Positions 1-64,000 of a DNA stretch of 64,000 nucleotides are shown in pieces. Source of the stretch: Candidatus Poribacteria bacterium (GTDB lineage: Bacteria; Poribacteria; WGA-4E; WGA-3G); contig JAPOQK010000023.1 in the NCBI GenBank assembly GCA_026710795.1, forward strand, positions 1,525 through 65,524. The letters run 5' to 3'. Both the position numbers and the translations under genes were made by a program. Under the pieces are notes generated by a model that was not told the origin of the DNA, did not search any database, and saw nothing but the letters and a program-made list of their open reading frames with translations. Within the stretch, counting starts at the first letter, position 1. Each line of letters begins with the position of its first letter.

Positions 1-295
1 CTATAATGAGCGTGCCTTCTGCTCGGTAACCTATTGACATATCTGTTTCTGTCTCTAACTCATTGACCCATTCTGGGTAGCGTGCTAAACTTTGATTGCT
101 GAGTTTGAGCAGGTCGAGTTCGTCAATATGTGCTTCCGCAATTGGACCGAGCATACCAGCGGCTGCCCAAGAAGCACCGCGTCCGGCTTGTCCGCGCTCA
201 TAAATGGTGACAGCGGCACCCGCTTTCGCCAGCTGCCACCCGATACCAAGTCCAATCACACCACCACCAATGATGATAATCTTCTTATTATTCAT
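1..295 (-). CDS. FAD-dependent oxidoreductase, N-terminal part only (glycine oxidase ThiO / D-amino-acid oxidase-like); 3' end runs off the window
   Basis: Reverse-complement of 1..295 translates MNNKKIIIIGGGVIGLGIGWQLAKAGAAVTIYERGQAGRGASWAAAGML..., a classic GxGxxG FAD-binding N-terminus of the DAO family. ATG at 295..293. The + strand ORF 92..316 in the track is antisense to this. Confidence 0.6.
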   Translation of the reverse strand, partial: MNNKKIIIIGGGVIGLGIGWQLAKAGAAVTIYERGQAGRGASWAAAGMLGPIAEAHIDELDLLKLSNQSLARYPEWVNELETETDMSIGYRAEGTLII

Positions 296-523
296 TATCC
301 ACCTCTTCTAACCTAAGTTACCACCTATAAAGTTTTTGATCCATAGGATTTGATCTATAATTTTATTATCGGAAGGTAGAATTTTCCGACACTATGTATA
401 AATAGTAGACAACATTTCATGACAAAAGTCAACTGTTTTGGAATATGGTTAAAATAAAAAAAGTCATTATATCACAACCTAAAGACTTGATTCTATGTGC
501 TACGGGAGGGTAATCACGAAAAC

Positions 524-3500
524 TTAAAATGTACTACCTATCCGAAAATAAAACGGAACTGTGAACACGTCGTCTAATGTGATAAGAGGAACTGCGTAAT
601 CTACTCCAAAAATTAATGGACCGAAGTTTAATCGTAATCCCATACCAACTGAAGACGGTATCCATTTGTACTCAATATCTCCTACGGAATCCCATACATT
701 ACCTGTATCAAAGAAGAGAACTCCATGAAATGGATTATAAATTGGAAAACGCATTTCGGTATTAAAAATGAATTGGACATTTCCACGATGTTTACCAGTA
801 CTATCTTCAGGACCGAGTCCTCTCTCCTCATATCCTCTCACTGTCGTACTACCACCTGCCCAGAATCTTTCAAAGGATATTAACTCTGCTTCATCGTTAT
901 TGTTTAATTGTAAACCGGGTGTATAACCGAACCGCAAGGCATTGGATAATACAAAGCCACGCACAGGTAATTGTCTATGATATTCTGTGTCTGATACAAA
1001 TTTTATAAATCCGCTTTCCCCACCTAAAACCCCACCAGCATATTCAACTGATACTTCGTTAAGCATGCCAGATATAGGGTTTATAGAAGGTATGCGATTA
1101 TCTTGTCTCCATAAGAAACTTAGACTACTAACTGTCGTAGATGGGTTCGATATCAACGGAATTACAGACGAAACTTTCTCAGTTGTATCCTTTAGATACC
1201 GATAGTTGTATTGCAGATTCAAACGGTGCGAACCAAGTAACTTTCTACTCAAAGTAAAACTACCTTGTAAAGCTCTGACATCGTCATCTTCTTCCAATTT
1301 GCGCCCCAGAAATTGTAAACTTCCACTTGTTCTGCCTATCAACCAAGGTTCAGTAAGTGTCGTATCATATATATATCCGCGCGTCCCCCATCTGCCACGC
1401 AAGTGAAATCGAATATTACGTTTGAATAGATTGAAATGACTAAATGCAATTGTACCACGTGGTCCATGAGACGTGCTATATCCAACACTGGCACCGTAGG
1501 TTCTTGGTAAGCGTTTCTGAAGTCGTATTGTGACATCGTTGACTTTCGGTTCAGGGAATGCCTCAACAACTTTATCATTATCACTTATGTTTACGGTATT
1601 ATTTACTTCACTTGTTGGAAAGTCGAACTTGGTTTGGATACCTGGTTCAAAAACTCTTGTGTTGTAAAGATTTTCGACAACAAGATCCAACTTTTCTGTC
1701 GTAAAAAGAGTTCCAGGTAAATTTGCAACTTCGCGATATAGAACCCTTGGAATAACTCCTGTGTCACCTGCAAAATTAAACTTCCCAAAGATAATCTGGT
1801 CACCTTCAACAATATCATATTGAAGAACACCATGTTCATAAACCGAAAGATGTTCCTTTTCTTGATCCAGTGTATAACGAGCGTTACCATCTACATCTTG
1901 GATACTCCATTCAGAACCAATACTTGTCAATGTACCTGAAAGTGAAAGACTGTGTTCACTAAATGCATCTCTCAATTTTTTAGGCAATGTGCCAGAATTA
2001 AGATTTCCTGAATAATCTCCTGAAATCTGAAAAACTGGGGTATCCACTTTATGTAAATATTCTGTTTTTTCTACTTTCGCATAGATATACCCTCGTTCCT
2101 GATATGCTTTTAATATGGCGTTTTCATACTTTTTCTGAACAAGACTGGCATTTGGTTCTGGTGGTTTACTTGGTAATGCATTGTAGAGAGTTACGTCATT
2201 AAGCACCCTGTTTCCCAGAAATTGACATCGGTTAATCATCTCTTTTGTAGGTTCAAAAATAAAGAGATTAATTGAGACTTCACCATCACGCTGTTTATTG
2301 TCGTTATGTTTAATTATTTTTGATGTTATTTCTACATTTCTATATCCTGCCTTTTCATACAAAATCTCTAATCTGTTAATATCCCTTTCAAGCGCAATGT
2401 TGGAAAAATAACGTTTTCTTATATGTCTTGAGAAGAAATTAACCGGCTTGGATTCCATTTCGCGAAGCAATTCTTTGTCGGAAAATGCCTCATTCCCTTC
2501 GAATTCTAATGTTGACACAAAATATCGGATACCATGTTTGACAGTAAATTCTATATGGAGAGGAGAATTCGTTAATGTCCTCGATTTTACTTGTGTTCCG
2601 TGATATCCCTTTGCCTCAAAATGAGTTCTAATTATATCTACCCAACGTGATCTATCGTTGATTAATTGTTCTATTTTTTCTCTCAACTGGTCTCTTTCTG
2701 GTACTACGGTTTCAATATCCAATATTGACAAAAACTGACGAAGAAAGGACTCATTTAGTATTGGTTTACCATTCTCATCCACAAAATCAAGTAAGAGTTG
2801 TTTACCTTCAATAATTTCGTATATCAATACACCACTATTGTGTTTAAAGGAAGACTTTATCACTGTACTTGGATAATACTTTTTTCTATATAGTTCTTGG
2901 ATTGATCTTATGTCTTCATTTACTGTAGATTTCCTATAAATCTGATCTACATTGAGATAACATACTTCCTTAATGTGTTCTGTGAATATCGATGAATTGC
3001 CAATAATTATAAATTCAGTAACATAAGTTGGTTGACCTATTTTAATTTGGTATGTGATGTTCCCTTTTTCAGGTATAGTATCTATTTCTACACTGACATC
3101 AAAATAACCGTTATCTGCACATATTGCTTTGATTGTATTAACATCATCATTAGCAATATACGGTATATATTTATTTCCTGCTTTTAATCTAATTGATGAA
3201 TCAATTACACGTCGAAGTTCATCTGAAACGTCCCCTACAATATTGACTTTTTGTATGTGCATCATCTTGGCTAATTCATATTTTAAAATAACACCTTCTG
3301 GAACAAAGGTAGTGTAAACATCAATTTGCGCATAGGTCTGTTCTGAATAGATAGAGGTAACGCTTTGCTGAACAGCATTCCGAGAAAACGGTGAACCTAT
3401 AGATATTTGAGTCAGTCTTAACAGTTTGCTGAGTAACTCTGTCTCTGTAACAGGAATTGCATCAATTACAAAATCAATCTTTACAATTGCATTCTGTTGA

Positions 3501-3661
3501 GAAGTTTCTATATTTGATTGATTGGAATTATTATCGTTGCAAAGGGCAGGAATTGTGTTTTGGTAAAAGAGGATAATACATAAAACAACAATTGGAATAC
3601 GACTCACAATACTAACAACAAAATTGGATTTCTGAGTATGTTTTTTTCCATGATTACACAT
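524..3661 (-). CDS. bamA: Outer membrane protein assembly factor BamA (Omp85 family), 1045 aa
   Basis: N-terminal signal/TM, long POTRA-like region, C-terminal beta-barrel with aromatic-rich terminal motif (...FYFRIGSTF) typical of Omp85. Sits directly downstream of the tamB-like gene. Confidence 0.8.
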   Translation of the reverse strand: MCNHGKKHTQKSNFVVSIVSRIPIVVLCIILFYQNTIPALCNDNNSNQSNIETSQQNAIVKIDFVIDAIPVTETELLSKLLRLTQISIGSPFSRNAVQQSVTSIYSEQTYAQIDVYTTFVPEGVILKYELAKMMHIQKVNIVGDVSDELRRVIDSSIRLKAGNKYIPYIANDDVNTIKAICADNGYFDVSVEIDTIPEKGNITYQIKIGQPTYVTEFIIIGNSSIFTEHIKEVCYLNVDQIYRKSTVNEDIRSIQELYRKKYYPSTVIKSSFKHNSGVLIYEIIEGKQLLLDFVDENGKPILNESFLRQFLSILDIETVVPERDQLREKIEQLINDRSRWVDIIRTHFEAKGYHGTQVKSRTLTNSPLHIEFTVKHGIRYFVSTLEFEGNEAFSDKELLREMESKPVNFFSRHIRKRYFSNIALERDINRLEILYEKAGYRNVEITSKIIKHNDNKQRDGEVSINLFIFEPTKEMINRCQFLGNRVLNDVTLYNALPSKPPEPNASLVQKKYENAILKAYQERGYIYAKVEKTEYLHKVDTPVFQISGDYSGNLNSGTLPKKLRDAFSEHSLSLSGTLTSIGSEWSIQDVDGNARYTLDQEKEHLSVYEHGVLQYDIVEGDQIIFGKFNFAGDTGVIPRVLYREVANLPGTLFTTEKLDLVVENLYNTRVFEPGIQTKFDFPTSEVNNTVNISDNDKVVEAFPEPKVNDVTIRLQKRLPRTYGASVGYSTSHGPRGTIAFSHFNLFKRNIRFHLRGRWGTRGYIYDTTLTEPWLIGRTSGSLQFLGRKLEEDDDVRALQGSFTLSRKLLGSHRLNLQYNYRYLKDTTEKVSSVIPLISNPSTTVSSLSFLWRQDNRIPSINPISGMLNEVSVEYAGGVLGGESGFIKFVSDTEYHRQLPVRGFVLSNALRFGYTPGLQLNNNDEAELISFERFWAGGSTTVRGYEERGLGPEDSTGKHRGNVQFIFNTEMRFPIYNPFHGVLFFDTGNVWDSVGDIEYKWIPSSVGMGLRLNFGPLIFGVDYAVPLITLDDVFTVPFYFRIGSTF

Positions 3662-3663
3662 TA

Positions 3664-6600
3664 TCAGAAACGCCGCTCCAATAGTTGGATGTCCACTCCA
3701 AAGTCACCCTTTTCATCACCTTCGACTTTGATTGACATATTATTAGGTAACGGATAGATAGCAATAATGTGGCGTTCCTCAGGATCAAAACCAGATGAGA
3801 CAGTGAAAGTGATTCCACCAATTGATCTTGATATCGAATTACCCGGTAATAGAAGTGCCAGTACTTCCGCTTCAGTAAGTGTTTCTGCTGTTGAAGAATT
3901 GAGTAACTCAGATATGTATGTAGGTTTATTATTCTGTAATGTACCCGTAATTGTTAACCTAACATTTACATCTGTTGTGCCTCCATCTTCAAGTAGAACA
4001 CCACGAATAGGATTTGGAAGTCTTAGTATAATATTTAAATCAGGATTAAATTCACGTGGGTTATGATTACGGATACTTGATCCTGGGACAATTTCGAAAA
4101 TCTGTGTGACAGTACTGATCCTTCCTTCAAGGAGGTATATATCCCCAACAAATATTGGTTCTTGAATCAGTCCTGTCAGACGTCCACTACCATTAATTTT
4201 AATGACGGTAGATCCACCAAGAGAGGATATGAATCTAATATTGTCTGGAATTTCAATACCAACATCTAACTGAAGGTTATTCAATATAGTATTACCAACT
4301 GCAAGTTCTACCTGACTTACAGTCGCACCACTAAACCACTCTTGTACGCTTTCCCAATTTTGTTCGTAATCACCCGAATGAATGATTATATCACCACTTA
4401 TGGTTAGATTAGACTGAATCGATTCATCTAAATTTCCATACAAGTGCAGATTATTGTCACCTGTACTGAGTGTTGCATTGTATTGACCGGGTTCAACAAA
4501 ACTGCAATTATCCATACTAACATTTAGATCCAAATAATTGAAACTAAACCAGTCAGAGTGAAGATATCCTGATGCGAAAAAATTACCATCGTTTAATTCA
4601 CCAAATATTGACACAATTTGCAGTTGGGATTCCGTTAATTCAATCTGAACATCTGTTTCACTTATGGAAATAGGAGAACCTTTAATTGAGAAAGATAATG
4701 CGTTGAATTCACCAATACCTGTAAGTTGTGGTTCATCAAGCGTTCCAAATATAGTGGCTGTGACCGAACCATCTCCCTGAACAGATTCAAATGTCGGTTC
4801 AATATCTGACAACATTCCTAACTCGTCCATCGTCAATGTACACTTGACTTCCATCGGGTCCATAACCGGTTCGACTTGCATATTAGAGAAAGAAATCAGA
4901 TAAGGAATATATCCTGAACAGGTAAGTTGATTTCCACCAGATTTTAGAAGTAAAGGGTTACTTTCCTCAATTAACCACTGTTTGGATCCACTGTTATAGT
5001 TGATTGCTCCATTGAATTCATCAATTTTTGCTTGATTAAGAGATAAGTTATCCCCTTCAAAACTAACAGTTATATTAGGTTCTGCATAAGTTCCTGTAAT
5101 ATTTATACCAGTTGATACTAAACCCCTTAGTTTATACGTATCAAGATTAGCTTCTGAAAAAAGCGGATCACAAATTGAAAGATCGAAATTGGTTAGTTTA
5201 AAGTTGAGTAGCATTTTTCCGCGCATATTCCATCTACCATAACTGCTGATTACCATTGGCAATATCGATTCATCTGCCTTGTTTGCGACTGTATTTTGTA
5301 GTTTTAGTTCAGAAACTGTGAATTCACCATTATTCAAATTTATCGGTATTGATGAAGGATTGACAAATCTGAAAAGTTGACCTAATGCAGTAAAACCACA
5401 GGAAAAATTATCAATCCTTAAATCAGCATAAGAATTCTGGCTAACAGCATCAAAGGTTAGTAATTTACTTATTTTAGGTAAAGGTATTCTGTCCCCATTT
5501 TCAAAAAAACTCTCAAACGGTATTATCAACTTCTCCAGAGTCGCGTTCACCGTTCCCTCTATATCCTGTATCAAATTACTTGATATATTCTGCTGTAATA
5601 ATGAACCAAGGGGGTATTCCTTTAATTTTAGACCATTTATCTCTAATCTTTTTGGTGTTAATCCATCCAATATTAACTGACTATGTTGGAATGGTAGAAG
5701 ACTTACCTCTCCTTCATCCAAATCAAATTGAAACTCGGTTAACTCAATAACGTCTTCTCCATTATTATGTTTACCAGCCTGAATTTGAATGATAACATTC
5801 TTAAATATTTGAGGTATATTTTTGTTACGAAGATGGGGGGCATGTACATATACATTTCCCTGTAAATGGAGCTTGGGCAAAGTGCCTGTTAATGCCAAAT
5901 TAATATCAGATACACCTTCAACTTCGGAAATTACATTATTAAGCCAAGGGAAAAAAGTGAGTGGTAATTCATTTCCACTGAGTGTGATATTTGTCGGCAC
6001 ATCTATGAATCTCTCAACAAACTTTTTATCCGATAAGGTCATATCAAATGGGATTATACCTGCAAGAGTCAGATCATTTTCATTGTCGGTTAGTTTTATT
6101 TCAAGTTTAATCTGCTTTTCTGTATATTGTATATTGCTATGCAACTCCAAAGGCATATCTATTTCATTCTGTTGTGAATGTTTTATTTTACCTTGTTGTA
6201 GGACCTCTACGGTTGGAGAGGTTAGGGTTCCACCAATTCGAGCGTCTACTGCAGTTTCAATTATTGGAGAAGTAATTTGGATAGGAAAATGGGAATTTAC
6301 ATTATTATTCTCTAAATTGAAGTCAATTCTTGAGTTATTGAATATATGAAAATCTTGAGTGTACAAATCCATTTCATCTATCTTACATTTAGCTGAAATA
6401 AGTTCAGACTTAATTCCTTTACCTTTTAAAGTAACAGACCCACCCAATGTACCTGTTAGAAAGGATTGGTCTTGACTGATAAATCTGACAAAATCATCTA
6501 CCTTCAATTTCTGAAAAGATACATCAAAATCATACATAATATCATCTCTTTCTTGAGTAGAAATTGATGTCTCACCAGTAATCTGGACACTTCCTTGACC

Positions 6601-9600
6601 AATATTTCCATTGATAACTAATTCCTGTATATTTACAGAATTCTTATTGATAGTAGTAAGAGCTTGGAATTGTTTCAATGTAATCGGTTCAGTCAACATA
6701 CCCAACTTTATGGGATAATTATCAATCGTATGAGCATTGAGATTAATGTTAGTTTCAAGAAAACTACCATTCAAGTTCACTGTTACATCCTGAACACCTT
6801 GAAGGAAAGTTGTATCTCCCAACATAAATTGGTCCAATGCATCTTCAGATAGAGCGTTTTTTACAATATTTGAAAACTGTGCCAAATCAAGATAATCGGA
6901 TATTATATCTATGTTTAGTCTTGACCTATAAAGGTCATTTTGATTGACAGAAACAGTACCACCTACCTGTACAGAATTATCCATTAAATTCAATTTAAAT
7001 GGTTTTATTGACAGAACGTGATTTTGATATGTCAATTGTCCATTTGTATTACTAAAACTAATATCCCCCAATTTAGTATCAACAACTAACGATGGTATTC
7101 TCCAACCTAATTCTACATTAGGATCACTTATCGTACCTGTCCATTTTAATTGATAATAACCACTTCCGGAAATTGGTATATCAAACACTTCACCTAAATG
7201 TGCAAGAACAATATTGTCATCTGAATTTGCTGAGATATCTACCTTCTCATTTTTCAAATTCAAACTACCGTTGAGATTAACGAATGACGTTTTTTCTCCA
7301 ACTACGGTCAGTGAACTATCAGCAATCGTAAGGATGTCATTCTCTAACAACATAAATATAGGCTTTGGATTTGTAAAGTTGACGGTTTTATACTGTAGTT
7401 GAGTATTGTTTATAGTTATTTCAACATCATAAGGATGAATAGGTTTATTGTTAGGATCCACAGAATTTGGCGTTAAATCAGTAAGTGTTCCTTCAACTTT
7501 AACGTTACCATCTGCGGAACCAGAAATGGTTTCAAGCCTTTTATCAAAAATACGGAGAATAGGTGTAACTGATATTCCATCACACTGCAATGTGAATTGA
7601 TAAGGATTATCTTTGATGTTGAAGATTTTTCCGTCAATCCTACCTGTGCCTTCAAATGCTTCACCTGTAAATTTAAAATAATCCAATTCTTCAGTATGTT
7701 TATTTCCCTCTACGAGGGTAGCAAACATAGTAGCATCACCGAGAGGATTTCCATCAAATGTCAAGTCAGAAAAGTCAAAGTCGACTTTAAAAACAAAATC
7801 TTCATTCAATTTCTGATACGAATCAACATGGATATCCAATTTTCCATCAAGCGGAAAGTCAGTTATGTCAGCAGCAAGGGCAACTTCTGCTAATCGAATA
7901 GGTTTGCCAACTTCATTCTTAAGACTAAAATTGAATGCCCCCTCATTCGTAACATGAGCATTAAAAATAACCAGTTGATTCCGTGTAGTAATTTCAAAAT
8001 TTGGAATAGTCAGGGAATAGTCGTCTATTTCAAGAGACATCATCACTGGATCTATATTTATCTCCCATGCATTACCAGATTCAATTGAAAATAGACCTTT
8101 ACCGTCGAGATGATCAATAAGGAACCCATATAAATTTAGTTCACCATTTATCACACCTTGTATAGGAAGTTCTTGCTGAAAAAAGAGTCTATTATAGTCA
8201 GAATCCAGAACAAGTGGGTCTGAAACTATGTTAAATGTTGCGGGTAGTTTATCCGCTAATTTGACATTCCCTTCAATAGAAACCTTTGTTTCTCCAACTT
8301 CACCTTTTTTAACAAGATGTGCATTTTCTATATATACAATTTTATCTGAATACCGAAAATACCCTGTTAATACGCCAAGTGAGATTGGTGTCATAAAGTC
8401 ACCATAAGAAGTTTCAGGGATTTCAACATATCCAGTAGCAGTCCAATCTTTCTTGATCTGTGCGGTAATACTTCCTATTCCTACGAAGGGAACAGTGTTT
8501 ACAATATCGCATATTTTGCCAAAATCAAAATTGTCTATTCTTAATTCAACCTGTTCCAATGAACCATTCATTTCAACAATTGCATCATCCAACATGCCAT
8601 TTACAGTTATTGTTGATCCTATGTTCTCTTCCAAATTAATGTTACAATTCAGAGATGAATCTTTCAATAAAACAGGTTCTGTCTGTCCATTTGCCTGTAA
8701 AGATGATTCTGATAGTTCAATATTACTTTCCAGATGAAATTCTCCTTCTGCGCCACCATTAATCTGTGCTGTTCCGTTCAATATGCCAGATTTAACCTGC
8801 GGTGCATCTTTAGGAATTTCTACTAACATTGATAAAAGAGAATTGAGTTCCATATCTGAAATTTGTAAATTACTTTCATATTTGATCGGATATTTGAAGA
8901 ATTGCTGTAGTCTATCAAAAAGATTACCTTGTATGCTACTATCTAATAAGACTTTTCCATTACCAGACAATGTGCCACCAGCGATATGCATATTGATTTT
9001 TTCTAAAATTACATTCGGTTCACTGTCTAAATTCAAAATAGTATTGATATTTAAATCAGTTATTTCAATCTTCCTTGATTTAAACTCAGAATTATCTGTT
9101 GATGCACCTATGTTGTGTTGGACAGTCAGTGCTTCTGAAGTGACGGTTAGATTACCTTGTAAAGTAGAATCTGTTCCGCTAAAATCCAATGTTACCTTAC
9201 CTACACCTGCAAGTTGAGTTTGTTCATCCAAAAAATATTGCACATCTGCGGCATCAAATGTTATTTGTAAACCTGCATTCCACAGTCCAGTACTCCAGTT
9301 TCTTTTATATTGATTAACAACTATTAAGGAGTTTCCAATTTGTAATTGAAGTGGTTGAAGTTCCTCACTATTCGTAGCTAGTGCAAACTTCACACCATGA
9401 ATCCGTTCAATTGGCATCTCCACACCATTAAGTGTGATGTTACCTTTACCTATAGAGAAACTACCTGAATGATCCCATTTATCTAACTTACCACTTAACT
9501 TAACCTCTATTTCTGGAATACTCACTTCAAATTGCTTTTCCTTATCAACAAAGTATATCTCACCACCATTGACTTTAAAGTTGGATATTGCAAACGCGAA

Positions 9601-10038
9601 ATCATTATCAGATTCTGTTGCAGAATCTGATTCAGGTTTCTGTAACAAATGCATTAGGTTTACCTGTCCATCCGACTGACGAACAACGACAACTTTTGGA
9701 CCTTCAATTTCAAACTCAGTAACAAGGAATTTGCGTCTAAGTAAACCAAGAATGTTGTATCTAAGAATTATCTGTTCTGTTGAGAGGATAGGTAGTTCTG
9801 TGGATTTTGTATCTACTATAGAAAAGTCATCAACGACAACACCTGTGAGGACATTTCCCCGCAATTTTTGTATTTTTACTTCATAATCTTCGTTAATTTG
9901 GTCTTCTAATGCTGTTATTAGACGTTCTCTGATATAATTTTCAAGAAAATAATCTGAACTTATAAAAAAATATCCTCCAATTCCACATAGCAAAATGAAG
10001 AGTGATATTGAAATAAACAGGATTTTGCGTCGTGTCAT
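3664..10038 (-). CDS. Giant TamB/AsmA-family translocation-and-assembly-module protein (2124 aa) with N-terminal membrane anchor
   Basis: N-terminal TM helix (ILFISISLFILLCGIGGYFFI), very long beta-rich repetitive body, C-terminal DUF490-like region. Stop is 2 nt before bamA, so the two are probably co-transcribed. Confidence 0.65.
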   Translation of the reverse strand: MTRRKILFISISLFILLCGIGGYFFISSDYFLENYIRERLITALEDQINEDYEVKIQKLRGNVLTGVVVDDFSIVDTKSTELPILSTEQIILRYNILGLLRRKFLVTEFEIEGPKVVVVRQSDGQVNLMHLLQKPESDSATESDNDFAFAISNFKVNGGEIYFVDKEKQFEVSIPEIEVKLSGKLDKWDHSGSFSIGKGNITLNGVEMPIERIHGVKFALATNSEELQPLQLQIGNSLIVVNQYKRNWSTGLWNAGLQITFDAADVQYFLDEQTQLAGVGKVTLDFSGTDSTLQGNLTVTSEALTVQHNIGASTDNSEFKSRKIEITDLNINTILNLDSEPNVILEKINMHIAGGTLSGNGKVLLDSSIQGNLFDRLQQFFKYPIKYESNLQISDMELNSLLSMLVEIPKDAPQVKSGILNGTAQINGGAEGEFHLESNIELSESSLQANGQTEPVLLKDSSLNCNINLEENIGSTITVNGMLDDAIVEMNGSLEQVELRIDNFDFGKICDIVNTVPFVGIGSITAQIKKDWTATGYVEIPETSYGDFMTPISLGVLTGYFRYSDKIVYIENAHLVKKGEVGETKVSIEGNVKLADKLPATFNIVSDPLVLDSDYNRLFFQQELPIQGVINGELNLYGFLIDHLDGKGLFSIESGNAWEINIDPVMMSLEIDDYSLTIPNFEITTRNQLVIFNAHVTNEGAFNFSLKNEVGKPIRLAEVALAADITDFPLDGKLDIHVDSYQKLNEDFVFKVDFDFSDLTFDGNPLGDATMFATLVEGNKHTEELDYFKFTGEAFEGTGRIDGKIFNIKDNPYQFTLQCDGISVTPILRIFDKRLETISGSADGNVKVEGTLTDLTPNSVDPNNKPIHPYDVEITINNTQLQYKTVNFTNPKPIFMLLENDILTIADSSLTVVGEKTSFVNLNGSLNLKNEKVDISANSDDNIVLAHLGEVFDIPISGSGYYQLKWTGTISDPNVELGWRIPSLVVDTKLGDISFSNTNGQLTYQNHVLSIKPFKLNLMDNSVQVGGTVSVNQNDLYRSRLNIDIISDYLDLAQFSNIVKNALSEDALDQFMLGDTTFLQGVQDVTVNLNGSFLETNINLNAHTIDNYPIKLGMLTEPITLKQFQALTTINKNSVNIQELVINGNIGQGSVQITGETSISTQERDDIMYDFDVSFQKLKVDDFVRFISQDQSFLTGTLGGSVTLKGKGIKSELISAKCKIDEMDLYTQDFHIFNNSRIDFNLENNNVNSHFPIQITSPIIETAVDARIGGTLTSPTVEVLQQGKIKHSQQNEIDMPLELHSNIQYTEKQIKLEIKLTDNENDLTLAGIIPFDMTLSDKKFVERFIDVPTNITLSGNELPLTFFPWLNNVISEVEGVSDINLALTGTLPKLHLQGNVYVHAPHLRNKNIPQIFKNVIIQIQAGKHNNGEDVIELTEFQFDLDEGEVSLLPFQHSQLILDGLTPKRLEINGLKLKEYPLGSLLQQNISSNLIQDIEGTVNATLEKLIIPFESFFENGDRIPLPKISKLLTFDAVSQNSYADLRIDNFSCGFTALGQLFRFVNPSSIPINLNNGEFTVSELKLQNTVANKADESILPMVISSYGRWNMRGKMLLNFKLTNFDLSICDPLFSEANLDTYKLRGLVSTGINITGTYAEPNITVSFEGDNLSLNQAKIDEFNGAINYNSGSKQWLIEESNPLLLKSGGNQLTCSGYIPYLISFSNMQVEPVMDPMEVKCTLTMDELGMLSDIEPTFESVQGDGSVTATIFGTLDEPQLTGIGEFNALSFSIKGSPISISETDVQIELTESQLQIVSIFGELNDGNFFASGYLHSDWFSFNYLDLNVSMDNCSFVEPGQYNATLSTGDNNLHLYGNLDESIQSNLTISGDIIIHSGDYEQNWESVQEWFSGATVSQVELAVGNTILNNLQLDVGIEIPDNIRFISSLGGSTVIKINGSGRLTGLIQEPIFVGDIYLLEGRISTVTQIFEIVPGSSIRNHNPREFNPDLNIILRLPNPIRGVLLEDGGTTDVNVRLTITGTLQNNKPTYISELLNSSTAETLTEAEVLALLLPGNSISRSIGGITFTVSSGFDPEERHIIAIYPLPNNMSIKVEGDEKGDFGVDIQLLERRF

Positions 10039-10064
10039 CGTATCATATCCGTTTTGTCTGAAAC

Positions 10065-10886
10065 TTATGAATAAAATTCGTGATGAGCTAAATTAACTAT
10101 ATCGTTAATGAAATCGGTTTCTCTTAGTGGTAGGATAGATTCAATTTCAGATTGTGTTTTATCTGTATGTTGAAGCCAAAGCAGATATTCAATATTTCCA
10201 ATGTCTTGATATACTGGTGAAAATGTCAACCCCAAGGCAATTGTAGAGCAGTTTTCATAAGCAAAATCAATTAGATTATTCAATATTTGCTTATGGATAT
10301 CTGGATCATCAACAATTCCACCTTTTTTTATGTTAGTACGACCTGCCTCAAACTGCGGTTTAACTAATGCGATTACTTCCGATACCTGCAACTTTTCTAT
10401 GACCACAGGTAATATTTTGCATAAGGAGATGAAAGAGACATCAATAACTGCAATATCAAGTGGGTGAGAGAACAACTGTTTGTCAATATAACGAATATTT
10501 GTCCTGTCAATGACTTTCACACGTGGACTATTACGTAACTTCCATGCAATTTGACCATAACCCACATCAACAGCATAAATAAAACCAGCACCATGTTGCA
10601 GCAAACAATCAGTAAAACCACCAGTCGATGCACCAACATCAATCGCGACTCTATTCTGAATAATAATATTAAAGGTATTAATAGCCTTTTCCAGTTTCAA
10701 TCCACCACGACTGACATATTTGGGTGGCAGTTCTATCTCAATTTCAGAGTCAAGCGAGATACGTTGTCCCGGTTTAAGTTGTGAATTATTGTTTACTTTG
10801 ACTGATCCTGCTAAAATTAGTCGTTTTGCTTGTTGACGACTTTCAACTAAACCTTGTTGTACTAAAACTACATCTAACCTTTCCAT
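10065..10886 (-). CDS. tlyA: TlyA-family rRNA 2'-O-methyltransferase (hemolysin A-like), S4 domain + FtsJ-like MTase
   Basis: N-terminal S4 RNA-binding motif (RLDVVLVQQGLVESRQQAKRLILAGSVKVN) and SAM MTase motif (AIDVGASTGGFTDCLLQHGA). Confidence 0.85.
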   Translation of the reverse strand: MERLDVVLVQQGLVESRQQAKRLILAGSVKVNNNSQLKPGQRISLDSEIEIELPPKYVSRGGLKLEKAINTFNIIIQNRVAIDVGASTGGFTDCLLQHGAGFIYAVDVGYGQIAWKLRNSPRVKVIDRTNIRYIDKQLFSHPLDIAVIDVSFISLCKILPVVIEKLQVSEVIALVKPQFEAGRTNIKKGGIVDDPDIHKQILNNLIDFAYENCSTIALGLTFSPVYQDIGNIEYLLWLQHTDKTQSEIESILPLRETDFINDIVNLAHHEFYS

Positions 10887-10923
10887 CTTAATCTATTGCA
10901 TGAGTATAATTCATAAGACATAT

Positions 10924-12807
10924 CTATGATCCTACTGCTAATGCAACACCAGAGCGAATAATCGCTTGTGTGTCATAAGCATAACGGTCGTACAATGTAT
11001 TCACATCGCCATGTTCAATAAACTTATCGGGAACACCAAGTGTAGTAACACGGACATCTGTAACACCTTCTAAAGCAAGTGCTTCTAATACTGCACTACC
11101 AAAGCCTCCCATTAAAACTCCATCCTCCACAGTAATAACTTTACCAATATCTTTTGCCATTTCAACTATCAATTTTGTATCTAATGGTTTAACAAAACGG
11201 GCGTTGATGACTGAGGCGTTGATACCTGCTTCACACAAAGTTTCTGATGCTTCAAGTGCTGGATAAACCCTATTTCCTAAAGCAACAATTAACAAATCTT
11301 CTCCTTCACGACATATTTCAGCTTTTCCTATGTGCAGTGGTTTAGCTTCAGATGACAACTTTACTCCTATTCCAGTTCCACGTGGATACCTAAGTGCGAT
11401 TGGACCCTCTTCATAGGTCAATGCTGTTTTCAACATGTGCTGCAATTCATTTTCATCTTTTGGAGACATAGTAACAATATTAGGTATTGAACGTAAGTAC
11501 GCAATATCAAAAACACCGTGATGTGTTGGTCCGTCTGCACCGACAAGTCCAGCACGGTCAATAGCAAAGATGACTGGTAAATTTTGTATACAGACATCGT
11601 GTAGGACTTGGTCATAACCGCGTTGTAAAAAGGTTGAATAGATCGCCACCACAGGTTTTAGTCCCTCGGTAGCTAAACCAGCGGCAAAAGTCACTGCACA
11701 CTGTTCTGCTAATCCGACATCAAAACATCGATCTGGAAACGCGTCCGAAAACTTATCTAAACCCGTTCCTCCCGGCATAGCAGCAGTAACACCAATAATG
11801 CGTTTGTCCTTTTTTCCCTCTTCGATTAATATACGACTAAATACATCCGTATACTTAGGTATAGCGGAAACTGGTTTGAGTGATTTACCGGTTTTCAGAT
11901 CAAACTGACCACTGACACTGTAAAATCCAATTGGGTCTTCTTCTGCAGGCGCATATCCTAATCCTTTCTTCGTTACAACGTGCACTAAAATTGGACCCGA
12001 TAACTCACGTATTCCTGTCAGAACTGGTATGAGTGATTCCAAATCGTTTCCATCAAGTGGACCGAAATATCGGAATCCAAATTCCTCAAATAAAGTGCCA
12101 GGTTTCAACGATGCTTCAATCTTCTGTGCAAGTGCCTTTGCATCAGATGATATGAAATTCATCAATTCTTTTGCACCAGAACGAAGTCGGTTGTATCCGC
12201 GCGAACTAATTAATCTGTGAAAATGTTTTGAGATAGCACCAATAGTTGGTGAGATTGACATTTGATTGTCATTGAGAATTACAAGCATATCCTTTTTAAA
12301 GTCACCCGCTGCATTCAATCCTTCAAGTGCCATTCCACCCGTCAAACCACCATCTCCAATTATGGCTACAACATTGAAATCATCGTTGTTAACATCACGC
12401 GCTGTAGCAATGCCTAAGGCAGCAGAAATTGATGTACTTGAATGTCCTGCTCCAAAAACATCATACTTACTTTCATCACGGCTTAGAAACCCACTGATAC
12501 CATCTGTTTGTCGCAACGTATCAAACGTGCCAAAACGACCAGTTAATAGTTTATGTGGATATGCTTGATGTCCAATATCCCATATCACTTTATCGTATGG
12601 TGTGTCAAAAACAGTGTGTACTGCTATTGCAAGTTCCACAGTGCCAAAGTTAGGTGCGAAGTGTCCAGGATGCTTAGATAGAACTGTCAATAAATAGGCG
12701 CGCATTTCCTCTGCGAGTGTCTTAAGTTCACTTATATTTAAGTTCTTCAAATCCGATGGGTCGTTAATTTTTTCCAATACCATCCTATTCTCCGTTTTCA
12801 TTTTCAA
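10924..12807 (-). CDS. dxs: 1-deoxy-D-xylulose-5-phosphate synthase
   Basis: 627 aa. TPP-binding motifs (GDGGLTGGMALEGLNAAG, GHSSTSISAALG), transketolase-like pyrimidine-binding and C-terminal domains. Overlaps xseB by 23 nt. Confidence 0.95.
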   Translation of the reverse strand: MKMKTENRMVLEKINDPSDLKNLNISELKTLAEEMRAYLLTVLSKHPGHFAPNFGTVELAIAVHTVFDTPYDKVIWDIGHQAYPHKLLTGRFGTFDTLRQTDGISGFLSRDESKYDVFGAGHSSTSISAALGIATARDVNNDDFNVVAIIGDGGLTGGMALEGLNAAGDFKKDMLVILNDNQMSISPTIGAISKHFHRLISSRGYNRLRSGAKELMNFISSDAKALAQKIEASLKPGTLFEEFGFRYFGPLDGNDLESLIPVLTGIRELSGPILVHVVTKKGLGYAPAEEDPIGFYSVSGQFDLKTGKSLKPVSAIPKYTDVFSRILIEEGKKDKRIIGVTAAMPGGTGLDKFSDAFPDRCFDVGLAEQCAVTFAAGLATEGLKPVVAIYSTFLQRGYDQVLHDVCIQNLPVIFAIDRAGLVGADGPTHHGVFDIAYLRSIPNIVTMSPKDENELQHMLKTALTYEEGPIALRYPRGTGIGVKLSSEAKPLHIGKAEICREGEDLLIVALGNRVYPALEASETLCEAGINASVINARFVKPLDTKLIVEMAKDIGKVITVEDGVLMGGFGSAVLEALALEGVTDVRVTTLGVPDKFIEHGDVNTLYDRYAYDTQAIIRSGVALAVGS

Positions 12808-13015
12808 TTACCGATGCCCCATCGGTGTCACCACTGTTTTCGTTTGACAGGTTGTGTACACGGAGTTCTGCCTCTTCAAGGAGTTTCCTACACGAACGAA
12901 CTAAACCCACACCTTCTTCAAAAAGCGTTAGAGATGCGTCCAATTCCAACATGTCTGGTGACTCCAACTGGGCTACAATTTCTTTTAGTTTTTCAAGTTT
13001 CTCTTCAAAAGTCAA
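12785..13015 (-). CDS. xseB: Exodeoxyribonuclease VII small subunit
   Basis: 76 aa; MTFEEKLEKLKEIVAQLESPDMLELDASLTLFEEGVGLVRSCRKLLEEAELRV is the XseB signature; immediately downstream of xseA. Confidence 0.8.
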   Translation of the reverse strand: MTFEEKLEKLKEIVAQLESPDMLELDASLTLFEEGVGLVRSCRKLLEEAELRVHNLSNENSGDTDGASVIENENGE

Positions 13016-13104
13016 AGGTTTCTCCTTAAGTACTACACTGTGGTTATGCTATCCTACAAATCTCAATATTTTAATCTATTAATATCAAGTATTGGATATA
13101 CTAT

Positions 13105-14325
13105 TCATTCTGAATATTCCTTAACAGTACAAACAAGTCCTCCCTCTGCAAGTTTTACATCAAGCTGTTCTCCTACGTTAGTCTGTTGAATTGAGGTAAC
13201 AATATCTCCATCTGATGTCCTACAGATGCTATATCCACGTTTTAGTGTAGCTAATGGACTCAGCGAATTTAACCTATCAGCTAAAGACTGTAGCCGAATG
13301 TTCTCATCATCCAATATATCCATTATCACTCTATTACAGGTAACCTCAAGACCATCAACCGATTGGGACAGTTGATTAATAGTATCCATTCTTCTGGATG
13401 GAGAAAGACCTTCATCCAATGAATCAAGATGAGCGAGATATGTAGTAAGTCTTTGTAGGATGAGATGGTTAAGACGTGACGTTGTAGCGGAAAGTTGTGT
13501 TATCAATTCCTGTTGATCTGGAACTATATGCTCAACTGCAGCTGAGGGAGTAGGAGATCGGTGATCCGCTACCATATCAGAAATGGTGAAATCTGTTTCA
13601 TGACCAACAGCCGAAACTACAGGTATTCGAGATTCAAATATCGCTCTTGCTACAATTTCTTCATTAAATGCCCACAAGTCTTCCATTGAACCACCACCCC
13701 GTCCAACAATCATCACATCTATGTCTGTCCTATTGTTCATCACACGAATGGCATGTGCAATCTGTCCTCCTGCAGAATCACCTTGAACGAGAGTAGGGTA
13801 TAAATGTAATTCTGCTAAAGGAAAGCGTTTCTGGAGTTGTTGTTGAATATCTTGTATTGCAGCACCTGTCTCGGATGTGATTACTCCAATTTTCTTCGGA
13901 AATATAGGTAATGGCTTTTTATATCTATTATCAAATAGACCTTCCTCAGAGAGTCTTTGTTTCAAATCTTCAAATTCTCTTTGTAATGCACCAATACCAA
14001 GTGGTTCAGCTTTCGTGACTGTTATTTGATATAGACTACCAGCTGAGTAGATACCAATCTGTCCCCGTACCAATATCTCCTCACCATCGCGTGGCAAGGA
14101 TTTTAGCTGTGAGACACTACTTTTCCATATAACTCCTCTGATATTATTGTTCTCATCTTTCAGTGTGAAATAAATATGTCCGGATGAGGGTTGACTCAAA
14201 TTTGAAACTTGACCCTTAACCCATACATCTTGAAGCACAGGTTGTTCCCGAATAATACGCGACAAAGCACTTGTGATTTGAGTTACACTGAATATTGTAC
14301 GAGGTATGGGTATATCTAATGGCAT
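13105..14325 (-). CDS. xseA: Exodeoxyribonuclease VII large subunit
   Basis: 406 aa; N-terminal OB-fold (VWVKGQVSNLSQPSSGHIYFTLKD) and catalytic core (GRGGGSMEDLWAFNEE). Confidence 0.9.
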   Translation of the reverse strand: MPLDIPIPRTIFSVTQITSALSRIIREQPVLQDVWVKGQVSNLSQPSSGHIYFTLKDENNNIRGVIWKSSVSQLKSLPRDGEEILVRGQIGIYSAGSLYQITVTKAEPLGIGALQREFEDLKQRLSEEGLFDNRYKKPLPIFPKKIGVITSETGAAIQDIQQQLQKRFPLAELHLYPTLVQGDSAGGQIAHAIRVMNNRTDIDVMIVGRGGGSMEDLWAFNEEIVARAIFESRIPVVSAVGHETDFTISDMVADHRSPTPSAAVEHIVPDQQELITQLSATTSRLNHLILQRLTTYLAHLDSLDEGLSPSRRMDTINQLSQSVDGLEVTCNRVIMDILDDENIRLQSLADRLNSLSPLATLKRGYSICRTSDGDIVTSIQQTNVGEQLDVKLAEGGLVCTVKEYSE

Positions 14326-14391
14326 CTAAGATTTCCATTTCATGTTAACTTCATTGTATCTAAAGTATTGAATATAGATCTGAATAACTTA

Positions 14392-15180
14392 TCATATCTG
14401 ATATTGAATTCTCTCTATATTCTCAGCTAAACCTGTTTGTTCATTCAATTCAATCTGAACAGCATTTAACCTAATATTGTCTTTGGCAACACCAAACCGG
14501 GAAGGCATCAATGTTAAAAAACTTTCAATGACCTGCTCTGTTTTGCTACCTATAACCGAATCGTGTGGACCTGTCATACCGACATCTGTAATATAGGCAG
14601 TTCCTTTAGGTAGAATGCGTTCATCTGCAGTCTGAACATGTGTATGTGTACCGACCACTCCACTAACTTGACCATCTGCATACCAACCCATAGCAATCTT
14701 TTCAGATGTTGCTTCAGCATGAAAATCTAAAATAATATAAGGTGTTACTTCTTTAACAGTAGTTAAGGTTGAATCCAGTACATGAAACGGATTAGTGTAC
14801 CTATTCATGAATATCTGACCTGCAAGGTTGATTACCCCAAGTTTCTTAGTGTCATCAGCAGAGGAAACTATTGTAAAACCACGTCCAGGAACATTCACTG
14901 GATAATTTGCAGGACGAATCAACTGTGGAGTAGTGTCAATAAAATCAAGTATTTCCTTCTGTGCCCATACATGGTTACCCGATGTAATAACAGAAACACC
15001 TGATGCTAACAATTGGTCTACAATATCAAAAGTTAACCCTTTTCCTCCAGCAGCATTTTCACCATTTGCAATGATAAAGTCATATTGATCCGTAGAATGT
15101 TTGTTTATTTCTTTTAGATATTCAACGACTACCCTTCTCCCCGGATTTCCAACAATATCTCCAATAAATAGTATTTTCAT
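14392..15180 (-). CDS. YmdB-like TIGR00282-family metallophosphoesterase (2',3'-cyclic nucleotide phosphodiesterase-like)
   Basis: MKILFIGDIVGNPGRR...IIANGENAAGGKGLT...DFHAEATSEK...GTHTHVQTADE motifs of the YmdB calcineurin-like family. Confidence 0.8.
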   Translation of the reverse strand: MKILFIGDIVGNPGRRVVVEYLKEINKHSTDQYDFIIANGENAAGGKGLTFDIVDQLLASGVSVITSGNHVWAQKEILDFIDTTPQLIRPANYPVNVPGRGFTIVSSADDTKKLGVINLAGQIFMNRYTNPFHVLDSTLTTVKEVTPYIILDFHAEATSEKIAMGWYADGQVSGVVGTHTHVQTADERILPKGTAYITDVGMTGPHDSVIGSKTEQVIESFLTLMPSRFGVAKDNIRLNAVQIELNEQTGLAENIERIQYQI

Positions 15181-15337
15181 TTTTTTGTATTCGCATTTCT
15201 CGTAATTATTTTACGTTTCACTTGTGCAATTTTATTGTAGTGAAAACTGTTATTTTTAAAATATACTAATATCCCAATTCACTGCACAAGTTTGTGATTT
15301 TTGTGAATTTACTTGTTAGTATTTGTATCGTACAATA

Positions 15338-15871
15338 TTATGGTGATGCAATTTTTGTTTCTAACTCGTCAAGCGTATATACTGATGAAAACGAACATCC
15401 GAGTGCGTTTATTTTTTTCTCTCCCCCTGCTTGACGGTCAATGACTGCTACAACATGTTCAACTATATGTCCTTCACCACGAACCTGTTCTATGGATGTA
15501 CATACCTGTCCTGCAGTCGTTATAACATCTTCTATTACAACAAGTTTACTATTCTCCTTTACACCTCCTTCTATTAGATCACTTGTTCCGTAAGTTTTTG
15601 CTTCCTTACGAACATAATAACATGGAATACCCGTTTTTAGTGAAATTGCGGTTGCAAGTGGGATACCCCCTAATTCCAATCCGGCTAAACCATCAAAATC
15701 TTTCGGTAGTAGTTTTACCATCTCTTCAGCAATGGCTATGAGTAGTTTTGGATTACTTTCAAAACGATATTTATCCCAATAAAAGTTGCTGATATTTCCA
15801 GAACGGAGTTTGAATTCACCCGTGAGATACGATACTGCGCGTATCTGTTTTGCTAAGTCTGCTTTTGTCAT
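15338..15871 (-). CDS. pyrE: Orotate phosphoribosyltransferase
   Basis: 177 aa type-I PRTase; PRPP-binding motif VVIEDVITTAGQ. Confidence 0.85.
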   Translation of the reverse strand: MTKADLAKQIRAVSYLTGEFKLRSGNISNFYWDKYRFESNPKLLIAIAEEMVKLLPKDFDGLAGLELGGIPLATAISLKTGIPCYYVRKEAKTYGTSDLIEGGVKENSKLVVIEDVITTAGQVCTSIEQVRGEGHIVEHVVAVIDRQAGGEKKINALGCSFSSVYTLDELETKIASP

Positions 15872-15895
15872 AAATGATCACCATTCAAACGTGGA

Positions 15896-16942
15896 TTATT
15901 CCACATCAATGTGTGCTTCATCTCCTGCGATCACTTCACCAATAACGGAGGCTTCTGGACAATCAGCAGCATGTAGTTCTTTTAAAGCTGCATCAGCATT
16001 TTCAGCTGGAAGGGCAAATAATAGTCCACCAGATGTTTCAGCCTCCATCATAATATGTCGCAACTCTTTCGATACTGTTGAATTAAATGAGACTTTATCC
16101 GCAAGGAACTTTGTATTTGCTGTATAGGCTTGGGTGTATGTATTCTTTGCAACCAAATCGGGAGCATCATCAAAGTAAGGGATAGATGAACTATTAAATC
16201 GTAACCGTATATTATTACCTTCCGCCATTTCAGAGGCATGTCCTAACAACCCATAACCTGTGACATCGGTGCATGCTGATACACCATGTTTTAACATTAC
16301 CTCAGACGCAGATGCATTGAGTCGTGTCATCGATTCAACCAATGTTGGTAGAATTTCATCACTTATTTTATTGAATTTAATTCCCGTTGTAAGTATTCCT
16401 ATACCAAGTTTTTTCGTTAATATAAGGACATCACCAATTCGTGCTCCGAAATTTTTTACATATCTATCAGGATGAACAATGCCTGTTACAGCCAAGCCAT
16501 ACATCAGTTCAGGGGATTCCACTGTATGTCCACCCACAAGTGCAGCACCGGATTCAATTGCTTTTTCTGCTCCACCCCTGACAATATCACCCAGAATCGA
16601 TATTTCAAGATCTTCTTTTGGCCAGCACGTGATATTTAAGGCTGTTTTTGGAATACCACCCATGCTATATACATCGCTGAGTGAATTCGTTGCTGCAATT
16701 GCACCGAATGTATATGGGTCATCAACAATAGGTGTAAAGTAATCAACCGTATTGACAAGTGCAAGGTCATCAGAAATGCGGTATATTCCCGCGTCATCCG
16801 AGGTTTCAGTACCTACAAGTAGATTTGGGTCAGTAGATTTGGGAAGACAGTCTAAAATGTGTGATAGCTCACCCGGAGCCAATTTTGATGCTCAGCCAGC
16901 ACATTTAACTGTTTCTGTAAGGCGAATCTTTTTCTTTTTCAT
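15896..16942 (-). CDS. selD: Selenide, water dikinase SelD, a selenoprotein with in-frame UGA (Sec) at 16894..16892; true gene extends 60 nt upstream of the ORF-track call
   Basis: The track ORF (start 16882, TTG) is preceded in frame by ATG(16942)-AAA-AAG-AAA-AAG-ATT-CGC-CTT-ACA-GAA-ACA-GTT-AAA-TGT-GCT-GGC-TGA-GCA-TCA-AAA-TTG. This reads MKKKKIRLTETVKCAG-U-ASKLAPGELSHIL, which aligns residue-for-residue with E. coli SelD IRLTQYSHGAG-C17-GCKISPKVLETIL. The UGA sits at the catalytic Cys17 position. The rest of the protein is a canonical AIR-synthase-like SelD. Confidence 0.85.
16866..16880 (-). promoter_or_regulatory. Candidate SECIS-like hairpin 12 nt downstream of the selD UGA (GGCUC-CGGGU-GAGCU)
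   Basis: mRNA UGA-GCAUCAAAAUU-GGCUCCGGGUGAGCU: a 5-bp stem (one G-U) with a 5-nt G-rich loop. It begins 12 nt after UGA, the same spacing as the hairpin in the UGSC selenoprotein gene. Small, so low confidence. Confidence 0.3.
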
Positions 16943-17071
16943 TAGTATATGTAATGTAATTTTATAAGTGAATCAGGTTGAATGTATTAGAATAACAGGT
17001 TAATGTTTGTATGGTTTAAAATCCTATATAATTCGATACTTTATACATGAATTTTATTATGTATTTTAACT

Positions 17072-17971
17072 TTATGATTTATGGTCACTTAAAACTGATT
17101 TTACATACGCTACACTCCGACCATCTTGATGGAACTGGTCACCATATCTGACTCCCTCAATTGCAAGATAACCGTCGTAGTTGACATCTAATAATGCCGT
17201 AATAGCAAAACGATAGTCTATTTCACCATCTGGAAGTGGTACTTGAACGTATATGGCAGTTTCTAACTCTGGTATATGTACACGATAAAGACTCTTACAA
17301 TGCCAATAATTGACATGCGAAGCTAATGCAACAATTGCATCTTCACACGTTTCCTCTGGAATATCGTATGTCCAATAGATATTTCCTAAATCAGGATTAA
17401 TCCCAACATTCGGTGCATCAATTAACGACAACAAATGTAAAGCAGACCAACTGTTGTCTACGATTGAATTTTGATGCACCTCAATAGAGATAGAAACATT
17501 TAAATCGTCTGCATGCGATGCTACTTCAGAAATTGCACTTGCTGTCTGCTCAAAATCTATTGAACTTGCCTGACGACTGGACCCTTGAGAAACAGATTCA
17601 CCACGATACGTGCCTTTACCGTTTGGATCTGTAGGTGGGGTAGTTACCGTTGAATTGACAACTTCAGCACCAATTTTGGCAGCAAAATTTACAGCATTTA
17701 TCATAGCTTGTTTGTTTCCAGCAGCAACACGTGGATCTGCAGCACCTCCTCCACCGCGTACTGCAACACACGGCATACCTGCATCTTCAAGTTGTGAACG
17801 CAGCGTATCTACTTCTGTATCAGATATGGTCATTCTCGGAAGTTCAATACCCTCAAACCCAATCTCTTTTGCTTTTTTCAAGAACTGTTGTCGATTGGCG
17901 GAATCACTTGGAAGTCCGCCACCGTTATATGGATACAAGGCACACCGACGAAACGCATACGCAATTTTCAT
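17072..17971 (-). CDS. Sugar phosphate isomerase/epimerase (xylose-isomerase-like TIM barrel)
   Basis: 299 aa; resembles AP-endonuclease 2/xylose isomerase-like TIM barrel proteins (…GFEGIELP…, metal-binding E/D/H pattern). Start abuts the stop of the HD-domain gene. Confidence 0.55.
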   Translation of the reverse strand: MKIAYAFRRCALYPYNGGGLPSDSANRQQFLKKAKEIGFEGIELPRMTISDTEVDTLRSQLEDAGMPCVAVRGGGGAADPRVAAGNKQAMINAVNFAAKIGAEVVNSTVTTPPTDPNGKGTYRGESVSQGSSRQASSIDFEQTASAISEVASHADDLNVSISIEVHQNSIVDNSWSALHLLSLIDAPNVGINPDLGNIYWTYDIPEETCEDAIVALASHVNYWHCKSLYRVHIPELETAIYVQVPLPDGEIDYRFAITALLDVNYDGYLAIEGVRYGDQFHQDGRSVAYVKSVLSDHKS

Positions 17972-18628
17972 TTATTGACCTTCAAAGATATACATTACAA
18001 CTTGTTGTAGTTGTTCAAAAATAAAGTTGAATTGTTTTTGGACTACTCCACTGTTCGAATCTTTTATCTTAGATTCTTTCTGTGTTCGCAGACTATCCAA
18101 AACGCTTCGGTAATACCATTCTTGTGCTTCAAGTCCACCATGGAATCTATCCCAAACTGCTTCACCAATGTTATCATATTCAGATATGACAGTCCTAAGG
18201 TTGTGAAGTTTATCAGCACAGGTTACAATACAAATCTCTGTACTAGCAGTCTTTAACGCCTCAATCCGTTCTGTCTTTCTCTCACGCCATCGTAGGGACT
18301 TGTTCTCAGAACAACCATCTACAATATCTGCCACAGTATCACCAAAATCTTTACGAATGGTATCTAATGTCAATTCGGTATCCTCTACAGTATCATGGAG
18401 GATACCCGCTATTATCAATGTTTCAGAACACCCTACCTCCATTAATAATAAACCAACAGCATACGGATGAGTAATATACGGAGTAGAAGTGCCTTTCCTA
18501 AATTGTCCATTGTGAGCCTGTGCCGCGACTTCTATGGCTTCTTCAATACTGTTTTTACAATTGCCTTTTTCCGTCATGCTTTCTTTCACTTCTTTCTTCT
18601 TATCCGTAACTGTGAGTTTGCTAAACAT
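17972..18628 (-). CDS. HD-domain (p)ppGpp hydrolase-like small alarmone hydrolase (RelA/SpoT HD family)
   Basis: EAIEVAAQAHNGQFRKG…PYITHPYAVG…AGILHDTVEDT match the RelA/SpoT-type HD hydrolase motifs. 218 aa, with no synthetase domain. Confidence 0.6.
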   Translation of the reverse strand: MFSKLTVTDKKKEVKESMTEKGNCKNSIEEAIEVAAQAHNGQFRKGTSTPYITHPYAVGLLLMEVGCSETLIIAGILHDTVEDTELTLDTIRKDFGDTVADIVDGCSENKSLRWRERKTERIEALKTASTEICIVTCADKLHNLRTVISEYDNIGEAVWDRFHGGLEAQEWYYRSVLDSLRTQKESKIKDSNSGVVQKQFNFIFEQLQQVVMYIFEGQ

Positions 18629-18794
18629 GTAGGTATAAATTTGGAGATTAAAACTGACTTAAATGATACACTAATTTAGACTCTCCGTCAAGATATTTTT
18701 AAAATAGGCTTATATTGCTAAAAACGATTTATCAAAAATTGAGTTTACGCTCCGATGCGTTTTGTAAAGAAATAAAGACGACAAAGGATAGAAT

Positions 18795-20248
18795 ATGCAT
18801 AACATTGCTATCGGTGGAATAATGCATGAATCAAACACATTCAATAACACATTAACTGATATTGATGACTTTTCATGTATTCTTGGTGACGATATATTAT
18901 CATTTTGGAAGGATTCACATCATGAGGTAGGTGGATTTGTCCACGGTTTAGAAGTATTGGGTTTCTCTCCATATCCTACGTTAATGGCAGCTGCAACACC
19001 TGCTGGTCCCGTATCTGATTCTGCCTTCGATACACTCACTAATATGTTGATACAACAACTAAAAGCAATTCCAATTTTGGACGGTTTGCTGCTGGCACTA
19101 CATGGTGCAATGGTTGTTGAGAGTTATCCAGATGGTGATGGAGAAGTGTTGCGAAGACTACGAGAAATATATGGACAATCTTTCCCTATAGTTGTAACAC
19201 TTGACCACCATGCGAATGTATCTCAACAAATGGTTGAACTATCAACAGCACTTATTATTTACAAGACAAATCCACATATTGATCAAAAACAACGTGGGAT
19301 ACAAGCAACAGAATTGATGATAAGTATTCTCAAAGAGGAAGTATCACCTACTCAGATACTTGCTAAACCACCAATGATTCTCAATATCCTATATCAGAAC
19401 ACAAGTGCAGAACCTATGTCATCCATAATAAATTTTGCTAATCAAATGGAGAACGATGACAACGTACTTGTTGCTAATGTTGCAGCGGGGTACCCTTATG
19501 CAGATGTTCCAGAGGTAGGTCCATCCTTCGTTGTTGTGACAAACCACGATTCTCATCTTGCCCAGTTAAACGCAGATAAGTTATCAAGTATATTGTGGAA
19601 TACACGTGACAAACTTACGCTTGATTTACCTGATGCTGCCGAAGCAGTCCAACAAGCAATTCATTCTAATGAACAACCTGTGATTCTTGTAGAAATGGGT
19701 GATAACATTGGTGGTGGTTCACCAGGGATAGTACTATCATTCTGACAGAATTGATACGACAGAAAGCATCTGGATTTGTAGTTGTTCTGTATGATCCTAA
19801 TTGTGTTCAAACCTGTATACAGGAAGGTATTAGCAATGAAGTTTCCTTACAGGTTGGTGGAAAAACAGACAAACAACATGGTAAACCTGTTCCAATACAA
19901 GGAACAGTCCGCCTAATTCATGATGGACATTTTATTGAGACAGAACCTCGGCACGGAGGACAGAAGTATCATAATCAAGGTTTGACAGCTGTTGTTGCGA
20001 TAGAAGACGCATTTGTTGTTTTGACAAGTAAACGACAAACCCCATTTAGTCTACAACAACTGCTGAGTCTCGGAATCAACCCAGTTGAAATGCGTATTAT
20101 TGTCGTCAAAGCTGCCATCGCATATCGCGCTGCTTATGAACCAATTGCTGGTAAGATCATTGAGGTAGATACACCTGGGTTGACAGCAGTAAATCCGCAA
20201 CATTTTACATATCAAAATGTGCGAAAACCCCTATTTCCTCTCGATTGA
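18795..20248 (+). pseudogene. MlrC/M81-family metallopeptidase (microcystinase C-like) interrupted by a -1 frameshift at a G-run (19725..19727)
   Basis: ORF 18795..19745 (MHNIAIGGIMHESNTFN…, MlrC N-domain) and ORF 19751..20248 (MlrC C-domain) are consecutive. Reading ccaggg|atagt… in the +2 frame gives PG-DSTIILTELIRQKASGFVVV, continuous with the second ORF. One extra G at 19725..19727 would restore a ~485-aa protein. Confidence 0.65.
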
Positions 20249-20718
20249 TCCCATCTAAACATCTGGGACAACATATATACTTATAGAATTCAATATGCAA
20301 TATGTATATATAACAGACACATTTAATTGTCACGAATCGCATGTATTGAAGCGGTTCCTAAACGCAATTCACACACATTTATTGATGTATTATGGTTTCC
20401 AAACCTAACTAAAAAAGTTTTAGAGTCAATTCCGACTAAAATTGTCATATATAAGCCGTTAATCCTGTTCTGATAAGGGTTTTTAGCACTATACGAAAAA
20501 TGACAATATTATAATTGACTCTAAAAACTCTAAAGTATGACATTTAAAACCTGTTAATTGTCGTCAATATATTGTAGAAACGGATCAATCACTCCTACTT
20601 CAAATCTATTCATATTTCAGATATATAACAATTGATGTCTCTGATATATACAATCAAAATATTTGACTTCAGATTGAGTATGTGTTAACATAACATCAAT
20701 TTATGGAAGGAAGTTATT

Positions 20719-21048
20719 ATGTCTACACAAGAAGAACTATATGATGTCGCGCTTACACATTTTGCTGATAATGAACCTGATAAAGCCGTGAATGCGTTTA
20801 ATGTCCTTATTGAGAAATATCCAGACTATATAGAAGGATATCTGGGACTTGGGCATGCGTATGAAAGATTAGGACAATACGATGAGGCAATTGAAGCTGT
20901 TCAAAAAGCAATTGAAATCAATCCAAATGATCCACTCGCATACACCAGTTTGTCTATCTGTTACCAACGAAAAGGGATGATTCAGGAAGCAGAAGATGCT
21001 ATGGCAAAATCTCAACAGATTCAGTTGGAAACTTCCACCGAATCATAA
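20719..21048 (+). CDS. TPR-repeat protein (109 aa)
   Basis: Three TPR-like repeats (AVNAFNVLIEKYPDYIEGYLGLGHAYERLGQYDEAIEAVQKAIEINPND…). Confidence 0.6.
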   Translation: MSTQEELYDVALTHFADNEPDKAVNAFNVLIEKYPDYIEGYLGLGHAYERLGQYDEAIEAVQKAIEINPNDPLAYTSLSICYQRKGMIQEAEDAMAKSQQIQLETSTES

Positions 21049-21058
21049 TTGGAGATTG

Positions 21059-21592
21059 ATGACTATGGAAAATATCACATTACTTGATCCCACCTCTCAA
21101 GGTGAAACGACTGAGAAATATCTTGCTCCACGACTTGAGAAATTAGATGGAAAAGTCATGGGAATTCTGGATATTACAAAGAATGGTAGCGATATATTCC
21201 TTGACCGTGTTGAAGAATTGTTCTGTGACCGATTTGAGATATCCGAAGTTGTCCGTATAAAGAAACCGACATTTGCACGACCAGCACCAACCGAACTACT
21301 CGTGGATCTTGCAGAACGCGTTGATTTTGTCATTGAAGGACTTGCTGACTGAGGTTCCTGTATATCGTGCAGTATGCACGATGGATCAGTTTTAGAGGAA
21401 ATGGGTGTTCCGAGTATAGCAATATGTTCAGAGGTGTTTTTCTCTGCAGGAAAAGTTCAGGCACGTGTTCTTGGATATAATGATTTAGAACCTCTCACCG
21501 TTGTCCATCCCATCCAAAGTCTTACTTCAAAACAGATACAAGAACGTGCTGACAGTGTTGTTGATAAAATCATAGAACGCCTGATAAAATAA
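21059..21592 (+). CDS. UGSC-motif selenoprotein: single gene spanning two ORF-track calls joined by in-frame UGA at 21350..21352
   Basis: ORFs 20996..21352 and 21374..21592 are in the same frame and separated only by TGA: …VIEGLAD-U-GSCISCSMHDGSVLEEMGV…. The UGA is followed by GGT TCC TGT, giving an exact U-G-S-C motif (the motif after which the 'UGSC family (seleno)protein' is named). Likely start is ATG 21059 (MTMENITLL) with GGAG 5 nt upstream. Confidence 0.6.
21364..21382 (+). promoter_or_regulatory. SECIS-like hairpin (AUCGUGC-AGUAU-GCACGAU) starting 12 nt after the UGA of the UGSC selenoprotein gene
   Basis: Perfect 7-bp stem with 5-nt loop inside the coding sequence. Spacing from UGA matches the bacterial SECIS arrangement and the selD hairpin in this window. 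Confidence 0.4.
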
Positions 21593-21602
21593 TATAAAAA
21601 TA

Positions 21603-21665
21603 GCAGGTACACTTGTGTATTCTGAGAATAATTCGAAGTATACCTGCTACTGTTTATATTATACC
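21603..21665. terminator. Bidirectional intrinsic terminator (nested hairpin flanked by U-tracts on both strands)
   Basis: AGCAGGTAcAC…(tattcTGAgaata)…GTATACCTGCT followed by ACTGTTTATATTAT on + and preceded by TAAAAATA (U-run on -). Lies 11 nt after the stop of the UGSC gene. Confidence 0.5.
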
Positions 21666-21722
21666 AATTCTAATATTTATTGTCCCATTACTGGATTCAA
21701 CCATTGTTATTGATTGGAAATC

Positions 21723-21812
21723 TTTCTTCTGTAGGATCGACCCGGTGAATGCCTAAATGGCATTCATACCGTTGATTTGCTGGTCGCGACCGGGAGGTCG
21801 CTCCTACAAGTA
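21723..21812. repeat. MITE-like intergenic repeat element with imperfect terminal inverted repeats (cTGTAGGAtCGACC … GGtCGCTCCTACAAG) and internal hairpin GAATGCC-taaat-GGCATTC
   Basis: Termini are inverted copies of each other. The internal GAATGCC…GGCATTCATACCGTTGATTT core recurs at 53000..53100. The terminal motif cTTCgTAGG…CCTACAAG recurs at 26687..26775. Also contains the perfect palindrome GGTCGCGACC. Confidence 0.45.
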
Positions 21813-21850
21813 GTCCTCAGCAAATGGCACTTTATTTATTAGAAATGATA

Positions 21851-24439
21851 TTATTTACGAGTTTGTTTGAAAAGAAATTGACCTTCCTTGAACTCAACTT
21901 CCACATCATCACCCTCATGGAAGTTACCTTCAAGTATATCAATCGCCAATGGATTGAGAATATCTCGTTGCAGTGTGCGACGAAGTGGACGCGCACCATA
22001 CACTGGATCAAAACCACGATTTACTAATTCCTCTGTCGCTGAATTAGTTAACGTAAGAGTCATATCCATTTCAGCAAATCGAACACTCAGTTTGGATAGT
22101 TCAAGTGTTACAATCTGTTTCAATTCCTCAATACCGAGACGGTCAAAAATAATCATATCATCCACTCTGTTCAGAAATTCAGGTGGGAAATGGGATTGTA
22201 AAGCATCCATTACCTTTCGACGAATTTCTTCAGTGGCGAGATTTGATTCACTTATCCATTGACTACCAATATTAGATGTCATGATGACAACCGTATTCTT
22301 AAAGTCAACAGTACGTCCTTGTCCATCAGTCATTCTACCGTCATCAAGCATTTGGAGTAACACATTAAATACTTCTGGATGTGCTTTCTCTACCTCGTCA
22401 AGAAGAATAACACAGTACGGGTGTCTCCTGACTGCTTCAGTCAGTTGTCCTCCTTCATCAAATCCAACATAACCCGGAGGTGCACCGATAAGTCTGGAAA
22501 CGGTATGTTTCTCCATGTATTCACTCATATCAATACGGACTATGGCGTTAACATCATCAAACAGGAATTCTGCAAGCGATTTTGCCAGATGTGTTTTCCC
22601 AACACCCGTAGGACCCATAAATAGGAATGAACCAAGTGGACGTTCTGGATCACCGAGACCTACACGTGAACGACGTATAGCGTTTGAGACTGCAGAAACC
22701 GCTTCATCCTGTCCAATTACCTGTTCACATAAACGTTCTTCCATGTGAAGTAGTTTCTGTGTTTCACCTTCCATAAGTCGATATACTGGAATACCTGTCC
22801 ATTTTGCGACTATTTCAGCAATATCCTCCGCGCTGACACGTTCTCTCAACATGTGAGTGCCGTTGCTGACTTCTTCTAACGCATCACGCAGAGAATTCAG
22901 TTGTGCTTCAAGTTCAGGTATTTTACCATATTCAAGTTCTGATGCTTTCGCTAAGTCACCACTACGTTTTGCTTGTTCGGATTCTGTGCGGAGCACTTCA
23001 ACCTGTTCCATCAATTCGCGTATCTGTTTTAGGTTCGTTTTCTCATTTTTCCAATTTGCTTTGAGTACATTTGCTTTCTCTTGTAATTCAGCAAGATCAA
23101 GATTCAATTTGTCTAAACGTTGTTTTGAGGCATCATCGTCCTCTTTTTCCAAAGCCTGTTGCTCAATATGAAGCTGGATTATTCGTCGTTCTACTTCGTC
23201 AATTACCTCAGGAACACTATCAATTTCAATGCGTAAACGAGATGCTGCTTCGTCAACTAAATCTACTGCTTTATCCGGTAGAAAACGATCCGAAATATAA
23301 CGTTTTGATAGAGTTGCTGCAGAGACAATGGCATTGTCCTGAATTTGAACACCATGATGTGTTTCATACTTTTCCTTCAAACCACGTAGTATAGCAATAG
23401 TATCTTCTACTGACGGTTCGTGGACCTGGACAGGTTGGAATCTGCGTTCAAGTGCTGCATCTTTCTCAATATGTTTTCGGTATTCATCCAAAGTTGTGGC
23501 ACCGATACACCGCAATTCTCCGCGTGCCAACGCTGGTTTTAACATATTAGATGCATCCACTGATCCTTCAGCAGCACCTGCCCCTACGATGGTATGAAGT
23601 TCGTCAATAAAAAGAACTACCTCACCTTCTGCTTGTTCAACATCAGCGAGAACGGCTTTGAGTCTATCCTCAAACTCGCCGCGATATTTACTTCCTGCAA
23701 CAAGTGCTCCCAAATCAAGCGCAATAAGTCGTTTCTCGCGTAGGCTTTCTGGCACATCACCATCTGCAATCCTCTGAGCTAATCCCTCAACAATTGCTGT
23801 TTTACCGACACCAGGTTCTCCAATCAGCACAGGATTGTTTTTTCGTCTACGTGATAGAACTTGCATTACACGACGTATTTCATCATCCCTACCAATAACT
23901 GGATCAAGTTTGCCGGACATTGCCTCTTGAGTGAGTTCTCTACCAAATCTTGTGAGTGCTTGGTATTTATCTTCAGGATTCTGATCTGTTACACGTTGTG
24001 TTCCGCGTATGTCAATAAGTGCCTTTAGGATATTATCCTTCGTTACTCCTACCTCGCATAGTATTTGTCCCACATCGCTCTGTTTTGAATCCGAACATGC
24101 TATCAAAAGATGTTCTGTGCTTACATATTCATCTTTCAGTGTGTTTGCCTCTTTAAGTGCCGCTTCAAGAATTGATTGTAATGAACCTGAAACGCGAAGG
24201 TCTGAACTGTCTCCTTGAACTTTTGGTGATTTCTGTATTTTCTCCTCAAGGGCAGTTACTATTCCTTGAATATCTGCTCCTAATTTCTGCAAAATTGGGG
24301 TTACAATCCCATCCGTTTGTCTGATGAGTGATAGCATAAGATGCTCAACACTCATTTCTGGATTTTGATATTCACTTGCTAAAACTTGTGCTGTTTGTAG
24401 TGCTTCTTGTGCTTTAATTGTAAATCTGTCTAATCTCAT
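21851..24439 (-). CDS. clpB: ATP-dependent chaperone ClpB
   Basis: 862 aa; Clp N-domain repeats, two AAA+ modules ([15 protein letters not shown]…; [15 protein letters not shown]…), long coiled-coil M-domain between them. Confidence 0.95.
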
Positions 24440-24605
24440 TTTGTGTCTCCTTGAACTTTACTAATTTATCCTACTTAGAAGCAATATTTATGCCAATGTT
24501 TTCTATGAAAACAGCACAATGTATGAGAGAAATTGTATTCACCAAATAAAAATTCAATTTGAATGGACAAATCTGGCAGGCATTGTGTCAATATGGCAAG
24601 CCATT

Positions 24606-24654
24606 TTTATACTGTTAAAAATATAAAGCGCGGAGGATATACCACCACGCTTTA
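24606..24654 (-). terminator. Intrinsic terminator downstream of the LamG-like gene (24693..25520)
   Basis: On the - strand: TAAAGCG-(17-nt loop)-CGCTTTA stem followed by AUAUUUUUAAC. Confidence 0.4.
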
Positions 24655-24692
24655 TGTTATAGTTTATAAATTAACAATCGTTGAAGGAAAAT

Positions 24693-25520
24693 CTATCGTA
24701 ACCTATCTGATTTAAGTGTACCCCATGTCGTAGTAAATTTGTCTTGTGGTTCAACACTTGTCGCAGCTTGAATTACATCAGCAAATTCAGAGAAATCATC
24801 ATCATCAAAAGCTGAGTTATATACTAACACTTCATCAATTGCGCCACCGAAGTAATGTATGTCTGTTCCACCACCATCGTCATCGTGGAATACAGCATTT
24901 TGATTAGTGTGTGCGATACCAGTATTATCACCATGTGCGAAAAGTTGTCCACCGGGTTCACTTGCAATCTTTACACCATCAAGCCACATCTCAAATTTGT
25001 CATCTTCAACAGCATTTGATCCATCTCTTATCACAAGAGCTACGTGATACCATCTATCAGACTCTACTTCTGCAGAGGGCCACGCACCTGTCCAATTGTA
25101 CTCTGCCCGGTTCCACGCACCAACATAGACCTTTCCCTCATACACATTTATCACAAAACCACGTGTTCTTCCACCTTCATCAAAAATCGTCTGTTTATGA
25201 TCAGAGATACTAACATCAGTGCATTTAAAATATGTAGCAATCGTTCTGTTCATGAAAGGACCGCCAGTATTCAAGCCATTTGAATCAGGTAGTTTGACAC
25301 CATCATCTACACCATCAAATAGTAGAGCCTTTCCAACAATTCCGTCAACAACTTCAGGTTCACCAGCAAATGTACCGTTGACATCATGTCCTGAAGTATC
25401 AGCGGCATCTCCTTCATCAAAAGTCCAAATTGCTCTAACAGTTGCTTCGTCCCTTGCTGCAAAAGCCGCAAGTGTGAAAATCATTATGAAAATGCATAAA
25501 ATTGAGACATTCTTTATCAT
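24693..25520 (-). CDS. Secreted LamG/concanavalin-A-like lectin-fold protein (paralog 1)
   Basis: N-terminal signal peptide (MIKNVSILCIFIMIFTLAAFAA). Motifs GGPF…RT(I/V)A…F(K/N)C…Q(T/V)IF(D/E)EGGRTRG…GKVY(V/G)GAWNRAEY…RWYHVA(L/V)VIRD shared with the adjacent paralog. Jellyroll/pentraxin-like pattern. Confidence 0.5.
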   Translation of the reverse strand: MIKNVSILCIFIMIFTLAAFAARDEATVRAIWTFDEGDAADTSGHDVNGTFAGEPEVVDGIVGKALLFDGVDDGVKLPDSNGLNTGGPFMNRTIATYFKCTDVSISDHKQTIFDEGGRTRGFVINVYEGKVYVGAWNRAEYNWTGAWPSAEVESDRWYHVALVIRDGSNAVEDDKFEMWLDGVKIASEPGGQLFAHGDNTGIAHTNQNAVFHDDDGGGTDIHYFGGAIDEVLVYNSAFDDDDFSEFADVIQAATSVEPQDKFTTTWGTLKSDRLR

Positions 25521-25587
25521 CTGTTTGAACTCCTTATTATAACTTTTGTCACATTTGTATTATATGAAGATATAACCAATTATATCA

Positions 25588-26433
25588 TCATTGATTTTTC
25601 AGTTTTGCCCATGTAGTTGTGAATTTACCTTGTGGTTCAACATTTAGCGGTATTGTCAATTCAAGTATATCCGCTTTAACAAAGGATGAACTGTAGACAA
25701 TCATTTCATCAATCATTCCACTGAACCAATTGATGTTAGTACCATTACCCCCATCATCGTGAAAAACGGCATTTTGATTAACAAAACCAATACCGTTATT
25801 ATCACCATGTGCATGAAGTTGACCACCATCCGTTGAATCAATGAGTTTACCATCCAACCACATTTCAAATTTATCTTTTTCCACTTTTCCAGCAGCATCT
25901 CGTATGACTACAGCAACGTGGTACCATCTATCTGAATTTATGTCCGCTGATATCCATTCTCCTTGCCAATGGTATTCTGCTCTATTCCAAGCTCCACCAT
26001 ATACTTTACCATCAAATACATAGATTGCTAATCCACGCGTTCTTCCACCTTCTTCAAATATAACTTGGTGTTGATCTTTGTCAACATTGTCACAGTTAAA
26101 AAAAGCTGCGACAGTTCGCTTGGGAAATGGTCCTCCAGTATTGATTCTGGGTGAATCGGGAATCTGTATTCCGTCACTACTCCCATTAAATCTCAAGGCA
26201 TCATTTACTATCCCTTTTACGGATTCAGGTTTACCGACAATTGTTCCATTTAAAGATTGATTAGAACTATCCTTAGCAGTTCCATCGTCAAATGTCCAGA
26301 TTCCTGCAACGGTTCCTTCATCACGTTGTGCTTCCACAGGTGTGAAAATAAAAAATGACAACGTAAAAATTATGATAAAAGTAGGAAAGATAGGATTTTG
26401 TAAAACGTTGCAATTTTTCAATACTTGAAACAT
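25588..26433 (-). CDS. Secreted LamG/concanavalin-A-like lectin-fold protein (paralog 2)
   Basis: ~50% identical to 24693..25520 over the whole length, including TTTWG(T/A)LK near the C-terminus. Signal/TM at N-terminus. Confidence 0.5.
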   Translation of the reverse strand: MFQVLKNCNVLQNPIFPTFIIIFTLSFFIFTPVEAQRDEGTVAGIWTFDDGTAKDSSNQSLNGTIVGKPESVKGIVNDALRFNGSSDGIQIPDSPRINTGGPFPKRTVAAFFNCDNVDKDQHQVIFEEGGRTRGLAIYVFDGKVYGGAWNRAEYHWQGEWISADINSDRWYHVAVVIRDAAGKVEKDKFEMWLDGKLIDSTDGGQLHAHGDNNGIGFVNQNAVFHDDGGNGTNINWFSGMIDEMIVYSSSFVKADILELTIPLNVEPQGKFTTTWAKLKNQ

Positions 26434-26686
26434 TTAGTTGCCTCCTATTTATCATTGTATCATTAATATAACTTGTTATAAGTTAGATGCTTTTAAATTT
26501 CTATAAATTAGATTATATATAATATACAAAAACATTATTTTTTTGTCAATATATGACACGATATTTCCAAGATTAAATTATTCTTAACTTTTTGGAATAT
26601 TAAACAACAAGCGTAAATACATTAGAATATATTCGTTGGTTGGGTTTGACTATGCTCAACTCATAACTGACATTTTAAGTTCTTCG

Positions 26687-26775
26687 TAGGTCGGAGCGAG
26701 TTTGCGACCTCCGACACGTATCATTTCATTAGGGTTCACATGTCGGAACGAGTTTGCGACCTCCGACCTACAAGA
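26687..26775. repeat. MITE-like palindromic repeat element (TIRs cTTCGTAGGTCGGAG / CTCCGACCTACAAGag) with internal 19-nt direct repeat CGAGTTTGCGACCTCCGAC x2
   Basis: Terminal motifs match those of the element at 21723..21812. Internal sequence is different but also strongly self-complementary. Confidence 0.45.
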
Positions 26776-26868
26776 GAATCCAACACTAAATTGAAACCTA
26801 AATAACCCTGAGTCTATCTATTTTGAATTGATTTATCTCTATATATTTGGTATAATTTCTGTCAAATT

Positions 26869-27717
26869 TTGATTGAGGAGAACACTGTCATGGCATACGC
26901 TCTTGAAGATGAATTTGGTGACATCATTGGTAAAGCCCGTCGTGGACAAAATAAAACACATGCAGATATTGCTGCCGAAGCTGGTATTACTGAATCCGAT
27001 CTAACTCGTATGGAACAGTATACTTTAAAACCTACAGAAGTACAAGTTCATAAACTTGCAGAAGTCCTGAATTTAAACGGAAAGAAACTACTTGAAATAG
27101 CAACAGAACAGTGGGAACCATCGCCTATTGCACAACATGATGATGAAAAACTCAATGTTATCACAGTAAGTACACCTTTTGGTGGATGGCCTGTTAACGC
27201 ATATCTACTAATCTGTAAAGCAACAGATGAAGCTGCAATTATTGACACTGCGGCAAGTCCAGAACTTATATTAAAGCAATTAGATATACATAAAGTCAAC
27301 CCAACTGCTATCCTTTTGACTCACTCACACAAAGATCATACTGATGGGTTACCAAGATTACAAAAAGCTACAGGTTGCAATACCTACATCCATAAGAAGG
27401 AACCGAAGCCACAAACTGCAGCCAAATTGCATGAAGTTATCCATTCTGATGTTGTGAGTATCGGTGATATGATGGTGACAGTCCTTGACACTCCCGGACA
27501 TACACCCGGTGGCTGCAGTTTCCTAACTCACACATCTGCATTCGTTGGGGATGCAATATTTGCTGGTTCAGTTGGTGGACCAAATATTTCATATCAAGAT
27601 GAAATTAATAGTGTTCGTGATAATATCCTTTCACTTCCTGATGATGTTAGACTATATCCTGGTCACGGTCCAACAACAACTGTCGGAGAGGAGAAGTTAC
27701 ATAATCCATTTTTCTAA
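26869..27717 (+). CDS. XRE-family HTH domain fused to MBL-fold metallo-hydrolase (glyoxalase II-like)
   Basis: N-terminal HTH (RRGQNKTHADIAAEAGITESDLTRMEQ) followed by the metallo-beta-lactamase motif LLTHSHKDHTDG and downstream H/D ligands (…DTPGHTPGG…, …PGHGP…). Confidence 0.7.
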   Translation: MIEENTVMAYALEDEFGDIIGKARRGQNKTHADIAAEAGITESDLTRMEQYTLKPTEVQVHKLAEVLNLNGKKLLEIATEQWEPSPIAQHDDEKLNVITVSTPFGGWPVNAYLLICKATDEAAIIDTAASPELILKQLDIHKVNPTAILLTHSHKDHTDGLPRLQKATGCNTYIHKKEPKPQTAAKLHEVIHSDVVSIGDMMVTVLDTPGHTPGGCSFLTHTSAFVGDAIFAGSVGGPNISYQDEINSVRDNILSLPDDVRLYPGHGPTTTVGEEKLHNPFF

Positions 27718-27770
27718 AGGAATCTCACTATAATATAAATATGTTATCAGTACCGTGTGAGGATTGAATA

Positions 27771-28793
27771 TTGCTCTCATATTTAATCCAACGCTTCCTA
27801 TCCATCGGTTTATCTCTTCTTGGAGTTTCTCTCCTTGTCTTCATGATGGTACACCTCATTCCTGGTGATGCTGCCCTCACCATTGCAGGTGAACGTGCGA
27901 CCGAAGAGGTACTCGCACAACTCCGTGAAGATATGGGACTTGATAAACCCTTATATCATCAATTTGGTAAATTTCTTTGGGATCTTGCCCACCTTGATTT
28001 AGGACACTCATTTAAAACAAAAGAACCAGTTATTGACGAGATCAAACGTTATTTTCCTGCAACTGCAGAGTTAACACTTGCTGCTATGGCATTTTCAATC
28101 ATATTTGGCATAATGGCAGGAATTATAGCGTCTGTCTATCGCGGTAAATTTTGGGATTACACATCCATGTCAATATCTCTGGCAGGAATCTCCATGCCAA
28201 TCTTCTGGTTAGGTTTGATGCTTATTCTCATTTTTTCCTATTATCTTGGGATTTTCCCTGCTACAGGTCGATTGGACTCTATAATGAGTTTAGATATTGA
28301 AAATCGTACCGGTTTCTACCTAATTGATACACTATTGATGGGGAACTTTGCTGCCTTCAGAAATGCAATCTCACATCTTATACTTCCCGCGATTACTTTA
28401 GGAACAATACCTTTAGCAATTATCGCACGTATGACCCGTTCAAGTTTGCTTGAAGTATTAAACCAACCATACATTACGACCGCTTATGCAAAAGGACTGT
28501 CAAAGTGGAACGTTATCATCAAACATGCATTGAAAAATAGTATGGTTCCTGTACTAACGGTCATAGGTCTTGAATTCGGATATTTGATGGGTGGTGCAAT
28601 CTTAACAGAACACATATTCTCATGGCCCGGACTCGGTTCATGGCTACGCGATGCTGTGGAATCACGCGATGTCCGTGCTGTACAAGGCGGTGTGCTTTTT
28701 GTTTCATTTCTATTTATGTTTGTGAATCTTATTGTTGACTTGTTGTATGCCTATGTGGATCCACGCATTCGGGTAGGAGATGAAACAGTATGA
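27771..28793 (+). CDS. ABC transporter permease, DppB/OppB-like (peptide/nickel type)
   Basis: 340 aa, 6 TM helices, conserved N-terminal MLSYLIQRFLSIG…L and the EAA-like loop typical of binding-protein-dependent permeases. Confidence 0.85.
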   Translation: MLSYLIQRFLSIGLSLLGVSLLVFMMVHLIPGDAALTIAGERATEEVLAQLREDMGLDKPLYHQFGKFLWDLAHLDLGHSFKTKEPVIDEIKRYFPATAELTLAAMAFSIIFGIMAGIIASVYRGKFWDYTSMSISLAGISMPIFWLGLMLILIFSYYLGIFPATGRLDSIMSLDIENRTGFYLIDTLLMGNFAAFRNAISHLILPAITLGTIPLAIIARMTRSSLLEVLNQPYITTAYAKGLSKWNVIIKHALKNSMVPVLTVIGLEFGYLMGGAILTEHIFSWPGLGSWLRDAVESRDVRAVQGGVLFVSFLFMFVNLIVDLLYAYVDPRIRVGDETV

Positions 28794-29644
28794 ATACAAT
28801 CCAATCTGCAACAGGACAACACCTTGTCTTACGTAAACTACTCAGACATCCATCTGCAACAATCGGCGCATCAATTATTATCTTTTTCATAATGTTGGCA
28901 ATCCTGGCACCATTAATAGCAACACACGACCCAATGCAAACAGATATAGCAGAACGACTGAAAGGTAGTTCAGGTAAACATTACCTTGGTACTGATGGCA
29001 CTGGTCGTGATATTTTCAGCCGCGTGCTCTACGGTTCACGAATCTCTCTGAAGGTAGGTTTGATCGCAATCACTTTTTCTCTGGGATTTGGTACATTGTT
29101 TGGTGCAATCGCTGGATATTTTGGTGGTTGGTTAGACAACCTGACTATGAGAGTTATGGATATGCTCCTTGCTATGCCAAGTATTCTACTTGCTATGGTT
29201 ATTGTAACCATATTAGGACAGAGTCTAACCAATGCTATTATTGCTGTTTCAATAGTTTATATCCCACAATATGCGCGGATCCTACGGGCATCTGTCCTAA
29301 AGGTGCGAGAGTTGGATTACGTTACTGCTGCAAAGGTTGTTGGGGCAAGTGATATACGAATTCTGGTGACTACCGTACTACCGAATTGTCTTGCTCCTTT
29401 GATTGTTCAAGCTACTTTAGGCATCGGTGCAGCGATATTAGATGCTGCTGGATTGAGCTTCCTCGGACTTGGCGCGGAAATCGGTGTCCCTGAATGGGGG
29501 GCAATGCTAAATGAAAACACAAAACACATTCGCAAAGTACCTTTAGCTGTTACTGCACCGGGTATGGCAATCTTTCTCGTAGTATTAGGTTTTAACCTGC
29601 TTGGAGATGCACTACGAGATGCCCTTGACCCACAAATAGATTAA
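28790..29644 (+). CDS. ABC transporter permease, DppC/OppC-like
   Basis: 284 aa; overlaps the upstream permease by 4 nt (ATGA). HYLGTDGTGRDIFSRVLYGSRISL is the canonical DppC N-terminal signature. Confidence 0.85.
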   Translation: MNTIQSATGQHLVLRKLLRHPSATIGASIIIFFIMLAILAPLIATHDPMQTDIAERLKGSSGKHYLGTDGTGRDIFSRVLYGSRISLKVGLIAITFSLGFGTLFGAIAGYFGGWLDNLTMRVMDMLLAMPSILLAMVIVTILGQSLTNAIIAVSIVYIPQYARILRASVLKVRELDYVTAAKVVGASDIRILVTTVLPNCLAPLIVQATLGIGAAILDAAGLSFLGLGAEIGVPEWGAMLNENTKHIRKVPLAVTAPGMAIFLVVLGFNLLGDALRDALDPQID

Positions 29645-29737
29645 GAACAATCTGATTTGGTCTGTTTTCTTGTGTTTTCTGTCAGAACCCCAAATTTAAT
29701 GAAAATTCAATAAAATATCTATAGTCAATATATTAAT

Positions 29738-29766
29738 TTGACATATACAAAAGAATACTATATAAT
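29738..29766 (+). promoter_or_regulatory. Perfect consensus sigma70-type promoter TTGACA-N17-TATAAT (copy A of a duplicated module)
   Basis: TTGACA 29738..29743, 17-nt spacer, TATAAT 29761..29766, with A/T-rich upstream. The same module, including the flanks aatTTGACA…caaaaaga(a)tacTATATAATtaaca..tgtttagaata, recurs at 53177..53205. Confidence 0.5.
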
Positions 29767-29883
29767 TAACACGTGTTTAGAATAAAGATGTATCGGGTTC
29801 TATGTTCTTTCAAAAGGTGAAACAATTTTCGTAGATAAGATTGAATAAAACAGATAAAAAGGAATTTAAAAAAACACGAAAAT

Positions 29884-29947
29884 CGCGTCACTTTCCTTGT
29901 CCAGACTGGATTCTAAACGTCACAGTGACGTGCAAAACGTCACATTT
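29884..29947 (+). promoter_or_regulatory. Conserved 64-nt palindrome-rich block (copy A), possible operator cluster or RNA element in the 5' leader
   Basis: CGCGTCACtTTCCTTGTCCaGACTGGATTCTAAACGTCACAGTGACGTGcAAAACGTCACATTT. Nearly identical to 53417..53481. Contains the perfect palindrome ACGTCAC-A-GTGACGT plus two further (C)GTCAC half-sites and TCCAG-A-CTGGA. Confidence 0.35.
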
Positions 29948-30205
29948 AAAACAGGCAAAATACGGAAGATTATAAAGAAAAAATGTTAGGACTTTGAATT
30001 GGAATGGATAGATGTTTATTGGATTCACCTTTTATTATCTGAACCAGGATTTCCCAAATCCTGCGTGAAAAACCTAAAACTAAATGATCCTGCCTATTAT
30101 TGTTATTGATTGAATTTCGTATTTCTAATAAAATACAACAGTGGATTATTCCTTTTAAAGCTATAAATTTGATTGTTATTATAAATAAGCATAAGGTATT
30201 AGAAT

Positions 30206-30661
30206 ATGAACATCCTCGTCCTACACGGACCGAATCTGCATCTATTAGGAAAACGCCAACCAGAGATTTACGGACACCAAACACTGAATGATATCAATAG
30301 TGCGCTTGATCAGTTTGTAGCGTCATCACCCCACGATGTAGTACTAAAAATCTTACAATCCAATCATGAAGGTGAAATTGTATCTATTATTGGTGATCAT
30401 ATAGAATGGGTAGATGGTATACTCATTAACCCTGCTGCATACACACATACAAGTATTGCGATCCGAGATGCACTCTCAACAGTTGCAGTCCCCGTCGTTG
30501 AAGTCCACTTATCCAATATCTATTCACGGGAAGAATTCCGACATCATTCCTATATTTCTGGGGTTGCAGCGGGTGTAGTAAGTGGTTTTGGTGCATATAC
30601 TTATATACTTGGACTTGAAGCGATGATACATATTCTGGGACCTAAAACAAACGAAACATAG
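30206..30661 (+). CDS. aroQ: Type II 3-dehydroquinate dehydratase
   Basis: 151 aa; MNILVLHGPNLHLLGKRQPEIYG… and …NPAAYTHTSIAIRDAL… are diagnostic AroQ motifs. Confidence 0.9.
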   Translation: MNILVLHGPNLHLLGKRQPEIYGHQTLNDINSALDQFVASSPHDVVLKILQSNHEGEIVSIIGDHIEWVDGILINPAAYTHTSIAIRDALSTVAVPVVEVHLSNIYSREEFRHHSYISGVAAGVVSGFGAYTYILGLEAMIHILGPKTNET

Positions 30662-30665
30662 ATGA

Positions 30666-31832
30666 ATGTCTGATAAGGAATCACTTGTGGAACAAAAACC
30701 TTTTATACCCTTCAGTCGTCCTTGGATCGACGATACAGAAATTGAAGCAGTAAGTCAAGTTCTCGCTTCAAAATGGATAAGTAGTGGTGCAAGAGTCCGT
30801 GAGTTTGAACGGGCATTTGCTGAATACCTCGGTGTAAAACATGCAATCGCAGTAAGTTCATGCACTGCAGCATTACATCTTAGTCTTGTGGTTACAGGTA
30901 TCGGTATTGGGGACGAAGTCATTACAACACCATATACCTTTACTGCCACCGCAGAAGCAATCCGATATGTCGGTGCCAAACCTGTATTCGTAGATATAGT
31001 TCCAGATACGTTAAACATTGACATTGCTAAGATTGAACAAGCGATTACAACAAAAACAAAAGCGATAATGCCAGTTCACATCGCAGGTCTTCCCTGTGAT
31101 ATGGATGTATTACAGAAAATATGTCACAAGCATAATCTCATTTTGATTGATGATGCTGCACATGCTTTACCCACTCAATACAATGGACACTACATAGGAA
31201 ATATAGGTGACCTTTCAGCATTTAGTTTTTATGCGAACAAAAATCTAACAACAGCCGAAGGTGGCATGATTACTACCAACAATGATGCTTATGCTGAACA
31301 ACTCCAGACAATGCGTCTACACGGTATTGACAAAGATGCATGGTCACGACAGTCTCGACGTAGTATTTGGAGATACGACATCACCTCTGAAGGATATAAA
31401 TACAACATGACCGATATTCAAGCAGCAATCGGTTTATGCCAACTCATGAAACTTAACAAACAGCATGAACGCAGACGAAAGTTCGCTGAAATATATCACT
31501 CTGAACTACAGAAATTCTCACAAATTAGAACTCCCTTCGTCCCAGATAACGAAACTGAACATGCATGGCATTTGTATATTATTCAACTACAAGAAACAGA
31601 CCGTGATGAATTCGTTGAAACCCTACGCGAAGAAAATATTGAGTGTAGTGTACATTACATTCCATTACATCTATTTGATTTTTATCAGAAACAATACGAC
31701 TACAAAGAGGGAGATTTTCCTTATGCAGAGGAAGTTTTTGAGCGCGTCGTTAGTCTTCCTCTACATCCGGGGATGACTAATGATGATATCTATATTGTGA
31801 TTGAAGCAATTGGTAAAGTGCTGAAAGAATAG
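30666..31832 (+). CDS. DegT/DnrJ/EryC1/StrS-family PLP-dependent sugar aminotransferase
   Basis: 388 aa; …SFYANKNLTTAEGGMITTN… (PLP lysine region), typical DegT fold pattern. Confidence 0.85.
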   Translation: MSDKESLVEQKPFIPFSRPWIDDTEIEAVSQVLASKWISSGARVREFERAFAEYLGVKHAIAVSSCTAALHLSLVVTGIGIGDEVITTPYTFTATAEAIRYVGAKPVFVDIVPDTLNIDIAKIEQAITTKTKAIMPVHIAGLPCDMDVLQKICHKHNLILIDDAAHALPTQYNGHYIGNIGDLSAFSFYANKNLTTAEGGMITTNNDAYAEQLQTMRLHGIDKDAWSRQSRRSIWRYDITSEGYKYNMTDIQAAIGLCQLMKLNKQHERRRKFAEIYHSELQKFSQIRTPFVPDNETEHAWHLYIIQLQETDRDEFVETLREENIECSVHYIPLHLFDFYQKQYDYKEGDFPYAEEVFERVVSLPLHPGMTNDDIYIVIEAIGKVLKE

Positions 31833-31867
31833 AAAAATGAATAAGTAAGAGAATATAAACATATTAA

Positions 31868-32317
31868 ATGAGCCTATGGCAGTTTTACTTTTCCATTAAA
31901 GGAAGAATCAGTCGATCACAATTTTGGTTTAAAGGTGTTCCGTTATTTGTTGGGATTTATCTGTTTATCTATCTAATCAATATCATTATACCGATCGAAC
32001 TATATGAAGGTATTTCATTTATAATCATTTACCCGATAATACTGCTAAATTCATGGTCGGTTTTTGTTCTAATGGTAAAGAGGATACATGATCGCAACAA
32101 ATCATTTTGGTACCCACTTGAAAAATATGCTGATTTACCTAAACCGAATACAATAGATTATCTATTTTTGGGTGTTATTTTTATTGTATTTATTATCCTC
32201 TTTATCTATATGATACTAATATGGATTTGGCTATTTATCATTGAAGTTCCATTCCTAAAAGGCACAAATGGTCCTAATTTCTTTGGTCCTGACCCATTAA
32301 ACAGTGAATATAAATAA
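31868..32317 (+). CDS. DUF805-family small membrane protein
   Basis: N-terminal FSIKGRISRSQFWF motif typical of DUF805 (YhaH-like), followed by TM helices. Confidence 0.55.
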   Translation: MSLWQFYFSIKGRISRSQFWFKGVPLFVGIYLFIYLINIIIPIELYEGISFIIIYPIILLNSWSVFVLMVKRIHDRNKSFWYPLEKYADLPKPNTIDYLFLGVIFIVFIILFIYMILIWIWLFIIEVPFLKGTNGPNFFGPDPLNSEYK

Positions 32318-32867
32318 CATTCCGATTGCTCAACTATATCAAATTATTCCCAGTCAAGTATGCTTCTCCTGCGATGTTTGCTGTCGTTTTTTGGATGTAG
32401 ATAGTCCACTCGCACCTATCTTTACACATACTGAAAAGCAACAAGTAATATCTACCGGGGTAAATCCAACTTTATTCAATCCACAAAAAGATGACAACAG
32501 TTCACAGATTAAGCTGAAACCATACAAAGACTATTTTATATGTCCTTTCTTTGAACCGGAAACGAGCAGATGTACAATCTATGCTAACCGTCCCTTTGAC
32601 TGTCAACTTTACCCATTTACTTTGATGTTCAATGAAGACAGAAGCAATGTTGTTCTGGGAGTGGATATGCTCTGTCCGTTTAGTGAAGCACATTTTGATT
32701 CTGAAGCATTTCAGCAGCATCTTCAACACGTAATTGAATATGTTGAATCCGAACAGATAATCACACTTATTCACAAAAACTGGAACTTAATCGGTGAATT
32801 TCGAGATACTGTAAAAGTATTTCATACGCTGGAATACAATGTAGAGATATGCAACTCAGTCCCTTAA
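32304..32867 (+). CDS. YkgJ-family cysteine-cluster (zinc/iron-chelating) protein
   Basis: CxxCxxCC motif (FSCDVCCRF) near the N-terminus plus downstream Cys pairs, as in UPF0153/YkgJ. Confidence 0.55.
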   Translation: MNINNIPIAQLYQIIPSQVCFSCDVCCRFLDVDSPLAPIFTHTEKQQVISTGVNPTLFNPQKDDNSSQIKLKPYKDYFICPFFEPETSRCTIYANRPFDCQLYPFTLMFNEDRSNVVLGVDMLCPFSEAHFDSEAFQQHLQHVIEYVESEQIITLIHKNWNLIGEFRDTVKVFHTLEYNVEICNSVP

Positions 32868-33817
32868 CACTTGAAGACAAACCGATTTTTGACAAATATG
32901 TTGATCAACCTTATACACCATTATCCAATTATGCTTTTGCACCTCTTTATATCTGGCAAGACTATTTCGATCTGTTATTTACAATCTGTAGTTCTCCAAA
33001 ACATACCACTTCGGACCAAATGGATTATCTCTGTGTATATGCAAAACATGACGATGACTACTTTATGCCGATTCTACCGATTCCATGTTCTATCAATAAT
33101 CCAACCTATTTAGAGGTGGTAAACAAAGCATATCAATTTATGATTGATTCAAACCAAAATCCGCAGATTGCACGTATTGAAAATGTCCCAAAAGAAATGC
33201 TTTCTGTATTTAATACATTGGGTTTTGATGATTACGTAAAAGAAACTGAATATGTATATAGTACTGAAGAAATGAGTGAATTACGTGGAAATGGTTACAA
33301 ACAACAAAGAAATGCTTATAACGCTTTTATTACACGGTATCCGTTGGCAGAATATACTCACTATCAATCATCTCATAAAAATGCATGTTTAGAATTATAT
33401 GAGAGTTGGCGTAAGAAACGCGCAGGGAAATATGATGATCCTATCTATCAAGCAATGTTGAATGACTCACAATCAGCACATCGGATTGGGATTACTCATG
33501 CAGAAGAATTGGGATTAGTTGGCAGGGTTGTTCGTATCAATGGACAATTATGTGCTTACACTTTCGGATATGAACTGAATAGAGATACCTTCTGTGTCCT
33601 ATTTGAAATATCAGATCTGAACAAAAAAGGATTAGCACAATTTATATATCGTGAATTCTGCAAAGAATTATTGGGGTCATATAAATGGATAAATGCAATG
33701 GATGATTCAGGATTAGAGAATCTAAAGCAGGTGAAACAGGCATATCATCCTAAGCGATTGATTCCTACCTATAATATCACAAAAAAATATAATGAAAACT
33801 GCACGCATCTTTCTTAA
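32849..33817 (+). CDS. DUF2156-like (MprF C-terminal/GNAT-like fold) protein
   Basis: 322 aa; N-terminal LSPLTLEDKPIFDKY…YAFAPLYIWQDYF pattern resembles DUF2156 proteins. Assignment from memory only. Confidence 0.4.
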   Translation: MQLSPLTLEDKPIFDKYVDQPYTPLSNYAFAPLYIWQDYFDLLFTICSSPKHTTSDQMDYLCVYAKHDDDYFMPILPIPCSINNPTYLEVVNKAYQFMIDSNQNPQIARIENVPKEMLSVFNTLGFDDYVKETEYVYSTEEMSELRGNGYKQQRNAYNAFITRYPLAEYTHYQSSHKNACLELYESWRKKRAGKYDDPIYQAMLNDSQSAHRIGITHAEELGLVGRVVRINGQLCAYTFGYELNRDTFCVLFEISDLNKKGLAQFIYREFCKELLGSYKWINAMDDSGLENLKQVKQAYHPKRLIPTYNITKKYNENCTHLS

Positions 33818-34514
33818 TGGATACTACGATTTAAGAAATATTGATTTTTATAGGTTAGAGATTGATACTGGAATTGATAATGGTGACCTAACCTTATGTG
33901 CTGATGGTGGTTTGCGTATCTTTGATGAATTGAACAAAATGGAGGGTAACAACTTTATTCCCGATATCTTAATCGGTGACCTTGATTCCGTGAATGGAAC
34001 TACAACGAAAACTAAGCAGGTAGTTGAACAGTGGGTTGGACAAACAGATAAGGATTATACAGATGGACAGTTAGCTGTAAAATATGCAATAGAGAAATAT
34101 AACTGTCAATGTATTCTACTTTATGGAGGGTTACCTCGTCCTGAAGAATATGAGACAGATCATTTTCTTGGGAATCTAAAACTGTTGCGTTTCGGTCACT
34201 ATCTGCACAGAGATACAGGTATTATTTATATTGCTGAAATGCGCGACCCACAGCAAACAATCCATTACTTGCTTTCAAGTTTGCGTATATATAGAAAAGA
34301 CAGTGGCGTACAGCGCGTTTCTCTCATTGCAGAGGAAGTAAACGTTATGGTAGAAAATAGTCAAAATTTACGTTGGGACTTGACCAGCCTAAATATTAGT
34401 CCAGACCTGACAAATGCACTTCGGAATGAATTTGTTAAAGGTGCGGATTGGGTGGAGATTCAATTGATGAAAGACTCTCCACCCGTATATGTAATACACA
34501 ACTGGTATACTTAG
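33792..34514 (+). CDS. Thiamine pyrophosphokinase-like protein
   Basis: …LCADGG…DILIGDLDSV…DKDYTDGQLAV… matches the TPK catalytic pattern (GDxDS; DKDxTD). Confidence 0.5.
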   Translation: MKTARIFLNGYYDLRNIDFYRLEIDTGIDNGDLTLCADGGLRIFDELNKMEGNNFIPDILIGDLDSVNGTTTKTKQVVEQWVGQTDKDYTDGQLAVKYAIEKYNCQCILLYGGLPRPEEYETDHFLGNLKLLRFGHYLHRDTGIIYIAEMRDPQQTIHYLLSSLRIYRKDSGVQRVSLIAEEVNVMVENSQNLRWDLTSLNISPDLTNALRNEFVKGADWVEIQLMKDSPPVYVIHNWYT

Positions 34515-35473
34515 GAATAAGTCAAAACTTCTTTAAGCGTATCCAAATCTAAATTTCCGCCACTCATTATCATGGCTACGTTTTGGCCTGCTAAAGTGTC
34601 TGACAGTTTAATCGCAGCCGCAAGAGCAGCAACACCTGCACCTTCTGCTAAATTGTGTGTATAACGAAGTGCTGAAAGGATTCCTTGTTGAATCTCTTCC
34701 TCACTAACTAATACGATGTCGTCAATTCCATCACTGATGATTGAGAAGGGTATTGGAAATGGAACCCGCGTAGCAAGTCCATCGGCGATTGTATCACATG
34801 TATCGGTTTCTACATGTTTACCTGCTTTCCAAGAACGGTAGACTGCAGGAGCATTCTCTGCCTGTACACCTATGACCTTAACATTCGGATTAATTGCTTT
34901 TGCGACTGTAATCGCACCACAGACACCACTACCACCACCTATCGGGACAATAATAGTGTTAACATTCGGTAGTTTTTCAAAGATCTCTAAGGAATAGGTT
35001 CCTACACCATGGACAAGTGCAGGTTCCATACAAGGGTGAATGTAGTACAGACCACGTTCTGCTTGAAGTGTATCACATAATTCGCGTGCTTCATCAAAAT
35101 CATTGCCGTATTCAATCAGTTCTGCACCAAATGCCTGCATAGCACTGTTCTTCTCCGGATTGTTTCCATGGGGAACTACGATAGTTGCTTTTACACCAAA
35201 CTGTGCAGCAGCATAAGCAATGGACTGTCCGTGATTGCCACGCGTGGCTGTGACTACTCCCTGTTTTTTCTGTTCAGCAGGTAAATTAAACATGAAATTG
35301 ATCCCGCCACGCACTTTAAAACTTCTGGTCGGTAGATGATTTTCATGTTTAATATATGCTTCAAAACCGAGTTCATCAGATAATTCATGATAGTATCGTA
35401 ATGGTGTTGGTTGTAAATACTTGTTTATTATATGTCTTGCAGCGACAATTCCGTGAAATGTTACTGTTTTCAT
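34511..35473 (-). CDS. PLP-dependent threonine/serine dehydratase (Trp-synthase beta-II fold)
   Basis: 320 aa; PLP-lysine motif SFKVRGG, glycine-rich loop GGGSGVCG. Convergent with the upstream gene, overlapping by 4 nt. Confidence 0.8.
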   Translation of the reverse strand: MKTVTFHGIVAARHIINKYLQPTPLRYYHELSDELGFEAYIKHENHLPTRSFKVRGGINFMFNLPAEQKKQGVVTATRGNHGQSIAYAAAQFGVKATIVVPHGNNPEKNSAMQAFGAELIEYGNDFDEARELCDTLQAERGLYYIHPCMEPALVHGVGTYSLEIFEKLPNVNTIIVPIGGGSGVCGAITVAKAINPNVKVIGVQAENAPAVYRSWKAGKHVETDTCDTIADGLATRVPFPIPFSIISDGIDDIVLVSEEEIQQGILSALRYTHNLAEGAGVAALAAAIKLSDTLAGQNVAMIMSGGNLDLDTLKEVLTYS

Positions 35474-35769
35474 TTTACTCCTACTATTATTATTTGACAG
35501 TGTTTATATGTTTATTTATATGTTTATTAGTATGCTTTGTAGCATAAAGAGATTTTACAGGTTTTTATTATGAGATTTGTGTATTCAAGAGCATTTATTC
35601 CAGAAATTACTTTAAATGAAAACCGAGTGTGTTACTTCGGTTTGACCAAAACATGGATATACTAACATAAATCTTACCAAATTGGTAATCTTTTTGACTT
35701 TAATTTTCTAAGTAATTACTGTTAGTATAATACTTTCAATCTATAATATAATTCATAGGAGCAATTTTT

Positions 35770-36120
35770 ATGGACTCTACACTAAATTTTCTACTGACAA
35801 CGGTTACTCTTGTATTCCAAATTGCATTTATGGGATGTCTCCTGTATTTATACATTAAGACAAAAATAGCAGGAGTTTTACTGATTTGGATTTCTCTATT
35901 AATGTGGAGAATCATGAATTGGATTCTTGTAAAGATTCTCTTTAGTTTACATACGGGATCTACACAAATAGGTGGTCTAAGTAAAATGATGATATATAGC
36001 ATTATTTCTCATGCTACTGTATGGTTGTTCTTGGTAATTTGCTCATTAGGGATAATGTGGATATATCATGAATTGAAAAGTGGTAAATTAGATAATTTTT
36101 CATCATATGATAGGTTATGA
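35770..36120 (+). CDS. Small hypothetical membrane protein (3-4 TM)
   Basis: 116 aa, highly hydrophobic. No recognisable motif. Confidence 0.35.
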   Translation: MDSTLNFLLTTVTLVFQIAFMGCLLYLYIKTKIAGVLLIWISLLMWRIMNWILVKILFSLHTGSTQIGGLSKMMIYSIISHATVWLFLVICSLGIMWIYHELKSGKLDNFSSYDRL

Positions 36121-36227
36121 CTTGGTAATCATTACACAACATTGTGCAAAAGTAACATTTTGTAACTTTGTCCTCAATAGATATAACAAAACAAATGAAC
36201 TGATAACATCCTTTCCATATACAAACA

Positions 36228-37121
36228 ATGCAAGACGAACTTACACCCTTCATTCCTTTTGAGAAACTGAGAGGAAGAACCCTCGTGTGTTGTTTCTTTC
36301 TCTCAGCTTTCTTGAGTGGTGGCATCCACTTTGTACTTCACCTTGCTTGGTCTGACAATAGCCAAAATCTATCAGACGCAGTTGGAGGTATACTCTTTCA
36401 TGTAATCTTTGTAATTTGTATTTCCCCGATCCTATTGCGTTCGCGTTTATCTTACAAACAATTGTTTGGTGTCTATCCAACTTGGTCTATGCTTGGAAGG
36501 TACTCTTTATGGACATTTCCACTCATAATCTTTTCTACTATAATCCTCTATTTACAATATTTGACTTTACACTATCTTATCCCTGAATTCGCAGATTGGT
36601 GGTTTTTCACAGATAACTCATCTATTCCAAATTCTGCAGGTGAGGGATATGCACTTGTAAATGTGTTAGTTTTTATTGACTTAGTACTATTTGTTCCTAT
36701 AGTTGAAGAGTTTTTCGTACGAGGTATTTTGTTAACGCGATGGTCCATAAAATGGGGTACACCTAAGGCAATCTTAGTTTCATCCCTATTTTTTGGCATA
36801 CTTCATGTTGATGTCATTGGTGGTTTTTTCTTTGGTTATGTCTTATCTACCTTATATATACGTACAAAGTCACTGTTTATCCCAATTTGTATTCATATAT
36901 TAAATAACCTCATTGTATGGGTAATTGGGGTTATTCTGAAACCTCTGGATGAAACACTTCCAGATAATGAACAATTCCTGATGGAAGGATCTGATTGGGT
37001 ATTGCTTACTTTAGGGTCAGTAATTATTATACCTTGGACTATCAACTTCATTAGGAGAAACTTGCCAAATAAAGAATGGCGTGTTCCTTACCTCGCCAAA
37101 ACCGTTCCATTGAATAATTGA
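36228..37121 (+). CDS. CPBP-family (CAAX/Abi) intramembrane metalloprotease
   Basis: Multi-TM. EEFFVRGILL (EExxxR) and FFGILH (FxxxH) motifs diagnostic of the CPBP/Abi family. Confidence 0.7.
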   Translation: MQDELTPFIPFEKLRGRTLVCCFFLSAFLSGGIHFVLHLAWSDNSQNLSDAVGGILFHVIFVICISPILLRSRLSYKQLFGVYPTWSMLGRYSLWTFPLIIFSTIILYLQYLTLHYLIPEFADWWFFTDNSSIPNSAGEGYALVNVLVFIDLVLFVPIVEEFFVRGILLTRWSIKWGTPKAILVSSLFFGILHVDVIGGFFFGYVLSTLYIRTKSLFIPICIHILNNLIVWVIGVILKPLDETLPDNEQFLMEGSDWVLLTLGSVIIIPWTINFIRRNLPNKEWRVPYLAKTVPLNN

Positions 37122-37295
37122 ATCATTATGTATTGTTATTTGTAAGTTTGGTATTTTCCATGTCATATATTTCACGGTTATTTTTATAACAATGGTCATT
37201 TTCAGGTATCATCAGAAAATGAAAATGTCTTACGTATACCGATAGAATATGGTATACTTTAAGTTAGTGTCATTACATTATTTGGGGAAGAGAGT

Positions 37296-38645
37296 ATGAG
37301 TATTACACAATTCACATTGGAAGAGGTACGCTGCTTCGGAGAACGACAAACTCTTGAAATTCGACCTTTGACCTTTTTAGTCGGAGAAAACAGTACTGGC
37401 AAAACTACTGCCCTCGCTTGTTTCCATGTGTTGGTTAACTATTTGCGTGGAAGAGGAGTAGATTTCAATGAAAAGCCTTCAAATCCTCATCCTTATTCAT
37501 TGGGAACCTTTAAGGATATCGTCAGAAACAGTAATAATAAAGAAAAAGCCTTTAAACTTGGTTTTACTTCTAAATACGCTAACGATGATATAGAATGGAC
37601 AGTTGAATTTATTGAAAGGCAGGAAGCAGTTGAACCTAGTATCAGTTTAGTATCCATTGTATTTCCAAATGGTGAAGTCGTTTTTAAAATCAAAGACTCA
37701 TTGGAAAAACCCTTTGGTATGGAATCCTTTGATAGTAATAGACACCAATATCATTTAGTTTGTAACTCTAACATAATTTCTCAATTTCCACTGAGTCATA
37801 TCTTGGATAATTTGGATCATCTACCAATAAATTTATTTAAAGAAGACTTACAAAGTGCAATGGCACTTGTAAAATATTTGAAGAGTCTTACTAATCCTAT
37901 AGAAGTCATGGCTGAACCATGGGATTTGTGGTACAATCTTTCTATATTAAGTACATCACCAATACGTTCCCGTCCTGAACGCACCTACGATCCAATGAGA
38001 GAGTTTAACGATCCTGAAGGAAGCGATATTCCCCTGTTGTTAATGCGATTAGATGCAGCACAAAAAAATGAATGGGAAGGAATAAAAAAACACCTAGTAA
38101 AATTTGGTAAGAGTTCAGGCTTATTTCAGAATATAAGAATCAAAAAACTAGGACATTCACTGGGTGATCCATTCCAATTGCAATTCAAAGTCAGAGGTCC
38201 TTCTTCTAATATCATGGATGTGGGTTACGGTGTAAGTCAAATTTTACCTGTTTTGGTTCAAGTATTATATCCTAGTATTTCTCGTAACAATAAACGCACT
38301 TATTCAATGCCGTCCTACGCTTTACTACAACAACCTGAAGTGCACCTACACCCAAAAGCACAAGCAGAATTTTCTTCTCTGTTAGCAAAATTGGCAAACC
38401 AGGGTAACCAGTCATTCATAGTTGAAACACACAGTGATTATATGATTGATCGGGCACGGATTGAAATCAGAAATGGTAACATCAAACCTGAAGATGTATC
38501 GCTAATCTACTTTGAACCGAAAGGAAATATTGTCAAAGTACATAATATAGGTTTTGATGAAATGGCGAATCTAACTAATGTGCCAAATCATTATAGACAG
38601 TTTTTCCTTAATGAATCTAAACGACTCATGGGATTTGAGGGTTAA
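37296..38645 (+). CDS. ABC-type AAA family ATPase (AAA_15/AAA_21-like; DUF3696-type C-terminal region)
   Basis: 449 aa. Walker A (LVGENSTGKTT) near the N-terminus. Long insert. Walker B/D-loop LLQQPEVHLHP and H-loop ETHSD near the C-terminus, typical of the OLD/AbiL/Septu-like ATPase clade. Confidence 0.7.
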   Translation: MSITQFTLEEVRCFGERQTLEIRPLTFLVGENSTGKTTALACFHVLVNYLRGRGVDFNEKPSNPHPYSLGTFKDIVRNSNNKEKAFKLGFTSKYANDDIEWTVEFIERQEAVEPSISLVSIVFPNGEVVFKIKDSLEKPFGMESFDSNRHQYHLVCNSNIISQFPLSHILDNLDHLPINLFKEDLQSAMALVKYLKSLTNPIEVMAEPWDLWYNLSILSTSPIRSRPERTYDPMREFNDPEGSDIPLLLMRLDAAQKNEWEGIKKHLVKFGKSSGLFQNIRIKKLGHSLGDPFQLQFKVRGPSSNIMDVGYGVSQILPVLVQVLYPSISRNNKRTYSMPSYALLQQPEVHLHPKAQAEFSSLLAKLANQGNQSFIVETHSDYMIDRARIEIRNGNIKPEDVSLIYFEPKGNIVKVHNIGFDEMANLTNVPNHYRQFFLNESKRLMGFEG

Positions 38646-38646
38646 T

Positions 38647-39075
38647 ATGTGTGCGATTTTGGATACAAATTCTTTCCATAAATTCAAAGACAGCACAGAT
38701 GAAGATATGGAAGAGGTATGGAGGTGGTTGGAAAGAAGAAACGGTAAAATAGTCTACTCAAATATCCCTAAATTTGAAGAGGAATGGTTTAAAGGTGGAA
38801 TGCATCCTTTGAGAGACCAACTTCTACGCTCTGGACATCTCAAGTTGGTATCTAAGGGTGTCCAAGAAAAGTCAGATGAACTTATAGGAAACATTAAATC
38901 AGACGATAATCATATTATTGCGTTGGCAATAATTGCTGGTGTAAAAATTCTCATTACCAACCGTAAGGGAGACAAAGATTTAATCACAGATTTTAAAAGT
39001 AGCGAATTTGTTAATGGGAAGGTATATACAACAAAAAAGCATGCTCACTTACTAAAGAAAGACACTTGTCCTTAA
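38647..39075 (+). CDS. Small PIN-like domain protein translationally coupled to the upstream ATPase
   Basis: ATG at 38647 lies 1 nt after the ATPase stop (TAAtATG). MCAILDTNSF… (PIN strand 1 with Asp), acidic stretch DEDMEE…, then DNHIIALAIIAGVKILITNRKGDKDLITDF resembles the PIN hhT-N…DF motif. The track's 38578 start gives an unlikely N-terminal extension overlapping the ATPase. Confidence 0.45.
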   Translation: MCAILDTNSFHKFKDSTDEDMEEVWRWLERRNGKIVYSNIPKFEEEWFKGGMHPLRDQLLRSGHLKLVSKGVQEKSDELIGNIKSDDNHIIALAIIAGVKILITNRKGDKDLITDFKSSEFVNGKVYTTKKHAHLLKKDTCP

Positions 39076-39164
39076 CTAATGATAAAATGTGTTAGATTGT
39101 TACATATCCGACAAGACGATAGTGGTATAATAATACATAATCAAGACTTATATGGAGATTTCTT

Positions 39165-39797
39165 ATGCCAACAATCGAAAAAGTATTCGACTCGCCAGGT
39201 CCACAACCAAATGGAATGCAAGCCACCGAAGACGGACTCTGGATTATTGATCAACAGAGCAATGAAGTCCATCTCGTATCCTATGATGGTGTAGTGAAAA
39301 AGACACTTACGACAGGTTCAGACAAAGGTAGTGGTATTACACACACTGGAACTCATCTTTGGCTTGCTTCTACTTATAGTTGTGAAATCCTTTCAACTGA
39401 TCCAGAAAGTGGGGATACGCTTGCTACTTATGAAACACCCGGTGCTGGACAAACAGGTGCACACGGCTTGGAATGGAGAGACAATAAACTTTGGATTGCA
39501 GTACCACCCTCTGCAACTATCTACCAAGTCGATGTTGAAAACGATTTTAAAGTGATTCATACAATTCCTGCTCCTGATGATAGGCCACACGGTATCGCTT
39601 GGGTCGGAGACGATCTTTGGTGTGTTGAGACGAACCATCGTGCAATATATAAACTCAATCCAAAAGATGGCAGTCATTTGGACAAAATTGAGATACCGGA
39701 ACCGCATCCTGAACCACATGGAATGACCTATTGGGATGGAAACTTCTGGTATTGTGATGCACACACAACTGCTGTCTGCAAAGTTGCTATATCCTAA
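39165..39797 (+). CDS. Beta-propeller repeat protein (Vgb/glutaminyl-cyclase-like blades)
   Basis: Repeated (P/A)HG(I/L/M)xW.D.xLW blades (AHGLEWRDNKLW; PHGIAWVGDDLW; PHGMTYWDGNFW). GGAG RBS 6 nt upstream of ATG. Confidence 0.4.
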   Translation: MPTIEKVFDSPGPQPNGMQATEDGLWIIDQQSNEVHLVSYDGVVKKTLTTGSDKGSGITHTGTHLWLASTYSCEILSTDPESGDTLATYETPGAGQTGAHGLEWRDNKLWIAVPPSATIYQVDVENDFKVIHTIPAPDDRPHGIAWVGDDLWCVETNHRAIYKLNPKDGSHLDKIEIPEPHPEPHGMTYWDGNFWYCDAHTTAVCKVAIS

Positions 39798-40585
39798 TGA
39801 ATACTGTTGGACGCCTTCTGGTTATGGAAAAGAACTGTGCATCGATGAATATGGCACTTGACGAGGCAATATTGATCGCACAGAAGGAACTTCCGACACC
39901 AACTTTGCGTTTTTACGATTGGGAAACTCCCGCATTCAGTTTTGGATATTTTCAGGATATACCCAAGGAAGTTGATGTGGAAGTTTGTAGAAAAGAAGGG
40001 ATTCAATTGGTAAAGCGGATGACAGGTGGAGGAACGGTGGTGCACGGTTGGGATCTCACATATTCTCTGATTCTGCCCCGTCATCCAGGTGAAGTGACTG
40101 TTTCAGAGACATATCAAAGTATCTGTAATTGTCTTGTAAAAGCCTTTATTAATCTTGGAATTACTGCATATTGTTTTGGTTCAAAGACTAATGTCAAACA
40201 ATCAACACAAAATATCTGCCTAACAAATCCCGCTGAACACGATGTGATGTGCAATGATAAAAAATTGGCTGGTGTTTCAGTAAGACGAAACCGTAACGGT
40301 ATCATGTTTCAAGGATATATTTCGTTGGATATGCCTCCTGAAACAATCCTAAAACATGTTTCAAAACACACCGACGTTCAACAGATGTTGCGTGAAAAAA
40401 CATCTGCTGTTAATATAGATGGACGTTTCATAAAAAGAAAAACGCTTATACAAGCAATCACTGAAACATTCGACTTAGAAATTACGTTTAATCCTGATAA
40501 TATTTCTTTATCAGAAATGGATCACGCCGAAAGATTAGTTAATACCAAATATGGTACTGAAGCATGGAACTTTAATTCACAATAA
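39797..40585 (+). CDS. Lipoate-protein ligase / octanoyltransferase family protein (BPL/LPL catalytic domain)
   Basis: …RFYDWETPAFSFGYFQ… and KKLAGVSVRRNRNGIMFQGY (catalytic Lys) match the LplA/LipM family. Confidence 0.7.
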   Translation: MNTVGRLLVMEKNCASMNMALDEAILIAQKELPTPTLRFYDWETPAFSFGYFQDIPKEVDVEVCRKEGIQLVKRMTGGGTVVHGWDLTYSLILPRHPGEVTVSETYQSICNCLVKAFINLGITAYCFGSKTNVKQSTQNICLTNPAEHDVMCNDKKLAGVSVRRNRNGIMFQGYISLDMPPETILKHVSKHTDVQQMLREKTSAVNIDGRFIKRKTLIQAITETFDLEITFNPDNISLSEMDHAERLVNTKYGTEAWNFNSQ

Positions 40586-40637
40586 GTTTATTGAATACTA
40601 AAGAACAGCAATAGTTTTAGTTAATAAGAGGTTACCT

Positions 40638-41486
40638 ATGGACCCGCTATGTTTAGAACACTGTCTGACTGAATCAGAACAACAACAATTTGAAGACAAT
40701 GGATACTTTGTTGTAGAAGATGCAGTTCCACCAGAGATAGTTGAAAAGTTGATAGTCGCATTCGACAGAATCGGTGCTGAACACTTAAACAAAAATGAAC
40801 TTCCTTCGAATGCAAGATTCAACATACTTGATTTCGTGGGGAGAGATGATATCTTCATAGAGATGCTTGATTGGCATACTACTTTTCCTAAAGTTTGGGG
40901 TATTTTGGGTTGGAATATCAAACTCTACCACTCCCACATGATTGCCTTACCCCCGCTTCCACCTAAAGAGCGAGATAAACAGAGACGACTTGGATGGCAC
41001 CAAGATAGTGGCAGACTCAATATCGAATTAGAAGGAAATCCACGTCCACGGGTTTCATTAAAAGTAGCATATTTCTTGACTGATACATCTGTACCAGGTA
41101 GAGGAAATTTCAGCGTGATTCCCGGCAGTCAAAAACACAATAAGGTCAAAATGCCAGACGATGATAAAACTAATCCTGATGGTGCGACACCAGTGTTTGC
41201 TAAACCGGGTACAGCAGTATTTTTTGATCGTAGACTGTGGCATGCAGTAGGTCAGAATACTTCAGACATCACACGTAAGGTGATTTTCTACGGATATAGT
41301 TATCGTTGGCTTCAACCACGTGATAACATGACGGTGGAACATTATCTGGAAAAGGCTGACCCGATTCGCCAACAGATTTTAGGTAAAAGCACTGGAGGAA
41401 TGGGTTATACGTCACCTGGAGATAAAGATGTACCGCTTCGGGCATGGATTCAGGAAAATCTTGGATCAGATGCTGTTGCACGATAG
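40638..41486 (+). CDS. Phytanoyl-CoA dioxygenase (PhyH) family Fe(II)/2-oxoglutarate oxygenase
   Basis: HxD…H pattern (WHQDSG…; …LWHAVGQNTSDITR) characteristic of the PhyH family. Confidence 0.7.
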   Translation: MDPLCLEHCLTESEQQQFEDNGYFVVEDAVPPEIVEKLIVAFDRIGAEHLNKNELPSNARFNILDFVGRDDIFIEMLDWHTTFPKVWGILGWNIKLYHSHMIALPPLPPKERDKQRRLGWHQDSGRLNIELEGNPRPRVSLKVAYFLTDTSVPGRGNFSVIPGSQKHNKVKMPDDDKTNPDGATPVFAKPGTAVFFDRRLWHAVGQNTSDITRKVIFYGYSYRWLQPRDNMTVEHYLEKADPIRQQILGKSTGGMGYTSPGDKDVPLRAWIQENLGSDAVAR

Positions 41487-41535
41487 ATTAAATCAATAAG
41501 CAAGGTTTTTGGGTTTAACCAACCCTATGATTTTT

Positions 41536-42723
41536 CTACCAATCTCCTCGCTTGTCATCCCATAAATGTGCCTTGACAGCCTCCTCATTGAGTTCAGTAC
41601 CCCATCCAGGACGAGTTGGGATCTTCATATAACCATCTACAATTTCTGGCGTATGAGTTGTCAAGTCATCTTTCCAAGGAACATCGTCAATATCGACCTC
41701 CATAATGCGTACATTAGGTAATACTGCACAGAGACTCGCACTGATATATGTAGCAAGATGACTGTAATAGTTGTGTGGAGCGACATTGAATTGGTAGACT
41801 TCAGCCAAATCACCTATCTTCTTAGACTGTGCAAATCCGTTCCAAGGAACATCTACCATAAAGACATCTGCAGCCCGTGTCTCAAAATATGGGATATATT
41901 CACGCATATAGTATAGGTTCTCACCAGTGCAAATCTTAGTAGAAGTAGAATCTTTGATTTGACGAATAGCCTCGTGGTCATACATATCAATCTCTAACCA
42001 TAACAGGTCATACGGTTCCAAGACCTTCGCAATACGCATACACGCTTCCGGTTTGAAGTTAAAATTCAGATCAAGGTTCAGACCGACATTTGGTCCGATG
42101 GCTTCTCTAAATGTGGAAATTAATATTTCAATGTGATTCAGTAATTCTGTCGAAACGTTGCCATCTGTGGAACCAGGTCCTTGACCGAATCCACTAAAAT
42201 AAACAGATGCAGGATCTCCAGGAATAACAATGTTTGTTTTTAAGGCAGAGAAACCTTTATCAACCACTTCACAACCTAATGCTGCTATGTCGTCCATCGA
42301 TCTAAGAGGTGGAACACCTATTAGTTCATAGTAGTTTGCACGAGATGATCCGCAATGTGACCAATAGACTCGTATGTCATTACGTGTTGGACCGCCAAAG
42401 AGTTCAACAACAGATATATCCAGTGCCTTTGCTTTGATGTCAACAAGTGCCAATTCGATACCTGCTATTGCCTTTGCTGCTATACCACCGGGACTCTGCC
42501 TTGAACCACGAATCATATCCCAAAAAAGCATCTCGTAAGCACGTGGGTCACGACCTATTAACAACGGAGTCAAATCTCTTATTGCACCTACAACACCATT
42601 CGGATTCCTACCATCACTGCATTCACCGTACCCAGTAACACCATCGTCAGTTTCAACTTTGACAAAAATCCAAGGTCTCCATCCACCATCTACAATGTAT
42701 GTTTCAATGTTTGTTATCTTCAT
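41536..42723 (-). CDS. Enolase-superfamily dehydratase (D-mannonate/D-galactonate dehydratase-like, MR/MLE family)
   Basis: MKITNIETYIV…WIFVKVETDDGVTGYGE N-terminal capping domain plus TIM-barrel metal ligands. Start at ATG 42723 is preferred over the track's 42792 start, which would overlap the upstream Gfo gene by 56 nt. Confidence 0.7.
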   Translation of the reverse strand: MKITNIETYIVDGGWRPWIFVKVETDDGVTGYGECSDGRNPNGVVGAIRDLTPLLIGRDPRAYEMLFWDMIRGSRQSPGGIAAKAIAGIELALVDIKAKALDISVVELFGGPTRNDIRVYWSHCGSSRANYYELIGVPPLRSMDDIAALGCEVVDKGFSALKTNIVIPGDPASVYFSGFGQGPGSTDGNVSTELLNHIEILISTFREAIGPNVGLNLDLNFNFKPEACMRIAKVLEPYDLLWLEIDMYDHEAIRQIKDSTSTKICTGENLYYMREYIPYFETRAADVFMVDVPWNGFAQSKKIGDLAEVYQFNVAPHNYYSHLATYISASLCAVLPNVRIMEVDIDDVPWKDDLTTHTPEIVDGYMKIPTRPGWGTELNEEAVKAHLWDDKRGDW

Positions 42724-42736
42724 AAGTGCCTTCGGT

Positions 42737-43729
42737 TTAAATGTGAACGATTTCTTCTTGTTGAGCGGATTCAAGCAAGGCATCACATACACGCATCGTG
42801 TTGACTGCTACATCTGACCATTGCGATTCAAGATTGTTCGACTGCACTATAGAGGAAAATCTCTCAATCATATTAACCTCCTGGATACAAGTACCTGTCT
42901 CGTGTTTGGTATTTTCCGCACCGTGTATCCAAAAACGCGCAGATTCTACGGAGTTTGGAATAGTGAAATCATCACAGACGAGGGACGCATGAGTGCCAGC
43001 TACTTCAAACCACTTTCTGTGACCAGTATCAAATCCACAGTCTAAAGTTGCAATACGCTCATCTTCAAACCAGAGTATTCCTGACAAGTTAAAGTCAACA
43101 CCGACCTTGTACCGGGCAGTGGCATAAACCTGCTTTGGCATCTCTTCAAATGCCCACAGAATCGCACGAACGCAATAGTAGCCAAGGTCACCGAGACATC
43201 CACCCGCTAATTCTGGGTTCACACGTATATTATTGGTAGGAATATTTTCCCAATTGAATGTGAATGCTGCAGTTACTCTACGTAGTTCTCCTAAATCAGT
43301 TAATTTCTGCTTCATCATGTTGGTACGTTCATGATGAACCCACATCACACCGTCCATAAGTTGAACACCGTTTTGACGGCATGCATCTGCCATAAGGGTC
43401 GCTTCTTCTGAATTAGCAGAAAGCGGTTTTTCACATAGCACATGTTTTCCTTGTTCTGCCGCCTGAATAGTCCATTGTGCATGCATTGAAGGAGGAAGTG
43501 GAATATAAATTGCATCTAAAGAGGAATCGGATAACAATTCATCATAACTACCATAAGCGGTTTGGATGTTGTGTTTTTGTGCCCATGCGGTTGCCCGTTC
43601 TTCGTTACGACTGGCAATCGCAACCAATTTGGCATTATGTGCCAGACCTATTGCGCGGGCAATTTTATTTGCTATATTCGCTGTACTGAGAATTCCCCAA
43701 TGCACTGACTGGTTTGAATCTTTTTTCAT
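42737..43729 (-). CDS. Gfo/Idh/MocA-family NAD(P)-dependent oxidoreductase
   Basis: N-terminal Rossmann (VHWGILSTANIANK…), EKP motif (VLCEKPLS). Confidence 0.8.
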   Translation of the reverse strand: MKKDSNQSVHWGILSTANIANKIARAIGLAHNAKLVAIASRNEERATAWAQKHNIQTAYGSYDELLSDSSLDAIYIPLPPSMHAQWTIQAAEQGKHVLCEKPLSANSEEATLMADACRQNGVQLMDGVMWVHHERTNMMKQKLTDLGELRRVTAAFTFNWENIPTNNIRVNPELAGGCLGDLGYYCVRAILWAFEEMPKQVYATARYKVGVDFNLSGILWFEDERIATLDCGFDTGHRKWFEVAGTHASLVCDDFTIPNSVESARFWIHGAENTKHETGTCIQEVNMIERFSSIVQSNNLESQWSDVAVNTMRVCDALLESAQQEEIVHI

Positions 43730-43921
43730 ATAACCCCATTCAAAATTTTAATATAAAGCATGAGTTTACACTCTTACTATACAGGATTATCTAAAATGGG
43801 TCAAGGTATGTGAATCATAGTCTGATAATATTACATCTTGACATGCGTTATTTAATTGATATAATTGTATGTTGTGGTATAACATAATTGATACATTTAT
43901 CTGAACAAATTTACCTGCACA

Positions 43922-45112
43922 ATGTGTGCACATTATAGGAGTCTTATGAACACTTTTAGAAGAAGTATTTTTATGTTGGCATTGGTAATAACTGTAGTGT
44001 TAGTGTTCGTATCTGGTTGCGAAAGAGTAAAACAAGTACTTGATACAGACTCTTCAACCGACGAAGTATCTGATGAAAAAATATTAATTGGAGTTGTTAT
44101 ACCTCAATCAGGTAGACTCGAACCAGCATTTGGTGTGCATATAGAAAATGCATTGAAGTTGGCACGTGATGAGATTAATGAAACACTACTTGCGGGGTTG
44201 CAACTAGAGTTTATAATTGAGGATAGCAATAGCACACCTGAAGGTGCAGTTTCAGCATTTAATAAGCTAATCAATGAAGACAATGTTAAAGTTGTCATTG
44301 GTCCTGCGACTTCATCAGCATCAAAACAGATTTTTCCAATTGCTCATGATGAACAGGTTGTAACAATCAGTCCGACTTCGGCTGCGCGTGGACTTAGTGC
44401 AATTAGTGATTATGCATTTAGAATTGCACTGACTACTGAATTGCTGGTTCCAGATGGAATAGCAACGACACATCCGATACTTAACTATCAAGAGGTTGCT
44501 ACCTTATATGATGAAGCAGATGTATTTTCCACCGATGCGGATACTGCATTACAGGAAGCGTTTAAAACTAAGAATATAAAAGTTTTGATTACAGAGACGT
44601 TCAGGGGTGGTGATGATGACTTTACGGACCAGTTAACACGAATACAAGTGTTGGAACCAGATGCTATATTTGTCTCATCTTTACCACCAGAAAAGTCTGG
44701 AATCCTTAGCAAAGCCCATGAACTCGGTATATCTGTTCCAATATTTATACGCACCTTAACCGATGCAGATGTTGAAGCAACGGGTAAGGCAGCACAAGGA
44801 GCTATCACTTTTGTCGGTTGGGGTTCTGCACTTGAAACTCCGGGTAATCAAGACTTTGTCAATACTTATAAAGCTACCTATGGAATAAAACCTAACAACT
44901 ATGCTGCCCGTTCGTATGCAACGCTTTATATTCTGGCAAAAGCAATTGCAAATGCCGATTCAACTAATCCAGATGATATACGCGACGCACTTACTAACAT
45001 CAAGGATTATGATACTATATTAGGAAAATTCTCATTTGATGAAAATGGTGATGCAGTATATGATACAAAAGTCCTGATTGTTAAAGAAGGTAAATTAGTG
45101 CTTTTTGAGTAA
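43922..45112 (+). CDS. ABC transporter substrate-binding lipoprotein (type-I periplasmic binding fold, branched-chain amino acid type)
   Basis: Lipoprotein signal (…VFVSGC), Peripla_BP_6-like pattern (…KVVIGPATSSAS…). True start may be the internal MNTFRR. Confidence 0.7.
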   Translation: MCAHYRSLMNTFRRSIFMLALVITVVLVFVSGCERVKQVLDTDSSTDEVSDEKILIGVVIPQSGRLEPAFGVHIENALKLARDEINETLLAGLQLEFIIEDSNSTPEGAVSAFNKLINEDNVKVVIGPATSSASKQIFPIAHDEQVVTISPTSAARGLSAISDYAFRIALTTELLVPDGIATTHPILNYQEVATLYDEADVFSTDADTALQEAFKTKNIKVLITETFRGGDDDFTDQLTRIQVLEPDAIFVSSLPPEKSGILSKAHELGISVPIFIRTLTDADVEATGKAAQGAITFVGWGSALETPGNQDFVNTYKATYGIKPNNYAARSYATLYILAKAIANADSTNPDDIRDALTNIKDYDTILGKFSFDENGDAVYDTKVLIVKEGKLVLFE

Positions 45113-45143
45113 TCTACGATAAGATAGTGTGAATTCCGTAGGA

Positions 45144-46268
45144 CTACAGAAACCTTTCTAATCGATAAGGTTCAAACCAGTCTATACACACATCGTCCAT
45201 AATCTCCATAGTAGACATTTCACCTACCAACGGTGCTAAGGTTACACCACTATGCATTACTGCTACATACATATTGGGTACGGACTTTGTAAAACCTATT
45301 ATTGGAAATCCATCGAGTGGCATTGGACGGTAACCAACAGGTGTAGTAATAGCATTGGCATCACCTATTGCTGGTAGATATGTTTTGGCTCGTGATAATA
45401 ACGCGTCAGCGTATTCCTGTGAATCGTCATTGTTAATACCTTCCTGTGTTCCCTGCCCAATTCTTAGACTGCCATCGGATATTTGTCTGAGATGTATGTG
45501 TTGATAGCCTACATCTTTGGGAGGTGCATGGATAACTGCGGCATTCGTTAGAATAGTATCACATGGAGTTGTCTTGATAACAATACCCGGACTTAGTTGT
45601 TGCGGTATATGAATATTTACCAAAGAAGCAAGTTCTGTAATGTGAATACCATTTGCCAATACGACAACATCACACGGAAATTCGGTGTTCTCTGTCTTCA
45701 CTGAGACAATTCTATTATTCTGTATTCCAAAATCTATGACTTTGGATTCTGTATGTAATTCTGTTCCAAATGCTTGTGCAGAATTAAGACATGCAGATAT
45801 AAATTTGTCAGTTTCTACATGGATATCAGCATTTGAATAGGATGCGGATTCTACATTTCCTGGATTTAACCTTGGTTCTAATTCTAACATCTCATCGTGG
45901 GAAATGAGTTGACATGGATAACCCCAAGTTTGTAGCTGCTTTATTCGTCGTTGTAATTGTGATGCGCGTTCCTTCGTATTCTCCCATCGCATTTCACCCC
46001 CATAGTGAATGCCAATATCAGCATCAAGATGATGTTCCATCCTATACCACATATCCAATGAACGTCGATTAAGTGTATGGTAATCACGCGGATCTTTTCC
46101 AAATGCATTTACCCAAGCAAAAGAATGTCCAGAAGCACCAGATCCTGCAGTTTCGCGCTCAAGAATAGTTATATTGCTTTGGGAACGCTGGGAAAGGAAA
46201 TAAGCTATTGATGCTCCTATTATACCTGCACCAATTATGACTATCTGTGTTGATTTAGATGATGACAT
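45144..46268 (-). CDS. FAD-dependent oxidoreductase (DAO family; sarcosine/D-amino-acid oxidase-like)
   Basis: N-terminal IVIIGAGIIGASIAYFLS dinucleotide-binding motif. 374 aa. Confidence 0.75.
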   Translation of the reverse strand: MSSSKSTQIVIIGAGIIGASIAYFLSQRSQSNITILERETAGSGASGHSFAWVNAFGKDPRDYHTLNRRSLDMWYRMEHHLDADIGIHYGGEMRWENTKERASQLQRRIKQLQTWGYPCQLISHDEMLELEPRLNPGNVESASYSNADIHVETDKFISACLNSAQAFGTELHTESKVIDFGIQNNRIVSVKTENTEFPCDVVVLANGIHITELASLVNIHIPQQLSPGIVIKTTPCDTILTNAAVIHAPPKDVGYQHIHLRQISDGSLRIGQGTQEGINNDDSQEYADALLSRAKTYLPAIGDANAITTPVGYRPMPLDGFPIIGFTKSVPNMYVAVMHSGVTLAPLVGEMSTMEIMDDVCIDWFEPYRLERFL

Positions 46269-46361
46269 ACGACTATTACATTCAATCTAAGGAGATAAGT
46301 AGATATAGTATTTTGGATGATTTCGACTTAGGTGGGTAAAATTGTCAATAAGTGATAACTA

Positions 46362-46988
46362 TCATCTGTGCGCAACAACAATAAAACCTGTTAGACCAGT
46401 GAGAAGAATTTGAAAACCTGTTTGATAAAATAGAATAAAGAATGGTTGGCAAAGAAACAATAATCCCAGACCTATTAATCCAATAGAAATCCGTTCACAC
46501 AGAACTTTCTGTGTGTTGACAATGGTAAAAACAATGATTCCCGGCAGAAGTAGGTAAAGCGATATACCACTAAGTGAAGGTACAACTGTTTGATATAAGA
46601 ATACTATACCTAACAGGATGCATATTGTTGATGCAAATGTCGCGATACGGGTTGATGTTGTAGTCATCCCAAATGCAATTGAACTTGCAAACAATAGGTG
46701 AAATGCCGATCCTTGAAGAATAGTAGGTACAGGAAAAAACAAAAAACTATACCCTATTCCTATACCGAGTAAAGAAATAATAACGATTCGCTGCTTATTG
46801 TTATAAACTAAACTTGCATGTATCGCTGCGATACTCAGTATTACAAATGAAATTCCTCTAAGTAAGACATCAATTTTTGTTATTAATTTTGGTAATGATG
46901 TGATGTTTTTGAGTTCTAAATAGAGAAAAAGGATACCAATAAATAACAATCCGATTGAAATGAGGTGTCTACTTCTTTGTTGTGTCAT
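46362..46988 (-). CDS. Hypothetical polytopic membrane protein
   Basis: 208 aa, ~6 hydrophobic helices. No recognisable motif. Confidence 0.4.
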   Translation of the reverse strand: MTQQRSRHLISIGLLFIGILFLYLELKNITSLPKLITKIDVLLRGISFVILSIAAIHASLVYNNKQRIVIISLLGIGIGYSFLFFPVPTILQGSAFHLLFASSIAFGMTTTSTRIATFASTICILLGIVFLYQTVVPSLSGISLYLLLPGIIVFTIVNTQKVLCERISIGLIGLGLLFLCQPFFILFYQTGFQILLTGLTGFIVVAHR

Positions 46989-47024
46989 TGCATATTAATT
47001 CAACATTTGGTAATGAAAATTGGT

Positions 47025-47456
47025 TTAATCACCTGTCTTGAATAATCTGTCTTTCCAAGATTTTGGCTTTTCCTCCTGTAAATTATTGATTTGAATTCGT
47101 AAGTCAGCTCTTTCTTCTTGAAGGACTCTAATATCCTCACGAAGTTTAGCAATTTCTGTTTCCAATTTTTCATTATTTTCACGAAGATATGCAATATGTA
47201 CAACTTGACAAATCAAGTTTTCAATAATCTCATCTGTTGGAATATTGAAACTTAACTGTGTGATTAGTGGTGCTAACCCATCAATGCGCATTTGGAAAGT
47301 GGCTTTTGGTTTCTCCCCCTCTATTTCTGAAGGTGAAGAAACAACACGCAGAAATGGTTCTATCTCAGGATATTTGCGGTCCAAAGTCTGTTTAATTATT
47401 TCTTCATCAACACCAATTACTTCCGAGATATCAGAAGGACTCAGATATAGATCCAT
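47025..47456 (-). CDS. Hypothetical coiled-coil protein
   Basis: 143 aa with C-terminal heptad-rich segment (…EKLETEIAKLREDIRVLQEERADLRIQINNLQEE…). The overlapping ORF 47000..47203 is judged spurious. Confidence 0.35.
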   Translation of the reverse strand: MDLYLSPSDISEVIGVDEEIIKQTLDRKYPEIEPFLRVVSSPSEIEGEKPKATFQMRIDGLAPLITQLSFNIPTDEIIENLICQVVHIAYLRENNEKLETEIAKLREDIRVLQEERADLRIQINNLQEEKPKSWKDRLFKTGD

Positions 47457-47521
47457 TATTGTTTCCTAACCATGTTGTATATTCTATATAGTAAATATAT
47501 AGAATAAATACCAGATACTAA

Positions 47522-48154
47522 CTAATTGTCCAGTACTGTTTTAGATTGAATTGATTCAGTTTTTAAGATGTTTATCATATGTCGTGAATAACTAACAAAT
47601 GATATGACTACAAAAACTATAGCTACATATAGACAAAAATATTCTATCTTATTTGGTAAATGTATATCCATTGAACGCATTAGAAAGAGTATACAGGCAA
47701 TGGAAAGTGAAAAACTTGTGCATTTACCCCACCAATTTGAACGTGTTATCATTTTTGCCTTATATGCAAGGTACACATTACCTAATACGATTGCAATATC
47801 TCGAGAAACAACAATTATGAATGCTAATAACGGAAATTTTGTTTGCGACAAAACGAGTGCAAATATTCCTGCACCAATAGCGAATTTGTCTGCAATTGGG
47901 TCAAGAATAAAACCCAGTTCTGAGTGTTGTTTTAGTAATCGCGCAAAAAACCCATCCAATAGATCTGAAATAATTGCGACTCCACCAACAACAACAGCGA
48001 GTGGATAATTTTCCTTATAAATGAACCAAAACAAGATAGGAACTATCAACAACCTAAACAAAGAGAGAAGATTGCTTACATACAAAAAGTCTCTACCGGA
48101 TATGTTAATAGTTCGTGTATCAGTAAATCGGTTTTTTGTAGACCTGAGTGCCAT
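47522..48154 (-). CDS. CDP-alcohol phosphatidyltransferase family protein (PgsA-like)
   Basis: D-x2-DG-x2-AR…G-x3-D-x3-D motif: SDLLDGFFARLLKQHSELGFILDPIADK. Confidence 0.75.
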   Translation of the reverse strand: MALRSTKNRFTDTRTINISGRDFLYVSNLLSLFRLLIVPILFWFIYKENYPLAVVVGGVAIISDLLDGFFARLLKQHSELGFILDPIADKFAIGAGIFALVLSQTKFPLLAFIIVVSRDIAIVLGNVYLAYKAKMITRSNWWGKCTSFSLSIACILFLMRSMDIHLPNKIEYFCLYVAIVFVVISFVSYSRHMINILKTESIQSKTVLDN

Positions 48155-48226
48155 GAATCTCTTTCACCCGTTTGTGTCATGTGCACCTATGTATCAATGT
48201 TTAATCACGTATCCTATTGAATGAGA

Positions 48227-48943
48227 TTAATTATTTCTCGCTGCTAATTGGAAAGCTATCTGTCGGTTAAAGTCTTTTAATATTTCAATCTCACGTTTTA
48301 GGAGTTCATCAAAAGAAATAATTTCCAATAGTTCCTGTTTTTCATTATTTGGAATACGTAACCTTGATCCGATTTGAAATGCTAATTGTTGTGGATGTTC
48401 TGGATTTTCTTCAGGTGGCTGCCAACCAAACCTTAAAAAACTTGATAAGGATTCGTATTCAATGTATAGTTGACGCGTTTCAGAAGCAATTTTCTCAAGT
48501 TTTTTGTCTGCTTCCATATCATAAGCATCTAAAATGCGTACCCTTCCAACCAAATATGGGAGTTCGTTGTCTACCTCCAGTATTTCAAAACGTGAATGTC
48601 CTGATGTTACGATATTCATGCGCCCATCAGGAAAACGGTCTACCTCTACTAAATCAACAACAGTACCAATTTTGCACGGTTTTGCTGCTTCACCTGACTC
48701 TTCACCATCCTTTATCATGACAATTCCAAAGGAGGATTCATGCCTAATACAATACTTTACCATTTCGCGGTAACGCTGTTCGAAGATGTGTAAAGGTAGC
48801 ATACCACCAGGAAAAAGAACAACATTTAAAGGAAAAAGAGGTAGATTTTGTTCATCAATAGAATCTGGGTCGGTATGCATGTTAGCTCCTATGTTTGTCT
48901 TGATGATATTGTAGTATGATTCATATACGAAATATTTATACAA
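48227..48943 (-). CDS. LON N-terminal substrate-binding domain protein
   Basis: LPLFPLNVVLFPGGMLPLHIFEQRYREMV is the Lon-N signature. No protease or AAA domain. True start may be the internal MHTDPD. Confidence 0.65.
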   Translation of the reverse strand: MYKYFVYESYYNIIKTNIGANMHTDPDSIDEQNLPLFPLNVVLFPGGMLPLHIFEQRYREMVKYCIRHESSFGIVMIKDGEESGEAAKPCKIGTVVDLVEVDRFPDGRMNIVTSGHSRFEILEVDNELPYLVGRVRILDAYDMEADKKLEKIASETRQLYIEYESLSSFLRFGWQPPEENPEHPQQLAFQIGSRLRIPNNEKQELLEIISFDELLKREIEILKDFNRQIAFQLAARNN

Positions 48944-49133
48944 GAAATCAAAAGTATTGCATTGTATTCAGTTTTATTTTTACATATAAATTTACATTTT
49001 GTCAAGTCTAAATTGATGAATATCAATATAATTACAATTGATTATTTGAATGGAGAGTGATAAAATAAAGTGTTTTATACTCAATTTCTATGTAAAGCAA
49101 TTCTGAGATATTACTGGAGATACCAACATTAAC

Positions 49134-50267
49134 ATGAGCAAAATTTCAAATGTAGAAATATACCCCACTGCTATTGCAATGAAAGATGTATTTACTATTG
49201 GAACAGGATTTGTAGGAGATTCAGATTCAGCGGGAGATCACATATTTGTCAAAATCACAACTGATGATGGTTATTCTGGTTGGGGGGAACAACGCGCACT
49301 ACCCACATGGAGTTATGAAACAACAGAGTCAATTTCATCAACGATTCGTTTCCATATTGCCCCTTTACTCTTAGGAAAAAACCCGCTGAACCTAAACGAA
49401 ATTCGTAGTTTGATAGATCATGCCTTAAAACCTGCAGTGAGTAACGGACATCCATTTGCAAAAGCTGCGGTTGACATTGCCTTGTATGATTTGTGTGGGA
49501 AAATTTTAAATGTTCCGATCCATTCAATTTTTGGTGGTAAACAACATAATGAGATACCCTTGAGTTATGCGTTGAGTATTGATACACCAGAAATTATGGC
49601 ACTAAAGGCAAAAGCATTATTTCCCTGTTCCTGTTACAAAGTAAAAGTTGCTGGTAATCCAATCGAAGACGAAGATCGAATATTGGCTATACATGAAGCT
49701 GTTCCTCAAGCAAAACTCTGGATTGATGCCAATCAATCTTACACACCCTCCAATGCATTAGAATTGTTAAAACGCGTGAAAGACATACGCGAAATCTATT
49801 GTATAGAACAACCGGTATCAAGTCAAGACTGGTTTGGTATGAAACGTGTACGAGAGTCAGCTGCGATTCCTATTGCCATTGATGAAGGTTGTTTCTCATA
49901 TTATGATCTCGGTAAAATTGCCCGACTTGAATGTGCAGATGCTGTTGTATTGAAGATCTGTAAATCGGGTGGTCTGTTAGATTGTCTCAAAAGTGTTTAT
50001 GTTGCTGAAGCGAATGCACTGGAACTTCTCGGTAGCGGGTTAACAGAAGCAGGTGTTGGTTTCATTGCAAGTGTTCATTTATTTTCAACAATCGACTTAG
50101 TTCTTCCTGCTGAGCTGAACGCTCCTGTGTTTTTAGATGCTTTAGCAATTGATGGAGCAGAAATCGTTGACCATGTGGTAACTGTACCTGATGGTCCTGG
50201 ACTTGGTATTTCTGTCAATGAAGATTACATTAAAGAGCATCCGCTGACATCCAATTCTTTGAAATAA
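49134..50267 (+). CDS. Enolase-superfamily dipeptide epimerase (L-Ala-D/L-Glu epimerase-like, MR/MLE family)
   Basis: KVKVAG…, WIDANQSY, metal-binding D/E/D positions and the catalytic Lys pattern of the MLE subgroup. Confidence 0.7.
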   Translation: MSKISNVEIYPTAIAMKDVFTIGTGFVGDSDSAGDHIFVKITTDDGYSGWGEQRALPTWSYETTESISSTIRFHIAPLLLGKNPLNLNEIRSLIDHALKPAVSNGHPFAKAAVDIALYDLCGKILNVPIHSIFGGKQHNEIPLSYALSIDTPEIMALKAKALFPCSCYKVKVAGNPIEDEDRILAIHEAVPQAKLWIDANQSYTPSNALELLKRVKDIREIYCIEQPVSSQDWFGMKRVRESAAIPIAIDEGCFSYYDLGKIARLECADAVVLKICKSGGLLDCLKSVYVAEANALELLGSGLTEAGVGFIASVHLFSTIDLVLPAELNAPVFLDALAIDGAEIVDHVVTVPDGPGLGISVNEDYIKEHPLTSNSLK

Positions 50268-51420
50268 TAAATATTTCTAATCCAATTGCGAATAATATTA
50301 CCACAGCACACAAAAGATATGGACTTTGCGGTCCCAAAATTGAATCGGCTGCAATACCTCCTAACAATGGTCCTAACAAGCTACCTATTCCTAAAATTGC
50401 TTCGTGCCATCCGCTCTTATTTCCCTTATCCAATTGCATGTGTAACCCATAATATAGACTACTGAAATAGCTGAACGCTACGGAGACACCAATCAATGCA
50501 AAAGCACATATCCAAAAAAGTGTGTGTTGAACTTTCCATATTCCAATAAAGCACAATATTGCTAATATTTGAGTTATTAATAACGGTGTGAATCGATAGT
50601 GCCAACGTGTTGAATAACCTGTACCAAGGAATAGAAAAGTAATAGTTTGCACTCCACCAAGTGCCAGCATATAATTACCGAATGTAGTAGGGAGTATTCC
50701 TGTCTCCATTGTAAGTTTAGGGGCGAGTCGTCGCAATACTCCCAGTGTGAACCATGATGCAAAATTGGCACAACGACCTAAATTGAGATAAGTTTTCCGA
50801 ACAGATGTTGATGGAAATAGGATTTCAGTCCGTTCATGTGTGTTATCGGTAATAAAGTCAGTTGAAGTTGAACCGGATTTTTGGACAAAAATGACACATA
50901 AAGTGAGTAATCCACTGACACATGCCAAATAAAAAGGTCTGTATGGATTTATATCCTGATATAGATAGCCAGATATTGCTGGTCCTAATGTTACACCTAT
51001 ACTCCAAAACAGATTGAATAGCATCACACGATGAAGCAATTTACCTTCATCTTCCCGTTCTGCCAACCAAGCTTCATAAGCAGGCCAAAAAAGAGCCATA
51101 CTAATACCAATACCCGGAAAAAGTAGGAGCAGGTGGTATTTGTTTGAACAGAATCGAAGTCCAATGCTAACGACTGCGAGTAAGAAACAGCCAGTGTATA
51201 GCATATTTTTACGATTAACCCGATCAGAGAGTTTCCCAAATGGTATTGCAAGGAACGTAAAATGTGTCAATGCAATAGCCATCAGCAAACCTAAAAAAGT
51301 TGAAGATAGTTTAAGATCACTGGTGTAAAATGCAGAATTTGTTAGGACACTACTTAGCGCAAAATCAATTAATAAGGCGGGTAAATAAAGGGTGAAATTA
51401 AGTTTAGGTTTTCGGGACAT
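50230..51420 (-). CDS. MFS transporter
   Basis: 396 aa, 12 predicted TM helices; loop motif SDRVNRKNMLYTG between TM2-3. Confidence 0.75.
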   Translation of the reverse strand: MSRKPKLNFTLYLPALLIDFALSSVLTNSAFYTSDLKLSSTFLGLLMAIALTHFTFLAIPFGKLSDRVNRKNMLYTGCFLLAVVSIGLRFCSNKYHLLLLFPGIGISMALFWPAYEAWLAEREDEGKLLHRVMLFNLFWSIGVTLGPAISGYLYQDINPYRPFYLACVSGLLTLCVIFVQKSGSTSTDFITDNTHERTEILFPSTSVRKTYLNLGRCANFASWFTLGVLRRLAPKLTMETGILPTTFGNYMLALGGVQTITFLFLGTGYSTRWHYRFTPLLITQILAILCFIGIWKVQHTLFWICAFALIGVSVAFSYFSSLYYGLHMQLDKGNKSGWHEAILGIGSLLGPLLGGIAADSILGPQSPYLLCAVVILFAIGLEIFIISKNWMSADAL

Positions 51421-51496
51421 TTATCTCTTCATTTTCTCAGAGATAGCACAATAATAAACTGATGTAAATATGGATTATCCGATGATGTTGACATAT

Positions 51497-52489
51497 CTAT
51501 GGTTCTATAATTTTTGTGTCAACAGTATGGTAACCTAAAATATCTACAGGTGTCTTCTTTAGTCCAATTTCGTCTTGTGTGATTCCGCTGTTTGTTGTTG
51601 CTCTTGCATATATTTCAACAGGTCCAGTTTTCTTTGGTATCTGCCAGTCCCATTTCCAGAGCACCCATGCTAATGGAGTGTCCTTTGCCCATATCTCTGT
51701 TTCATTCCAAGTTTGTCCGTAATCAACGCTGACTTCAACTTTTTTGATTCCTTCATGATGTCCAGCGTCAAATGCAGCACCGCTTACAGTATAATTTTGC
51801 CCTGCGAGTAATTCTTCATCAAGACTGGGTGTGCCAATGACGGTAGCGAGTTTTACATTTGCAACAGGGTCCCATCCACGTTTCTCCCAATAACTTTGAT
51901 GTTCTGCAGCTAATTGTATATTTACAATCCATTTTGGGTTCTTAGTACCGTAATGCCCCGGATTAAGCAATCGTACAGGAAACCCATGTTCTTTTGGCAA
52001 GGGTTCTCCGTTCATTTCATACGCAAGAATGGTGTCTTCATGCATGGCATCTTCTAATGGTATTGCGGTGTGATATCCATCTGCACATTGAAACACAACA
52101 ACTTTTGCCTTATCTTTTACGCCAGCCTTCTTAATCAGTTCCTGTAACCGTACCCCTTTCCACTCAGCATTTCCCATCTGCTCTGTGCCGATAGGATCAC
52201 CAATGCACTTCAATGTCCGCATTGTAACAACAGAATCCATTGCAGTGATTTCTTCGTATAGAAATGAAGTAATTGGTTTCTCAGCCAAACCGGTAATAAC
52301 CAAACGCCAGTTGTTCACATCAATTTTTGCCGGGTCTCCAATTTGGAGAATGTAGAATTCATCATTAGGTGTTTTAAATGTGCGTGGTTTCAACAAACGA
52401 ACATTGTCTTCTTGTGCTTGTAATTTTATAGGTAATACCATCCCTGCAGCACTCATCGCGCTCAATTTTATGAAATTTCTTCGTTTCAT
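51497..52489 (-). CDS. Tat-exported molybdopterin-dependent oxidoreductase, sulfite-oxidase family (YedY/MsrP-like)
   Basis: Twin-arginine signal MKRRNFIKLSAMSAAGMVLP. Mo-domain pattern (…CIGDPIG…, …HGFPVRLLNPGHYG…). Confidence 0.75.
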   Translation of the reverse strand: MKRRNFIKLSAMSAAGMVLPIKLQAQEDNVRLLKPRTFKTPNDEFYILQIGDPAKIDVNNWRLVITGLAEKPITSFLYEEITAMDSVVTMRTLKCIGDPIGTEQMGNAEWKGVRLQELIKKAGVKDKAKVVVFQCADGYHTAIPLEDAMHEDTILAYEMNGEPLPKEHGFPVRLLNPGHYGTKNPKWIVNIQLAAEHQSYWEKRGWDPVANVKLATVIGTPSLDEELLAGQNYTVSGAAFDAGHHEGIKKVEVSVDYGQTWNETEIWAKDTPLAWVLWKWDWQIPKKTGPVEIYARATTNSGITQDEIGLKKTPVDILGYHTVDTKIIEP

Positions 52490-52701
52490 TTTACCTCCTC
52501 TTTATGCGATTCGTGCTTAGGATTCTTTCTACGCATACGCATTGTTATCTTTATTACACCTCTTACCATAATTGCAGTTCCGAAGGAAAGGAACAGTGGT
52601 AATCCCCACTTCCAATGGTATATATAATATGCTATAAAACAGATAACCATCAGAAATATGAATATATTTAATAATGCTCTATTGTCATACCATTTTTGCA
52701 T
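52486..52701 (-). CDS. Small single-pass membrane protein, overlapping by 4 nt with (and presumably co-translated with) the Mo-oxidoreductase
   Basis: 71 aa, one TM helix, basic C-terminus (RMRRKNPKHESHKEEVK). Confidence 0.35.
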   Translation of the reverse strand: MQKWYDNRALLNIFIFLMVICFIAYYIYHWKWGLPLFLSFGTAIMVRGVIKITMRMRRKNPKHESHKEEVK

Positions 52702-52865
52702 TTCTATTACAATTCAATATATATTTTTTTGGGTTCTAAATAGTTAATTCTACTTTAAATAATATCATTTATGTGATAGAAATTCAACTCAATTATTGCC
52801 ATTGCAGGGTTATTTAGTTTTCGGTTTTTCGCACAGGATTTGTTACATATGTGGATAATGGTATT

Positions 52866-53122
52866 TGTTTATTGTCTGAACCAGGATTTACAGGATTATG
52901 AGCTGGTGTATATATTCCGTTTCAAAGGATGTAAGGTTACCTTATGCAAAGGGATATAGGAATATCAAACTCTTATCCTGCTAATCCTATAATCCCGGGG
53001 AATGCCAAAAGGCATTCATACCCGACAAATGCCATACGCGCATTTGGCGTTGATTTGGGGGAAATCCAACAGGCGTTCATACCGTTGATTTCTTGATTTG
53101 GTAAATCCTGGTTCAGACAAAC
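52866..53122. repeat. Composite MITE-like element bounded by inverted repeats TGTCTGAACCAGGATTTAC / GGTAAATCCTGGTTCAGACA, containing GAATGCC-aaaa-GGCATTC and related hairpins
   Basis: Terminal 19-20 nt are inverted copies. Interior contains two copies of the GGC(A/G)TTCATACC…GTTGATTT core shared with 21752..21780. A third copy of the TCTGAACCAGGATTT unit lies at 30036..30050. Confidence 0.45.
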
Positions 53123-53176
53123 ACAGTTTAATATAAAATACCAATATATATCCAATAAAACATTTCACTTTTTAAT

Positions 53177-53205
53177 TTGACACCCACAAAAAGATACTAT
53201 ATAAT
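53177..53205 (+). promoter_or_regulatory. Perfect consensus sigma70-type promoter TTGACA-N17-TATAAT (copy B of the duplicated module)
   Basis: TTGACA 53177..53182, 17-nt spacer, TATAAT 53200..53205. Flanking ~55 nt conserved with 29735..29795. Confidence 0.5.
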
Positions 53206-53416
53206 TAACATTTGTTTAGAATATAGAATTATATCTGTGACACGAATTGAGATACGTTAGAAGGAAGTATAAACACAAATTCACCTATTGTGTAATGTTT
53301 GATTTTTGATTCTAAGGGACTGTATATGGGTTTTCTAAGTTTCATGTCTTGCAAATTATGAAGGTAGGTCAAGGCAAGTAAAAAAACCAAAAAGGCGCAA
53401 AAAAAAAAGCGAAATT

Positions 53417-53481
53417 CGCGTCACATTCCTTGTCCTGACTGGATTCTAAACGTCACAGTGACGTGTCAAAACGTCACATTT
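53417..53481 (+). promoter_or_regulatory. Conserved palindrome-rich 65-nt block (copy B)
   Basis: CGCGTCACaTTCCTTGTCCtGACTGGATTCTAAACGTCACAGTGACGTGtcAAAACGTCACATTT. Matches copy A at 29884..29947 in about 62 of 65 positions. Lies ~390 nt upstream of the DUF1501 gene. Confidence 0.35.
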
Positions 53482-53872
53482 GAATGCACATATCGGTAAT
53501 CAACATAACACTAATTTGACAGATATAGGTTTGCTTCGCTGTACAGACTACGATATAACTATTAATAACACCAATCTACAGATTATTCTTAAAACATAGT
53601 AAACTTGGTGTGCAGTTTTTTACTTGTATTTGATTTATATGTATGGTATTATATAGTCAATGTCCATCATTATATGAAGAATAGTATTGTGTGTAGAATC
53701 CAATTAAATATTTAGTGAGTATTTACGGTATCAAGGTAATTGTATTTACAACGTCAACTAATTATATCTACCCCGCAGGTGTAGGCACTACAACAGACTT
53801 TCTAAGCGGGACAATATTAAGGAGAGGCATTCGTTAGCCAATAGGCTTCCGTTTAATTGCTATAAACTGAAA

Positions 53873-55180
53873 ATGAGATCAGGATTATGGGTACCCGAAT
53901 ACGATACACCTGAACTATGGCATAAAGAGATATCCAGACGTAGTTTTTTCAAATATGGAGTCAGTAGTTTTCTGGGGCTTGTTGCAATGCAGCACTTTGG
54001 TACAACGGGTAATGCCCAGTTAGAAAATATAATCCCGTGTGCCAAACGTTGTATCGTTATGTTTATGAGTGGTGGTCCGAGTCAATTAGATACTTTTGAT
54101 CCCAAAGATCAATCTGTAAAAAATAGTGGTCCATTCCTTCCAATACCTACAAGTGTTAATGGGATACAGATATCAGAACATCTACCAAATGTGGCTGAAC
54201 AAGCACATCATCTTTCTATTATTCGCTCAATGGTATCCCGTGAAGGTAATCATGAACGCGCACGTTATCTATTACATACCGGATATGCGCCAGGTGGTGC
54301 AGTAAGGCACCCAACAATTGGATCATTGACATCATATTATCTTGACGATGACGAATCTAAACTACCGAGCAATGTCAATATCAATTCTCCTACATATTCT
54401 GCTGGTTTTCTTGGTGCCGCTCATGATCCGTTTATGGTTAATAATCCAATGAAACCGGTTGATGACATATCCTATCCAGAACAAATGGACACAAACCGAT
54501 TTCGTGAACGTTTGAAAATGCTGAAAAACCTTGAGCAAGACTTCGTTTCCAAACGCACAGGTTTGGGAACAGAAACTCATGAAGCCATATACAAAAAAGC
54601 TGATGAACTAATCAATTCTCCCAAGATTAAAGCTTTTGAACTTGATGAAGAACCGAGTGAAATCAAGGAAGCTTATGGTATGAATAGGTTTGGACAAGGT
54701 TGTTTAATGGCAAGAAGATTGATTGAATCTGGTGTTAAATTCGTTGAAATAACACTTGATGGATGGGATACACACGAAAATAACTTTGAAAGAACAAAAG
54801 AACTACTTGAAATTGTTGACCCAGCCTATGCAATGTTGATAAAAGACTTAAGCGAAAGAGATCTGCTGGACGAAACAATTATCCTATGGATTGGTGAATT
54901 CGGAAGAACACCGAGAATCAACCAAAATGATGGGCGAGATCATCACCCGAACGGTTGGTCTGCTGTAATTGCAGGTGGTGGTATACGCGGCGGACAAGTC
55001 ATAGGTAGTACCAATGAAGATGGAACAAAAGTTGTATCCGCACCAGTCGGAGTACCAGACCTATTCGCTTCTCTCTGCTTCGCATTAGGCATTGACTATC
55101 AAGAAGAGAATATGTCTCGTTCTGGACGACCAATACGGGTTGTCAATGATGGGAATATAGTAGAAGAACTGTTTGTTTAA
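53873..55180 (+). CDS. DUF1501-family (sulfatase-like fold) protein with twin-arginine signal
   Basis: Tat motif SRRSFFKYGVSSFLGL. DUF1501 hallmarks (…CIVMFMSGGPSQLDTFDPK…, …GRDHHP…). Confidence 0.75.
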   Translation: MRSGLWVPEYDTPELWHKEISRRSFFKYGVSSFLGLVAMQHFGTTGNAQLENIIPCAKRCIVMFMSGGPSQLDTFDPKDQSVKNSGPFLPIPTSVNGIQISEHLPNVAEQAHHLSIIRSMVSREGNHERARYLLHTGYAPGGAVRHPTIGSLTSYYLDDDESKLPSNVNINSPTYSAGFLGAAHDPFMVNNPMKPVDDISYPEQMDTNRFRERLKMLKNLEQDFVSKRTGLGTETHEAIYKKADELINSPKIKAFELDEEPSEIKEAYGMNRFGQGCLMARRLIESGVKFVEITLDGWDTHENNFERTKELLEIVDPAYAMLIKDLSERDLLDETIILWIGEFGRTPRINQNDGRDHHPNGWSAVIAGGGIRGGQVIGSTNEDGTKVVSAPVGVPDLFASLCFALGIDYQEENMSRSGRPIRVVNDGNIVEELFV

Positions 55181-55312
55181 CTACCACTAAATTGATGTCT
55201 ATAATATAGAATCCATTATAGATTACGAATCAACTTGAAAAAGCATCGTATTCTTCTATGGGTTACTAAAACGGTCATATTAGAAGTATAGATACCTATC
55301 CAGGTTGTCGTA

Positions 55313-55894
55313 ATGCGGGTCATTTCTGGCAAATATAAAGGTAGACGCTTAGTTACACCAAAAGACTTGTCTATACGACCTACAAGTGATCGTGTGAAAG
55401 AGTCTGTTTTCAGTAGCATAAATCATAAAGTTAGAAATGCTAATTTTTTTGACCTATGTTCTGGTACAGGCAATATAGGTATTGAAGCACTAAGTAGAGG
55501 AGCAGATAAGGTAACCTTCTTGGATCATAATATAGAATGTCACAGATTGATTGAAATGAATCTGTTGAAATGTGGTATAGAGAAAAAAAGTCCACAGATA
55601 AAACTAATTCACAGTGGCATAACAAAAGGTATAACAATTCTTCAAAACTGTTCTGAGATATATGATCTCATCTATTTTGATCCACCTTATAATGCAGGAC
55701 TTTACACAAAATGTCTCTCTTTTATCTCGGCTGCAAGTTTACTGAAACCTTCAGGGTTAATTTTAGTAGAACACGAAAAGAGAACCGATTTACCAAATGA
55801 GATTGGAATATTTAGCCGAGATAGATTCAAGCAATACGGAAACACACATGTAACTTTTTTTCGACATCAAAACTTTTCACAAATTGCGAAGTGA
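55313..55894 (+). CDS. rsmD: 16S rRNA (guanine966-N2)-methyltransferase RsmD
   Basis: MRVISGKYKGRRLVTPKDLSIRPTSDRVKESVF… N-terminus and DPPY motif (FDPPY) diagnostic of RsmD. Confidence 0.8.
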   Translation: MRVISGKYKGRRLVTPKDLSIRPTSDRVKESVFSSINHKVRNANFFDLCSGTGNIGIEALSRGADKVTFLDHNIECHRLIEMNLLKCGIEKKSPQIKLIHSGITKGITILQNCSEIYDLIYFDPPYNAGLYTKCLSFISAASLLKPSGLILVEHEKRTDLPNEIGIFSRDRFKQYGNTHVTFFRHQNFSQIAK

Positions 55895-56192
55895 ATTATA
55901 CTGTGTGTTCACGACAAAGATTTTGATATACTGTTATTGTAAGAATGTCTGTTGATATTATTGATTATATGTCAGACATTCAAATGCGGGTATACATGAT
56001 ACCTTAGCAAGCAAATTTAGTGTTTTGATAATCAACCCGATTTATTAACTCATTTTAAGTTGATGCTAACGTAACACCTTTCTTTATTTATTGATGCATC
56101 TATGCAAATATAAAACATTTGGTCGCAAATAATGTAATTGCAATGATTGTGTTAATAGTATGCCTGCAATAGGAAACATAAGGAATAGGTGA

Positions 56193-58817
56193 ATGAAACT
56201 TGACGATTTAGTCGTATCGCGGCGAGGGAAAAATGTCGTTTTAAACCATCAACAATATCAAATTGAATTTAATTTAGCTAAAGGAATATGGAATTATAAC
56301 GATAAAAACGGTAAAACAATTATAAAAAATGGTTTCACGCAAATTTGCCTTAAGGATGGCACCACGTTAAAATCACTTGACTCTGGTTACCGTGAATTTC
56401 ATAGTGAACCTGTACAAAATGATGCATTCGGAAATTATCAAACCTTAAAGTTTACCTATGAAACCGTAGTGACTGACAAGAAAAGCAAAAAATCAAGTCA
56501 AAAAAGGAATTCAAAGAAAACGGCATCTTCTAATAACCCACCGAATACAAACGATGCCGATGATTCACAGCAAAACACTATAGAAAGTAGTGAAGATGTT
56601 TCCCAAGGAACAGGTATCCGTATACACACTTATCTCACCTGCTATGCGGATCATCCCTATATTCTATTGAAAGTGGGTGTTGAGAATCTAAGACATACTC
56701 CTATATGTCTAACCAATATAACACTTATTGATATTTCTTCTCAGCAGGGGACTCTCCAATTAGGTGGTCACCCCACGCAATACAATCTCTTCCTAAAAAT
56801 GCCTCCAATTTCTCCAGATGCAAGTGTACATCATAAAATCTATGACGGATTCCGTTTGGATGGTGAAAAAATGTTACAACCTTGCCAAGAAGGTGTTTTA
56901 CACGACACTGTTAGCAAAAAGTCAATCCTATTTGGGTTTATTACAACAAATAAATTGTGGCCCAGAATCCAATTAGGGTATCAAGTGTCAAAACAAAAAA
57001 CACAACAAGGATTGACAACATGGGCGTTATATCATGATTGTGAAAACATGATATGTCAAACCGGTGAAGAGATTACTTCGGAGATAGGCTATCTGGATTA
57101 TTCTGAAGATGCACATTCATCATATAAACGTTATACTGAACGTCTCGCTGCGGATATCCCTACTCAGTCTACACAAAACCTACCACAAGAAAGCTACACA
57201 GACACATCACCTCAACCTGTTTTCCACCAACAGATATTTAAGGGTTGGTGTTTTTCTTCGGAAAATATAAATGGTAAGTTTGGAGCGAAAACTATCAAGG
57301 AACAAATTGATGCAATCACTGAAAACTCTCTTCTGAAACCAATGGTTGAGAGTGGAATGGATTACATACATTTGGAAACGGGTTGGCAGGCAAGTCCTGG
57401 TAACTTGACGCTGAAAAAGGATTGTTTCCCTGAAGGAATGCGTAATATTGTTGATCAGATACATCAGAGCGGTTTTAAAGCTGGAATTAGTATAGATCCA
57501 TTCGCTATTGATACCAATACTGATTTGGTGCAAAAGTCCCCTGAAGTATGCCTGCGCCATAATGGCAGAGAAAAGACAAAATCACCTGATAAAAAACAAC
57601 ATCGACCTATTGAAGTACATCTTCCAAACAGAGAATCTGCACTTGGGATTTTAGATGTATCCCATCCAAAAACCCAAAAACATGTAAAGACAATATTAAA
57701 ACAGATTATAGATGATTGGAGTTATGACATTATCAAGGTTGATTTATCCAGTTATACGAGCGGTATGATGTCTATCTCACAAAATGCAGATTGGCACGAC
57801 AACTCACTCACATCTACTGAACTATATCGGAAAGCTATCTCATTACTGAAAGAGGCAGTCGATATGGCTGAAAAGGATGTTCTTCTTGCAGGATATAACA
57901 TCATTGAGAGTGTAAGTATGGGGACTTTCATGCTCAATTTCCCACTTATACGTCAGAAATATGTGGATAACAGCGATTCATGGCATCACCAAAATGGAAC
58001 AAAGCAAAGATTAAGACGCTATACCGGATATCTAAATGATCCTGACTCTGTATGGGAACATGTATATGGAGATTTATGTATTGATGAACCACGTCCTGTA
58101 AATGAGGCAATCGTTGAGATGACTGCAGCAGCATTGAGCGGAAACTCGATATTATGCATGAATATACCATCTTCCTTATCTACACATAGGGCAGAATTGA
58201 TGGCAAAATTATTTCCGCTTTCAGGAAATGCTGCAAAAACTGTTGATCGTTATGAGGAACCATTTCCACAAATATGGCATTTACCTATTGAAACACAACG
58301 AGGATCATGGGATATACTCGGAATCTTTAATTGGAAAGATCAACAAGAAGATGTTAATCTAAATTTAGAGACTATCGGTCTTCAACCTGACAAAGCCTAC
58401 CATGTGCATGATTTTTGGATGCGTCAATACTTAGGTGTCGTATCAAAAAATGTTACACTTATAAACATTGCTCCACGGTCAGCAAAGTTGCTATGCTTCA
58501 GGGAAGAACAGCAAACACCTCAGTTGCTTGCCACTGATATCCATTATACACAAGGGAGTGTTGAGATTCTGTCTGAAGGATGGGATGATCGTAGTCAAAG
58601 TTTTCTCGTTATCTGCAAACCTATACGCCAATCCGAGGGTTCATTATTCTTTTATGTTCCTGAAAGCTATATTCCTATTGGTGTATCTGCCTTAGGAAGC
58701 GAATATCAGTATCGTTGGGATAAGCCTATTTACCAATTGACTTTTAATTCAAATGAATCATTGATACATGCAAGTATTCAATTTACTAAGACTGAAGGTG
58801 GTTCGCGTATATCATGA
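56193..58817 (+). CDS. Large glycoside-hydrolase-like protein (alpha-galactosidase/GH36-like catalytic core) with a Lys/Ser-rich low-complexity insert
   Basis: 874 aa. …GWQASPGNLTLKKDCFPEGMRNIVDQIHQSGFKAGISIDPFAI… resembles the melibiase/GH36 (FP-G…VH…G-K-G-W-eP) core. Residues ~95-130 are KKSKKSSQKRNSKKTASSNNPPNTNDADD. Confidence 0.45.
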   Translation: MKLDDLVVSRRGKNVVLNHQQYQIEFNLAKGIWNYNDKNGKTIIKNGFTQICLKDGTTLKSLDSGYREFHSEPVQNDAFGNYQTLKFTYETVVTDKKSKKSSQKRNSKKTASSNNPPNTNDADDSQQNTIESSEDVSQGTGIRIHTYLTCYADHPYILLKVGVENLRHTPICLTNITLIDISSQQGTLQLGGHPTQYNLFLKMPPISPDASVHHKIYDGFRLDGEKMLQPCQEGVLHDTVSKKSILFGFITTNKLWPRIQLGYQVSKQKTQQGLTTWALYHDCENMICQTGEEITSEIGYLDYSEDAHSSYKRYTERLAADIPTQSTQNLPQESYTDTSPQPVFHQQIFKGWCFSSENINGKFGAKTIKEQIDAITENSLLKPMVESGMDYIHLETGWQASPGNLTLKKDCFPEGMRNIVDQIHQSGFKAGISIDPFAIDTNTDLVQKSPEVCLRHNGREKTKSPDKKQHRPIEVHLPNRESALGILDVSHPKTQKHVKTILKQIIDDWSYDIIKVDLSSYTSGMMSISQNADWHDNSLTSTELYRKAISLLKEAVDMAEKDVLLAGYNIIESVSMGTFMLNFPLIRQKYVDNSDSWHHQNGTKQRLRRYTGYLNDPDSVWEHVYGDLCIDEPRPVNEAIVEMTAAALSGNSILCMNIPSSLSTHRAELMAKLFPLSGNAAKTVDRYEEPFPQIWHLPIETQRGSWDILGIFNWKDQQEDVNLNLETIGLQPDKAYHVHDFWMRQYLGVVSKNVTLINIAPRSAKLLCFREEQQTPQLLATDIHYTQGSVEILSEGWDDRSQSFLVICKPIRQSEGSLFFYVPESYIPIGVSALGSEYQYRWDKPIYQLTFNSNESLIHASIQFTKTEGGSRIS

Positions 58818-58857
58818 GAAACGGTTAATGTTATAACCGACACTTAAAAACACACGC

Positions 58858-59859
58858 ATGTGTTATATGAAATATATTAGTATGAAAAAGAAAATACAGA
58901 TTGCAATAGAGTCAGTACTAAAGGCAGGTGAACTATGTCAACAGGTACAGGCAGAAATGGTCTCATCGGATGCTATACAAAAAAGTGACCGTAGTCCAGT
59001 AACAATTGCTGATTATGGATCACAGGCATTGGTATGTAAAGCAATTGCAGATGCATTTCCTAATGATTCCGTTGTTGCTGAGGAAAACTCACAGTCCTTA
59101 AAACAGAATACACATCTATTGGAGAGGGTTACTAATTATGTTAGTCGCTATTTATCCGAAGACACACAACAAAAGGATAATATCTCTGATCGTGACGTAT
59201 GCGACTGGATTGACCGTGGAAGCGGGGAAATAGGGGATTGCTTCTGGACACTTGATCCAATTGATGGCACAAAAGGCTTTCTAAGGCAAGATCAATACGC
59301 AATTGCATTAGCTTGGATTGTTGATGGTCAAGTTCAACTCGGAGTTTTAGGATGTCCAAATCTTCCACATCAATTGGATGATGCAAATTCTGAACGTGGA
59401 TGTTTATTTGTCGCTGTTCGTGGAGAAGGCACATCAATATATACGCTTAAAGGAAAGCTGATAACAGCAGTGTGTGTGTCTGACAAAGCATCGAGATTAG
59501 CAGAGAGTTTTGAGTCTATGCACGGTGACAGCACAACACATATCAAAATAGCAAAGAAACTTGGACTGCATAAACCTCCAATTCAAATTGACAGTCAAGC
59601 AAAATACGGTATAGTTGCGCGTGGTGATGCATCGCTCTATATCCGTTTGCCAAATCCCTCATATCCTGACTATAGAGAATGTATTTGGGATCATGCTGCA
59701 GGACAAATAGTAGTTGAGGAAGCAGGAGGTAAAGTGACTGATGCAAATGGAAAACCACTCAACTATCTAAGTGGAAGACGCATGCAGGACAACCGTGGTG
59801 TTGTTGCGACAAACGGTTCGTTACATAACGAAGTATTGTCAGTCCTGTCTGCTATGTAA
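58858..59859 (+). CDS. 3'(2'),5'-bisphosphate nucleotidase / inositol-monophosphatase-family protein (HAL2/CysQ-like)
   Basis: W-x-DP-IDGT motif (WTLDPIDGTKGFL) and downstream …WDHAAG… motif of the IMPase superfamily. Start may be the internal MKKK. Confidence 0.7.
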   Translation: MCYMKYISMKKKIQIAIESVLKAGELCQQVQAEMVSSDAIQKSDRSPVTIADYGSQALVCKAIADAFPNDSVVAEENSQSLKQNTHLLERVTNYVSRYLSEDTQQKDNISDRDVCDWIDRGSGEIGDCFWTLDPIDGTKGFLRQDQYAIALAWIVDGQVQLGVLGCPNLPHQLDDANSERGCLFVAVRGEGTSIYTLKGKLITAVCVSDKASRLAESFESMHGDSTTHIKIAKKLGLHKPPIQIDSQAKYGIVARGDASLYIRLPNPSYPDYRECIWDHAAGQIVVEEAGGKVTDANGKPLNYLSGRRMQDNRGVVATNGSLHNEVLSVLSAM

Positions 59860-59891
59860 ATAGGATAATTGGAAATTGTAAAGGAGTATAT

Positions 59892-60857
59892 ATGAAAGCA
59901 GGTCGAATTGCTGCTCCGTATCAGATAGAAATTATTGATATTGACAAACCCAAACTTGATGACTATCCAGATGGTACAGTCATGATCAAAACTTTACATA
60001 GTGCTATCTGTGGTAGTGATATGCCGCACTTTGTGTTGGAACATTTAGCAGATAGATATCCAATGGGTAATGGTCTGTCAATACACGAGGTCATTGGTGT
60101 TGTCACAGAAAGTAAATCAGATAAATTTCAAGTTGGGGACGAAGTCCTTGCACTTCCAAGACATATCGGTGGATGTTCCGAATACTTTCTATCGGACGAA
60201 AAAGTAACGACTCCGTTGGTGGATTTTCATCGAAAAGATTGTATTCTGATGTCACAACCACTTGGCACTGTTGTTTGGGCATGTCGAAAGTTAGGAAACT
60301 TGCTCAATCTTGATGTTGTTATTATAGGACAAGGACCGATGGGGTTGTTATTTACGAGTATGATAAGCAACTTAGGGGCAAGAACAGTTATCACATCTGA
60401 TTTAGTAGATTTGCGTCTTGAAGTGTCTAAACAGATGCGCGCTACTCATACCGTAAATCCTGCTAATGAAGACATTGTAGAAGCTGTTAAAGAGATTACT
60501 GATGGTAGAATGGCTGACCTTGTGATTGAAGTAGTGGGTCATCAAACAGAAACGATCAACACGTGCTTACAACTGCTAAAACGCGATGGTACGCTTCTGG
60601 CATTCGGTGTACCGGATGATGAAGTATACAATTTCCAGTTTGCGGAATTCTTTAGAAAGAATATCCGATTCATCGGTTCAGTTGGTCCGGATGTTTCCAA
60701 TGACTTTCCATTAGCCATGGATATGATTGCACAAGAACGTATTGATGTTTCACCGATTATTACACACCATTTACCATTTACAGAAGCACAAAAAGGCTTT
60801 GAAATGGCATTACACAAGAAAGATGAGGCTATCAAGATCGTGTTTGATTATCCGTAA
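59892..60857 (+). CDS. Zinc-dependent medium-chain alcohol/polyol dehydrogenase (MDR family)
   Basis: Catalytic Zn ligands (…CGSDMPH…), NAD Rossmann IIGQGPMGLL. Confidence 0.8.
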   Translation: MKAGRIAAPYQIEIIDIDKPKLDDYPDGTVMIKTLHSAICGSDMPHFVLEHLADRYPMGNGLSIHEVIGVVTESKSDKFQVGDEVLALPRHIGGCSEYFLSDEKVTTPLVDFHRKDCILMSQPLGTVVWACRKLGNLLNLDVVIIGQGPMGLLFTSMISNLGARTVITSDLVDLRLEVSKQMRATHTVNPANEDIVEAVKEITDGRMADLVIEVVGHQTETINTCLQLLKRDGTLLAFGVPDDEVYNFQFAEFFRKNIRFIGSVGPDVSNDFPLAMDMIAQERIDVSPIITHHLPFTEAQKGFEMALHKKDEAIKIVFDYP

Positions 60858-60891
60858 TGCTTATCGGTGCAGAATAAACACGTTCTATATG

Positions 60892-61947
60892 CTATACAGG
60901 TAAAGGCAATTCAACAATACGACCTTCACGACTGGATTGATAGATAGCAAGGATAATTTCTACGGATTTGCGTCCTTCACGACCATCAACGAGATGTGAT
61001 GCATCGTGTTCAAGACCGTTGATAAAGTTTTCCATCTGTCGTCTGTGGTTAGCATTATTGATAGCGCGTGGATCGGAGGCACCACCACCTGTATCTGTCT
61101 GTTTGGCGAATTTTTCACGGATCTCAGCATCTTCAGGAAGTTCTGGATCAAATTCCCATTTGACTATATCCTCTTCTTCCAAGATTGCTGTGCCATTAGT
61201 TCCACAGATTTCGGTTTTCTTGAACATACCGGGATAAGCAGCCGTTGTTCCTTCAATAACACCTAATGCACCGTTTTCAAACCGTAAAGCAGCAACAGCT
61301 ACATCCTCTACTTCTATACGTTCATGTGCTAAAGTATCAGTAAATGCTTGCACAGATTTGACTGAACCCATATAATACTGGAGTAGATCAATAGCATGGA
61401 TAGATTGATTCATTAGAGCACCGCCACCATCAAGGTTCCACGTGCCGCGCCAACCACCGCTATCGTAGTATTCTTGGGAACGATACCACTTGATATAGGC
61501 ACTACCTAATGTTAATCGTCCGAAACGTCCGCTATCTATTGTTTCTTTGATGAGTTGTGCTCCCTCTGTAAAACGGGAATTAAATATGGCACATAGTCGT
61601 ACATTTGCCTTATCACAGGCTTGGATTATTTCATCGCAGCGTTGTAAGGTAATTTCCAAAGGTTTTTCAACTATAACATGTTTACCTGCTTCGGCAGCAG
61701 CAACCGCAGGTTCAAGATGTGCTCCACTTGGTGTACACACACAAACAATATCAAGGTCATCGCGTTTGAGCATATCTTTGTAATCGGCATAGCCATCGAC
61801 GTTATATTTATCTGTGAGTCGTTTTGCGTTGTCAGCATTCCGCGAACTCACAGCAACTAACTGACCATGTTCTAAATCGGCAATCGCAGCTGAATGAAAA
61901 TCAGAAATCATACCGCAGCCAATAATACCAAAACCGTAATTTTTCAT
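60892..61947 (-). CDS. Gfo/Idh/MocA-family oxidoreductase
   Basis: FGIIGCGMISDFHSAA Rossmann, VIVEKPLE motif, C-terminal GFO_IDH_MocA_C-like region. Confidence 0.8.
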   Translation of the reverse strand: MKNYGFGIIGCGMISDFHSAAIADLEHGQLVAVSSRNADNAKRLTDKYNVDGYADYKDMLKRDDLDIVCVCTPSGAHLEPAVAAAEAGKHVIVEKPLEITLQRCDEIIQACDKANVRLCAIFNSRFTEGAQLIKETIDSGRFGRLTLGSAYIKWYRSQEYYDSGGWRGTWNLDGGGALMNQSIHAIDLLQYYMGSVKSVQAFTDTLAHERIEVEDVAVAALRFENGALGVIEGTTAAYPGMFKKTEICGTNGTAILEEEDIVKWEFDPELPEDAEIREKFAKQTDTGGGASDPRAINNANHRRQMENFINGLEHDASHLVDGREGRKSVEIILAIYQSSREGRIVELPLPV

Positions 61948-62004
61948 ATTGTGGTAATTCCTTCTATGAACTAAATCTTCAGATAATATATATCAACTTT
62001 ATTT

Positions 62005-62646
62005 ATGTCTATAAGCGAAGAACAAACTCACGAGTCTAAACAAATAGAAAATAGTGATTCTGAACAAACTCCAACAAATAGAGTTTTTAGAATCGGATGT
62101 ATGACCTTTTGTATTGCTGTAACCCTACTTTTTTTATGGGTTTGGCACCACCAATCGCAATTCAACGATAACTATCGACAAGCATCATTTCACATAAATA
62201 ACGGTGAACCAGAACAGGCAATTGCGGCATATCAAAAAGCAATCAAGAATAAGGAACGGACTATATTCTTTAAGAATGCACCAACTGCTTACAACAATCT
62301 TGGAGACGCATATTTGAAGGCTGGACAATATGAACAAGCTATTTCAACCTTTAAAGATGTAATAAAGATTGCCCCCAACATGGCTGAAGGATATGTCAAT
62401 TTAGCAACTGTCTATTTGCAAAAAGGTGAACCAAGTAATGCTCGTGAGATATGTCTACATGCCTTGCAAAAATTCCCTGATGCTGCACTTCTGCATTTTA
62501 ATCTTGCTTGTGCTTACTCACTATCGGATGAACCAACAGAAGCTAAAGCTTCGCTAAAATCAGCATTGAGTATTGATGCGGACCTCATCAATGATTTGTT
62601 ACAACAAGAAGAGTCTTTACAACACATTTTGCCTGAACTTCAATAG
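62005..62646 (+). CDS. Membrane-anchored TPR-repeat protein
   Basis: One N-terminal TM (FRIGCMTFCIAVTLLFLWVW) followed by 3-4 TPR repeats (…AYNNLGDAYLKAGQYEQAISTFKDVIKIAPN…). Confidence 0.6.
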   Translation: MSISEEQTHESKQIENSDSEQTPTNRVFRIGCMTFCIAVTLLFLWVWHHQSQFNDNYRQASFHINNGEPEQAIAAYQKAIKNKERTIFFKNAPTAYNNLGDAYLKAGQYEQAISTFKDVIKIAPNMAEGYVNLATVYLQKGEPSNAREICLHALQKFPDAALLHFNLACAYSLSDEPTEAKASLKSALSIDADLINDLLQQEESLQHILPELQ

Positions 62647-62779
62647 TCTATCAAGTATTATATCATTTTAAATATATCGTGAATCATTGTCTGTGGATCC
62701 GTTGTATGACTTTTTATCGGTAGCGAATTGGAATTCACACCTACAGAAGATATGTCATACAGATATTTCACTCCAAATT

Positions 62780-63907
62780 TTACGGTATCTCAGCGACATA
62801 AACTTGTGAATGTCCCGAAGCATCTGAGGTATAGACTACAGCTTTTTCATCAGGACTAAAGGATGGGTGTGGATGTGTCCATTGTGGTCCATATACCGTA
62901 TCTACCTTCATCTCCATCCAGCTCAATGCTTTCTCTCTGTCTCCTGTCTGTTGTGCTGCTGCCCAATCTTCTGCAACAGCATACCTGTCCTTTTCCCATT
63001 GACTTCCACTTGAGGAACTCTGTGGATAACATATAGGGGTGTGTTCTCCAGTTTCTACATCAACTAACCTTAACCCTATATCCGGATGGACTGTATCACA
63101 CAATACTTTTGTCCCCGCACGATTGCTCGCAATGTGCCATGCATTAAAATCTGAGATTGTTCGCATCTCAAGTGTCGTTAAAGATATACGACGTAATGCA
63201 TAATGCCAATGAGTGACAATCAATTCGTCCTGTGTTCCGAGAAAAGTTTCATGAACAAGGAACTCATTATTATCATGTTCATAGAGTTTACGGTTGTCTG
63301 TCCCATCCCGTTTTATTGTCCACATTCTTGGTGCTGGGTCTCCTGAGTATGCTATCAGGTCAGCATGTTTAGGATGAAATTGTGGATGGATTATTGTTTG
63401 GTCTGGTGATATGTAAATAATCTCTCCACCACTACCATCAATAGCAGTAACTGTGATATGGGATTTCCCATCCAGTTTCATCGCTGTTACAATATACTCT
63501 TCATCAGCACTTACGCTACACTCTCCAAGACTACCATCCTGAAATACAGCGAGGATCCTTTCCTCAAAGGTCTCAAGATGGATCGCCTTTATGGAGTCAC
63601 CTTCAGTATAAAAGAGTTCTGTTCCATCTTTTGAAATTACTCCTGAATAGCCATGTACATCGTCAGCATGGGTCAACTGTACGATTTCACCATCAGGAAA
63701 TTGAAGTTTATAGAAATTCGCTTTTCCAGAACGATATGAGGTAAAGATCAAGTGCTTTTGGTCAGGTGTAAATGATGATGTAAGGAAATATAGGTTATGG
63801 TTGATAGTATTATCGTTTGTCAGTTGGTAGATATGAGTACCTGTGTCTTGATCCTCAAATTCACTTAATTCAGATGGATGCACCGAACCTTTTGCATGCT
63901 TTTTCAT
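62780..63907 (-). CDS. Oligogalacturonate-lyase-like / TolB-like beta-propeller protein
   Basis: 375 aa; N-terminal …FEDQDTGTHIYQLTNDN… resembles the Ogl (PL22) family N-terminus. Beta-propeller-like repeats. From memory; moderate-low confidence. Confidence 0.45.
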   Translation of the reverse strand: MKKHAKGSVHPSELSEFEDQDTGTHIYQLTNDNTINHNLYFLTSSFTPDQKHLIFTSYRSGKANFYKLQFPDGEIVQLTHADDVHGYSGVISKDGTELFYTEGDSIKAIHLETFEERILAVFQDGSLGECSVSADEEYIVTAMKLDGKSHITVTAIDGSGGEIIYISPDQTIIHPQFHPKHADLIAYSGDPAPRMWTIKRDGTDNRKLYEHDNNEFLVHETFLGTQDELIVTHWHYALRRISLTTLEMRTISDFNAWHIASNRAGTKVLCDTVHPDIGLRLVDVETGEHTPICYPQSSSSGSQWEKDRYAVAEDWAAAQQTGDREKALSWMEMKVDTVYGPQWTHPHPSFSPDEKAVVYTSDASGHSQVYVAEIP

Positions 63908-64000
63908 GAATCCTCCCTGATGCGAACACTTCTATGGTATGTATTTCAATGTATGTACTTTAATTCTTAATTTATAATTCCATAAGGTCAATTAGTTGCT

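Follow-up and report, generated by a model that had tools for sequence, protein, structure and literature searches.

Selenide, water dikinase (SelD) with selenocysteine (Sec) at the catalytic position is the second most widespread selenoprotein family of prokaryotes and has been catalogued since the 1990s. In bacteria, formate dehydrogenase FdhA and SelD constitute the two most widespread selenoproteins (PMC1794560). Sec is encoded by 19% of the prokaryotic SelD genes, always at the identical position (PMC4561486), and Sec-type SelD is known in, e.g., Pasteurellales, Campylobacter, Deltaproteobacteria, and Clostridia (PMC4561486, PMC1794560, PMC13188914). The bacterial SECIS (bSECIS) models described for selD have one stem stacked on another and an apical loop of minimal size (PMC4561486 supplement S6).

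The selD gene considered here is located on the minus strand of a 64,000-nt stretch of a Candidatus Poribacteria contig. This whole stretch is referred to as the window, and all coordinates are window positions. With the Sec-type selD genes of other bacteria the locus shares a UGA at the single conserved catalytic site of the N-terminal loop, a full-length SelD protein, a stem-loop approximately 10 nt past the UGA inside the coding region, and a gene model that is routinely truncated by annotation. It differs from them in that Candidatus Poribacteria were not found in the above surveys, with zero mentions in PMC13188914, and in that the poribacterial hairpin is unusually small and flanked by A/U (4 invariant pairs, −6.4 kcal/mol, 16-nt spacing). 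Very probably, this selD of a Candidatus Poribacteria bacterium starts at ATG 16942, and its UGA codon 17 is recoded to Sec via a downstream stem-loop. Due to the fact that a UGA at the catalytic-Cys codon is well known for many bacterial selD genes, the finding as such is an ordinary one. It leaves the knowledge of SelD and of Sec decoding unchanged, and its chief value is an annotation fix for the poribacterial SelD clade.

The Cys-type SelD of E. coli (3u0o) and the window SelD have the motif IRLT-x5-AG-[C/U]-x2-K including Lys20 as well as a length of 347–348 aa in common, whereas Cys17 and Cys19 of the E. coli enzyme are opposed by the predicted Sec17 and by Ser19 in the window SelD, which furthermore has Cys14. 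SelD of Aquifex aeolicus (2yye, 2zod), a natural Sec enzyme that was crystallised with Cys, resembles the window SelD in the motif G-[C/U]-A-[AS]-K-[LV]-x-P-G-[ED]-L around and after the Sec site, but belongs to another phylum and has an N-terminus that is a few residues shorter. On the RNA level, the selD element resembles the SECIS of E. coli fdhF and the bSECIS consensus of Zhang and Gladyshev (2005), as relayed by PMC13188914, in being a stem-loop inside the ORF with the loop 16–37 nt past the UGA, and in a G at loop position 1 or 2 that precedes a G or U. The selD stem is far shorter and weaker, and −7.5 kcal/mol or below is reached only when the lower stem and the UGA are counted in.

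Gene layout, product, and truncated gene models

The features of the coding region are as follows.

15896–16942, minus strand: complete selD reading frame with the UGA at codon 17 and the TAA stop; 348 aa (M1...U17...E348), recognised by SelD equivalog HMMs
16940–16942, minus strand: true start codon ATG; first start past an in-frame stop, ATG in 18 of 18 sequences, drop of identity upstream
16892–16894, minus strand: UGA, codon 17, predicted Sec codon, equivalent to Cys17 of E. coli SelD; ungapped alignment to 3u0o, TGA in 18 of 18 Poribacteria sequences
16883–16885, minus strand: codon 20, AAA, Lys equivalent to E. coli SelD Lys20, 5' of the miscalled start; alignment, Lys in 18 of 18 sequences
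16880–16882, minus strand: TTG (Leu21), the start according to the mechanical ORF finder and gene callers, not the real start; codon 21 is variable in relatives

Direct reading and translation of the minus strand place the ATG at 16942–16940, the TGA (codon 17) at 16894–16892, and the TAA at 15898–15896. The codons AAA AAG AAA AAG ATT CGC CTT ACA GAA ACA GTT AAA TGT GCT GGC are situated between ATG and TGA, while the TGA is followed by GCA TCA AAA and then by the TTG at 16882–16880 (codon 21), from where the frame remains open to the TAA. The readthrough frame thus read comprises 348 sense or Sec codons (349 with the stop), and its peptide begins with MKKKKIRLTETVKCAG-U-ASK-LAPGELSHIL. An in-frame stop is located 11 codons 5' of ATG 16942, which is the first start codon after that stop. 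At this locus the six-frame ORF listing contains only a 328-aa TTG ORF (15896..16882). Since the mechanical ORF begins at TTG 16882 while the frame opens at ATG 16942, the true start is situated 60 nt upstream. This is where the original prediction had placed it, and its coordinates and the length of 348 aa proved to be exact. A promoter scan 5' of selD gave 4 sites compared to 5.8 expected, and the promoter-like site beside the ATG is uninformative due to its end being only 2 nt before the ATG.

For profile scoring, the UGA was replaced by Cys in the readthrough product. The 348-aa product reaches 360.7 bits with NCBIfam TIGR00476 (selD equivalog, cut-off 125) and 327.3 bits with NCBIfam NF002098 (SelD equivalog, cut-off 299, residues 1–345). 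Using phmmer against the PDB, the best match is the selenide, water dikinase 2yye (E = 3e-69), and E. coli SelD 3u0o is aligned over residues 2–339 with E = 8e-69. Judged by sequence, the product of the window gene is a SelD, i.e., a selenide, water dikinase. Residues 2–31 of the product pair with residues 2–31 of 3u0o with zero gaps, and A15-G16-U17-A18-S19-K20 of the window SelD are opposed to A15-G16-C17-G18-C19-K20. Due to this ungapped alignment, U17 corresponds to the Cys17 position and K20 to the Lys20 position, and the UGA is indeed found at the catalytic Cys codon as originally claimed. Except for a single sequence, all Poribacteria sequences (17 of 18) contain Cys14, three residues ahead of Sec (C-A-G-U). 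Mutant studies of the Stadtman laboratory reportedly showed that, besides Cys17, Lys20 of E. coli SelD is also essential. Cys17 of this enzyme binds selenide, and its C17S variant is catalytically inactive (PMC3956282). A start at Leu21 would yield a product lacking both the Cys17- and the Lys20-equivalent residue.

The database search considered the best 120 matches among 5.8 billion clustered proteins. For all 120 of these best matches the query coverage is at most 94%, and all begin at codon 21 or later, in accordance with the expectation that automated annotation truncates selD. The called products are of varied start, with lengths of 328, 322, 320, 319, 316, 308, 307, and 283 aa. A 99% identical protein (P0001) is called from codon 21 and begins with MAPGEL, and an NCBI entry of 320 aa designated [quoted passage not shown] (P0008) begins with MLENLPKS. 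Since the retrieved SelD entries are devoid of the predicted catalytic Sec17 and of Lys20, the deposited models depict a dead enzyme. The window selD is very probably a selenoprotein gene with an ATG start at 16942 that is truncated by gene callers. In its corrected form, it would mark the Poribacteria, which comprise sponge-associated and free-living members, as selenocysteine users, and other selenoprotein genes of these genomes, e.g., the UGSC-family gene 4.4 kb off, are likely mis-called as well.

Conservation and coding constraint

Scanning one genome per species resulted in 17 loci, all of which belong to Candidatus Poribacteria MAGs, with 78–89% identity and matching query residues 1 to 347 or 348. 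The ATG, the TGA at codon 17, and a length of 349 codons are found in all 17 loci (18 of 18 with the window). Gene order is kept in the relatives as well, with MlrC-like, HD, AP_endonuc_2, selD, phosphoribosyltransferase, YmdB, xseA, and xseB genes. In the window, the MlrC-like gene shows an apparent frameshift at about 19727. Four more distant loci of 67–76% identity, reached via truncated database proteins, have an unchanged layout, as do loci from a metagenome scan, and the ATG frame is also kept and under purifying selection in 9 more distant loci, with L019–L026 showing the layout of the window gene.

In the 18 Poribacteria sequences, codons 2–16 exhibit a pS of 0.592, a pN of 0.062, and a pN/pS of 0.105, compared to 0.608, 0.069, and 0.113 for codons 34–348. 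Variable columns in codons 2–16 are distributed over codon positions 1, 2, and 3 with 5, 4, and 14, respectively. Mean pairwise nucleotide identity is 82% from ATG to TGA versus 40% in the 48 nt 5' of the ATG. Codons 2–16 evolve as coding sequence, with a constraint indistinguishable from that of the rest of the gene.

Across the 18 Poribacteria sequences, codon 21 occurs as CTT (11), TTG (4), or CTG (3), and the TTG start is not conserved. Two observations had been named beforehand as speaking against the upstream start, namely a lack of conservation of the ATG frame in close relatives and homologs of this lineage that uniformly start at the downstream site. The former is opposed by the frame being kept in 17 of 17 close relatives, and the latter by the frequent CTT at codon 21 as well as by the scattered called starts. 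Codon 17 was typed in 101 sequences, comprising the window together with related genomic and metagenomic loci, and reads TGA (73), TGT (20), or TGC (8).

The stem-loop downstream of the UGA

Two structures, one enclosing the other, were considered in the region following the UGA.

16865–16881, minus strand: putative bacterial SECIS apical hairpin UGGCUC-CGGGU-GAGCUA; 6 bp, from folding and comparison
16852–16888, minus strand: possible two-tier SECIS, in which a lower A/U stem pairs 16888–16882 with 16858–16852, with 1 nt bulged on the 3' side; MFE of the 45–60 nt after the UGA

The mRNA 3' of the UGA reads GCAUCAAAAU-UGGCUC-CGGGU-GAGCUA, with one of the 6 pairs being G-U. The loop CGGGU comprises 5 nt (16875–16871), and the distance from UGA to loop is exactly 16 nt (GCAUCAAAAUUGGCUC). 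The hairpin GGCUC-CGGGU-GAGCU of the original prediction is present and begins at the 12th nt past the UGA (16880), and a flanking U-A pair extends the stem to 6 bp. In foldings of the 35–40 nt 3' of the UGA, the hairpin 16881–16865 is the MFE structure with −6.4 kcal/mol. Longer folds add the lower A/U stem (−6.6 to −6.7 kcal/mol), and forcing the hairpin with the UGA included, plus the lower stem, gives −7.6 kcal/mol. For 60 nt including the UGA, a different MFE structure was obtained, the energy of which is no better than that of shuffles (z = 0.40). The UGAGC/GCUC pairing of this 60-nt MFE structure was rejected, since the downstream-only fold, the compensatory change, and the synonymous constraint described below favour 16881–16865.

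The bSECIS consensus comprises a loop of 3–9 nt, an upper stem of 4–16 bp, a UGA-to-loop distance of 16–37 nt, an MFE of at most −7.5 kcal/mol, and a G at loop position 1, 2, or both, after which G or U is the usual nucleotide (PMC13188914). Loop, stem, loop G, and spacing of the selD hairpin lie within this model, the spacing being at the lower limit, while the energy is −6.4 kcal/mol for the hairpin alone and crosses −7.5 kcal/mol only with lower stem and UGA (−7.6 kcal/mol). The loop follows the pattern C-G-G-G-N, with G at loop positions 2–4 in 26 of 26 sequences. Due to the energy alone not being beyond chance, the support for the selD hairpin is comparative. The hairpin pointed out in the original prediction has its support in the comparison, with 4 core pairs in 26 of 26 sequences, and turned out to be marginal in thermodynamic terms.

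RNAalifold with 15 Poribacteria sequences resulted in 4 invariant pairs (GCUC/GAGC) and no covariation, and therefore more divergent sequences were brought in. In all of the 26 distinct sequences the core pairs 16879–16876 with 16870–16867 are paired. Of the core pairs, three are invariant, and the second (17–27), elsewhere C-G, is A-U in 5 of 26 sequences. The stem reads GAUC/GAUC in the clade with D-P-G-D-L (L019, L020, and L024–L026). This compensatory change probably represents a single evolutionary event, and two amino acids change with it. Over the 26 sequences, the covariation score is 0.122 versus 0.082 in shuffled alignments, with 0 of 500 shuffles being as high, and only 2 pairs change on both sides, a number matched by 328 of 500 shuffles. 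The lower helix is 79.7% paired over the 26 sequences and includes one pair in which both nucleotides vary, and the helix consists mostly of A-U pairs dictated by Lys and Ile-Leu codons. The lower A/U stem enclosing the apical hairpin might perhaps constitute an extended SECIS.

Synonymous variation in the same region is reduced. All 18 sequences share GCT at codon 22, CCG at codon 23, and GAG at codon 25, i.e., the synonymous positions of the stem are frozen, whereas all four bases are used at the third position of Gly24, which is the 3' nucleotide of the loop. In the 18 Poribacteria sequences, pS amounts to 0.371 in codons 18–33 versus approximately 0.60 elsewhere in the gene. When synonymous entropy is taken over 339 ten-codon windows, the eight lowest values all belong to windows beginning at codons 16–23; the minimum is 0.251, while the mean is 0.587 (z = −3.3, permutation p = 0.018).

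The short hairpin 16881–16865 is probably the SECIS core and would then act as the SelB-binding element. Alternatively, the gene encodes a Sec-type SelD but the SECIS is another or larger fold, either two-tier with the A/U stem or a structure further 3', an explanation that we regard as rather unlikely. It is favoured by the short hairpin falling short of the −7.5 kcal/mol threshold, by the universal conservation of only 4 pairs, and by the two-stemmed architecture of the published selD bSECIS models (PMC4561486 supplement S6). Moreover, a high-GC SelD-Sec clade displays two consecutive hairpins, of which the second (GUN loop, approximately 33 nt past the UGA) fits the consensus better. In Poribacteria-type sequences, however, no such second downstream hairpin occurs, the synonymous constraint is centred on codons 16–30 and hence on the short hairpin and its flanks, the compensatory change sits in the short hairpin, and the loop of the latter has the G-G expected of bSECIS loops. 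[quoted passage not shown] If true, searches with the usual bSECIS filters might systematically overlook selenoprotein genes of low-GC Poribacteria, and, should the minimal hairpin alone recruit SelB, it would rank with the smallest functional SECIS elements of bacteria.

Probable selenocysteine use and rival readings of the UGA

A second gene with an in-frame UGA is situated in the window.

21059–21592, plus strand: UGSC-family selenoprotein gene, start uncertain (20996, 21059, or 21065); recognised by NF041046, 4.4 kb from selD

Its in-frame TGA (21350–21352) lies within the motif U-G-S-C, and the product scores 150.6 bits with NF041046, “UGSC family (seleno)protein” (cut-off 125). The hairpin of this gene, AUCGUGCA-GUA-UGCACGAU at 21363–21383, is strong with −14 kcal/mol. 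In both the UGSC gene and selD the stem starts 10–11 nt past the UGA, the equal spacing being one that had been pointed out in the original prediction. Its further statement that the window derives from a Sec-using lineage agrees well with the profile match of this UGSC-family gene. Except for selD and the UGSC gene, no candidate of a window-wide scan for in-frame TGA next to Cys looks real, and the remaining candidates were dismissed as off-frame noise.

Genes of the Sec machinery were searched for in the window. ARAGORN predicted no tRNA genes in the 64 kb, hence no tRNA-Sec, Rfam models, applied to the entire window with gathering thresholds, gave zero matches, and Pfam domains of SelA and SelB are absent among the 48 long ORFs. 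Since selA, selB, and selC are not located in the window, Sec decoding is a matter of deduction, and we infer that the three genes are encoded elsewhere in the genome. Poribacteria have been listed among the phyla with Sec-type group 4 [NiFeSe] hydrogenases (PMC13582414). A reassignment of UGA (code 4 or 25) was rejected, as 11 of the 48 long ORFs terminate with TGA, among them xseA and the YmdB gene beside selD. Due to UGA being an ordinary stop in these ORFs, the readthrough of selD must be local and signal-dependent.

Following this reading, translation would begin at ATG 16942, and UGA codon 17 would be recoded to selenocysteine by SelB and Sec-tRNA(Sec). SelB would be recruited by the small mRNA stem-loop 16881–16865 with the loop CGGGU, possibly stabilised by the lower A/U stem. 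The resulting 348-aa enzyme would carry Sec17 and Lys20 in its N-terminal glycine-rich loop, corresponding to Cys17 and Lys20 of E. coli, and is predicted to make selenophosphate from selenide and ATP.

Three other readings of the UGA have to be weighed against this one. A genuine stop, implying either a truncated SelD from TTG 16882 or a later codon, or a pseudogene, with the upstream 16 codons as leader or non-coding sequence, is in line with the ORF listing and every public gene call, and also with the thermodynamically unremarkable SECIS hairpin. Nevertheless, it is highly improbable, since the upstream codons are under equal purifying selection (pN/pS 0.105) and encode the N-terminal loop motif of SelD, aligned with E. 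coli residues 2–16, and since codon 21 as CTT is no start codon in 11 of 18 sequences. Furthermore, translation from codon 21 would leave out the residues equivalent to Cys17 and Lys20, with Cys17Ser of E. coli being inactive (PMC3956282), and the TGA is retained in 18 of 18 sequences although several single-base changes would abolish a stop. Readthrough of the UGA may also insert a residue other than Sec, with a tRNA-Sec-like tRNA(Cys) delivering Cys or near-cognate suppression yielding Trp, Cys, or Arg. Natural recoding of UGA to Cys by tRNA-Sec-like tRNAs occurs in some bacteria, and such readthrough would match the window being devoid of visible Sec machinery. Against it stand the UGSC (seleno)protein-family gene, likewise with an in-frame UGA and a canonical hairpin, the Sec-type hydrogenases reported for Poribacteria (PMC13582414), and the identity of codon 17 with the Sec site of all Sec-type SelDs (PMC4561486), which together make a non-Sec residue very unlikely. 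Hence, UGA 17 of selD is presumably decoded as Sec rather than as another residue. A sequencing or assembly error that turned TGT or TGC into TGA is favoured by the apparent frameshift elsewhere in the window (MlrC-like gene, about 19727), but this explanation deserves hardly any credence, since the TGA recurs at codon 17 of 17 Poribacteria genomes that were assembled independently, and 55 other related loci carry it too.

Sequence elements flanking the selD UGA

The SelD-Sec clade L028-L094, which originates from soil and sediment metagenomes, is characterized by a high GC content and the motif AAG-U-AAKLGPADL, and its UGA codon is followed by two hairpins in succession. The first of these (UCGGC-CCN-GCCGA) matches the putative SECIS of the window selD in position, and the second carries a GUN loop approximately 33 nt 3' of the UGA. 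In case of L102, the sole close Cys-type relative seen (TGC), the second hairpin is without a G-containing loop and the pairing is lost.

A cysteine precedes the Sec residue of the window SelD.

16901-16903, minus strand: selD codon 14 (Cys), three residues N-terminal to Sec

Together with Sec17, Cys14 forms a C-x-x-U motif (VKCAGU). Across Poribacteria genomes, codon 14 specifies Cys in 17 out of 18 cases and Ser in one, and the residue corresponding to Cys19 of E. coli SelD is Ser in the window protein. Cys14 is a candidate selenenylsulfide partner.

Upstream of selD, a promoter-like site was found.

16944-16972, minus strand: sigma-70-like match (TTCACT, 17-nt spacer, TATACT), ending 2 nt 5' of the selD ATG

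Promoter-like sites showed no enrichment compared to shuffled sequences. Neither the window nor its relatives show a Shine-Dalgarno-like sequence 5' of the ATG, and it is conceivable that the selD mRNA is leaderless or carries a short leader.

The UGSC-family selenoprotein gene

~21059-21592, plus strand: UGSC-family selenoprotein gene; in-frame TGA at 21350-21352; NF041046 score above the cut-off

The UGA lies in the motif U-G-S-C-x-S-C. The hairpin that follows it (21363-21383) is strong, comprises 9 bp and a GUA loop, and sets in 10-11 nt 3' of the UGA. For the start codon there are three candidates, 20996, 21059, and 21065.

The MlrC-like gene and further ORFs

18795-20248, plus strand: MlrC/M81-like peptidase gene (DUF1485 and MlrC_C), frame junction near 19727

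While the more distant relatives L021 and L022 encode this peptidase in one ORF of 487-488 aa, the window contains two ORFs in different frames. Since tblastn assigned two segments of the L022 protein, residues 1-314 and residues 315-436, to neighbouring frames with a junction at ~19727, a 1-nt frameshift is indicated at this position, representing either an assembly error or a pseudogene.

524-3661, minus strand: Omp85/POTRA protein, 1045 aa
3664-10038, minus strand: 2124-aa ORF immediately upstream, with an N-terminal DUF748 as sole match

These two genes (524-10038) resemble a TamB/TamA-like translocation-assembly pair.

38578-39075, plus strand: 165-aa ORF
46362-46988, minus strand: 208-aa ORF

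Neither has a Pfam match at E <= 1e-5. The 165-aa ORF shares an overlap with an AAA_15/AAA_21 (AbiEii-like) ATPase gene (37296-38645), at the end of that gene.

Follow-up and report, generated by a model that had tools for sequence, protein, structure and literature searches.

The UGSC family of selenoproteins (NF041046, "UGSC family (seleno)protein"; PF24696) is the 'UGSC-containing protein' of Zhang and Gladyshev (2007/2008). A 2007 study mentioned it as a selenoprotein with no known function (PMC1976440), and in the 2008 study of the GOS ocean metagenomes it had the fifth-highest selenoprotein sequence count among the prokaryotic families (Table 2 of that paper), with 255 Sec-forms vs 21 Cys-forms (PMC2398784). 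A 2026 review lists the family under NF041046 (PMC13188914), and the family name is in routine use in RefSeq, where it is also applied to haloarchaeal plasmids. Since the literature, the curated model and RefSeq all describe it, this kind of protein is already known. Among other described selenoproteins, GrdB, GrdF and GrdH carry a UxxCxxC motif after Sec (PMC6778437, PMC13188914). For the recoding signal, the E. coli rule specifies a 17-nt upper stem–loop at nt 15–31, which is located 11 nt from the UGA and in which U17, G23 and U24 are critical (PMC8659212).

Here we describe a member of the UGSC family in a 64-kb stretch of Candidatus Poribacteria DNA, which is referred to as the window. 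The explanation that best joins the observations, and that we consider very probable, is that positions 21059–21595 hold a single 177-residue UGSC selenoprotein gene, in which UGA 21350–21352 encodes Sec with the help of an in-ORF SECIS-type hairpin and whose product is predicted to be a Rossmann-like protein, most likely with selenoprotein-B-like chemistry. The gene thus appears, from its sequence, to be an unannotated member of a known and curated selenoprotein family; both the family and this type of recoding signal had been described before.

A split gene of the UGSC family

The frame that opens at ATG 21059 continues to a TAA stop at 21593–21595, and its sole interruption is an in-frame TGA (Table 1). 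The initial annotation had placed ORFs 20996..21352 and 21374..21592 in one frame with only this TGA between them, the UGA in a U-G-S-C context and a strong GGAG ribosome-binding site upstream of the gene, all of which was borne out by the sequence; translation through the UGA gives 177 residues that read ...DFVIEGLAD-U-GSCISCSMHDGSV... around the Sec. The start at 21059 is supported by a close relative at ~90% identity on a TARA scaffold (L001): GTG stands in place of this ATG there, and the second ATG of the window corresponds to ATT. In the public record of this Candidatus Poribacteria MAG, the gene is split into MCY4401796.1 and MCY4401797.1, each named 'hypothetical protein', with ClpB (MCY4401798.1) as the neighbor, and the exact sequences of both halves are present in public collections.

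Table 1 Features of the UGSC and selD loci in window coordinates
Feature	Position	Strand	Details
selD (selenophosphate synthetase), itself a selenoprotein	15896..16942	-	UGA 16892-16894 = residue 17; TIGR00476, NF002098
Candidate selD SECIS hairpin	16865..16881	-	nt 14-30 after U of UGA; loop CGGGU holds G23/U24; -6.4 kcal/mol
TPR protein gene, 109 aa	20719..21048	+	Pfam TPR; 10 nt from UGSC start
GGAG ribosome-binding site	21051..21054	+	4 nt before ATG 21059; read from sequence
UGSC-family selenoprotein gene	21059..21595	+	177 codons incl. Sec98, plus TAA stop; NF041046 and PF24696 matches
UGA read as Sec, residue 98	21350..21352	+	motif U-G-S-C-I-S-C; Cys column in homologues
SECIS-type hairpin in ORF	21363..21383	+	stem 21364-21371/21375-21382, extra U.G 21363/21383; loop G21372 U21373 A21374 = nt 23-25
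Hairpin after stop, possible terminator	21601..21649	+	21590-21670 folds at -23.2 kcal/mol, z = -5.0

A profile search of the readthrough product, as initially recommended, passed the curated UGSC model above its cut-off. With U read as C, the product scored 150.6 bits on NF041046 (cut-off 125), covering profile positions 2–146 of 147, and 160.8 bits on PF24696 (cut-off 25); scored separately, one half gave 52.7 bits and the other 63.2 bits, and each matched only its own half of the UGSC profile. Cys was found at the TGA column in full-length homologues. In an alignment of 36 full-length sequences, at least 90% have each of the residues D97, C98 (equivalent to the U), G99 and C101, and the window protein has D-U-G-S-C at these conserved columns, with its [U/C]-G-S-C motif following the third beta strand as in the family. 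Conservation in this alignment does not extend to Cys104. Besides the motif and the full-profile score, the window protein shares with the family its size (~180 aa) and single-domain architecture; it differs in having no thioredoxin-fusion neighbor and in not being annotated as UGSC in the public record.

The scenario in which homologues stop at the TGA and an independent gene follows was looked for and excluded, because apparent termination proved to be a gene-caller artefact. An exhaustive search with the C-terminal half returned 220 representatives; among the matches listed, 148 of 150 fit the UGSC HMM, and 87 of these 148 are C-terminal pieces that start just after the U column, with 41 spanning it. 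The 87 pieces are Sec-forms that gene callers have cut. A word-indexed protein search returned four matches, each truncated at the UGA. Sec-form homologues keep both the frame and the downstream half: L001 has the same split gene, and in a homologue from other metagenomes at 44–46% identity the TGA occupies the equivalent column and the downstream half is conserved. P0008 and P0010, two of the top matches to the C-terminal half, were rejected as UGSC homologues, being repeat-protein false positives.

Sec-forms were also collected from species-representative genomes with the DNA pattern for D-U-G-[ST]-C-x-[ST]-C-x-x-H-D. At least 120 matches were obtained, spanning Acidobacteriota, Alpha-, Beta- and Gammaproteobacteria, Acidimicrobiia, Dehalococcoidia, Myxococcota, Poribacteria and others, and all 125 pattern-selected genomic Sec-forms, from many phyla, passed the UGSC HMM on readthrough. 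Judged by these comparisons, the window gene appears to be one selenoprotein gene, wrongly listed as two hypothetical proteins in a sponge-associated Poribacteria genome.

The SECIS-type hairpin downstream of the UGA

Folding of the region after the UGA gave a hairpin of eight Watson–Crick pairs and one U·G pair with a GUA loop (numbered with the U of UGA as nt 1). The hairpin initially reported at 21364..21382 is real, but it folds slightly larger (21363–21383), with exactly 11 nt from the UGA to the stem. Considered by itself, the window hairpin stands out only modestly from shuffled sequence (z = −2.24), as 6 of 200 shuffles reach a fold as good; the case for a recoding signal draws its strength from the comparison with other genomes. 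An Rfam scan of the whole window detected no SECIS or other family, and no Rfam model covers the hairpin. In a consensus terminator scan of 20500–21900, the only terminator-like site was this same hairpin, followed by GAUCAGUUUU within the ORF.

The window hairpin matches that of 117 other Sec-forms, and the check for a SECIS after the UGA led to a SECIS-type hairpin conserved in a fixed register. The core pairs C17–G31, G18–Y30, U19–A29, G20–C28 and C21–G27 are present in 100% of the 117 unique Sec-forms and the pair A22–U26 in 85%, with G23 and U24 invariant. Because the stem overlaps codons for a conserved peptide, a control with the same amino-acid motif was needed, for which we used 77 unique Cys-form UGSC genes (from a metagenome scan in which 106 of 120 pattern matches passed the HMM). 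The wobble-dependent pairs +18/+30 and +21/+27 occur in 100% of Sec-forms but in only 51% and 49% of Cys-forms, respectively. Codon 6 is TCG or ACG in 114 of 117 Sec-forms and TCA in the other 3; codon 7 is TGC in 100% of them; codon 8 is AGT or TGT in 100%, whereas AGT never occurs in the 77 Cys-forms; and codon 9 ends in G in 100% of Sec-forms vs 47% of Cys-forms. The median hairpin energy is −10.6 kcal/mol for Sec-forms vs −4.0 kcal/mol for Cys-forms, and the median G+C content of the loci is similar (64% and 62%, respectively). Synonymous sites that are frozen in Sec-forms and drift in Cys-forms show RNA-level selection specific to TGA-bearing genes. A Sec-form gene on plasmid pFER4 of Paracoccus ferrooxidans (CP038202.1; L250 3995–4564), annotated as two hypothetical proteins, falls outside the DNA pattern. 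With UGG at codon 7 and GUC at codon 9, it combines a Cys-to-Trp change at codon 7 with a compensatory change of C21–G27 to G21–C27.

In the E. coli fdhF SECIS, taken from NC_000913, the loop contains G23/U24 and the 3′ arm is U26-G27-C28-A29. The UGSC hairpin resembles it in its location within the ORF, its 11-nt spacer, the G23/U24 in the apical loop and the identical 3′ arm. It differs in having a three-base loop (GUN, closed by A22–U26) instead of GGUC, and in lacking both the bulged U17 and the extended lower stem. By analogy with the fdhF element, the hairpin would recruit SelB with Sec-tRNA(Sec), and the UGA would be decoded as Sec during translation. The reading of the gene as a selenoprotein of the UGSC family, proposed in the initial annotation, is supported by the curated model, the Cys column, the Sec-form homologues and the hairpin in register.

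A Sec-form UGSC gene with a bacterial in-ORF hairpin was also found on a contig labelled as a Nitrosopumilus sp. MAG (L077 4500–4535). A Myxococcales contig (L051) has an almost identical hairpin region, and the L077 contig is probably mis-binned.

Predicted fold and relation to selenoprotein B

A structure model was built with AF2 on P0017, a Cys-form that is 38% identical to the window protein, using a 35-sequence alignment (pLDDT 93.4, pTM 0.85). The model has five beta-alpha units, of which the third helix bears the Cys matching U98 at its N-terminus, and does not have the beta-alpha-beta-alpha-beta-beta-alpha topology of thioredoxin-like proteins. A PDB sequence search with the UGSC profile returned nothing, and a Foldseek search of the model against the PDB gave weak generic alpha/beta matches only, with no thioredoxin-fold structure among the matches listed. 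We infer from the model that the UGSC fold is Rossmann-like and not thioredoxin-like. UGSC proteins resemble the thioredoxin-fold selenoproteins (Trx-like, Prx-like and SelW-like) in small size, in a Sec with a Cys three residues on, in the location of this motif at a helix N-terminus and in presumed redox function, but differ from them in being predicted as a parallel beta-alpha Rossmann-like sandwich.

A one-by-one NCBIfam scan of the 36 UGSC members gave weak matches to TIGR01917 (GrdB) for 20 of them (best E 2.6e-5), as well as matches to GrdF (12), TIGR01918 (10), PrdB (8) and GrdH (6). These matches are confined to roughly positions 325–405 of 431 in the GrdB-type profiles, and the UGSC Cys falls at profile positions 347–350 in gapless stretches. 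We take the Sec of GrdB to lie near residue 350, so that the UGSC match region would be the Sec region of the GrdB-type profiles; a literature search for the position of Sec in GrdB or PrdB found nothing. The window protein reads U-G-S-C-I-S-C and so contains a U-x-x-C-x-x-C motif, although UGSC proteins as a family do not keep the second Cys-x-x-Cys spacing.

These recurrent weak Sec-region matches and the shared motif are the likeness of UGSC to GrdB/GrdF/GrdH and PrdB (TIGR01917, TIGR01918, NF040794, NF040795, TIGR04483; Pfam GRDB), and related UGSC operons, like grd operons, also include a thioredoxin domain and a thioredoxin reductase. Relatedness to the Sec domain of selenoprotein B is suggested by the UxxCxxC of GrdB/F/H, the corresponding U-G-S-C-I-S-C and the profile matches. 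UGSC is nevertheless not a member of the GrdB/PrdB families, because its scores are far below the cut-offs, the ~320-residue N-terminal part of GrdB is missing and no grdA, grdE or prdA is found in the window or among the recurrent neighbors of 231 loci. On TIGR01917, the window protein scored 13.8 bits and the best UGSC member 23.3 bits vs a cut-off of 602; on the GrdB/PrdB profiles generally, UGSC scores are 14–23 bits vs cut-offs of 65–800. UGSC hosts also differ in kind, as they include Bradyrhizobiaceae, Methylobacterium, Acidimicrobiia and SAR116 instead of amino-acid-fermenting anaerobes; described members of these four groups are largely aerobic. UGSC is probably, at most, a remote stand-alone relative of the selenoprotein B Sec domain.

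Based on these comparisons, the window product would be a one-domain Rossmann-like alpha/beta protein with Sec98 at the N-terminal end of the third helix, where Sec98 and Cys101 (and, in the window protein, Cys104) would form the U-x-x-C-x-x-C motif. Its chemistry would most likely follow that of the Sec-bearing domain in selenoprotein B of the glycine/sarcosine/betaine/D-proline reductases. The selenolate would act as nucleophile or reductant, then form a selenenyl-sulfide with Cys101, which would be re-reduced by the thioredoxin system.

Other readings of the locus have to be weighed against this one. In the literature view, UGSC is a generic thioredoxin-fold thiol/selenol oxidoreductase that uses U-x-x-C as a Trx-like motif and acts on protein disulfides or peroxides. 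A UxxC at a helix N-terminus does resemble CxxC redox centers, but given the predicted Rossmann-like fold and the lack of a thioredoxin-fold structure among the matches listed, we regard this view as unlikely. A reading that is somewhat less probable still makes UGSC a module that binds a metal or cluster, with Sec98, Cys101 and the conserved His150 as ligands of a metal or an Fe–S-type cofactor, as in the Rossmann-like McrC/Mmp7 proteins.

That the TGA is instead a true stop or a lesion, leaving two independent small genes (as annotated) or a pseudogene, is extremely improbable. The GenBank listing of two hypothetical proteins speaks for the split reading, but one curated profile spans both halves, and Cys-forms are single ORFs. 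ATG 21374 could start the second ORF, yet GSCxSC, the family's most conserved motif, is encoded in the 21 nt that separate this ATG from the TGA. The neighboring MlrC-like gene does carry a frameshift, which would fit a lesion; the TGA, however, stands at the same column in 125 genomes of many phyla, and the hairpin shows RNA-level selection specific to TGA-bearing genes. A single gene read through its UGA remains the preferred interpretation.

Genomic context and the thioredoxin-fusion partner

The neighbors of UGSC in the window are the TPR protein gene, a frameshifted MlrC-like peptidase gene and a convergent clpB. That UGSC follows the TPR gene, as initially described, is true of the window, where the gap is 10 nt and the two genes are probably co-transcribed, but the adjacency is broken in the closest relative. 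In L001, an IS605-type OrfB/TnpB gene (Cas12f-like TNB domain; 8798–9874) that is absent from the window is inserted exactly between the two, so the adjacency is not a constrained operon; for this reason the TPR gene was rejected as a functional partner. The clean intrinsic terminator initially assigned to the gene end is likewise only partly retained: a strong hairpin follows the stop, but its U tract is weak and the consensus terminator scan made no call at this site. The MlrC-like M81 metallopeptidase gene (Pfam DUF1485 and MlrC_C; 18795–20248, plus strand) is split into two ORFs, with the break near 19722–19725. Compared with the intact 484-aa gene of L001, one base is deleted in a G run (CCAGGGGAT to CCAGGGAT), which represents either a homopolymer assembly error or a recent pseudogene. 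This gene was considered as the ~480-aa partner described below and rejected, as it belongs to a different protein family.

The window contains a further selenoprotein gene, selD, on the minus strand. The initial claim that selD is also a selenoprotein, ~4.5 kb away, holds: an in-frame TGA is present at a distance of 4.46 kb, and the readthrough scored 360.7 bits on TIGR00476, matching from profile position 1. On NF002098, residues 1–345 align to profile positions 1–342 of 347. After the selD UGA, a candidate SECIS hairpin has G23/U24 in its loop, spaced from the UGA just as in the UGSC hairpin and in E. coli fdhF. It is conserved in L001 as a local fold, but the fold is weak and an unconstrained 61-nt MFE fold of the region does not select it; we assign it as a SECIS tentatively.

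ARAGORN detected no tRNA gene, and hence no tRNA-Sec, in the 64-kb window, and neither selA nor selB was found among the ORFs scanned there. Of the Sec machinery, the window thus shows only selD, which itself contains Sec. The genome would belong to a Sec-decoding Poribacteria lineage. In some Sec-form loci, such as those of Acidimicrobiia-type MAGs, selB (9 loci) or selA (6 loci) lies within a few kb of the pair formed by UGSC and its partner (L061 4534–6231, minus strand; L007 2–1153, plus strand; and 13 further loci), which suggests that UGSC is a principal client of the Sec machinery there.

A ~480-aa thioredoxin-fusion protein adjoins UGSC on the same strand in 192 of 231 loci, upstream in 191, and is absent in only 7 of the 94 loci with enough flanking sequence ('orphans'). 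This adjacency is a typical feature of the UGSC family and stands outside its curated definition. A PDB search with the partner profile returned thioredoxins only. In P0092, a natural fusion protein, a Cys-form UGSC domain and the partner core occur together, and it may be the "UGSC/Unknown_1 fusion" of the GOS paper, in which case the fusion was possibly already noted there. On haloarchaeal and Paracoccus plasmids, UGSC is followed by a partner core without the thioredoxin domain, as on pFER4. In Bradyrhizobiaceae SG-6C the order is trxB (TIGR01292, 378 bits), partner, UGSC (4-bp overlap) and TctC, and Methylobacterium brachythecii has an SDF transporter, partner and UGSC, with a GntR-type regulator and trxB running divergently from them. 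Other recurrent neighbors are CaiB-type CoA-transferase, TctC, enoyl-CoA hydratase, thiolase and acyl-CoA ligase. In most genomes, the reducing route would thus be encoded beside UGSC as the thioredoxin-domain fusion protein, sometimes with trxB. This pattern of partner, trxB, TctC and CoA genes suggests that the family system could be a reductase fed by thioredoxin reductase and thioredoxin, with a small carboxylate-type substrate.

The initial annotation had stated that function and redox partner are unknown. The literature indeed gives no function, but a conserved neighbor gene exists in most genomes (192/231), though not here. Searches of the 64-kb window with tblastn and with the partner HMM (hmmsearch) found no ~480-aa partner. 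The partner is also absent near the closest relatives of the window, L001, L096 and L068, of which the latter two stand at 64% identity and L068 is a Poribacteria chromosome; the window and these three Poribacteria-type relatives are among the 7 of 94 orphans. trxB is likewise absent from the window and from its three closest relatives. Because both partner and trxB are missing from all of them, the family-level redox route may not apply here, and since the window gene stands alone, its reductant and substrate-binding partner would be encoded elsewhere or be general.

As a broader and tentative proposal, which we consider possible but not likely, UGSC could be the selenium-bearing small subunit of a widespread reductase driven by trxB and thioredoxin, with a Trx-fused ~350-residue core, often encoded with TctC or other carboxylate transporters and CoA-metabolism genes. 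Such a system would be related to selenoprotein B of the glycine/proline reductases of anaerobes but reside in lineages whose described members are largely aerobic, and the Poribacteria gene would be a derived, uncoupled 'orphan'. The literature examined contained, as far as we found, no statement of a non-Trx fold, of a GrdB/PrdB link, of the gene adjacency and its trxB operons, or of codon freezing.

For the Poribacteria genome, the consequence is a corrected annotation, in which MCY4401796.1 and MCY4401797.1 are one selenoprotein. For the family, the analysis provides computational leads: a predicted non-Trx fold, a possible link to GrdB/PrdB, a near-obligate Trx-fusion partner with trxB operons, and an E. 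coli-like SECIS with codon freezing. As the SECIS has the spacer and the G23 and U24 that E. coli requires, UGSC might be expressible directly in E. coli. The trxB operons of Bradyrhizobiaceae and Methylobacterium lie in sequenced genomes, where genetics may be possible.

Follow-up and report, generated by a model that had tools for sequence, protein, structure and literature searches.

REP/BIME elements combine a GTAG-type 5' motif with an imperfect palindrome of 20-40 nt, are present in hundreds of copies and lie mostly at the 3' ends of genes. Lambdoid operators consist of adjacent sites beside the regulator gene; the operators of phages lie over the promoters that they regulate, and each prophage has a single set. 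In Neisseria, the regulator gene crgA is among the genes associated with REP2 repeats. REP2 may form a co-regulated set (PMC3184786). The BOX repeat has a modular boxA-boxB-boxC build and measures 67-637 bp; BOX and Correia repeats are both dispersed in intergenic regions at ~100 or more copies, and some contain promoters or sites bound by proteins and influence the genes beside them (PMC3184786). Putative mobile promoters are stretches of 50-100 nt that are at least 80% identical and lie upstream of non-homologous genes in one genome, in families of up to 93 (Matus-Garcia et al. 2012, PMC3488235).

The repeat described here, referred to as the cassette, occurs twice in the window, i.e., the whole 64,000-nt stretch of Candidatus Poribacteria DNA that was analysed. 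It resembles the REP2/CREN repeats of Neisseria, which are non-coding, carry a promoter, measure ~150 bp or more and lie directly upstream of unrelated genes, facing them. REP2, however, supplies a ribosome-binding site and abuts the start codon, whereas the cassette ends ~18 nt before a separate native promoter; the cassette is also 3-4 times longer, modular, equipped with an internal repeat array and present in up to ~100 copies per genome, and the two share no sequence similarity. With pneumococcal BOX and the Correia elements of Neisseria it has the dispersed intergenic location in common, and with BOX the modularity; in contrast to both, it shows a strict bias in orientation toward the gene and keeps a constant distance to a -35, and Correia elements possess 26-bp terminal inverted repeats and target duplications, neither of which is present in the cassette. 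The definition of putative mobile promoters covers the promoter module of the window, which is 61 nt long at 84% identity, lies upstream of aroQ and DUF1501 and has dozens more copies; that class is purely operational, specifying no architecture, operator array, fixed spacing or mechanism, and the underlying survey of 1362 genomes (PMC3488235) apparently did not include Poribacteria. Several adjacent palindromic or half sites beside a regulator's own gene recall the operators of P22 c2 and lambda CI, and the domain of the candidate binder is closest to P22 c2; unlike phage operators, the array lies downstream of its promoter P1 and recurs along the chromosome, and the cassettes showed no prophage context. 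Membership in REP/BIME was rejected because architecture and position differ; a true REP-like family is separate (window 26683-26767). The cassette is thus set apart from the closest known repeats by its internal array, strict orientation, fixed -35 distance and absent inverted repeats. A literature search for the palindrome or for Poribacteria repeats returned nothing relevant and no description of the family.

Two copies of one repeat unit in the window

The sequence-only reading had proposed that a consensus promoter module and a 64-nt palindrome-rich block are duplicated in the window, and both are found where it had placed them. The modules were correctly described, but they are only part of units of ~390 and ~475 bp: promoter module and palindrome block are two parts of one non-coding repeat of ~400-500 bp, and similarity to other family members extends from ~35-45 nt 5' of the -35 to ~130-150 nt past the block. 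The features of the two units and of their surroundings are as follows:

29702..30092, plus strand: complete repeat unit A, of type A, with an AT-rich left arm at one end and the right-end motif CTAAAACTAAATGATCCTG at the other; bounds taken from type A/B metagenome copies
29738..29766, plus strand: P1 of unit A, a perfect TTGACA-N17-TATAAT; predicted start at ~29773
29767..29783, plus strand: initial transcribed motif of unit A, TAACACGTGTTTAGAAT, shared by most of the 40 listed copies that have a promoter
29868..29874, plus strand: A-run 5' of block A; its length is 7 to 12 among copies
29884..29947, plus strand: block A, GTCAC-repeat array of three repeats including the palindrome
29884-29891 (A) and 53417-53424 (B), plus strand: repeat 1, CGCGTCAC, within the block
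29917-29931 (A) and 53450-53464 (B), plus strand: 15-bp palindrome ACGTCACAGTGACGT, within the block
29937-29943 (A) and 53471-53477 (B), plus strand: third repeat, ACGTCAC, within the block
30074..30092, plus strand: right-end motif of unit A, CTAAAACTAAATGATCCTG, with 3 mismatches to the family right end CCGAAAACTAAATAACCCTG
30106..30134, plus strand: native aroQ promoter, TTGATT-N17-TAAAAT, outside the unit, 13 nt past the right end of unit A; conserved in loci L133 and L130
53133..53607, plus strand: repeat unit B (type B), whole, from ATAAAATACCAATATATATCC to CTTAAAACATAGTAAACTTG
53177..53205, plus strand: P1 of unit B, a perfect TTGACA-N17-TATAAT; predicted start at ~53212
53206..53222, plus strand: initial transcribed motif of unit B, TAACATTTGTTTAGAAT
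53399..53408, plus strand: A-run 5' of block B
53417..53481, plus strand: block B, GTCAC-repeat array of three repeats including the palindrome
53588..53607, plus strand: right-end motif of unit B
53622..53652, plus strand: native DUF1501-rsmD promoter, ACTTGT...TATTAT, outside the unit, ~15 nt past the right end; conserved in L134, L135 and L136

The two promoter modules (29733-29793 and 53172-53232) are 84% identical over 61 nt and the block pair (29846-29937 and 53379-53470) 83% over 92 nt; within the block core (~29884-29947 and 53417-53481) the differences are confined to two bases and one 1-nt indel. Perfect consensus promoters occur three times in the 64 kb when both strands are counted; two of them are the P1 promoters of units A and B, the third (43838-43865) is an ordinary promoter ahead of a gene. 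Shuffled sequence yields 0.1 expected matches to a 17-mer containing the palindrome and 0 to the 37-nt promoter pattern, which rules out chance duplication, in line with the earlier view that such promoters are rare and unlikely to arise twice by chance. Assembly duplication is ruled out as well, in line with the earlier argument from the divergent middles: the middles differ, and independent assemblies from the same species have the same dppC-aroQ spacer of 561 nt. A coding region across the block was rejected, since the variation of the A-run between 7 and 12 would break any reading frame. A profile search of the window for additional degenerate copies revealed none beyond the two. Elsewhere in the window, paralogous segments are arrayed in tandem at 24711-26076 (period 874-886 nt, identity 72-84%); they are probably two neighbouring paralogous genes.

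A repeat family of Candidatus Poribacteria

An exact scan for ACGTCACNGTGACGT followed by ACGTCAC, carried out on one genome per species for 185,579 species, retrieved 62 loci. Candidatus Poribacteria account for 49 of these; the remaining 13 stem from high-GC organisms and are devoid of the flanking consensus. The block is specific to Candidatus Poribacteria. The window, too, is Poribacteria DNA, since NCBI lists the identical AroQ protein under that name. A second scan, which required no more than repeat 1 and the left half-palindrome, added 62 further copies on low-GC metagenome contigs, among them eight matches on a 384-kb contig and eight on a 552-kb contig. The search for further copies suggested by the sequence-only reading has accordingly returned more than 100 in public Poribacteria sequence rather than none. 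Sponge-symbiont genomes contain 4-11 strict copies each, dispersed along complete chromosomes, and in the low-GC lineage to which the window belongs the density is ~1 copy per 50-70 kb, i.e., of the order of a hundred per genome.

An alignment of 43 diverse copies, whose CGTCAC repeats had been prescribed by the search pattern, reads A-run, CGAAAAT, yACGTCAC, ATTCC, ~20 variable nt, TCTGC, ACGTCAC-W-GTGACGT, TnnAA, ACGTCAC, and one or two extra ACGTCAC often trail the third repeat. In most of the ~60 copies from the second scan GTGACGT is intact. The third repeat retains GTCAC, while the base preceding it drifts (C, G or A) and the would-be pairing partner shows no compensating change; in low-GC copies this repeat is mostly GGTCAC or AGTCAC. 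In locus L137, the palindrome is doubled (CGTCACGTCACA/TGTGACGTGACA). The array as a whole comprises a perfect 15-bp palindrome and 2-4 further GTCAC repeats at conserved spacing; the constant feature of the block seems to be the GTCAC motif and not base pairing.

Several types of unit can be distinguished. Relatives of window copy B (type B) measure 480-495 bp and run from TAATATAC to CCGAAAACTAAATAACCCTG; unit B is 84-87% identical to ~15 type B metagenome copies over 400-570 nt. Type A, represented by window copy A, has a shorter middle and a different right arm, and ends in the same right-end motif (30074-30092). Type C units do not carry a sigma-70 promoter; in its place are a hairpin, a Shine-Dalgarno site and an open frame of 29 aa. 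In short forms, the CCTGGTTCAGA motif is fused directly to the A-run. P1, as a perfect or near-perfect TTGACA-N17-TATAAT, is present in ~60% of the low-GC copies and missing from ~40% (type C and short forms); dozens of family copies have a P1-type promoter with the conserved spacer, and in most promoter-bearing low-GC copies TAACAnnTGTTTAGAAT follows directly after the -10. In L032 and L001, two loci of the sponge lineage, the initial transcribed motif is present with one or two changes. Paralogues are 84-94% identical (mean 89%), the window copy being 86% identical to the others.

A number of further observations concern the units and their surroundings. In type C units (L067, L077, L079, L083, L087, L101, L112, L122), a strong Shine-Dalgarno sequence and the conserved 29-codon frame MKFNDIHKQFAVKSFAKMMTRSETQGRSR lie ~100 nt 5' of the block, with the hairpin GTTACCATACGGTAAC ahead of them; at least 10 copies have this arrangement. 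The short motif AATCCTGGTTCAGA(C)AAA is dispersed and found in the window at 53100-53125 (plus strand), 30035-30060 (minus strand) and 52875-52885 (minus strand); it is often the immediate left neighbour of type B units, and is fused to the A-run of the block in L075, L100, L107, L114 and L124, as if at a recombination or deletion junction. Two copies of a REP-like repeat, GTAG followed by the palindrome GTAGGTCGGAGCGAGCnnnGCGACCTCCGAC, are located 52 nt apart at window positions 26683-26767, and this family adjoins many cassette copies in metagenome loci (L066, L069, L085, L116 and others); a second REP-like type, GTAGGGGCGAGG...CCTCGCCC, is seen in L133, L017 and L020. Short-read contigs start or end in or beside the block or unit in SB0677_bin_25 (L017, L020, L028, L036, L039, L041) and in L129 and L130, which indicates that the repeat fragments assemblies of these genomes.

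Position, orientation and empty sites

Cassettes face the gene that follows them. The nearest downstream gene is co-oriented for 43 of 49 low-GC copies (the upstream gene being divergent in 30 and tandem in 16) and for ~33 of 42 copies in the sponge lineage. The distance to the next promoter is likewise fixed: of 17 distinct copies, 11 have their best sigma-70-like promoter beginning 17-19 nt past the right-end motif, as compared to 3.9% of shuffles, and 10 of these 11 promoters match at least 9 of the 12 consensus bases. In the window, the distances from the right end of the unit to the native promoter are 13 nt (aroQ) and ~15 nt (DUF1501). The downstream genes, which include rplM, yebC, a leuA-like gene, moaA, and genes for a sulfatase and a TonB receptor, are functionally unrelated, and a search for a functional theme among them found none, as would be expected for a dispersed cassette.

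At orthologous positions in relatives both units of the window are missing. In L133, where AroQ is 88% identical and the dppB-dppC-aroQ synteny is the same, the spacer measures 317 nt and contains neither promoter module nor block, and its proximal ~110 nt including the aroQ promoter are kept; L130 breaks before the unit. L134-L136 (DUF1501 87-92% identical, same DUF1501-rsmD-GH31 synteny) likewise have no unit and keep the proximal promoter and the leader hairpin upstream of DUF1501. Since these relatives possess the native promoters without the unit, the units are lineage-specific insertions rather than ancestral leaders. The reading as a riboswitch or an ancestral cis-regulatory leader belonging to the downstream operon is accordingly rejected; of the shared cis-regulatory leader considered in the sequence-only reading, the location of the cassette upstream of both operons holds, but the cassette has been added to promoters that exist without it.

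The DUF1501 hairpin itself, CACCTATCCCGCAGGTG (CTACCCCGCAGGTGTAG in the window, at ~53765-53790), is situated in the 5' leader ~85 nt 5' of the ATG; it is kept in L134, L135 and L136 (~2390-2420), all without the cassette, and may be a separate cis-regulatory element. In seven to eight species (L005, L012, L019, L043, L052, L060, L061, and L014), the block occupies one syntenic site between a conserved gene of 272-293 aa without Pfam match and a WD40-repeat gene, 10-30 nt past the stop codon of the former. In the sponge-lineage loci L006 and L056, the stop codon of a gene for an ECF sigma factor stands directly before the block; in L006, a consensus promoter for a cluster of six tRNA genes and the SRP RNA follows downstream of the block.

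Candidate binder of the array

With a short invariant motif in direct and inverted copies whose spacing is conserved, the block resembles a protein-binding array. The best candidate for the binder is suggested by the gene that follows the array in a subset of sponge-lineage loci: in L001, L010, L013, L049 and L050, all detected through a DNA pattern, a gene for an HTH_3 protein of 170-177 aa, preceded by a Shine-Dalgarno site, has its ATG 35-40 nt past the end of the array. It has the same position in L137, L138 and L139, which were fetched by protein alone and encode divergent orthologues (59-63% identity). The array thus precedes the XRE gene in 8 of 8 loci examined, all from sponge-lineage genomes and two of them nearly identical to each other.

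The XRE protein has a helix-turn-helix of the Cro/C1 type, with HTH_3 above the Pfam cutoff in 3 of 4 cases. The nearest counterpart of its DNA-binding domain is that of the P22 c2 repressor (profile E-value 5e-4; Foldseek 36% identity, 1.7 A), the recognition helix (VSYRT..RWL) is invariant in 34 homologues, and the C-terminal helical hairpin could serve dimerisation. The family comprises 67 clusters, of which the few with a source name are from Poribacteria, and there is ~1 member per genome. The GTCAC array is most likely a docking array for this phylum-specific phage-repressor-like regulator, the candidate binder. Operator arrays of XRE/Cro-CI type regulators typically combine a palindromic site of 14-18 bp with further sites in a row and are also found before the regulator's own gene; the GTCAC array, with its 15-bp palindrome and its position ahead of the XRE gene, shares both traits. 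If the half-site is GTCAC, the half-site centres of the palindrome are 6 bp apart, and the outer ACGT tetramers are 11 bp apart; the fit to a classical helix-turn-helix dimer needs the outer ACGT tetramers as contacts. No XRE homologue is encoded in the 64-kb window or in the low-GC loci examined, and the protein search for the family returned no clearly low-GC member; the lineage richest in copies may therefore use another binder.

Other kinds of site were considered for the block. A sigma-54, ECF-type or internal sigma-70 promoter inside it seems unlikely, as judged by eye from misfitting spacings. A parS, matS, Ter or other chromosome-organising site is likewise improbable: copies are dispersed along complete chromosomes and tied to gene starts.

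Proposed function and alternative explanations

The family with its architecture, orientation, fixed position, empty orthologous sites and XRE-gene association is established, and it is best explained, at a probability of roughly 0.45, by a dispersed, Poribacteria-specific promoter-plus-operator cassette with a binder, a roadblock action and a mode of spread that we infer. This cassette could act in the following manner: It sits immediately 5' of a native promoter (P2), facing the downstream gene. In the layout of the window type, the sigma-70 consensus promoter P1 is followed by a type-specific transcribed stretch, the A-run and the array of three to five GTCAC repeats, and the right arm after the array ends ~18 nt before the -35 of P2. 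The array would serve as a platform for a dimeric helix-turn-helix protein, the XRE/P22-c2-like regulator being the best candidate. As the array lies between P1 and P2, its occupancy would gate or block read-through from P1 into the gene; when the array is empty, P1 may add to P2. Of the possibilities raised in the sequence-only reading, the best fit is the third, a cluster of operators that a dimeric regulator would bind 3' of a strong promoter, with GTCAC conserved phylum-wide and the array present in all eight XRE-gene leaders. Gating of P1 cannot be the whole function, since ~40% of the low-GC copies do not have P1. At the XRE loci, the array stands directly before the gene without right arm and P2, and the mechanism may differ there from that of the dispersed copies.

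The same features may be read as those of a selfish, non-autonomous mobile element without host function, a reading we consider possible, if unlikely. Array and arm motifs would then be sites for a recombinase or accessory protein that moves the element, P1 would be the element's own or a captured promoter, and the positional bias would reflect targeting near promoters together with the purging of harmful insertions. High copy number, copies that break assemblies (SB0677_bin_25 contigs end inside the block), emptiness of both window sites in related species, modular, truncated or deleted subtypes, the fixed distance to a -35, unrelated functions of downstream genes and a weak match of the XRE protein to transposase-type helix-turn-helix and leucine-zipper Pfam families would all be accounted for. 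With 390-495 bp, the absence of coding capacity, multiple copies and empty sites in L133 and L134-L136, the units also share traits with MITEs. A classic MITE or a derivative of the IS200/IS605 type was nevertheless rejected, and the points that decide this also weigh against a selfish element in general: in seven type B copies the left 45 nt and the reverse complement of the right 45 nt score 6-7, i.e., at chance level, a pair of inverted-repeat arms was not found in the window, the flanks share only 4-5 nt strings that differ per copy instead of a target-site duplication, no conserved flanking tetranucleotide was found, and no transposase is consistently near the cassettes. Moreover, none of the paralogues is identical to another, which speaks against a recent burst, and the block has been kept at syntenic sites in the 7-8 sponge-lineage species (between the 272-aa gene and the WD40 gene) and before the XRE gene across 56-96% protein identity, a persistence that argues for long-term selection. 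Two loci with transposase-related genes were noted: in L048 (~2850-3400), the coding end of an IS3-family-like transposase, its frame judged by eye, abuts the block, the upstream half of the block consensus being missing; in L049, a TnpB (OrfB_IS605) gene (3244-4398) lies ~600 bp upstream of the cassette before the XRE gene.

Mobility and regulation would be combined in a cassette that is a promoter-seeking non-autonomous element, inserted in one orientation ~18 nt 5' of the -35 of sigma-70 promoters (near -54 from the start), by which ~100 unrelated genes per genome would be wired to one phage-repressor-like regulator; insertion would proceed without inverted repeats or target duplications. 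We regard this joint reading as rather doubtful. Targeting might read promoter DNA or bound RNA polymerase, or follow P1 RNA as a guide. If true, a regulon would have been built by transposing an operator-plus-promoter module.

The remaining alternatives assign the function to RNA. A small-RNA gene family, as proposed in the sequence-only reading, is quite improbable: P1 would drive an RNA of ~180-280 nt, in which the conserved 5' motif and the 3' block form a scaffold around a type-specific middle and which acts in trans or as a sponge for an ACGUCAC-recognising protein. Such an RNA would explain the perfect promoter of its own with the conserved initial transcribed motif behind it and the type-specific middles between conserved ends, and some pairing is indeed possible. 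The two window copies both show a 9-bp pairing of GUUUAGAAU with AUUCUAAAC, other copies pair at 7-9 of 9 positions, GUGACGU could form 7 bp with the next ACGUCAC, and A-to-G changes in a small hairpin that lies between repeat 1 and the palindrome are accommodated on the plus strand as G-U pairs. The comparison of copies does not sustain these structures. Across 40 copies, the 3' side of the 5'-3' pairing changes while the 5' side is constant, without compensation and with 7-8 of 9 pairs left in most copies, so that the closing stem, perfect in the window, was rejected; the check for covariation that had been suggested gave nothing convincing, and no covarying pair was found within the block. 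The drift of the third repeat in low-GC copies destroys two pairs of the possible GUGACGU/ACGUCAC helix, again uncompensated, and the small hairpin is present in many copies and lacking in others (mean z-score -0.9). Folding z-scores of the window copies are weak, at -1.4 and -1.2, and alignment folding of the plus strand is no better than that of the minus strand (-33.4 versus -30.9). A known RNA family was rejected: a search of the window and 18 loci with Rfam 15 gave nothing at gathering thresholds and nothing meaningful at E-values up to 10, and the window contains no tRNA or tmRNA. Neither unit has a plus-strand terminator, many copies are without P1 or lie 10-30 nt past a stop codon, and the unit goes on for ~150 nt past the block, up to a set distance from the next promoter. 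A terminator-like site occurs solely on the minus strand (29889-29873). A minus-strand small RNA ending at the T-run was nevertheless rejected: hairpin and T-run are present in the window copies, but a conserved promoter on that strand is lacking, and the plus-strand gene of the XRE loci begins 40 nt past the block. Altogether, the evidence for a structured RNA is weak; the conserved initial transcribed motif and the partial 5'-3' complementarity (7-9 of 9) may leave room for an RNA role.

An RNA attenuator, in which the left repeat and the right half of the palindrome form an antiterminator or the right half and the third repeat a terminator, and in which an ACGUCAC-binding protein decides between them, is highly improbable. 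The succession of ACGUCAC, GUGACGU and ACGUCAC does permit two mutually exclusive hairpins, and AAUUUUUA follows the second one in many type B copies. A U-tract is, however, absent from the window copies (AUUUAAAA, AUUUGAAU) and from nearly all sponge-lineage copies, the loop of the first hairpin would measure 1 nt, and the prevalence of GGUCAC or AGUCAC as third repeat in the low-GC lineage cuts the supposed terminator to 5 bp.

Implications

Poribacteria are uncultured, and their gene regulation is known from sequence only. For this phylum, the family provides a concrete handle: a phylum-wide 15-bp palindrome with its array, a candidate for the cognate regulator, and a set of target genes that could be compiled for any genome. 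Short-read assemblies of Poribacteria genomes are broken by the repeat, and the strong consensus promoters before many genes matter for annotation and for the reading of metatranscriptomes. The rule that the cassette ends ~18 nt before a -35 would point to a choice of insertion site that is, to our knowledge, without precedent among bacterial elements. If the array is an operator, the low-GC lineage would illustrate how such a module can come to occupy about a hundred promoters.

Follow-up and report, generated by a model that had tools for sequence, protein, structure and literature searches.

An ABC ATPase and PIN-domain gene pair from Candidatus Poribacteria as a probable new family of HEC-03-type defence modules

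Pairs of an ABC ATPase and a nuclease, as found in PARIS, Septu, Gabija, Menshen and HEC-03, represent a major class of bacterial immunity. HEC-03 combines an ABC ATPase with a VapC-like PIN protein and protects E. coli from phages, for which both genes are required (Payne et al., 2024, bioRxiv 10.1101/2024.01.29.577857). The system is apparently toxic when induced (bioRxiv 10.1101/2024.01.29.577857), and OLD-ABC plus PIN dyads have already been noted in computational work. In Menshen (NsnABC; Millman, 2022; Li et al., 2025, PMC12065111), a clamp formed by the DUF3696 tails of the ATPase NsnB is predicted to hold the PIN-like domain of NsnC, and the Walker B site of NsnB reads E-N. All inPIN families are devoid of the D-E-D-D quartet (PMC12065111). 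Here, a window of 64,000 nucleotides from Candidatus Poribacteria (GCA_026710795.1, JAPOQK010000023.1:1525-65524) was analyzed, in which an ABC ATPase gene is immediately followed by a PIN-domain gene, the architecture that HEC-03 requires. A first-pass annotation of this DNA had considered the pairing to be unnamed, a view that does not hold, since the PADLOC entry HEC-03 consists of an ABC ATPase and a PIN protein whose anti-phage activity has been shown experimentally.

Re-reading of the sequence located all genes and motifs that had been claimed for this region (Table 1). The junction between the two genes reads GGT TAA t ATG, with the proposed single nucleotide between the ATPase stop and the PIN start and with a GAGG located 6 nt 5' of the ATG. 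The open reading frame covering the PIN gene was called at 38578-39075, while the conserved start (MCAILD...) lies at 38647; every homologue opens with MC, and their lengths range from 138 to 144 aa. The metabolic genes said to flank the region are recovered by profile matches to threonine dehydratase (NF004771, 1.7e-109) and to a lipoate-protein-ligase-like gene (1.3e-24).

Table 1. Features of the ATPase-PIN locus, in window coordinates
Feature	Position	Strand	Basis
Small membrane protein, family 'c4', 116 aa; frequent Poribacteria-specific neighbour, non-core	35770-36120	+	family HMM
CPBP (Rce1-like) intramembrane protease, 297 aa; adjacent, outside the module	36228-37121	+	Pfam PF02517, 9.4e-19
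ABC ATPase, DUF3696 clade, 449 aa; proposed sensor and regulator	37296-38645	+	window ORF calls; Pfam, PADLOC, pairing
Walker A / P-loop GENSTGKTT, aa 30-38	37383-37409	+	conservation in 36 homologues
Variable insert of the ATPase, aa 91-215; candidate specificity/sensing region	37566-37940	+	low conservation; sensing role inferred
Degenerate Walker B / D-loop LLQQPEVHLHP, aa 343-353	38322-38354	+	conservation in 36 homologues
H-loop ETHSD, aa 377-381	38424-38438	+	conservation in 36 homologues
DUF3696-like C-terminal tail, about aa 386-449; proposed PIN docking site	38451-38642	+	Pfam/PADLOC profile matches
Coupling junction: GAGG, ATPase stop TAA (38643-38645), one base, PIN ATG (38647-38649)	38637-38649	+	direct reading
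Standalone VapC-like PIN-domain protein, 142 aa; proposed nuclease effector	38647-39075	+	
Acidic PIN quartet: D6 (38662-38664), E46 (38782-38784), D87 (38905-38907), D109 (38971-38973)	38662-38973	+	

The two genes form a strictly paired and coupled module without a third conserved gene. The ATPase lies directly 5' of the PIN gene in 79 of 80 Poribacteria/Latescibacterota loci and 5' of it in each of the 80 diverse metagenome loci whose upstream region could be checked (55/55 full-length and 25/25 partial; GC 0.32-0.69), and it is also found upstream of the PIN gene in four of four distant members. For 124 of the 134 loci measured, the distance from stop to start falls between -1 and +5 nt, and the partner ATPases span 430-490 aa. 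Recovery of the gene pair in more than 160 independent loci exceeds what chance would give. These counts support the coupling described in the first-pass annotation and the joint conservation of the two genes, which it had named as a check. Clustering of the PIN family at 50% identity gives at least 1,556 clusters, whose proteins are all approximately 140 aa long. In 27 loci, neither flank clustering nor Pfam and PADLOC scans of 124 neighbour proteins yielded an additional conserved gene.

The sequences ILDTNSF and DNHIIALA...ITNRKGDKDLITDF of the small protein fall on conserved PIN positions. Among 132 sequences (the window PIN and 131 representatives at 50% identity), D6 is present in all 124 that have this column, E46 in 126, and D87 and D109 in every one. 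In the alignment, D6 and D87 correspond to catalytic Asp residues of the K. pneumoniae VapC 7by2, and all four acidic residues align with HEC-03 PINs. In addition, Cys2 and Cys141 are invariant in the family. The Pfam PIN model is matched by 44 of 67 family members at E<=0.01 (best 3.9e-11), and the window PIN scores 16.2 bits against PF01850, for which the gathering cut-off is 23.6. Since sequence and profile searches of PDB sequences with the PIN protein returned chance matches only, a fold comparison was needed, in which the small protein displays a VapC-like, Rossmann-like PIN fold. Both the fold and the D-E-D-D residues, on whose presence the PIN-like assignment had been made to depend, were found, and the partner is a PIN domain and not a TOPRIM, HNH or DUF4435 protein, as the initial reading had it. 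This VapC-like PIN protein is proposed to act as the nuclease effector.

Profile matches place the window ATPase in the DUF3696 clade. In Pfam, it matches AAA_15 (6.3e-21) and AAA_21 (1.5e-14). Its best PADLOC matches are NsnB (1e-42), PDC-M55A (8.9e-37) and the HEC-03 ATPase model (1.8e-23), and it also matches AriA (1.5e-24), Old (4.9e-14), and GajA and PtuA (both approximately 1e-10). A profile search of the PDB retrieved the OLD protein 6p74 at 5.1e-13 as well as PtuA structures. All 36 diverse partner ATPases match the NsnB, PDC-M55A and HEC-03 ATPase models, with NsnB as the best model for each, and 15 of them match Pfam DUF3696 (best 3.9e-07). The PADLOC NsnB profile could be aligned to the window ATPase up to position 340 of 345. 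The Pfam and PADLOC searches that had been suggested as a check support the earlier assignment to the OLD-like, DUF3696-like ATPases, the protein being an ABC ATPase of the OLD/AAA_15 type with a DUF3696-like tail.

Conservation among the 36 diverse homologues identifies the parts of the nucleotide-binding machinery that have been retained. The Walker A residues G30, N32, G35 and K36 and the H-loop residues E377, H379 and D381 are invariant. In the Walker B site, Q345 and Q346 are nearly invariant and P347, E348, H350, L351, H352 and P353 are invariant; here, Q-Q occupies the position of the D-E of usual ABC ATPases, and the same site reads E-Q in the HEC-03 and PDC-M55A ATPases. Walker A and H-loop are intact, the Q-loop is changed to R and the signature LSGGQ to GYGVSQ. 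The R-for-Q loop, the GYG signature and a non-canonical Walker B site are common to this family and the HEC-03 and PDC-M55A ATPases. The insert at aa 91-215 shows a mean top-residue frequency of 0.23-0.29, compared to 0.47-0.70 elsewhere in the protein, and represents a candidate sensing region. By analogy with the NsnB-NsnC model (PMC12065111), the DUF3696-like tail is proposed to be the docking site for the PIN. A structure model of the ATPase reached a pLDDT of 54 and is too poor to bear on an ATPase-PIN complex.

Among defence systems of the 'ABC ATPase + PIN nuclease' type, for which HEC-03 is the tested example, the two-gene operon probably represents a new family. The window pair is a member of neither HEC-03 nor Menshen and is therefore read as a new, large and very widespread family of a known kind. 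A defence or toxin-type role, as suggested in the first-pass annotation, is the best reading. We infer a physical complex of the two proteins, a trigger, a substrate and a defence phenotype, which could be connected as follows. The ATPase may oligomerize, as its relatives NsnB, PtuA, AriA and GajA suggest, and its C-terminal DUF3696 tails would keep the PIN inactive. The poorly conserved insert could sense a trigger of phage origin or an altered nucleotide state. Because Q-Q stands in place of D-E in the Walker B site, ATP binding would be a likelier driver of the switch than fast hydrolysis. Upon triggering, the PIN would be released or activated, its intact D-E-D-D metal site resembling that of VapC ribonucleases, and would then cut RNA (tRNA, rRNA or mRNA), causing the infected cell to stop growing.

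The same gene pair could also be an addiction or stress module that resembles toxin-antitoxin (TA) systems and plays no role in phage defence, with the PIN as a VapC-type toxin and the ATPase in the place of VapB, which would stabilize a chromosomal region or slow growth under stress. The VapC-like fold of the PIN, which lacks a VapB-type partner and has the ATPase as its sole conserved neighbour, is compatible with this idea, as are the stable retention of the pair in Poribacteria and the loci that adjoin other TA/Abi or transposase genes. It is nevertheless considered unlikely, given that HEC-03, the closest tested system of the same architecture, is a phage defence system that needs both genes and that the characterized relatives of the ATPase clade are all defence components. 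Moreover, the mechanisms of the two functions overlap, as abortive infection is itself an activation of a toxin.

The genomic context of the proposed defence pair shows both stable and variable features. The pair is kept in approximately 130 species representatives of Poribacteria/Latescibacterota at few conserved (syntenic) chromosomal positions, while the regions directly bordering it are variable hotspots, in which the accessory genes differ from locus to locus. The proposal of an inserted accessory module is supported by these hotspots and opposed by the retention at conserved positions. Neighbourhoods recur: 35 loci have a ThDP enzyme downstream, and about 20 have Vgb-like/LplA genes. Across 80 loci, the identity ranges of the ATPase (53-68%) and the PIN (43-68%) overlap with that of the neighbouring LplA gene (63-71%). 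No match was obtained by tblastn on plasmids with the window PIN and two distant members or on phage records with the window PIN, a scan of viral contigs revealed no relative, and Foldseek against viral structures gave nothing meaningful. Carriage by about 130 species-level genomes, the recurring neighbourhoods, the overlapping identities and the absence from plasmids, phages and viral contigs would fit a domesticated housekeeping module for RNA processing or quality control that is vertically inherited in Poribacteria and not immune. Such a function is less likely again than a stress module, as the accessory genes at the flanks change per locus, the pair changes sides relative to the CPBP gene between genomes, the insert of the ATPase is hypervariable and the contexts outside Poribacteria are unrelated and include defence islands and transposase neighbours.

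Retention in approximately 130 species representatives is unusually stable for a defence system, and the many housekeeping flanks and the lack of relatives on plasmids, phage records and viral contigs likewise speak against a defence role. Housekeeping flanks are found at many loci, and defence neighbours are a minority. In favour of the defence reading, one pair (L082) sits among CBASS-like genes and methyltransferases, two further pairs (L081 and L084) adjoin transposase genes, and genes of Type III RM, Wadjet, HEC-01 and PD-Lambda-5 were seen among the neighbours. In Poribacteria, the genes upstream of the ATPase encode a small membrane protein, an HExxH protein, a VWA protein or a sulfatase-like protein, and the large recurrent ones are the VWA protein and, by inspection, a TPR-rich repeat protein. 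Type I hsdM-hsdS genes lie directly 5' of the pair in five Poribacteria loci, with a 4-nt overlap in two, which likewise favours a defence role. An embedding of the pair in a type I RM operon was considered and rejected: the large downstream genes appear by inspection to be recN-like and indolepyruvate-oxidoreductase-like and not hsdR, so that only adjacency to hsdM-hsdS can be claimed. In the window, the pair is enclosed by an inverted repeat that matches at 14 of 15 positions. Inverted repeats were dismissed as a sign of a mobile cassette, as those flanking the pair in 44 related loci did not rise above shuffled controls, and the match in the window is therefore treated as chance.

The CPBP protease, which the first-pass annotation had included in the module, lies outside of it. 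The gene is found beside the pair, on either side, in only 3 of 81 loci (the window and two of 80 related loci); the two orthologues (L009 and L010) are located downstream of the PIN gene, on the far side from the ATPase, and the neighbours of the 27 diverse loci include none. A hairpin followed by a T-rich stretch (37234-37257) between the CPBP gene and the ATPase is terminator-like. According to its family HMM, the 'c4' membrane protein is a neighbour of the pair in 24 of 80 Poribacteria loci and in the window and in none of the non-Poribacteria loci; it has no match in Pfam. A single system of small membrane protein, CPBP, ATPase and PIN, the wider reading given initially, is very improbable: the four genes are adjacent on the same strand in the window and 'c4' is a frequent companion in Poribacteria, but the CPBP gene is rare and differently placed in related loci, neither family was seen in non-Poribacteria loci, and the terminator-like hairpin parts the CPBP gene from the ATPase.

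As a family of the HEC-03 type, the pair is large and at the same time invisible to PADLOC v2 and NCBIfam, with a generic match only in Pfam. Consequently, it is probably undercounted where the defence systems of uncultured lineages are inventoried, above all in sponge symbionts. With an ATPase nearest to NsnB and a PIN that is still catalytically equipped, the family links HEC-03 and Menshen and bears on the origin of the inactive PIN adaptor of Menshen. Its natural Q-Q Walker B site offers a test case for the gating of a nuclease effector by ATP binding alone. Possibly, although this is doubtful, the family is the surviving 'minimal', ancestor-like state of the DUF3696-ATPase systems, in which the PIN bound by an NsnB-like ATPase is still the active nuclease and from which the inactive adaptor of Menshen was derived by toxin fusion and recruitment of NsnA; the module would then be near-fixed and vertically inherited in Poribacteria and sponge-associated Latescibacterota and, with its Q-Q site, gated by the binding of ATP and not by its hydrolysis.

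Several described systems share single elements with the window pair. PARIS (AriAB), Septu (PtuAB), Gabija (GajAB) and OLD likewise combine a nuclease effector with an OLD/AAA_15-type ABC ATPase as its regulator. The effectors of PARIS, Septu and Gabija are TOPRIM/DUF4435, HNH or fused TOPRIM plus helicase, whereas the effector in the window is a PIN; in contrast to the ATPases of these systems and OLD, the window ATPase carries a DUF3696 tail and no fused nuclease. No conserved TOPRIM/DUF4435, HNH or helicase partner was found near the pair in the loci examined. VapC of VapBC shares the PIN fold and the acidic quartet with the window PIN, but VapBC has a VapB antitoxin gene upstream, a position always taken by the ABC ATPase in the window family. 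PDC-M55, an untested PADLOC candidate, is similar through its ATPase model PDC-M55A. In a genuine PDC-M55 locus, on a Bacillus plasmid (L165), the partner of the ATPase is a PDC-M55B protein of 352 aa that is dissimilar to the PIN family: the PDC-M55B model matches no member of this family, and hhalign of the family against the L165 partner gave a probability below 1% over 21 columns.

In Menshen, NsnB is the nearest PADLOC model of the window ATPase, and both proteins possess a DUF3696 tail, a degenerate Walker B site, the R-for-Q substitution and a GxG signature. NsnC carries a PIN-fold domain at its N-terminus, and the window family likewise has a PIN-fold gene 3' of the ATPase. However, the window PIN is a standalone protein of approximately 140 aa that keeps D-E-D-D, whereas NsnC consists of an inactive PIN-like N-terminus fused to a C-terminal nuclease effector. 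Furthermore, NsnA (ParB-DUF262 + ParBDB) precedes the ATPase in Menshen and is absent from the window family. The 27 diverse loci contain no NsnA-size gene on the same strand 5' of the ATPase, the 25 neighbour families listed include no ParB/DUF262 family, and no NsnA-like upstream gene was found in the Poribacteria loci. That the pair is a degraded Menshen, from which NsnA and the nuclease part of NsnC have disappeared, is scarcely credible even with NsnB as the top PADLOC match of all 36 ATPases and an NsnC that opens with a PIN-like domain predicted to bind NsnB (PMC12065111), because the PIN retains the quartet missing from every inPIN family and forms a coherent standalone family, and because NsnA is lacking on both counts given above.

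HEC-03 remains the closest comparison, and the two families differ in sequence. Their ATPases share just 21-26% identity; the HEC-03 ATPase model covers only aa 262-433 of the window protein (81 bits) and gives 6.9e-37 for the best of 36 family members, compared to full-length matches of 7e-134 and 4.5e-110 for genuine plasmid HEC-03 ATPases. The HEC-03 PIN model does not match the window PIN at E<=1 or any of 67 family members at E<=0.01, whereas genuine HEC-03 PINs match their own model at approximately 2e-24. An hhalign comparison of the PIN family with two HEC-03 PINs was colinear and, at E=0.063, not significant. The window family differs further in its Q-Q instead of E-Q at Walker B and in its invariant Cys2 and Cys141, and an extra 'RNA ligase family' gene, present in both HEC-03 plasmid loci inspected, is absent beside the window pair. 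The position of the window PIN below the Pfam threshold, the lack of a HEC-03 PIN model match in the family and the non-significant profile similarity to HEC-03 PINs are observations that weigh against the reading of the pair as an HEC-03-type defence family. Both systems consist of a DUF3696-clade ABC ATPase followed by an overlapping or coupled gene for a small VapC-like PIN, the acidic residues of the PINs are colinear, and the ATPases have in common the P-loop, PxRxY in place of the Q-loop, DVGxGxSQ, xQPExHLHP and E[ST]HS[DE].

The ATPase and PIN genes are the unit. The ATPase gene lies directly upstream of the PIN gene in 79/80 loci from species-representative genomes, almost all Poribacteria and sponge-type 'Latescibacterota' MAGs (in the sole exception a contig end cuts the locus), in 4/4 distant members looked up individually, in 55/55 diverse metagenome loci (GC content 0.32-0.69) whose upstream sequence reaches 1.3 kb or more, and in all 25 diverse metagenome loci with less sequence on that side, where the ATPase C-terminus was seen. 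In 124 of 134 loci the PIN start lies -1 to +5 nt from the ATPase stop, and the window junction reads GAGG-GT-TAA-t-ATG; the coupling described in the first-pass annotation stands. Both window proteins have 100%-identical database entries from Poribacteria MAGs. A conserved third gene was not found among 27 long diverse loci, where neighbours vary in size and family; of the 124 neighbouring proteins scanned, no more than four share a Pfam family.

Features of the window locus and of related loci (L handles) with their coordinates
Feature	Position	Strand	Evidence or remark
Thiamin pyrophosphokinase		+	metabolic flank, ahead of threonine dehydratase
Threonine dehydratase		minus	1.7e-109; upstream of the four-gene segment
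Membrane ORF, 116 aa	35770-36120	+	no Pfam match
CPBP protease, 297 aa	36228-37121	+	Pfam Rce1-like 9.4e-19
Inverted repeat, 15 nt	37125-37139 / 39127-39141		14/15 complementary
Terminator-like hairpin	37234-37257		8-bp stem, T-rich tail; pattern match only
ATPase, 449 aa	37296-38645	+	AAA_15 6.3e-21, AAA_21 1.5e-14
PIN protein, 142 aa	38647-39075	+	conserved start chosen
Cys2 codon	38650-38652
Cys141 codon	39067-39069
Vgb-lyase-like gene			downstream flank
Lipoate-ligase-like gene			downstream flank, 1.3e-24
PhyH gene			downstream flank
Enolase-superfamily gene		minus	downstream flank
CPBP orthologues	L009:2357-3223; L010:8494-9372
HExxH protein genes (examples)	L018:5700-6425; L001:5770-6507
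hsdM-hsdS-ATPase-PIN (L053, L058, L046, L057, L075)	around 2800-8430
Trypsin-like protease gene (cluster c35)	L038:8440-9513		also in L033 and L063
'RNA ligase family protein' genes at plasmid HEC-03 loci	L167:5295-5996; L166:5958-6557

In the window, the membrane ORF, CPBP, ATPase and PIN genes are neighbours on one strand between metabolic flanks, as first described. The GC content is 0.34 across 35500-39100 versus 0.41-0.42 in the adjoining metabolic genes, and similar AT-richness is found in other window parts. The hairpin in the CPBP-ATPase spacer fits a pair transcribed apart from the CPBP gene. The inverted repeat exactly brackets the pair within AT-rich spacers; since no comparable repeat occurs in 44 related loci, it is probably due to chance. 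The CPBP protease had been regarded as part of the module, which the comparison contradicts: its orthologues occur at only two related loci, between the PIN and Vgb-like genes and thus on the opposite side of the pair, and it is therefore a neighbourhood resident, the pair or the CPBP gene having moved within a hotspot by the Vgb-like gene.

The window PIN protein falls below the Pfam PIN threshold (E=0.017) and PDB sequence searches with it found nothing; its AlphaFold2 model, built from 29 homologues, is confident (pLDDT 91.9, pTM 0.87). When 1.84 billion representatives were scanned in full with HMMER, 1,556 family clusters were recovered at E<=1e-3 (705 at E<=1e-10); almost all are standalone proteins ~140 aa long, and Pfam PIN is matched by 44/67 diverse members (best 3.9e-11). 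Across 132 sequences (the window protein and 131 representatives), the acidic quartet canonical for PIN domains is conserved: D6 (124/124 having that column), E46 (126/132), D87 and D109 (132/132 each). The contexts S85-x-D87 and S/T104-x-D109 are VapC-typical, and in an alignment with K. pneumoniae VapC, D6 and D87 fall on its catalytic aspartates. The small protein, first annotated as PIN-like, is a PIN domain with a predicted intact active site. Outside canonical PIN features, the family also conserves H89, D115, Y127, Cys2 (118/118) and Cys141 (130/131 sequences having the column), giving the ends MC... and ...CP. The two cysteines, which are not present in HEC-03 PINs, may form a disulfide, a metal site or an ATPase interface.

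The assigned ATPase class was likewise upheld, and every motif quoted for the pair is present in the window. All 36 diverse partner ATPases match the PADLOC models for NsnB (best 1.4e-47), PDC-M55A and the HEC-03 ATPase, and 15/36 match Pfam DUF3696. Their motifs comprise the P-loop GENSTGK[TS], PIRSRPxRTYDP at the ABC ATPase Q-loop site, DVGYGVSQ replacing LSGGQ, LLQQPEVHLHP, ETHSD and the conserved tail D..GN....P..YR.FFL.E. Where the canonical Walker B has D-E, this family has Q-Q, HEC-03 and PDC-M55A have E-Q and NsnB has E-N (PMC12065111); the whole clade is therefore non-canonical, and the window family is the extreme case. Conservation drops sharply at residues 91-215 (mean 0.23-0.29 versus 0.47-0.70 elsewhere). 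The AF2 model of the ATPase is poor (pLDDT 54) and was left out of all readings.

Outside Poribacteria, some loci clearly lie in defence or mobile contexts. Neighbours of the pair include type III RM, Wadjet JetCD, HEC-01 and PD-Lambda-5 genes; the distant locus L082 carries it among patatin/SMODS (CBASS-like) genes and genes for two methyltransferases and a further AAA_15 ATPase, and transposase genes adjoin it in two others (L081 and L084). Housekeeping genes flank many other such loci, and searches of plasmids, phage records and viral contigs gave no relatives. The Poribacteria loci fall at a few recurring chromosomal positions whose immediate flanks vary: 35 have a ThDP enzyme downstream of the pair and ~20, the window included, a Vgb-like/LplA block. 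At five loci, type I hsdM-hsdS genes directly precede the pair on one strand, and in L053 and L058 the end of hsdS shares 4 nt with the beginning of the ATPase gene; recN-like and indolepyruvate-oxidoreductase-like genes follow, and no hsdR was seen downstream within the 8 kb of locus sequence covered. The window's 116-aa membrane ORF belongs to a family of small membrane proteins (~115-140 aa, no Pfam match) that is found beside the pair in 24/80 loci of Poribacteria (e.g. L016, L022, L030, L031) and in none of the non-Poribacteria loci, sometimes as tandem duplicates and occasionally downstream of the PIN gene. Upstream in 14/80 lies an HExxH protein (~240 aa, FAHELFHCW, no Pfam match), which may represent an accessory gene of the hotspot, uncharacterised and metalloprotease-like; both are treated as lineage-specific hotspot cargo. 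At some Poribacteria loci the space between the PIN and Vgb-like genes is filled by secreted trypsin-like protease genes, assigned by sequence inspection rather than by HMM and often present as a tandem pair, a further sign of a variable hotspot.

The defence-type reading of the first-pass annotation is retained. Taking HEC-03, Menshen, Septu and PARIS as models, we infer that the C-terminal tails of an ATPase oligomer would hold the PIN protein and that the variable ATPase insert would sense infection; ATP binding would be the switch, because a Walker B reading Q-Q speaks against rapid hydrolysis, and the PIN protein, released or activated, would cleave RNA and arrest the cell. A TA-like module without a defence role is an unlikely alternative to this defence mechanism. 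Somewhat less likely still is a domesticated housekeeping role in Poribacteria, for which the unusually stable retention of the pair speaks.

The pairing itself is not unnamed, as had been claimed, since HEC-03 already combines an ABC ATPase with a VapC-like PIN protein; it reduces phage plaquing in E. coli, requires both genes and is apparently toxic on induction (Payne et al., bioRxiv 10.1101/2024.01.29.577857). In PADLOC-DB (models PDLC04147 and PDLC04148), HEC-03A is the PIN protein and HEC-03B the ATPase, the reverse of the preprint's lettering. In both plasmid loci inspected, an 'RNA ligase family protein' gene with no PADLOC model follows HEC-03 and may encode an unrecognised third component, e.g. 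for RNA repair or reversal. Whereas bona fide HEC-03 of Aeromonas and Rhodococcus plasmids scores 7e-134 / 4.5e-110 (ATPase) and ~2e-24 (PIN) against the PADLOC models, window-family ATPases give only partial matches (1.8e-23 to 6.9e-37) at 21-26% identity to HEC-03 ATPases, and 0/67 PIN members match. Profile-profile alignment with two HEC-03 PINs is colinear and aligns the four acidic residues at a non-significant E=0.063.

Menshen shares the NsnB-type ATPase; its NsnC starts with a PIN-like domain that the DUF3696 tails of NsnB are predicted to clamp, it needs the ParB-DUF262 protein NsnA, and its PIN domains, joined to other nucleases, lack activity (PMC12065111). In the window family, in contrast, no same-strand gene of NsnA size precedes the ATPase in 27 diverse loci, and the PIN protein is standalone and keeps its acidic residues; a degraded Menshen system is very improbable for a family so large with conserved active-site residues. 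Failing to match either system, the pair is therefore filed as a new large family of the 'DUF3696-type ABC ATPase + PIN nuclease' kind, best placed outside HEC-03 and Menshen as currently modelled; a comparative-genomics survey mentions OLD-ABC + PIN-endoRNase dyads (PMC12839542). Its interest arises from a large family invisible to current defence databases, from near-fixation in sponge symbionts and from its bridging place between HEC-03 and Menshen.
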